Source of the DNA: a virus
Virus record (IMG/VR): IMGVR_UViG_3300045988_005608
Coordinates: 1-5,921 of that record
Direction: 5' to 3' (one strand)
Length of the DNA stretch: 5,921 bases
Part shown: positions 1 through 5,921 of the stretch, one piece after another
Numbering within the stretch: the first letter of the stretch is position 1
How the letters are laid out: each line of letters opens with the position of its first letter
Translations under genes and position numbers: made by a program
Notes under the pieces: model-generated
Seen by the model: the letters and a program-made list of their open reading frames with translations, nothing else
Told to the model about the DNA's origin: nothing
The model's database searches: none

Positions 1-99
1 AACGAAGACAAAAAGGAGTAAACCATAATGCACAAAACATGGAATGTACGTGACCAGACCAAAGAAGCAAATTGGAACCATGGACGAAACAAAAAAAAG
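1..99. repeat. Terminal direct repeat, copy A. Identical to 5823..5921, so this is the assembly overlap of a circular genome with a 5,822-nt unit.
   Basis: Base-by-base comparison: 1..99 (aacgaagacaaaaaggagtaaacc...acaaaaaaaag) matches 5823..5921 exactly, right up to the window edge. Confidence 0.95.
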
Positions 100-135
100 G
101 AAAGAAAGGTACACAACAATGGCACGACATCGTAA
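28..135 (+). CDS. Hypothetical 35-aa basic peptide (MHKTWNVRDQTKEANWNHGRNKKKERKVHNNGTTS). It is too short to appear in the supplied ORF track.
   Basis: Hand translation. ATG at 28 lies 9 nt after AGGAG (14..18), the best SD/start pairing in this stretch. Stop TAA at 133..135. No recognisable motif, and it overlaps the start of the packaging-protein ORF. Confidence 0.25.
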   Translation: MHKTWNVRDQTKEANWNHGRNKKKERKVHNNGTTS

Positions 136-241
136 AGTAATGAGCGGCGCAAAAGACCGCCGCATGTTTAACGTAACCGCACGAAAAACCAAAAGCATCA
201 ACCTCAGCCAGAAGCCTATGCGCGGTGGCATCCGGCTGTAA
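119..241 (+). CDS. Small Arg/Lys-rich DNA-binding/packaging protein (phiX174 J-like, gokushovirus ORF8-like), 40 aa.
   Basis: MARHRKVMSGAKDRRMFNVTARKTKSINLSQKPMRGGIRL is highly basic with the C-terminal RGGIRL ending I recall from small basic proteins of gokushoviruses. ATG at 119 lies 9 nt after AAAGG (105..109). The ORF track's longer version from ATG 44 has no SD, so 119 is preferred, but 44 is not excluded. Confidence 0.7.
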   Translation: MARHRKVMSGAKDRRMFNVTARKTKSINLSQKPMRGGIRL

Positions 242-261
242 AAAAAAGGAGAGTAAGTATC

Positions 262-501
262 ATGAAGCATGAATATTTTGGCCTGTGGGACAGTGTAGCA
301 AAGTGCTACGCATGGGTAGGCGAGAGCAAGAACAATGCAACCTTTGCACGTATGTGCAACGTAATGGCAAAGGATGAAAAAACGTTTGTCGGACAGGCAC
401 CCGGAGACTATACCGGCTTCAAACTGGCAGTATTTGACGATGAAACCGGTGAGTTTACCAACGACAAGGAAAAGGTATGGGAGGGCAAGCCGCATGAATA
501 A
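262..501 (+). CDS. Conserved small non-structural protein of gokushoviruses (VP5/ORF5-like), 79 aa.
   Basis: AAGGAG (246..251) lies 10 nt before the ATG. The pattern Y..WD.VA..Y.......N.A.FAR.........P.DY..F.L..FDDETGEF matches my memory of the small ORF5-type protein found upstream of VP3 in Chlamydia-phage-like and gut microviruses. Its position directly upstream of VP3 also fits. Confidence 0.75.
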   Translation: MKHEYFGLWDSVAKCYAWVGESKNNATFARMCNVMAKDEKTFVGQAPGDYTGFKLAVFDDETGEFTNDKEKVWEGKPHE

Positions 502-886
502 ACGATACGAAGAAGGGCGAGAGCCCTTCTTTTCTGAATCAGGCGAAAAACTCCGAAAACAATACGTCTGGACAAAGGACGAAAAAGGGCAAGAAGTGCT
601 GCAAGAAACTACACCAATCGACATCCAACAGGAGATTGAAAGCTATGCGGATGAATGTGATATCAAAAGCATTGTCCGAAAAGCAAGTTTTGACCCGCAG
701 TTTCTGAAAAGCCTGTCAGAAGGAGCACTGAACGGAACAGAAGTGGATATCACCGAATTTCCGCAGAACATTCACGAGTATCACCGCATGATTGCAACAG
801 CACAGGCAAACGCCATGAAACTAGAAGAGCTGCGAAAAGTAGCAGCACAAGAAAATAAAGCAGAACCTAAAGCAGAGGAGGAATAA
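494..886 (+). CDS. VP3: Internal scaffolding protein VP3, 130 aa.
   Basis: ATG at 494 lies 8 nt after GGGAGGG (479..485) and overlaps the stop of the previous ORF (ATGAATAA). The gene sits immediately upstream of the capsid gene. It is acidic and helical with a Lys/Glu-rich tail (AAQENKAEPKAEEE). The 374..493 extension in the ORF track overlaps the VP5-like ORF out of frame and lacks an SD. Confidence 0.8.
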   Translation: MNKRYEEGREPFFSESGEKLRKQYVWTKDEKGQEVLQETTPIDIQQEIESYADECDIKSIVRKASFDPQFLKSLSEGALNGTEVDITEFPQNIHEYHRMIATAQANAMKLEELRKVAAQENKAEPKAEEE

Positions 887-888
887 AA

Positions 889-2592
889 GTGAATCGAAAC
901 AATGAACAGCACTTTAACCAGATTCCGGAAATGAAAGCGAGTCGAACACGTTTTAACCGTGACCAGACGATTTTAACAACGTTCGATTCCGGCAAGCTGA
1001 TTCCGTTCTATGTTGACGAGGTATTACCAGGCGATACCTTCAACGTGGATACGTCAGCTATCATCCGCATGACCACGCCGAAATACCCGGTGATGGACGA
1101 TGCATTTATTGACTTCTACTACTTCTATTGTCCAAACCGCATACTGTGGAATCACTTTAAGTATTTCATGGGAGAAATCGATGACAAACCCTGGATGCCA
1201 ACAGATGAACACAAAGTACCACAAATCAAAATCAACGGAAGCGAAAGCGCGCCAAAACCTCTAGAAAAAAGCATCCTAGACTACATGGGAGTACCGACAA
1301 AAATTAAAGCACCGTTCTCAGTCAATGCACTTCCCATCAGAGCATACGTCAAGATTTGGAACGAGTTTTTCCGAGACGAGAACGTTGGAAACGCGGCAGT
1401 ATGGTCAGACGACGACGACGATGTAACATATACACAAAGCTACAACGACGGCAGCGGTCAAAAAGATGAACTGGAAAAAATCTTACAGGAAGCAAGAACT
1501 GGTGCGCTCTGTCTTCCTGTAAACAAATTCCACGACTACTTTACCAGCTGTCTACCTTATCCTCAGCGCGGACCGGCGGTAACACTGCCGATGGAAGGTA
1601 ACGCAACCGTATATTATGGAAACAGCCGAACAGGAAAACCGTACACAATAGCAAACCTAGTTGATGATTTGGAATGGACTAACCAAGTCAACAACACGGC
1701 AAGCACAACAAGCAACATTTGGAGAGCGGGAGGGGAACTTACGAGCTTAGATACTCCAGCAAGAGCAATCGTAACGGCAAAAACTCCTGAAGTAGGTGGT
1801 ATTAACCTAGTAGCAGACCTAAGCACAGTAACTGCAGCAACCGTCAACGAATTACGAAAAGTCGTAGCAGTGCAGCAGTACTACGAAGCACTGGCAAGAG
1901 GTGGCAGCAGATACCGCGAACAGGTACAGGCACTGTGGAATGTGGTAATCTCTGATAAAACCGTACAGGTGCCGGAATATCTTGGCGGTGGTAGATACCA
2001 TGTGAACATCAACCAAATCGTCCAGACCAGCGGACAGCAGACAAACAACGACACGCCAATCGGCGAAACAGGCGCAATGTCGGTAACGCCAATCAACGAA
2101 AGCAGCTTCACAAAATCTTTTGAGGAGCATGGATTCGTCATCGGCGTATGTTGTGTACGACACAATAGAAGCTATCAGCAAGGACTTGAACGCTTCTGGA
2201 GCAGAATCGACAGGCTTGACTACTATGTGCCACAGTTCGCAAACATAGGCGAACAACCTGTCAAAAAGAAAGAAATCATGTTAACCGGCGATGCAACGGA
2301 TGAGGAGACATTCGGCTACCAGGAAGCATGGGCGGACTACAGAATGAAGCCTAACCGGGTATCCGGCCTCATGAGAAGCAACGCAACGGGATCGCTGGAC
2401 TTCTGGCACTATGCTGACAACTATTCAAACGTGCCGACGCTATCGCAAGAGTGGATGAACGAAGGAAAAGAAGAGATTGCGCGCACGGTCATCGTGCAAG
2501 ATGAGCCACAGTTCTTCGGAGCCATCCGAGTAGCAAACAAAACCACAAGAAGGATGCCATTGTACAGTGTACCGGGCTTATACAAATTGTAA
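889..2592 (+). CDS. VP1: Major capsid protein VP1 (Microviridae F-type jelly-roll capsid), 567 aa, GTG start.
   Basis: GTG at 889 lies 7 nt after GAGGAGG (875..881). N-terminal HFNQIPE..SRTRFNR..TTFDSGKLIPFYVDEVLPGDTF and internal TVNELR..V..QQYYEALARGGSRYREQ are hallmark motifs of microvirus major capsid proteins. Size is typical of gokushovirus VP1. Confidence 0.97.
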   Translation: MNRNNEQHFNQIPEMKASRTRFNRDQTILTTFDSGKLIPFYVDEVLPGDTFNVDTSAIIRMTTPKYPVMDDAFIDFYYFYCPNRILWNHFKYFMGEIDDKPWMPTDEHKVPQIKINGSESAPKPLEKSILDYMGVPTKIKAPFSVNALPIRAYVKIWNEFFRDENVGNAAVWSDDDDDVTYTQSYNDGSGQKDELEKILQEARTGALCLPVNKFHDYFTSCLPYPQRGPAVTLPMEGNATVYYGNSRTGKPYTIANLVDDLEWTNQVNNTASTTSNIWRAGGELTSLDTPARAIVTAKTPEVGGINLVADLSTVTAATVNELRKVVAVQQYYEALARGGSRYREQVQALWNVVISDKTVQVPEYLGGGRYHVNINQIVQTSGQQTNNDTPIGETGAMSVTPINESSFTKSFEEHGFVIGVCCVRHNRSYQQGLERFWSRIDRLDYYVPQFANIGEQPVKKKEIMLTGDATDEETFGYQEAWADYRMKPNRVSGLMRSNATGSLDFWHYADNYSNVPTLSQEWMNEGKEEIARTVIVQDEPQFFGAIRVANKTTRRMPLYSVPGLYKL

Positions 2593-2602
2593 GAAAGGAG
2601 GA

Positions 2603-2628
2603 AGCCCGGAGAAATCCGGGCTATTTTT
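2603..2628 (+). terminator. Intrinsic-terminator-like hairpin between VP1 and VP2: 8-bp stem AGCCCGGA/TCCGGGCT, GAAA tetraloop, then ATTTTT.
   Basis: Pairs 2603:2622 through 2610:2615, loop 2611..2614, T-run 2624..2628. It starts 11 nt after the VP1 stop. Probably a partial terminator or attenuator, because VP2 and VP4 lie downstream with no promoter of their own. Confidence 0.6.
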
Positions 2629-2630
2629 AA

Positions 2631-3467
2631 ATGAGTGTATTATCAGGACTCTTAACAGGACTAAACGTAGCGGGAAACGTAGCGAATACGGTTGGAACAA
2701 TTGCCGGCGCGGCAAAAGACGTTGCTGGAATATTCGGCGGATGGGGTCAAACCGGTAACAGCCAAAGTAGCGGAGGCAGCACAAGCGAAGGCGGCGGCCA
2801 CTCAGAAAGCGGAAGTCACTCGGGCACGAACGTACAACAGGTAAACGACTGGCTAAAACAGGCATACACATACCAAGGGCAAGAAGCTGCCATGCAAGGT
2901 AAATACAACAGTCAAAGCATGTTAAAGCAGATGGGTTACAACACCTTACAAGCAATCATGCAAGGCGTATATAACCACATTGAAAACAGCGTAGCAATGA
3001 ACTACAACAGTGCAGAAGCACTAGCCAACCGCGAATGGCAAGAGCACATGAGCAATACAGCATATCAAAGAGCCGTTGAAGATATGAAAAAAGCTGGACT
3101 GAATCCAATTCTAGCCTTTGCAAACGGTGGAGCAAGCACGCCGGGCGGTAGCGCGGGAACAATCAGCGGTGCAAGTATGGGACTAGCAAGCAGCAGCGCA
3201 CTAGGAGTAAGCCGAAGCGGTGGATTTGTACCGAACGCATACGAAAGCAATAGCTGGAGTAAAAGCGACTGGTACAACGCAGCACAAAGTTGGCAGCAGA
3301 TGCTCAGTAGTACGCAAATGACGCCTTACGGATTAGCGAAGGCTTTAACAAACGTTGGAAACGATACCGGAAAAGCAATAGAAAAAGCAACAAAATCGCA
3401 AAGCAAAACGCACAAGAGCAAAAGCGGAGCAGAACATGGCGGCGGCGGAGGTGAAATCAAAAAATGA
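2631..3467 (+). CDS. VP2: Minor capsid / DNA pilot protein VP2, 278 aa.
   Basis: The motif REWQEHMSNTAYQRAVEDMKKAGLNPILAF is the conserved core I recognise from gokushovirus VP2 proteins. Other features: Gly-rich hydrophobic N-terminus, Gly/Ser low-complexity linker, and position between VP1 and VP4. An in-frame TAA at 2628..2630 fixes 2631 as the first possible start. Confidence 0.9.
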   Translation: MSVLSGLLTGLNVAGNVANTVGTIAGAAKDVAGIFGGWGQTGNSQSSGGSTSEGGGHSESGSHSGTNVQQVNDWLKQAYTYQGQEAAMQGKYNSQSMLKQMGYNTLQAIMQGVYNHIENSVAMNYNSAEALANREWQEHMSNTAYQRAVEDMKKAGLNPILAFANGGASTPGGSAGTISGASMGLASSSALGVSRSGGFVPNAYESNSWSKSDWYNAAQSWQQMLSSTQMTPYGLAKALTNVGNDTGKAIEKATKSQSKTHKSKSGAEHGGGGGEIKK

Positions 3468-4483
3468 GTTGTTACAAGCCATTAATAAGGCTGTACAACC
3501 CGAACGATAAAAGCATCAGCGGGAGGGTATATTCACTCTCCCGCTTTTCTCAGTTAGCGGGAAAGCAGCTCAAATATGAAGACCTGATGTACAGAAAAGA
3601 TGTCATGTTGATACCATGCGGACAGTGCATCGGGTGCAGAATCAGACAAAGAGAGGACTGGACAACACGAATAGAATTAGAAGCACGAGACTATCCAAGA
3701 GAAGAAATTTGGTTTATCACATTAACTTATGACGATAATCATGTACCGGGCATGATAGTAAACACAGGCGAAATCATGCGAAAAGTACAATACGTCTGGA
3801 AACCGGGAGAGAAGCGCCCAGAAAGCGTCCAAACTTTGCTATATACTGACATTCAAAAGTTCTTAAAACGCCTCAGAAAGGCTTATAGGGGCAAATTACG
3901 CTATTTCGTAGCGGGAGAATACGGAGAACAGACGGCAAGACCACACTTCCATATGATTCTATATGGATGGAGACCAACAGACCTAGAGCACCTATACAAG
4001 ATACAGCACAACGGATATTTCACAAGTAAATGGTTAGCAAACCTGTGGGGCATGGGTCAAATACAGATAGCGCAAGCAGTACCTGAAACATATAGATATG
4101 TTGCGGGATACGTTACAAAAAAAATGTACGAAATTGACGGTCAAAAAGCAAACGCATACTACGAACTAGGGCAGCAAAAACCTTTTGCATGTATGAGCCT
4201 TAAACCGGGCTTAGGAGACCACTATTACCAAGAACACAAAGAAGAAATCTGGAGACAAGGCTACATCCAATGCACAAACGGCAAACACGCACAAATTCCA
4301 CGCTATTATGAAAAAATGATGGAAACTGAAAACCCACAAAGATTGTGGAGAATTAAACAGAACAGACAAGCAGCAGCCATAGCGGAGAACCGACTTAAGT
4401 ATGAAAATGCAGACTTTGCAGAGCAATGTAAGACAAAAGAAAGGGTGATAAAGAAGCAAATGAAGAAGAGAGGGACACTTTAA
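3464..4483 (+). CDS. VP4: Rolling-circle replication initiation protein VP4 (phiX174 A-like HUH endonuclease), 339 aa.
   Basis: ATGA start/stop overlap with VP2. GGAGGTG (3447..3453) lies upstream. Motif I FITLTY (3713..3730), HUH motif HFH (3944..3952) and the paired-tyrosine motif YRYVAGYVTKK (4091..4123) are present, plus a CGQCIGCR Cys cluster. Confidence 0.95.
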   Translation: MSCYKPLIRLYNPNDKSISGRVYSLSRFSQLAGKQLKYEDLMYRKDVMLIPCGQCIGCRIRQREDWTTRIELEARDYPREEIWFITLTYDDNHVPGMIVNTGEIMRKVQYVWKPGEKRPESVQTLLYTDIQKFLKRLRKAYRGKLRYFVAGEYGEQTARPHFHMILYGWRPTDLEHLYKIQHNGYFTSKWLANLWGMGQIQIAQAVPETYRYVAGYVTKKMYEIDGQKANAYYELGQQKPFACMSLKPGLGDHYYQEHKEEIWRQGYIQCTNGKHAQIPRYYEKMMETENPQRLWRIKQNRQAAAIAENRLKYENADFAEQCKTKERVIKKQMKKRGTL

Positions 4484-4501
4484 CAGTGTCATGGTGTCAC
4501 C

Positions 4502-4535
4502 TAGCCCAGTACCTATCAAGTAAGGTACTGGGCTA
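4502..4535 (+). other. Perfect 13-bp stem-loop (TAGCCCAGTACCT / AGGTACTGGGCTA, 8-nt loop ATCAAGTA) 19 nt after the VP4 stop. Could be a terminator or an ssDNA origin/priming structure.
   Basis: All 13 pairs from 4502:4535 to 4514:4523 are Watson-Crick. It is followed by TTGTCGTTT. A smaller 6-bp hairpin GACACT/AGTGTC (4474..4490) encloses the VP4 stop codon. Confidence 0.6.
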
Positions 4536-4594
4536 TTGTCGTTTAAAGGCTCCATGTATCAGCCTATTCAGTCTATCAAATAGCTATACTTTAT

Positions 4595-4639
4595 CGCGCG
4601 TGCGCACGCGCGCGAAGCGCGCACGCGCGCACGCGCGCA
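4595..4639. repeat. G/C-only alternating purine-pyrimidine block: ACGCGCGC x3 plus an 18-nt perfect palindrome.
   Basis: CGCGCGTGCGCACGCGCG (4595..4612) equals its own reverse complement. ACGCGCGC occurs at 4606, 4623 and 4631. Strict Pu/Py alternation holds for 4595..4614 and 4617..4639. GCGCGTGCGC (4596..4605) is complementary to both 4619..4628 and 4627..4636. Confidence 0.9.
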
Positions 4640-4653
4640 GCTCTTCAGCGCTA

Positions 4654-4683
4654 TTGTTCGCAAGCTCACAAGCGCTGTATAAT
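4654..4683 (+). promoter_or_regulatory. Weak candidate sigma70-type promoter (TTGTTC, 18-nt spacer, TATAAT).
   Basis: Perfect -10 TATAAT at 4678..4683. The -35 is poor, matching only TTG at 4654..4656. No credible ORF follows within 390 nt. Confidence 0.3.
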
Positions 4684-4777
4684 ATATAACTTGTTGTAGG
4701 AGTAGTAGTAGAGGCTGTGGAAAAGTTGATAAGTGCTAAAATTTAACGTTAAGACGTAAATAAAAAGCAAAAAACAA

Positions 4778-4816
4778 TGTTGAAAGTTTTGTTGAAAACT
4801 TGTTGAATTGTTGAAA
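4778..4816 (+). repeat. Iteron cluster A: four direct copies of TGTTGAA(A/T).
   Basis: Copies start at 4778, 4790, 4801 (TGTTGAAT) and 4809, giving spacings of 12, 11 and 8 nt. Confidence 0.9.
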
Positions 4817-4817
4817 G

Positions 4818-4834
4818 TTCGTCAAAATGACGAA
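4818..4834. repeat. Short inverted repeat/hairpin TTCGTCA-AAA-TGACGAA between the two iteron clusters.
   Basis: 4818..4824 is the reverse complement of 4828..4834, with a 3-nt loop. Confidence 0.7.
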
Positions 4835-4852
4835 AACCTTTGTGCAACTTTA

Positions 4853-4889
4853 TGTTGAAAACCTGTTGAAAGTGTTGAAAGTGTTGAAA
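4853..4889 (+). repeat. Iteron cluster B: four direct copies of TGTTGAAA.
   Basis: Copies start at 4853, 4864, 4873 and 4882, giving spacings of 11, 9 and 9 nt. Orientation is the same as cluster A. Confidence 0.9.
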
Positions 4890-4993
4890 ACGCGCACAGC
4901 GCTAACAAGGAATGGATTCAGCCGAATTCCGCTGCGCTCCATACGGCAAGGCGCTAAAGCGCCGTTCAAAACAAAGGAGCAAAACCGAGTTGC

Positions 4994-5003
4994 TGATATA
5001 TCA
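4994..5003. promoter_or_regulatory. 10-nt perfect AT-rich palindrome TGATATATCA about 20 nt upstream of the P1 -35 box. Possible operator.
   Basis: The sequence is self-complementary. It is flanked by GTTG (4989..4992), whose complement CAAC (5002..5005) overlaps the last 2 nt of the palindrome. Confidence 0.3.
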
Positions 5004-5023
5004 ACTAAAATTTCAAAAAAGGC

Positions 5024-5052
5024 TTGACTTTTTTTCGAGAATATGATAGAAT
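5024..5052 (+). promoter_or_regulatory. Promoter P1: TTGACT, 17-nt spacer, TAGAAT with an extended -10 TG and an A-rich upstream tract.
   Basis: -35 at 5024..5029, TG at 5044..5045, -10 at 5047..5052. The upstream AAAATTTCAAAAAA resembles an UP element. It sits about 28 nt before the ATG at 5080. Confidence 0.75.
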
Positions 5053-5079
5053 ATAATCACAGAAAGGAAGGTGCTCAAA

Positions 5080-5262
5080 ATGATGCACAAATACGAGTTA
5101 AGAAGCTGGAACAATGACGACACGATGACCACGGTATTAAAAATCAATGATACACCCAAAAACGCAAAAAAGCGGGCAAGAGAATACGCAAACGATCACA
5201 AGGGAATCTATTCCTTGTGCAGAGTCGAAGAAGTAAAAATATACTCCACTGAAAAAGAATAA
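5080..5262 (+). CDS. Hypothetical 60-aa hydrophilic protein of unknown function.
   Basis: ATG at 5080 lies 6 nt after the long SD AAGGAAGGTG (5064..5073). The track's GTG at 5071 lies inside that SD and is unlikely. The gene has its own promoter (P1) and its own terminator. No motif recognised and no TM segment. Confidence 0.7.
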   Translation: MMHKYELRSWNNDDTMTTVLKINDTPKNAKKRAREYANDHKGIYSLCRVEEVKIYSTEKE

Positions 5263-5267
5263 AAAGC

Positions 5268-5297
5268 AAACTCCCGGTTGACACCCGGGAGTTTTTA
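5268..5297 (+). terminator. Rho-independent terminator: 10-bp stem AAACTCCCGG/CCGGGAGTTT, 7-nt loop, T-run.
   Basis: Pairs 5268:5294 through 5277:5285, loop 5278..5284, Ts at 5292..5296. It starts 6 nt after the ORF stop at 5260..5262. Confidence 0.85.
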
Positions 5298-5306
5298 TTA
5301 TATAAT
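5278..5306 (+). promoter_or_regulatory. Promoter P2: perfect consensus TTGACA, 17-nt spacer, TATAAT.
   Basis: TTGACA at 5278..5283, spacer 5284..5300 (17 nt), TATAAT at 5301..5306. It lies about 20 nt upstream of the peptidase ATG (5327), which has the SD AAGGGGGG (5313..5320). Confidence 0.8.
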
Positions 5307-5326
5307 ACAGACAAGGGGGGATAAAC

Positions 5327-5719
5327 ATGATTAAAAGCTATATCATGGACACAGATGGAAACGTAAATCTGGCAAAACACTTCAAAGTAAAAGAATTTGC
5401 TTGCAAAGACGGCAGCCAAGTAGTATTCATAGACGACTACCTATACACCATTCTGGATATCTTACGAAAAAAGCTAGGAAAGCCGGTGATCATCAACAGC
5501 GGATACAGGACACCAGAGTGGAACAAAAAATGCGGTGGAGCAAAATACAGCTATCACATGCGCGGTATGGCAGCAGACATCCGAGTCAATGGCATGAGTG
5601 CAAAAGAGCTTGCCAACAAACTGAATGAAATCGTCCCGGATGAATGCGGCATTATCGTATACAACACCTGGGTGCACTTTGATGTGCGAAGCGGGAAAAA
5701 ATACAGAAAGGGGGTATAA
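5327..5719 (+). CDS. Zinc D,D- or L,D-peptidase of the M15 family (Peptidase_M15A / M15_3-like). Putative endolysin, 130 aa.
   Basis: FKVKEFACKDG...PVIINSGYRTPEWNKKCGGAKYSYHMRGMAADI...WVHFDV matches the SGYR..N/..S.H..G.A.D/..H.D zinc-ligand architecture of M15A cell-wall peptidases. No N-terminal hydrophobic signal is present. Confidence 0.9.
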   Translation: MIKSYIMDTDGNVNLAKHFKVKEFACKDGSQVVFIDDYLYTILDILRKKLGKPVIINSGYRTPEWNKKCGGAKYSYHMRGMAADIRVNGMSAKELANKLNEIVPDECGIIVYNTWVHFDVRSGKKYRKGV

Positions 5720-5720
5720 A

Positions 5721-5843
5721 ATGGCACTGATTTCCATTAAGGACGTCAAGCAAGCAATCCGCATTATGATGCAGATTCTCGAAAAACTCGACGAGATCTA
5801 TCATGCGCTGCACGATAGCATCAACGAAGACAAAAAGGAGTAA
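5721..5843 (+). CDS. Hypothetical 40-aa amphipathic helical peptide (MALISIKDVKQAIRIMMQILEKLDEIYHALHDSINEDKKE). It crosses into the terminal repeat, and its tail is duplicated at 1..21.
   Basis: ATG at 5721 lies 1 nt after the peptidase stop and 6 nt after AAAGGGGG (5707..5714). The track's longer version from 5625 overlaps the peptidase gene out of frame and is unlikely. Confidence 0.5.
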   Translation: MALISIKDVKQAIRIMMQILEKLDEIYHALHDSINEDKKE

Positions 5844-5921
5844 ACCATAATGCACAAAACATGGAATGTACGTGACCAGACCAAAGAAGCAAATTGGAAC
5901 CATGGACGAAACAAAAAAAAG
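5823..5921. repeat. Terminal direct repeat, copy B (identical to 1..99).
   Basis: Exact 99/99 identity with the window start. Confidence 0.95.

Follow-up and report, generated by a model that had tools for sequence, protein, structure and literature searches.

The 45-nt G/C-rich block at positions 4595-4639 of a viral sequence of 5,921 nt (IMG/VR record IMGVR_UViG_3300045988_005608; that whole stretch is called the window here) is a real, non-random element of the main non-coding region of the genome. The block is conserved among relatives, and it has a characteristic architecture, covariation between its two arms, a strong strand asymmetry, and a place among the elements of an origin region. 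Our preferred reading, held tentatively, is that it may be a structure-specific single-strand hairpin signal of that region, probably one for initiation of the complementary strand.

According to this model, the block would do its work as single-stranded DNA folded into a hairpin of about 20 bp, with alternating CG/CA arms and a short A/T-rich loop. The hairpin would stay free of single-strand-binding protein and would serve as a landmark for host proteins that prime DNA synthesis or load the replisome. The landmark would be used in making duplex from a single strand that has been displaced or injected, the block being either a complementary-strand origin or an accessory to one, and it would work beside the nick-site hairpin and an unwinding module of DnaA box and DnaA trios. 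The fold in vivo, the priming action, and the proteins that read the hairpin are the parts of this model that we infer.

The block and its folding

The block (CGCGCGTGCGCACGCGCGCGAAGCGCGCACGCGCGCACGCGCGCA) contains 38 G or C among its 45 nt, in a genome whose overall G+C is 44.8%. The second-richest 45-nt segment has 32, and the binomial probability of finding at least 38 by chance is 4.6e-8 per segment, or about 3e-4 over the whole genome. The block is a dyad in which two alternating CG/CA arms surround a short center. The left arm (4595-4614, 20 nt) holds a perfect 18-nt palindrome (4595-4612). The center, or loop (4615-4617), is AAG in the minimum-energy register and GAA in an alternative one. 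The right arm (4618-4639, 22 nt) starts with ACGCGCAC, which, by the conservation line of the alignment, is the best conserved portion of the block. The two longest runs of alternating purines and pyrimidines in the window are here, at 4617-4639 (23 nt) and 4595-4614 (20 nt), the third-longest being 14 nt; in 500 dinucleotide shuffles, which reuse the block's own CG dinucleotides, the longest run averaged 13.4 and never exceeded 23. With runs of 20 and 23 nt, the block has the long alternation and the richness in CG of a Z-DNA-forming element.

A first-pass annotation, made from the letters alone, had remarked on the G/C content, the two runs, the palindrome, and a motif present three times, and a recount bears these out, the motif being ACGCGCGC (starting at 4606, 4623, and 4631). 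It had also given a 10-mer, GCGCGTGCGC (at 4596), downstream partners at 4619 and 4627. Both are exact complements, and there is a further one at 4602, so alternative pairings are available within the block. The block was rightly described as dense in GCGC, for 10 of the window's 33 sites fall inside it.

Folded alone as single-stranded DNA, the + strand of the block gives -26.4 kcal/mol and its complement -31.1, and sub-optimal registers lie within 1-3 kcal/mol of the best, as expected from the annotation's claim of very stable hairpins in several registers. The fold that it proposed as a check, that of 4560-4680 with its alternatives, gives -35.4 kcal/mol (z = -2.76). The larger region 4484-4720 forms three hairpins (z = -6.5). 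Thus a stable hairpin, as one would look for in a complementary-strand origin, is present here in a three-hairpin cluster, within the sole long non-coding region (587 nt).

The apex of the window's copy is the mini-hairpin motif GCGAAGC (4612-4618, + strand). This belongs to the same class as the extraordinarily stable mini-hairpins, GCGNAGC/GCGNNAGC, carried by the priming sites of the phages G4, St-1, and alpha3 (GCGAAAGC in G4, GCGTTAGC in St-1 and alpha3), which are poorly bound by single-strand-binding protein (PMC13037366). Those origins resemble the block in having a very stable hairpin, in lying in the main non-coding region, and in forming a cluster of three hairpins. They differ in that there is no sequence similarity, that only the block has 20-bp alternating CG/CA arms, that the apex motif occurs in just 12 of 74 variants of the block (on the coding strand), and that the block's fold is apparently selected on the non-coding strand. 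The mini-hairpin apex was considered as the key feature and, given those 12 variants, rejected as a general one.

In phiX174, an ssDNA hairpin recognized by host replication-restart proteins starts the complementary strand (PMC9865509). The block, like this PriA (n') site, is a hairpin on an ssDNA phage genome, and by analogy it may have a similar role. The phiX174 site, however, has a specific and imperfect hairpin, without alternation and not confined to G/C, and the block, unlike that site, is dispensable in part of its clade. The origins of CRESS-DNA viruses, geminiviruses, and pT181-type plasmids also have a G/C-rich stem-loop in the origin region and an HUH rolling-circle Rep. In those, the loop is conserved and carries the nick motif, whereas the loops of the block vary (GAA, AAA, GTAG, GATA, TAAT, TTT, and others), no conserved nick motif was found in them across the variants, and nick-like motifs lie elsewhere.

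Setting in the origin region

The block lies some 110 nt past the stop codon of VP4, between a hairpin that displays a nick motif and a module resembling oriC (DnaA box, 4-bp spacer, TAG trios, AT-rich stretch, and an array of box-like sequences). The nick-motif hairpin (4502-4535, - strand) is conserved, has 13 bp, and follows GGTGTCACC (4493-4501). Its loop, read on the non-coding strand, is TTACTTGATAG (within TTACTTGATAGG), which matches the phiX174 nick core ACTTG^ATA. This conserved, phiX-like motif (4514-4524, - strand) is found in the hairpin loop on the non-coding strand in 110 of 113 genomes; in Chp2, SpV4, and phiMH2K, the equivalent hairpin-loop motif is on the coding strand. Read on the + strand, the same hairpin resembles a terminator for the Rep gene, with a T-rich tail.

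A third hairpin, CAGCGCT...AGCGCTG (4646-4677), lies between the block and the AT-rich stretch. The module is invertible and has short inverted repeats on its flanks, one of them being the 3' arm of this hairpin. The AT-rich stretch, TATAATATATAA followed by TAACTTGTTG (4677-4696, + strand), is the likely unwinding element. It also contains a second candidate nick motif, phiX-like or phiMH2K-like (4688-4696, + strand; ATAACTTGTTGTAGG at 4685-4700 of the coding strand). This candidate matches the phiMH2K hairpin loop ACTTGTTGTA at 10 of 10 positions, and TAACTTGTTGTAG is invariant in 106 unique sequences. Next come DnaA-trio-like repeats, TAG GAG TAG TAG TAG (4697-4711, + strand), running 3'-GAT-5' away from the adjacent box (trios as defined in PMC8287927 and PMC8235120). 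They are followed on the - strand (4712-4732) by a G/C-rich 4-bp spacer, GCCT (4712-4715), and two putative DnaA boxes: TTTTCCACA (4716-4724), with one mismatch to the DnaA box TTATCCACA, and TTATCAACT (4724-4732), with two. The spacer is 4 nt in 61 of the 68 unique sequences with a recognizable box. Beyond the boxes is an array of GTTGAAA(A/G) repeats (4778-4890, - strand, reading TTTTCAACA or CTTTCAACA), weak DnaA-box-like 9-mers in a single orientation. Genomes have on average 5.04 box-like matches on one strand and 0.57 on the other, where 0.60 are expected, and several relatives carry a perfect TGTGGATAA.

Unwinding systems of the oriC type consist of a DnaA box with no more than two mismatches, a spacer of 0-16 bp (typically G/C-rich and about 4 bp), three or more NAN trios on the required strand, and then AT-rich DNA (PMC8287927). 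Positions 4677-4732 supply each of these sequence elements: TTTTCCACA, GCCT, CTA three times (plus CTC and CTA), and the AT-rich stretch. The order, the orientation, and the spacer of about 4 bp are those of bacterial oriC (PMC8287927, PMC8235120), but here the module is on a rolling-circle phage, and a role for DnaA is putative. The module went unnoticed in the first-pass annotation, and it is the most informative context of the block. The block itself was considered as the G/C cluster of such a system and rejected. In oriC the cluster is 4-5 bp between box and trios, the position here of the 4-bp spacer (4712-4715), whereas the 45-nt block is on the far side of the AT-rich stretch. Full-text literature searches found no description of DnaA boxes or trios in microviruses, nor of a GC block in them.

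Relatives, covariation, and the folding strand

Related microviruses were searched, as the first-pass annotation had advised, for blocks of G/C only at the corresponding position, and the outcome was strongly positive. An equivalent block is present in all 16 GenBank relatives that were fetched (from human, pig, and monkey samples and several distinct record series) and in 84-89 of 120 IMG/VR genomes (about 70-75%), with 74 unique sequence variants. The carriers are a clade of mammalian-gut gokushoviruses, and the block is kept in genomes whose Rep (VP4) identity is as low as 55-57%. It is absent, however, from 31 of the 120 genomes (about 25-30%) that have the same origin module, among them L103, whose Rep is 91% identical, and from all three of Chp2, SpV4, and phiMH2K. 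An essential complementary-strand origin would be present in all members; among these 120 genomes and three phages, the block is not. Since roughly one quarter to one third of the clade is without it, it is not the sole essential minus-strand origin. It is dispensable or replaceable, at most an accessory signal.

A genome-wide search for the strongest hairpin in block-less genomes found no replacement G/C hairpin, the strongest usually being the conserved nick-motif hairpin. Comparison of phage open reading frames with the presence of the block gave clade-level associations only and no cognate protein. A search of 185,579 species genomes with the conserved origin motif gave two matches, neither naming a host: one by chance, in a 130-kb contig without similarity to the window, and the other in a phage contig of 5.7 kb that had been binned with a Bacteroides MAG.

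Comparison of the variants indicates that the architecture is constant while the sequence drifts. Three traits are conserved: arms of about 20 nt around an A/T-rich center of 3-4 nt, pairing between the arms, and strict alternation. The arms average 20.1 nt (left) and 19.8 nt (right) across 71 variants, and an A/T-rich central break in the alternation is found in 71 of 74. Pairing was assessed by placing all 72 unique variants in the window's own register, an imposed fixed register under which alone the covariation is visible. Of the cells so defined, 78.6% are paired, compared with 71.9 +/- 0.4 in shuffles, and 130 show double changes, compared with 43.9 +/- 4.8; none of 500 shuffles reaches either value. 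The covariation score, 0.236, falls to 0.09-0.10 when the partners are slid by 2 columns. One arm pair is C-G in 37 variants and T-A in 25, and in a hand-picked subset (n = 22), 91% of cells are paired and 11 of 13 pairs have compensatory changes. Compensatory change, one mark of a complementary-strand origin, thus exceeds both controls (shuffled and slid partners), with shared ancestry, which they leave in, still included. RNAalifold found no consensus structure for the full gappy alignment of 72 sequences.

The stability of the hairpin is a different matter. Untrimmed blocks have a summed energy of -1336 kcal/mol, as against -1174 +/- 19 for alternation-preserving shuffles, but the trimmed cores are no more stable than such shuffles (mean z = -0.24), and so stability is largely a by-product of composition. 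Nor do arms significantly prefer their cognate partners (-17.4 kcal/mol for non-cognate, -16.8 for cognate; p = 0.25). Since the arms are alternating and G/C-rich, nearly any register pairs, so that a hairpin would survive both slippage and point changes. The annotation had likened the block to the hairpin signals at complementary-strand origins of ssDNA phages and had made it a candidate for minus-strand priming or packaging. The compensatory changes in the arms favor that likeness; the absence of the block from a quarter to a third of the clade means that it would not be the only such origin.

The same annotation placed the hairpin on the + strand, which it assumed to be packaged, and here the pattern of wobble pairs leads to the opposite assignment. 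Among cells on the coding strand that are not Watson-Crick pairs, 295 are A.C and 5 are G.T, where the neutral expectation is about 2.4-2.8 to 1; with one representative for each of 14 clusters, the counts are 67 and 0. Read on the non-coding strand, 98.7% of the fold is paired, compared with 78.6% on the coding strand, and the complement strand is the more stable in 72 of 74 variants. Such an excess of A.C over G.T on the coding strand indicates that the selected fold is on the other one and suggests that the productively folding strand is the complement of the coding strand. Since a duplex-level structure (cruciform or Z-DNA) is strand-symmetric, the bias points to a single strand.

The non-coding strand of a classical positive-sense microvirus never spends long in single-stranded form, so the strand result needs an unproven corollary, either packaging of the negative-sense strand or an antisense RNA. 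It is conceivable, though we think it unlikely, that the clade packages and displaces the strand complementary to mRNA, with the loop motif CTTG^ATAG on the non-coding strand, the GC block as the complementary-strand origin of that strand, and a captured oriC-like module, in either orientation, aiding replication of the duplex. The nick motif CTTG^ATAG, which the conserved hairpin carries in its loop on the non-coding strand, is like that of Chp2 and phiX174. On this reading the block would be a near-perfect, G.T-tolerant hairpin on the packaged strand. At four-fold sites of the coding strand, A makes up 42% and T 13%, regardless of the direction of the origin module. Base skew was nevertheless dropped as an indicator of the packaged strand, since phiMH2K is rich in A as well, but Chp2 and SpV4 in T.

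Alternative functions and significance

Perhaps the block acts as duplex DNA rather than as a single strand, flipping to Z-DNA (or extruding a cruciform) in the supercoiled replicative form and serving as a sink or sensor of supercoiling, or else as a hard G/C boundary that tunes opening by DnaA and nicking by Rep. We regard this as unlikely, though less so than the alternatives that follow. That the sequence is prone to form Z-DNA, as the first-pass annotation held, is physically reasonable and fits the scarcity of transversions. Strict purine/pyrimidine alternation is the best conserved property of the block, kept up across the 74 variants and unbroken for 44 nt in the L012 variant, which has no center. 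The arms contain about 4 real transversion breaks, as against 573 A or T among 2931 nt; relative to four-fold sites, where the transition:transversion ratio is 2.1, transversions are depleted at least 15-fold. Their near-absence is predicted less directly by a hairpin alone than by a requirement for alternation.

A two-state estimate, rough and made with parameters from the literature, puts the B-to-Z transition at sigma of about -0.036 for each arm and -0.039 for the whole block, spontaneous melting of the adjacent AT-rich stretch only at about -0.095, and relaxation of a 5.8-kb circle by the flip from -0.06 to -0.044. Z-DNA-forming (CG)n/(CA)n tracts were described in supercoiled plasmids and in the phiX174 replicative form in the literature of the 1980s. 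We know of no selection on those tracts or function for them, nor of any established role of Z-DNA in bacterial or phage replication. The block is of the same sequence class, with a predicted transition near sigma -0.036 to -0.04, but in contrast to those tracts its alternation is evolutionarily maintained, and it has in addition the dyad, the covariation, and the strand asymmetry. As for a boundary, a G/C-rich flank is reported to enhance supercoil-driven melting of adjacent AT-rich DNA (PMC8235120), and many genomes have the block directly beside the AT-rich stretch, with 0-13 nt between them. Over the whole set, however, the distance ranges from 0 to more than 200 nt, the side varies, and when the DnaA module is inverted the block is at the far end of the box array. 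Above all, a strand-symmetric property of duplex DNA cannot yield 295 A.C against 5 G.T, and Z-DNA requires neither the central break (71 of 74 variants) nor compensatory changes between arms. The center, the covariation, and the strand asymmetry are thus left unexplained.

We doubt that a host or phage protein reads CGCGCAC-type repeats here, with the block as its tandem or dyad binding site on duplex DNA, in the way that Rep reads iterons beside rolling-circle origins. Several lineages do have arms that are perfect direct repeats (L014 and L129 both carry two copies of CGCGCGCACATGCGCACGCG with a period of 24, and L032 has a comparable pair), and direct similarity between arms is above that of shuffles (mean z = 1.2; z > 2 in 30% of variants). 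The right-arm start, ACGCGCAC, is well conserved, and oriented repeats would account for the interruption of both arms by A and not T. Given alternation and pairing, however, the sequence is free to vary, with no motif or spacing fixed across the 74 variants, and no phage gene co-occurs cleanly with the block. Compensatory T-A pairs would also be unexpected in a repeat that is read as duplex.

About as improbable is a functionless by-product, either a CG/CA microsatellite prone to slippage or a palindrome that propagates itself, persisting because the non-coding region tolerates it. The distribution is patchy, the position variable, and the length different by CG units among the close relatives L044, L045, and L047; the block is duplicated in L115, and L019-type genomes have just CGC at the expected place. 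But bacteria tend to delete long G/C palindromes and (CG)n tracts, and this element nevertheless keeps a length of about 43 nt, with two arms of some 20 nt each, in genomes with as little as 55% Rep identity. Covariation, exclusion of transversions, and one-sided wobble together indicate purifying selection on the block.

The strand asymmetry is a classic signature for assigning a structure to a strand, and with 98.7% standard pairs on the non-coding strand, it would also suit a hairpin in an RNA of antisense polarity, in which A.C becomes G.U. Such an RNA might serve as primer, act in regulation as an antisense transcript, or protect an RNA end by its stem. We give this slightly less credence still: there is no convincing promoter on the non-coding strand leading into the block (the sole minus-strand match to the consensus is weak and 400 nt off), and no run of U follows the stem on either strand. 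An Rfam scan of the whole window gave nothing at the block, its sole match being a sub-threshold caiA at 5260-5329.

An intrinsic terminator or 3'-end stabilizer of the Rep (VP4) mRNA is very improbable. The block is suitably placed for one, about 110 nt downstream of the VP4 stop, but in one sub-clade it is upstream of VP4, after VP2. Neither the window nor its relatives have a T-run after the block (the flanks are AGCTCTTC in the window and of ATATAA type in relatives), and a terminator scan did not report it. The stem in sense RNA would have about 20% C.A mismatches, and the 4502-4535 hairpin, upstream and with a T-rich tail, is a better candidate.

GC-only palindromes are hard to sequence, a ground for concern about artefact, for which no supporting evidence was found. 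An artefact of assembly, chimerism, or amplification, the outcome that the first-pass annotation had named as fatal to its case, is effectively refuted by the comparative data: dozens of assemblies, made independently in studies that differ in host and country, have homologous blocks in the homologous position, and these show lineage-specific sequence and compensatory changes.

Few DNA viruses are as common in the mammalian gut as gokushoviruses, yet we know of no mapping of their replication origins. The control region described here (nick-motif hairpin, GC hairpin, AT-rich stretch, DnaA-trio-like repeats, and DnaA-box-like array) provides a concrete, testable map. If the block is a priming signal, as we tentatively propose, then its design is unusual, with arms of alternating G/C whose pairing is possible in every register and so withstands slippage and mutation. 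The maintained alternation would be among the few cases in which the potential to form Z-DNA has apparently been selected in a bacterial virus. One-sided wobble, in turn, offers an indicator, drawn from sequence only, of which strand exists as ssDNA, and from the pattern seen here it is possible that some of the Microviridae are not positive-sense.

A conserved G/C-rich block in a gokushovirus genome

The window covers an entire circular gokushovirus genome, whose unit length is 5822 nt. The assembly ran beyond its own start, as shown by an exact 99-nt terminal redundancy (1-99 = 5823-5921). All of the genes lie on the + strand: those for the major capsid protein VP1 (889-2592), VP2 (2631-3467), the Rep protein VP4 (3464-4483), and a peptidase M15 (5327-5719). 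The single long non-coding region (4484-5070) contains the block at issue (4595-4639; hereafter the GC block), two arms of alternating purines and pyrimidines around a short A/T-rich centre. The closest genomes in GenBank, 77-85% identical to the window, are gokushoviruses of human, pig, and monkey gut.

The first-pass annotation had described the GC block from the sequence, and the description holds. The block is G or C at 38 of 45 positions, as compared to 44.8% genome-wide (a binomial probability of about 3e-4 over the whole genome), and its alternating runs of 23 and 20 nt are the two longest in the genome, the third longest being 14. The perfect 18-nt palindrome is present at 4595-4612, ACGCGCGC occurs three times, and GCGCGTGCGC, for which alternative pairings had been proposed, has three possible partners. 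Folded as single-stranded DNA, the block reaches -26.4 kcal/mol with alternative registers only 1-3 kcal/mol away, in keeping with the competing hairpins foreseen. The larger region 4484-4720 folds into three hairpins (z = -6.5).

The GC block is conserved and is no artefact, a possibility that had been raised at the outset. Sixty-five phage records match the non-coding region, and all 16 GenBank relatives fetched, from human, pig, and monkey faeces and one human blood sample (China, France, Spain), carry a block of the same kind amid the same landmarks. When the most conserved non-coding motif was used to scan IMG/VR, 120 further genomes were found, 84-89 of them with the block, and the two sources together give 74 distinct block sequences. 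The block persists even where VP4 is only 55-57% identical to that of the window. It is nonetheless dispensable in part of the clade: the closest relatives (83-87% identity) all have it, but about a quarter of the genomes sharing the neighbouring origin module do not, including one (L103) that is 91% identical in VP4 and, across 77% of the genome, about 79% identical in nucleotide sequence. In genomes lacking the block, the strongest remaining fold is usually the nick-motif hairpin described below. The cultured gokushoviruses Chp2, SpV4, and phiMH2K also lack it.

Some rearrangements touch this site. In one IMG/VR genome (L115), a unit made up of the GC block together with the motif TAACTTGTTGTAG...TAG is duplicated upstream of the origin motif. 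An 8781-nt IMG/VR contig (L146; VP4 identity 94%) has foreign DNA where the block is expected, an insert that makes it about 3 kb longer than a normal genome and seems to include a gene of opposite orientation. A sub-clade with a different gene order (e.g., L048, L073, L111, L110) has its non-coding region, holding GC block, inverted module, and nick-motif hairpin, in the interval from VP2 to VP4, where it immediately precedes the VP4 start instead of following that gene.

Pairing of the arms and its strand bias

Mean arm length is 20.1 nt on one side and 19.8 nt on the other, with the alternation interrupted by an A/T-rich centre (GAA, GAAA, GTAG, GATAG, and GTAATC among them) in 71 of 74 variants. 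The 573 A or T among 2931 arm nucleotides are all in phase, with about four real phase breaks; at four-fold sites of VP4, for comparison, transitions exceed transversions by just 2.1:1.

Pairing was assessed over 72 unique, unselected variants in the window's own 20-pair register, with 500 column shuffles and partners slid by 2 as controls. The fraction of cells that pair is 78.6% (71.9 +/- 0.4% in shuffles, 67-68% when slid), and 130 cells are changed on both sides (43.9 +/- 4.8 and 17-29). The covariation score is 0.236 (0.120 and 0.09-0.10). The shuffle controls leave shared ancestry in all of these figures. None of the 500 shuffles reached the observed values. At one arm pair, for example, 37 variants have C-G and 25 have T-A. 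Among 22 variants picked by hand, 91% of cells pair and 11 of 13 pairs show compensatory change, a cleaner picture, but the conclusion is based on all 72 unselected variants. The stem of several lineages extends into flanks that do not alternate, as in ACAGGCATGC...GCATGCCTGT (L206) and TATAGC...GCTATA (L001).

Much of the stability of the block follows from its composition. Once trimmed of A/T ends, the G/C cores do not exceed alternation-preserving shuffles in stability (mean z = -0.24), and untrimmed blocks do so modestly (summed energy -1336 vs -1174 +/- 19). Also, cognate arms show no clear advantage, as arms from different genomes pair about equally well. The design would therefore be one of hairpin pairing in almost any register.

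The mismatches are one-sided. Read on the coding strand, 1437 cells comprise 1124 Watson-Crick pairs, 295 A.C, 5 G.T, and 13 others. Since each A.C of the coding strand is a G.T wobble on its complement, the share of standard pairs in the fold rises from 78.6% on the coding strand to 98.7% on the non-coding one. Taking a single representative of each cluster leaves 67 A.C and no G.T. Under neutrality, four-fold-site base frequencies and exchange counts lead one to expect only about 2.4-2.8 A.C per G.T. The non-coding strand has the more stable fold in 72 of 74 variants, and in 83 of 84 genomes it is the coding strand that is A-rich within the block, irrespective of the direction of the origin module. 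Because a cruciform or Z-DNA would be strand-symmetric, this asymmetry points to one folded strand of non-coding polarity, whether DNA or RNA. A promoter scan found no convincing promoter for an antisense RNA.

Neighbouring elements of the non-coding region

On the + strand, the elements run 5' to 3' as follows: GGTGTCACC with a 13-bp hairpin (together 4493-4535, hairpin 4502-4535), the GC block, a third hairpin (4646-4677), an AT-rich stretch, TAACTTGTTG, TAG GAG TAG TAG TAG, AGGC, TGTGGAAAA, and a GTTGAAA array. The first hairpin is nearly invariant in the clade. On the non-coding strand, its loop reads TTACTTGATAG / CTTGATAG and matches the nick core ACTTG^ATA of phiX174, whose origin is CAACTTG^ATATTAATAAC. 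Chp2, SpV4, and phiMH2K have a hairpin with a TACTTG(A/T)T loop on the coding strand, whereas 110 of 113 genomes of the present clade have the copy in the hairpin loop on the non-coding strand. A second copy outside any hairpin, ACTTGTTGTA (4689-4698, + strand), matches the phiMH2K loop at 10 of 10 positions; of 120 genomes, 94 have it on the coding strand and 26 on the other.

The elements beyond the third hairpin form, on the minus strand, an oriC-like module (4677-4732 and 4778-4890), TTTTCCACA-GCCT-CTA CTA CTA CTC CTA-CAACAAGTT-ATATATTATA: a one-mismatch DnaA box comes first, then a G/C-rich spacer of 4 bp, DnaA-trios (3'-GAT-5' on the opposite strand), and finally AT-rich DNA. Order and orientation agree with the basal unwinding system described for the origins of bacterial chromosomes (PMC8287927; PMC8235120; PMC6669920), and by its sequence the module looks like such a system. 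It is conserved in the 120 IMG/VR genomes and in 45 gut gokushoviruses from GenBank. Among 68 unique sequences in which the box is recognisable, 61 have a 4-nt spacer. A perfect TGTGGATAA is found in some relatives. Over the next 305 nt, genomes average 5.04 box-like 9-mers on one strand and 0.57 on the other (0.60 expected). The window has 28 box-like matches (16.5 +/- 4.2 in shuffles), five of them clustered on one strand at 4716-4890, and the array has at least nine one-strand repeats of the TTTTCAACA type.

In 26 of 120 genomes (e.g., L005, L063, L048), the whole module (about 4678-4895, including TAACTTGTTGTAG) is inverted relative to the genes; short inverted repeats flank it (AGCGCTGT, 4671-4678; ACAGCGCT, 4896-4903). 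These genomes have the GC block and the nick-motif hairpin in unchanged orientation, and the block lies at the opposite end of the module. Its distance from the module's AT-rich end is usually 0-50 nt, sometimes more than 100.

The non-coding region seems to collect stable folds. Nine related loci (L003, L004, L007, L008, L014, L015, L204, L206, L207) have other, unrelated G/C-rich hairpins inserted between the conserved hairpin and the origin motif, such as GGGGGGTAGACC...GGTCTACCCCCC, CCCCTTCCCC...GGGGCGGGGG, and GCGCCCCAGCTCATGGGGCTGTCGC. The stretch 3' of the repeat array (4890-5000) is conserved and G/C-richer, with small palindromes (GGCGCTAAAGCGCC at 4948-4961); it may code for protein or form a structure. 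Two short ORFs, 4827-5027 and 4912-5046, are also found in 58 relatives. There are promoter-like sites at 5024-5052 (TTGACT-17-TAGAAT with a TG extension) and 5268-5306 (a perfect TTGACA-17-TATAAT), the latter overlapping a 10-bp hairpin (5268-5294) that is terminator-like on both strands. Both the consensus sigma-70 form of promoter and the strong ribosome sites of AGGAGG type speak against a host of the Bacteroides type.

Possible roles of the GC block and the packaged strand

The GC block is, judging from these patterns, a selected structural element of the replication-control region. A single-strand hairpin is the best explanation for the arms of equal length and their conserved centre, and likewise for the compensatory changes and the one-sided wobble. 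In small ssDNA phages, stable hairpins serve to exclude single-strand-binding protein from a site and to guide host priming or primosome assembly, as in phiX174 (PMC9865509) and, with mini-hairpins, in G4, St-1, and alpha3 (PMC13037366). The hairpin might likewise be a signal for initiating the complementary strand, or an accessory to one, a role that the first-pass annotation had put forward; we rank it first, tentatively, because it is the best-known use of such hairpins in these phages.

The main alternative is a role at the level of the duplex, as Z-DNA. By a rough two-state estimate with parameters from the B-Z and strand-separation literature, the block would flip from B to Z near sigma -0.036 to -0.039, and spontaneous melting of the neighbouring AT-rich stretch would take far larger superhelical stress. 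The near-absence of transversions also fits the alternation that Z-DNA requires. However, Z-DNA leaves the centre, the covariation, and the strand asymmetry unexplained, and for that reason we consider a duplex role unlikely. The hairpin and duplex roles are not mutually exclusive.

If it is single-stranded DNA of non-coding polarity that the fold acts on, the simplest reading would be that the clade displaces and packages this strand. Two independent observations point this way, the wobble asymmetry and the orientation of the nick motif in the hairpin loop as compared to cultured gokushoviruses. Because sequence inference is its sole basis, we hold the reading to be doubtful. Base skew is uninformative on the packaged strand: the excess of A over T on the coding strand is extreme (36% A, 19% T over the window; 42% and 13% at four-fold sites of VP1), but it is equal whichever way round the origin module lies, and among cultured phages phiMH2K is A-rich too while Chp2 and SpV4 are T-rich.

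A full-text literature search (most subscription journals lay outside its coverage) found no description of the GC block or of Z-DNA-type sequences in microviruses, nor any report of DnaA boxes or trios in them. A hairpin in the origin region of an ssDNA phage is familiar; its alternating G/C, register-independent design is unusual, and the strand preference is unexpected. Packaging of the non-coding strand, if true, would be a substantial departure from the textbook Microviridae.

Follow-up and report, generated by a model that had tools for sequence, protein, structure and literature searches.

Phages of the Microviridae replicate by a rolling-circle mechanism that is driven by the phage Rep protein. 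The origin of phiX174 is a 30-nt site inside gene A, CAACTTG^ATATTAATAAC..., which holds neither DnaA boxes nor DnaA-trios. HUH Rep proteins of other families bind direct repeats, as at the origins of geminiviruses and circoviruses and at pMV158 with its nic and bind elements. The theta origins of P1 (oriR), pSC101, F and RK2 carry DnaA boxes beside an AT-rich region; DnaA is accessory at these origins, which rely on an initiator of their own with its own long iterons. In the chromosomes of Firmicutes, oriC has its unwinding half in the dnaA-dnaN gap.

For the basal unwinding system (BUS), sequence rules have been published. A DnaA box with at most two mismatches to TTATCCACA or to a species-specific motif, often in a tandem pair, may be accompanied by an optional second tandem box with at most four mismatches, and box and trios are separated by a spacer of 0-16 nt including a GC-rich part (average ~4 bp) (PMC8287927). 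At least three consecutive NAN trios with the consensus 3'-GAT-5' are followed by an AT-rich element (PMC8287927; PMC7561715). An example is oriC2 of C. difficile, 5'-CACCTACTACTATTACTACTATGA-3', which was not opened in vitro when oriC1 was missing (PMC7561715). At incC of B. subtilis, extra boxes work by looping from a distance of 132-462 bp to the trios, in either orientation and with helical phasing (PMC6669920).

The DNA analysed here, a stretch of 5,921 nt called the window throughout, is a complete-looking gokushovirus genome. Its closest relative in GenBank is KT264791 from human faeces (~85% identity), and its non-coding region is kept in 46-65 microvirus records of GenBank, which come from the faeces of humans, pigs, monkeys, mink and dogs. 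To judge from their sequence, the repeats in this region are very likely boxes for the DnaA protein of the host, and the cassette that contains them an oriC-like module. The features of the window are as follows.

262-501, VP5
374-886, VP3, the scaffold protein
889-2592, VP1, the capsid protein
2631-3467, VP2
3464-4483, VP4, the Rep protein
4484-5070, non-coding region of 590 nt
4502-4535, hairpin with a 13-bp stem just after VP4; loop TACTTGAT, with the motif on the strand opposite the genes
4671-4678 and 4896-4903, 8-bp inverted repeat (AGCGCTGT and ACAGCGCT) flanking the cassette
4678-4689, AT-only run TATAATATATAA of 12 nt, candidate DNA-unwinding element
4680-4891, + strand, the whole putative oriC-like cassette of 211 bp, inverted or shifted in one piece in relatives
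4691-4711, + strand, DnaA-trio-like run TTG TTG TAG GAG TAG TAG TAG, the most invariant part of the cassette
4712-4715, GC-rich spacer AGGC separating the trios and the first box
4716-4724, + strand, putative DnaA box TGTGGAAAA, reverse complement TTTTCCACA
4724-4732, + strand, weaker second tandem box AGTTGATAA (aGTTGATAA), overlapping or abutting the first box
4733-4777, A-rich spacer of ~45 nt
4778-4817, + strand, box cluster A, four copies of TGTTGAA(A) (TGTTGAAA) at 4778, 4790, 4801 and 4809
4818-4852, spacer of ~35 nt holding a palindrome
4818-4834, inverted repeat TTCGTCA-AAA-TGACGAA between clusters A and B
4853-4890, + strand, box cluster B, four copies of TGTTGAA(A) at 4853, 4864, 4873 and 4882
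5024-5052, promoter, with the cassette between it and VP4
5327-5719, M15 peptidase

The exact heptamer TGTTGAA occurs eight times in the window, all copies being on the + strand within 4778-4888, as described in an earlier note on this DNA, which had reported two same-strand clusters around an inverted repeat that is indeed present. The note had found no exact copy in the coding sequence by eye, and a genome-wide count found none outside the array on either strand. In 200 dinucleotide-preserving shuffles the heptamer appeared 1.30 times on average and at most four times, and none of the 200 reached eight. The start-to-start spacings are 12, 11 and 8 nt in the first cluster, 44 nt across the gap, and 11, 9 and 9 nt in the second. 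These repeats are kept in 46 GenBank phage records and in ~78 of the 80 IMG/VR relatives that were retrieved with VP4, and their conservation extends to 155 distinct genomes in total. Two degenerate upstream copies had also been proposed: GTTGATA at 4725 is a real further box, while TGTTGTA at 4692 is part of the trinucleotide run. The box TGTGGAAAA at 4716, which adjoins GTTGATA, had been overlooked.

Reverse-complemented, the repeat becomes TTTTCAACA, which differs at one position from TTWTNCACA, the relaxed consensus for a DnaA box, and the form TGTTGAAAA is two positions off TTATCCACA and one off TTWTNCACA. The box at 4716-4724 has no mismatch to TTWTNCACA and one to TTATCCACA, and the second tandem box has two mismatches to TGTGGATAA. 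Relatives carry TGTTGAAA, GTTGAAAA or TGTTGAT at the second-box position, and TGTGGATAA, TGTGGAAAA and TGTTGATAA at positions homologous to TGTTGAAAA of the window. Over the 155 cassettes, the boxes amount to 1055 copies of TGTTGAA, 139 of TGTGGAA, 24 of TGTTGAT and 20 of TGTGGAT.

On the reverse strand the cassette reads TTATCAAC-TTTTCCACA-GCCT-CTA CTA CTA CTC CTA-CAACAAG-TTATATATTATA, and its box, spacer, tandem box, trios and AT run agree with every sequence rule of the BUS. The box TTTTCCACA (4724-4716, minus strand) falls within the box rule, and the trio-like run, taken 3'->5', gives GAT GAT GAT GAG GAT for the five trios proximal to the box and then GTT GTT. A strict regular expression for box, spacer and trios matched this site alone in the window, and any match was found in 8 of 500 shuffles. 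The spacer is GC-rich and ~3-5 nt long in the relatives (GGCA, GGTT, GGGC, GGGG), and an AT-rich run lies at the same place in all cassettes, its AT-only part in the window measuring 12 nt, compared with a 27-mer in B. subtilis. When 93 unique cassette sequences were aligned, the most invariant part was the block TAACTTGTTGTAGGAGTAGTAGTAG upstream of the eight repeats and not the repeats themselves; trios as the most constrained element are expected for unwinding and not for mere binding. Divergent relatives have lost the palindrome and retain the AT run, trinucleotide run, GC spacer and tandem boxes. This inverted repeat at 4818-4834 shows weak to moderate conservation, is absent from four relatives (L014, L017, L018, L019) and forms a hairpin with an AAA loop and no nick motif, and it is probably incidental to the function of the cassette.

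We looked through 185,579 species-representative genomes for places where three copies of TGTTGAA lie close together. Many of the matches were simple tandem repeats, and four independent MAG contigs carried irregular arrays like that of the phage, namely two from Oscillospiraceae (L174 and L125), one from Ruminococcus (L142) and a rumen Clostridiales MAG (L147). The array occupies the dnaA-dnaN gap in all four: the flanking genes of L174 matched DnaA (TIGR00362, 498 bits) and DnaN (TIGR00663, 309 bits), and dnaA and dnaN of L125, L142 and L147 were matched by tblastn. Each of these host regions has an AT-rich part, (TAG)4-5, a G-rich spacer of 2-4 nt (GGGG, GGTA or GG) and then tandem boxes such as TGTTGAAAC TGTTGAAAA, TGTTGAAAC TGTGGAAAA or TGTTGAAAA TGTTGAAAA; the AT-rich run is at the same place as in the cassettes, and the trios lie on the same strand relative to the box. 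TGTTGAA is mixed with TGTGGAA boxes in every one of them, with a bias to the same strand (20:4, 14:5, 26:4 and 9:1) and spacings of mostly 9-12 nt. The phage 21-mer ATGTTGAAAACCTGTTGAAAG (4852-4872) is 100% identical to two sites in the oriC of L174, and the oriC of L125 contains one perfect match to its first 20 bases (4852-4871). Apart from the motifs and this 21-mer, no extended homology between phage and host oriC was found, so that capture and mimicry look the same. The sequence AACTTGTTG beside the trios is invariant in the phages and absent from the host oriCs.

Further searches placed the cassette among the gokushoviruses. With regard to prophages or integration, no locus encoding VP1 or VP4 was among the scan matches from the 185,579 genomes, and PLSDB held no plasmid homologues. 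A scan with the canonical pattern TAGTAGTAG-N3-6-TGTGGATAA gave no additional microviruses. The core motif ACTTGTTGTAGNNGTAGTAG was met in larger viral contigs only within coding sequence for Thr/Ser repeats, and these matches were set aside as chance. No box cluster and no trios were found in the classical gokushoviruses phiMH2K and SpV4, and Chp2 has merely two tandem copies of TGTGCAAAA. A dif-like reading of 4670-4700 was weighed by eye and dropped. Rfam gave no match in the region at a permissive threshold; its sole match to the window was a weak one to caiA at 5260-5329, far under the gathering score of that family.

The likeness of the cassette to the BUS, as defined at incC of B. subtilis and predicted for oriC2 (the dnaA-dnaN region) of Clostridia, consists of tandem boxes, a GC-rich spacer of ~4 nt, at least five 3'-GAT-5' trios and an AT-rich run, with further box clusters 60-170 bp away, and its order, strand and dialect match those of the four Oscillospirales oriCs. 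Clusters A and B may plausibly parallel the distal looping boxes of incC. Unlike a bacterial oriC, the cassette is only 211 bp long and lies in a 5.9-kb ssDNA phage that encodes VP1-VP5 and an M15 peptidase, not beside dnaA and dnaN. It is also mobile, occurs in two orientations and two positions, carries the phage-specific AACTTGTTG and has no oriC1-like partner cluster. Because oriC2 needs oriC1 in vitro, a single cluster may be insufficient.

The cassette was found in at least 155 gokushovirus genomes, counted as distinct genomes with one cassette each. It stands forward after VP4 in 122 of them, reversed between VP2 and VP4 in 23 and reversed after VP4 in 10. The VP4 proteins of these genomes are 30-100% identical to that of the window, 59 of them below 60%, and over this whole range the boxes are unchanged. 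The co-variation of repeats with VP4 that the earlier note had proposed to look for is absent, and the cassette is kept independently of VP4 sequence and of orientation. Divergent genomes (VP4 37-48% and VP1 ~40-45% protein identity) retain it at 70-78% nucleotide identity, and in the most divergent ones (VP4 37%, VP1 40%) the cassette was the only nucleotide match of a non-coding query of ~680 nt (window 4441-5120). The genome L037, seemingly without a cassette, is a chimeric assembly that includes portal and terminase genes of a tailed phage.

The edges of the unit are fixed: in each relative whose cassette is inverted or moved, the BLAST breakpoints are at window positions 4680 and 4891. 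The cassette of MG945447 is inverted with its junctions inside the 8-bp inverted repeat AGCGCTGT/ACAGCGCT, and in KT264784, KX513876 and KX513864 it is inverted and shifted to the gap between VP2 and VP4; the right-hand sequence (4890-5101) of KX513876 remains after VP4, away from the cassette. Alleles reversed after VP4 are dispersed in the VP4 tree, yet form one cassette lineage, in which nearest neighbours are 84-94% identical to each other, compared with ~80% to the forward cassette of the window. Their sequences suggest one old inversion that was spread by recombination. An active inversion switch (inverton), which the 8-bp inverted repeat around the cassette would suit, seems less likely, the reversed alleles being a lineage of their own and the phage genome of the window encoding no recombinase.

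From these features we infer binding of DnaA, opening of the duplex and any outcome for replication. TGTTGAA(A) would be the DnaA box in the dialect of the host, a member of the Oscillospirales (Clostridia); this dialect was taken from MAG origins that were themselves found by this pattern, which entails an ascertainment bias. The ten boxes, the GC spacer, the DnaA-trios and the AT-only stretch would together be a 211-bp miniature of the host's basal unwinding system. On the double-stranded replicative form, host DnaA-ATP would occupy the ten same-sense boxes, and from the two trio-proximal boxes it would oligomerise onto the strand with the TAG trios and open the adjacent AT-rich DNA, whereby replication of the phage DNA would be started or assisted. 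Such opening might load the host helicase, with the replicative form then amplified in theta mode or carried like a plasmid, or it might expose single-stranded DNA for the phage Rep. This full statement, in which DnaA not only recognises an oriC-like module but opens the DNA to start or assist phage replication, we regard as somewhat favoured by the sequence data. The phage already has a rolling-circle Rep, and a second mode of initiation is not obviously needed; the invariant AACTTGTTG beside the trios is left unexplained by DnaA alone.

Reading the cassette as a DnaA-recognised, oriC-like module explains that the repeats do not co-vary with Rep, that inversion and relocation are tolerated, that the trios are the part under most constraint, that canonical boxes substitute freely for the repeat and that the dialect of the motif is that of a single bacterial order. 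Variation of orientation and position is expected for an element that acts on double-stranded DNA. More tentatively, the cassette may be a portable origin miniature, built or captured. The replicative form could then be a DnaA-dependent minichromosome with Rep-independent theta amplification or plasmid-like carriage in Oscillospiraceae, or else DnaA could melt a Rep nick site whose orientation sets the packaged polarity, and the box dialect could serve as a host predictor for uncultured microviruses.

The cassette could also be part of a composite rolling-circle origin, in which the core TAACTTG^TTGTAG (4687-4699) is the nick site of VP4, melting by DnaA replaces the nick-presenting hairpin of other gokushoviruses, and the orientation decides which strand is packaged. 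The nick site of phiX174 is CAACTTG^ATA, and the window resembles it in ACTTG-type motifs, TAACTTGTTG in the cassette and TACTTGAT in the loop at 4502-4535. Only the ACTTG core is held in common with a phiX174-type origin, at 4689, at 4798 and in the minus-strand loop at 4502-4535; none lies inside VP4, and the site in the window, unlike that of phiX174, is not within the Rep gene. A single long perfect-stem hairpin with ACTTG in its loop exists in each of Chp2, phiMH2K and SpV4, on the gene strand (loops TCTACTTGAT, GGACCCTACTTGTTGTAA and ATTACTTGTTATA), and in Chp2 and phiMH2K it stands between annotated genes. The cassette core TAACTTGTTGTAG has the 10-mer ACTTGTTGTA in common with the phiMH2K loop, a match to an 18-nt loop that has a chance of ~10% of arising somewhere in a 5.9-kb genome by a rough estimate. 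This core is invariant in the phages and absent from host oriCs, and two lineages without the hairpin have no other intergenic ACTTG[AT]T motif. However, the hairpin at 4502-4535 is a better candidate of the classical type, with a fixed orientation while the cassette flips: its motif was opposite to the gene strand in every one of the 125 such hairpins that the 155 genomes yielded, its loop is conserved among relatives (CAACTTGATA in one of them), and the changes in its stem are compensatory. Third-position skews, compared to see if the packaged strand flips with the orientation of the cassette, were equal in forward and reversed genomes, a weak test, phiMH2K showing that skew is not diagnostic. 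A composite origin is in our view unlikely; either the fixed hairpin may be the VP4 origin, or the cassette may also carry a nick site exposed by DnaA. If the hairpin is the VP4 origin, an antisense virion strand is predicted in this clade.

The ligand of the array is probably host DnaA, as read from the box sequences, and not VP4 or a small phage protein. DnaA might nevertheless bind without opening the DNA, the array serving as a sink that draws DnaA from the host origin (titration as at datA or inc) or for adjusting nearby phage promoters to the replication state of the host. DnaA is known to regulate transcription, and additional box clusters are known to disturb initiation; the phage offers ten same-sense boxes on a multicopy replicative form, with VP4 on one side of the cassette in the window and the promoter at 5024-5052 on the other. 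Yet conservation is highest in the trio run, GC spacer and AT run, none of which titration or repression would need, and the position of the cassette relative to promoters and genes is not fixed, which makes a sink or promoter control distinctly improbable. The earlier note had read the repeats as iterons for VP4 in an origin of the CRESS, geminivirus or pMV158 kind, or as operators for a small phage protein. Its view of an origin-like array of direct repeats, with a host factor as one option, is supported; the VP4 iterons are not. Such iterons would be in keeping with direct repeats that recur roughly once per helical turn, close to VP4 in the main non-coding region, but the repeats do not co-vary with VP4 over 30-100% identity, their motif and grammar are identical to those of host oriC, the array flips and moves, and the central hairpin is unconserved and has no nick motif. 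The operator version is not supported either, the neighbouring small ORF being unlinked to the cassette, which in 23 genomes lies between VP2 and VP4, far from that ORF. ORF 4827-5027 is not conserved: only 47 of the 155 genomes have its start context, it has no Pfam match and it is crossed by the cassette edge at 4891; Pfam, Rfam and ORF analysis gave no support for a cognate phage DNA-binding protein. We therefore consider iterons or operators very improbable, and about the same, or slightly less, can be said for Spo0A sites by which the phage would sense host sporulation in the manner of phi29. TGTTGAA is one base off the 0A box TGTCGAA, the hairpin arms TGACGAA fit TGNCGAA, the inferred host order includes spore-formers, and 0A boxes overlap DnaA boxes in the oriC of B. 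subtilis. Against this, all eight repeats have T at the conserved C of the 0A box, the bases at positions 8-9 (A, A/G) agree with a DnaA box of nine bases, and relatives substitute TGTGGAA or TGTGGAT, not TGTCGAA. Spo0A boxes were rejected on the conserved C, the two arms of the unconserved TGACGAA palindrome being the only sequences that fit the heptamer.

Taken as a DnaA-bound, oriC-like module, the cassette has parts in common with each of the described origins. Like the theta origins, it has boxes beside an AT-rich region and is predicted to recruit host DnaA to an extrachromosomal replicon, but it differs from the theta origins of plasmids and phages by its full trio-based module, and neither a phage theta initiator nor a second repeat type is evident. 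Like the origins of HUH Rep proteins, it has short direct repeats within 100-200 nt of a candidate nick motif, on an ssDNA replicon that encodes a Rep, but these repeats match the sites of the host initiator, do not track Rep and have no fixed orientation to the candidate nick hairpin. DnaA boxes in plasmid and phage origins, and the unwinding system in chromosomes, are already known. No description of a DnaA role, an oriC-like module, DnaA boxes, trios or iterons in Microviridae was found in the open-access full-text literature, and a complete trio-based module as a mobile cassette in an ssDNA phage appears to be new.

If the cassette works as read here, the ssDNA phages most abundant in the mammalian gut would have a step that depends on the host initiator, or a mode of persistence. 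It would also assign Oscillospirales as hosts to a large gut clade, and it would provide a natural minimal unwinding module of 211 bp, in hundreds of variants, for studies of DnaA and trios in Clostridia.

Directly downstream of the Rep gene VP4 lies a hairpin whose loop is a candidate Rep nick site, and further elements occur within and on both sides of the oriC-like cassette, as follows:

4502-4535, motif on the minus strand: hairpin directly 3' of VP4, 13-bp stem, loop TACTTGAT
4595-4637: GC block of alternating CG/CA, >85% G+C, near-perfect palindrome with 20-nt arms
4687-4699: core TAACTTGTTGTAG at the AT-run/trio junction of the cassette, invariant and phage-specific
4921-4947: hairpin 1, GCCGAAT...ATACGGC, right of the cassette, conserved
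4951-4962: hairpin 2, GCGC-TAAA-GCGC, right of the cassette, conserved, with an invariant 4-bp stem
5268-5294: bidirectional terminator-like hairpin, 10-bp stem
5268-5306: stretch comprising this hairpin and a promoter TTGACA-17-TATAAT, a perfect consensus, directly upstream of the M15 peptidase gene

The loop TACTTGAT of the 4502-4535 hairpin is read on the strand opposite to the genes, and its sequence makes it a candidate for the Microviridae nick-site motif (phiX174, CAACTTG^ATA). The 125 hairpins of this type located in the set of 155 related gokushovirus genomes had one fixed orientation in every case, with a conserved loop and compensatory changes in the stem. The cassette core TAACTTGTTGTAG, which was absent from the host oriCs compared, shares the 10-mer ACTTGTTGTA with the hairpin loop of the classical gokushovirus phiMH2K, and Rep may recognise this core as an additional site.

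The GC block, with a single-stranded DNA fold of -27.7 kcal/mol (z = -1.9), adjoins the cassette in most relatives and is not moved where the cassette is flipped; cruciform or Z-DNA formation and a role as complementary-strand origin are possibilities for it. On the other side, the two-hairpin element (4921-4962) stays 3' of VP4 even in genomes with the cassette elsewhere, and three pairs of hairpin 1 showed compensatory double changes with no broken pair across 20 sequences. Near the M15 peptidase gene, the -35 hexamer of the promoter sits in the loop of the terminator-like hairpin. The palindrome TTCGTCA/TGACGAA (4818-4834), located between the phage box clusters, matches the Spo0A 0A box TGNCGAA and may be a sporulation-regulator site; the oriC of the Oscillospiraceae contig L174 carries a single TTCGTCA (~1770-1760) after a box cluster, and the palindrome was not conserved in divergent phages.

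Among the relatives, L066, taken from a 10.7-kb IMG/VR contig, bears two cassettes, and since one is forward and the other reversed, it is probably a chimera or heterodimer of two genomes. The 8.8-kb contig L037 is an assembly chimera, as it joins a microvirus to tailed-phage portal and terminase genes. Canonical oriC-like modules were also located on two viral, non-microvirus IMG/VR contigs:

L344 (9.0 kb), ~8280-8560
L341 (8.8 kb), 1-240

Both consist of (TAG)3-5, a spacer and TGTGGATAA, with several further TGTGGATAA boxes. Unwinding-system-like modules are present also on other viral or misbinned elements.

In the Chlamydia phage Chp2, the intergenic region 2812-2945 contains two tandem copies of TGTGCAAAA, both perfect matches to the relaxed DnaA-box consensus TTWTNCACA, followed by phased A-tract repeats. 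A hairpin with a 14-bp stem and the loop TCTACTTGAT lies ~50 nt away; the region is an iteron-like array adjoining a candidate nick hairpin. The equivalent hairpin in Chp2, phiMH2K and SpV4 is single and on the gene strand, whereas that of the window clade is on the opposite strand. Because its nick-motif hairpin is fixed opposite to the genes, the window clade is predicted to package the antisense strand.

Follow-up and report, generated by a model that had tools for sequence, protein, structure and literature searches.

A conserved M15-family peptidase gene of mammalian-gut gokushoviruses, and the lack of a recognisable export device in the genomes that carry it

Gokushoviruses rank with the most abundant phages in the mammalian gut, and the clade with which we are concerned here is uncultured. 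Its peptidase is the only recognisable lysis-type gene that it carries, and the best clue to its host. In phiX174, also a member of the Microviridae, the lysis function is provided by E, a small overprinted membrane protein that inhibits MraY and blocks wall synthesis. Peptidases of the Pfam family PF08291 were found by Roux et al. 2012 (PMC3394797) in five human-gut Gokushovirinae and six Alpavirinae; the same study showed that the microviral peptidases are of horizontal origin, with four of the five gokushoviral ones grouping with Faecalibacterium, and it already proposed an endolysin role for the gut gokushoviral enzyme. Further mention of the gokushoviral gene is made in PMC7062461 and PMC9239249, the latter of which (Kirchberger et al. 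2022) counts peptidases as one of two accessory gene types of microviruses and documents their recombination between microvirus families. M15 peptidases have been reported from the marine Occultatumvirinae as well.

For Gp7 of Ebor (Tainavirinae), a microvirus of Rhodobacter capsulatus, degradation of peptidoglycan has been verified biochemically (PMC11980548), the first such case in an ssDNA phage and the only one among microviral enzymes of this kind. Gp7 may be likened to the peptidase studied here by its size (146 versus 130 amino acids) and by the function predicted for the latter. Ebor, however, belongs to another microvirus subfamily and has a Gram-negative host, and it encodes a predicted membrane protein of 45 amino acids, Gp1, that is absent from this clade.

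Outside the microviruses, signal-less endolysins that are exported independently of a holin have precedents in LysA of mycobacteriophage Ms6 with its chaperone Gp1, and in the lysin of pneumococcal phage SV1. Both are tailed phages that still encode holins.

The nearest described counterpart of our locus is the M15_3 peptidase of human-gut Gokushovirinae (PMC3394797; KX513868, KX513876, KX513877, KT264791). It is the same gene, its protein being 65-88% identical to the one described here, with the same Pfam family, the same affinity to Faecalibacterium and the Clostridiales, and the same proposed endolysin role; there is no difference in kind. That is, the peptidase gene is already known, and our genome is one more member of a well-populated and published group. 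What is added here is negative evidence for an export device at the scale of the clade, the fixed slot in which the gene lies, the uncoupling of the gene from the phylogeny of the core genes, a comparison of three groups in which the microviral peptidase is set against its homologues in tailed phages and in cells, and the rejection of those partners that would have been the obvious ones.

The peptidase gene and its product

The window, by which we mean the whole stretch of 5,921 nt that was analysed, is a complete circular gokushovirus genome; its length includes a 99-nt terminal overlap, which leaves a genome of about 5,822 nt. All of the recognisable genes lie on the + strand. In the order of the window they are a VP8-like basic protein (122-241), VP5 (262-501; PF20577), the VP3 scaffold (374-886; PF09675), the VP1 or F capsid protein (889-2592; PF02305, 443.8 bits), the VP2 DNA pilot protein (2631-3467; PHROG 8742, E 1e-119) and the VP4 Rep (3464-4483; PF23343). 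A non-coding control region of 587 nt (4484-5070) leads from Rep to the accessory slot, where we find a soluble accessory ORF of 60 amino acids (5080-5262, + strand; also listed as 5071-5262 with a GTG start), the M15 peptidase ORF of 130 amino acids, ATG to TAA (5327-5719, + strand), and the ORF of an amphipathic helical protein of 40 amino acids (5721-5843, + strand). The window thus carries VP1, VP2, VP3, VP4 and VP5 on one strand of a circular molecule, and it is a gokushovirus-type microvirus genome. The nearest genome in GenBank is Gokushovirus WZ-2015a (KT264791, from human faeces), at 85% identity over 77% of the genome.

An earlier note on this DNA had assigned the ORF at 5327-5719 to the M15-family zinc peptidases from its motifs, and profile searches bear this out. 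In Pfam, the product matches Peptidase_M15_3 (PF08291) far above the cut-off (E 2.2e-24, 86.1 bits versus 23.2), with positions 1-108 of the 108 in the profile aligned to residues 17-119; a second match, to PF05951, reaches 32.5 bits versus a cut-off of 27. Among the PHROG families it matches PHROG 894, ‘endolysin’, with E 3.9e-44. The motifs are located at S58-G-Y-R61, S75-Y-H77-MRGMAA-D84 and V116-H117-F-D119, with H77, D84 and H117 as the predicted Zn ligands and with S58, R61, S75 and D119 conserved besides. All of these residues are invariant in an alignment of 47 sequences that joins the microviral clade to a tailed-phage/prophage clade only 41-48% identical to the query; a loss of the Zn ligands was looked for in this alignment and was not found. 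The composite motif is complete in all 68 of the full-length relatives, and single-nucleotide codon differences in the gene give a synonymous to nonsynonymous ratio of 2.0. The peptidase gene is under purifying selection.

By sequence, the closest solved structure is 1LBU, the Zn D-Ala-D-Ala carboxypeptidase of Streptomyces albus G (M15A), with E 7e-5 for the single sequence and 3e-8 for the profile. An AlphaFold2 model of the peptidase, of moderate confidence (pLDDT 79.7, pTM 0.74), again has 1LBU as its first match in the PDB (TM 0.54, probability 1.00), followed by VanY, the N-domain of Sonic hedgehog (Shh-N), the Ply500 endolysin, LdcB, LysECD7 and ChiX; all of these belong to the clan MD fold class, and none is matched at E <= 1e-3. 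The sole match in NCBIfam is MepK (NF053624), an LD-endopeptidase of E. coli. At 44.1 bits versus an equivalog cut-off of 185, the protein is no equivalog of MepK, and with the threshold missed an exact housekeeping function is not assignable. Reading the bond specificity off the homologues was likewise rejected, since MepK falls so far under its cut-off and the identity to 1LBU, taken over 90 columns, amounts to only 29%. Both enzymes share the S-x-H-x6-D Zn motif with the microviral protein, but they are exported cellular enzymes, unlike the signal-less microviral peptidase. Because of the family matches, the invariant residues, the intact motif and 1LBU as the closest structure, the product of the ORF is, as predicted from its sequence, a bona fide clan-MD/LAS Zn peptidoglycan peptidase (MEROPS M15, Peptidase_M15_3).

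The earlier note had regarded such genes as sporadic and uncommon in microviruses. This view is not borne out: the gene was described in 2012 (PMC3394797), dozens of gut microviruses in GenBank carry it, many of them with the annotation ‘peptidase M15’, and it is present in 68 of the 68 full-length relatives analysed, which were chosen by peptidase similarity. In a search with the protein, 1,895 clusters (at 90% identity) were obtained, of which the best 120 are 80-92% identical to the query, and many of those 120 lie on contigs of 5.3-6.2 kb. IMG/VR holds 254 peptidase loci. Since the peptidase is universal in the clade, ‘uncommon’ understates its distribution. As for the accompanying remark on the lack of a characterised gokushovirus lysis gene, it appears to hold for this clade to date.

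Search for an export device

We call a segment TM-grade if a 19-residue window has a mean Kyte-Doolittle (KD) score of at least 1.6. The peptidase has no hydrophobic N-terminus, the highest 19-residue KD mean anywhere in the protein being 0.74, and the KD scan found no signal peptide, SAR or TM segment in it. N-terminally extended isoforms that might carry a signal or SAR segment were considered and rejected; the longer proteins called in some relatives are hydrophilic read-throughs.

On the + strand of the window, no ORF of at least 20 amino acids exceeds the KD of 1.14 that is reached by the Gly/Ala-rich N-terminus of VP2, the most hydrophobic segment of that strand. Nor does any + strand frame contain a TM-grade stop-free window when start codons are ignored and overlapping frames are included: the count is 0. 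We found on this strand neither a holin-type small TM protein alongside the putative endolysin, nor an E-type amurin with an N-terminal TM helix, overprinted frames included. Compared with phiX174 and its E protein, there is here no + strand TM ORF in any frame, and the candidate effector would be a muralytic enzyme. Among the 68 relatives, only 2 have a TM-grade + strand ORF, and these ORFs are tiny and unshared. The lack of an export device holds across the whole clade. It had been claimed that no holin, signal peptide or amurin-like ORF was visible, and that no TM segment was present apart from the N-terminus of VP2; both statements are upheld on the + strand, the former now, but for the two unshared ORFs, among the 68 relatives as well, and the question of how the enzyme reaches the murein, which the note had raised, applies to the whole clade. 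In about half of the 68 relatives the N-terminus of VP2 is again the most hydrophobic segment, with KD 1.4-1.55, and we regard it, by inference only, as a candidate membrane permeabiliser.

The non-microviral homologues present a different picture. Three isolated Faecalibacterium tailed phages, FP_Toutatis (AUV56799.1), FP_oengus (AUV56575.1) and Aster (XAI97609.1), encode single-domain M15_3 proteins of 137-138 amino acids that are 42-44% identical to the peptidase and are annotated as endolysin or peptidase. Their Zn ligands and conserved residues are identical to those of the microviral protein, which lacks a 7-residue loop that the tailed-phage endolysins possess. These genes lie after the tail genes, in lysis cassettes with TM/holin proteins, and in 3 of the 3 phages TM proteins (KD 2.4-2.6) are encoded within two genes of the homologue, whereas the microviral gene has no such neighbour. 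At bacterial loci, a strongly hydrophobic small ORF occurs within 1.5 kb in 19 of 26 cases. The closest cellular homologues (L084, L086, L090 and L127, from MAGs of Lachnospiraceae/Clostridia, at 46-51% identity) have N-terminal signal-peptide-like segments, and that of L127 has a dockerin-like C-terminus as well. The question is thereby sharpened: an enzyme occurs in every one of 68 genomes without a shared export device, as against the holin-like neighbours or signal peptides of its homologues. With the contrast sharpened in this way, the release route is therefore testable with a small synthetic genome, such as has been made for EC6098 (PMC7062461).

The accessory slot, its promoters and the origin of the gene

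Within the non-coding region, a perfect hairpin of 13 bp lies at 4502-4535 and is followed by a CG-rich palindrome at 4595-4637; some ten TGTTGAAA repeats occupy 4778-4890. An apparent ‘ORF’ at 4827-5027 was rejected as a gene, since it is conserved repeat DNA that is open on both strands; in one relative its frame continues uninterrupted into that of the peptidase. What we call the resident promoter-like site, TTGACT-17-TAGAAT with a TG extension (5024-5052, + strand, 10/12), lies where the region ends, and its hexamers are found at the same place in a peptidase-less relative, L131.

Nine unrelated classes of gene were found upstream of the peptidase, while 29 of the 68 relatives have no gene there but only the non-coding region. 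The 60-aa ORF of the window, which has no family match in Pfam, PHROG or NCBIfam, represents one of these classes and is the upstream neighbour in 23 of the 68; eight other classes occur elsewhere. A small partner gene like that of Ms6 was looked for upstream of the microviral peptidase in the 68 relatives and was not found. We therefore reject a Gp1-like upstream chaperone gene, as there is no conserved neighbour that could be one.

A second promoter-like site, of the sigma-70 type, lies 20 nt upstream of the peptidase ATG (TTGACA-17-TATAAT, 5278-5306, + strand) and is the sole 12/12 site in the window. It is preceded and overlapped by a terminator-like hairpin at the 3' side of the 60-aa ORF (5268-5294, + strand), with a 10-bp stem, a 7-nt loop and then a T-run (-15.9 kcal/mol, z = -3.9). 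The -35 hexamer of the promoter is inside the loop of this hairpin, a feature that was overlooked in the earlier note. Because the -35 hexamer forms the loop of a stable hairpin with a T-run, the element at 5268-5306 looks like a promoter joined to a putative terminator of the 60-aa ORF. Three relatives (L003, L007 and L012) have the element as well, and in L007 the stem shows a compensatory change from A-U to G-C. No match near threshold was found in Rfam, the best being caiA over the hairpin (E 0.7, 25 bits versus a gathering score of 55.5). A Shine-Dalgarno-like purine run, AGACAAGGGG (5309-5318, + strand), followed by GG at 5319-5320, stands 6-8 nt upstream of the peptidase ATG, and a comparable purine run, AAAGGGGG, precedes the 40-aa ORF (repeat D7).

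The perfect consensus of this promoter had been taken to suggest a module that is recently acquired or separately regulated. The consensus itself stands, at 12/12, but the conclusion drawn from it is not supported: a promoter-like site of at least 11/12 occurs within 200 nt upstream of the peptidase in only 25 of the 68 relatives, and in several unrelated contexts. In other relatives the peptidase follows directly after an upstream ORF, with its Shine-Dalgarno sequence at or inside the end of that ORF. Further, no terminator-like site was found on the + strand from the peptidase to the end of VP1 (5294 round the circle to 2603). Because no such site separates the peptidase from VP1, the promoter at 5278-5306 may equally drive the downstream structural genes.

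The 40-aa ORF is found in 68 of the 68 relatives. It starts 1 nt after the peptidase stop codon here, and 1-3 nt after it in 37 of them. That it is coding is seen in its variable columns, which number 13/6/27 by codon position, and in its synonymous and nonsynonymous differences (1840:353). An amphipathic helix (muH 0.70) is predicted for the protein, which is acidic, with a net charge of -2, and is not TM. The same ORF also occurs in the peptidase-less gokushoviruses KT264799, MG945136, MG945157 and MG945423. We therefore regard it as a gene of the lineage rather than a dedicated partner, and its role as an obligate partner of the peptidase is rejected.

Small soluble ORFs of other kinds occupy the slot in these four genomes, from the resident promoter up to the 40-aa gene, the sole TM-like mini-ORF there being one of 24 amino acids in KT264799. 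The genomes L129-L132, which have the 40-aa gene and the promoter of the intergenic region (IGR) without the peptidase, contain no TM ORFs save one candidate of 24 amino acids. It follows that a peptidase-independent lysis function may exist in the wider lineage, and that the enzyme could be auxiliary. The peptidase-less genomes are, however, only about 47-59% identical to the carriers in VP1 and VP4. Their origin by recent loss, which would nest them among the carriers, finds no support in VP4, which puts them further out: 0 of 67 carriers are nearer to these genomes than they are to the window. The corresponding figure for VP1 is 27 of 67. These genomes show that the wider lineage can apparently do without the peptidase, a point that does not extend to the close relatives.

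The earlier description of the gene as recently acquired is also not supported by its composition. With GC 0.43, GC3 0.52 and T3 0.15, the gene is like the others of the genome, and recent acquisition is rejected because both base composition and codon-position composition match the rest; the gene also lies in a fixed slot and is shuffled among gokushoviruses. Among relatives picked by peptidase similarity, the pairwise identity of the peptidase is almost unrelated to that of VP1, VP2 or VP4 (rho 0.05-0.09), while the pairwise identities of VP1, VP2 and VP4 are correlated with one another (rho 0.80-0.82). The match in composition, the variety of promoter contexts and the lack of correlation with the core genes together indicate that the peptidase is probably an old and well-adapted cassette, which recombines among gokushoviruses; they do not point to a recent import.

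Its affinities suggest, weakly, that the host may be a gut member of the Clostridia, and Roux et al. (PMC3394797) had speculated likewise. Peptidase similarity is the only basis of this assignment, which is weak because homologues of 42-47% identity are found also in phages of Gram-negative bacteria, namely those of Vibrio, Klebsiella and Salmonella.

Proposed lysis role and possible routes of release

We consider it probable that the peptidase is an active, cytoplasmic, single-domain Zn2+ enzyme that serves this mammalian-gut gokushovirus clade as an endolysin-type lysis effector and is released without a holin. What our analysis shows is the family, the intact catalytic residues, purifying selection, presence throughout the clade, the lack of TM ORFs, and the export devices of the non-microviral homologues; what we infer is the enzymatic activity, the lysis role, the co-transcription, the Clostridial host and the route of release. 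The lysis role is supported by homology to the tailed-phage endolysins, by Gp7 of Ebor as a biochemical precedent, and by the proposal already published for this gene family. The catalytic domain would have come from a pool that Clostridia (Lachnospiraceae, Oscillospiraceae, Faecalibacterium) have in common with their tailed phages. Its acquisition would lie long in the past, and its composition would by now have adapted. The gene would occupy a fixed accessory slot, reaching from the non-coding region to the conserved 40-aa gene, and recombination would move it from one gokushovirus to another. In the window, transcription probably proceeds from the promoter at 5278-5306 and takes in, besides the peptidase, the 40-aa ORF, the VP8-like gene, VP5, VP3 and VP1. 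The enzyme would appear late in infection as a cytoplasmic protein, probably along with the structural proteins. Upon gaining access to the wall, the peptidase would cut the peptide part of the host peptidoglycan, and so cause or complete lysis.

Access to the wall would be holin-free, because neither a holin nor an E-like membrane protein is encoded, nor any signal peptide or SAR domain. It might be gained through membrane damage by another viral product (of those from the + strand, VP2 alone has a membrane-seeking segment), through host-dependent export, or through a primary lysis function that breaks the membrane first. Most likely, the integrity of the membrane would first be compromised by some other viral or host function. 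In its furthest-reaching form, the proposal would be that this very abundant clade lyses its probably Clostridial host by means of a signal-less endolysin without any virus-encoded membrane protein. We put this forward only tentatively, and would not expect it to hold on present evidence; such a route could involve VP2 permeabilising the membrane late, host-dependent export, or a contribution from the 40-aa amphipathic protein. If true, it would add to the release routes so far described for ssDNA phages a new, holin-independent one.

The evidence must also be weighed against other roles for the enzyme. It may be that primary lysis is achieved by another function, either the activity of a non-membrane protein antibiotic, residing in a structural protein or in a small soluble one, or membrane damage by the pilot protein, and that the peptidase speeds lysis up or widens its range, so as to include, for instance, slow-growing cells that do not lyse when wall synthesis is blocked. 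A non-membrane protein antibiotic has an analogue in the A2 maturation protein of Qbeta, which inhibits MurA. Gokushoviruses generally lack an E-like gene and mostly lack a peptidase, and still lyse (PMC7062461); slot, promoter and 40-aa gene all occur in L129-L132, where the peptidase is absent; and, given the nine classes of upstream neighbour, the slot behaves as an accessory position. Yet the presence of the peptidase in all of the clade relatives, combined with purifying selection, suggests more than a dispensable extra, and no candidate primary lysis protein was found in the genome, so that we think an auxiliary role rather unlikely. Still less do we favour an enzyme of entry, small virion-borne amounts of which would open the peptidoglycan locally during DNA delivery, as do the hydrolases associated with the virions of tailed phages. 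Such an enzyme would need no export device and would be useful against a thick Gram-positive wall; the peptidase gene heads the block of structural genes, and Gp7 of Ebor was detected by LC-MS/MS in trace amounts in purified virions (PMC11980548). That detection, however, may reflect contamination, the closest tailed-phage homologues lie in lysis cassettes and not among virion genes, and the bare catalytic domain of 130 amino acids has neither a structural-protein fusion nor a capsid-binding extension. The T=1 capsid, moreover, has little spare room.

Export or lysis might also be accounted for by a holin or amurin hidden on the - strand. Many hydrophobic ORFs occur on that strand, and the 63-aa ORF 5328..5137 has the genome maximum of KD 2.82; it is antisense to the peptidase region and adjoins it on the upstream side. 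To our knowledge, the genes of characterised microviruses are expressed from one strand only. The - strand has 332 TM-grade windows versus 0 on the + strand, and it is 36% T; its hydrophobicity is thus an effect of T-rich composition. Roux 2012 did report one complementary-strand ORF beside a peptidase (PMC3394797), but in 26 of the 68 relatives the antisense frame of the peptidase gene breaks off early, and the ORF 5328..5137 is detectable in only 5 of 80 relatives. We reject this ORF as a holin, and find a hidden - strand lysis gene of any kind very improbable. That the peptidase is a degenerate, non-catalytic remnant, or a moron with a non-lytic function such as remodelling of the host wall, is scarcely credible. 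Nothing specific favours it beyond the missed MepK threshold, while all of the residues for catalysis and Zn binding are unchanged between two clades that are only 41-48% identical, the motif is intact in every relative, and synonymous changes outnumber nonsynonymous ones twofold.

Whatever its route of release, the bare domain of 130 amino acids is a compact candidate lysin against gut Clostridia.

Divergence and origin of the peptidase

In the comparison of the window with the relative loci, picked by peptidase similarity (L001-L080), pairwise identity of the peptidase has a median of 0.81 and a minimum of 0.68. The corresponding minima for the capsid protein VP1, the pilot protein VP2 and the replication protein VP4 lie between 0.29 and 0.37, and identity in these core genes is uncoupled from identity in the peptidase. 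Since peptidases are at least 68% identical even between genomes whose capsids are 33% identical, the sequence comparison implies either that the peptidase is exchanged as a cassette or that it is under much stronger constraint.

Among cellular proteins, those closest to the microviral peptidase are multidomain homologues with a signal peptide, encoded by Lachnospiraceae and Clostridia MAGs (L127, L084, L086 and L090). The homologue in L127 (6767-7609) has a dockerin-like C-terminal repeat and adjoins a ParA-like gene, not a phage lysis cassette; that in L084 is an ORF of 1,334 aa, containing 6955-7326.

Upstream of the peptidase, at 5268-5306 on the + strand, the -35 hexamer of a sigma-70-type promoter with a perfect consensus match forms the loop of a terminator-like hairpin. 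This composite element is also found in three relatives (L003, L007 and L012), with one compensatory change in the stem of the L007 copy. Promoter use and hairpin formation could be mutually exclusive here.

Small genes around the peptidase slot

Downstream of the peptidase, an acidic, amphipathic-helix ORF of 40 aa (5721-5843, + strand; MALISIKDVKQAIRIMMQILEKLDEIYHALHDSINEDKKE) is kept in every one of the 68 relatives, as well as in four gokushoviruses that have no peptidase. Purifying selection on it is strong (1840 synonymous versus 353 nonsynonymous differences), and a family search with it returned no match. In most of the 31 GenBank records with this ORF, the matched stretch has no annotated feature. 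This small gene belongs to the core of the lineage.

In the peptidase-less genome KT264799.1 (L129), we observed a 24-aa ORF at 3972-4046 on the + strand (MVDVIQSIAIMLLSIAVIINAKRR; mean Kyte-Doolittle hydropathy 2.42, basic C-terminus), directly 3' of an 11/12 promoter and at the slot position taken by the peptidase in the window. It was not found in the other three peptidase-less genomes (L130-L132); it is possibly a mini membrane protein or a lysis candidate.

Over its first ~14 codons, and no further, the 35-aa ORF at 5850-5921, continuing at 28-135 (+ strand; MHKTWNVRDQTKEA...), matches a 75-aa ORF (MYKTWNVRDQTKEALEELL...) found in 42 of the 68 relatives. The window seems to retain this accessory gene only as a truncated remnant. 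For the ORF of the basic, VP8/J-like DNA-binding protein (44-241, + strand), the match to PHROG 10695 and the conservation in relatives are limited to residues 27-65 (MARHRKV...GGIRL); its true start is probably the ATG at 122.

The non-coding region after Rep

Within the large non-coding region 3' of Rep (4484-5070), a perfect 13-bp hairpin (-24.4 kcal/mol, z = -5.75) lies at 4502-4535. A CG-rich palindrome follows at 4595-4637, and then about ten copies of a TGTTGAAA repeat at 4778-4890, which are kept across relatives. These elements could serve as an origin or in regulation. The apparent ORF at 4827-5027 is mimicry by the repeats.
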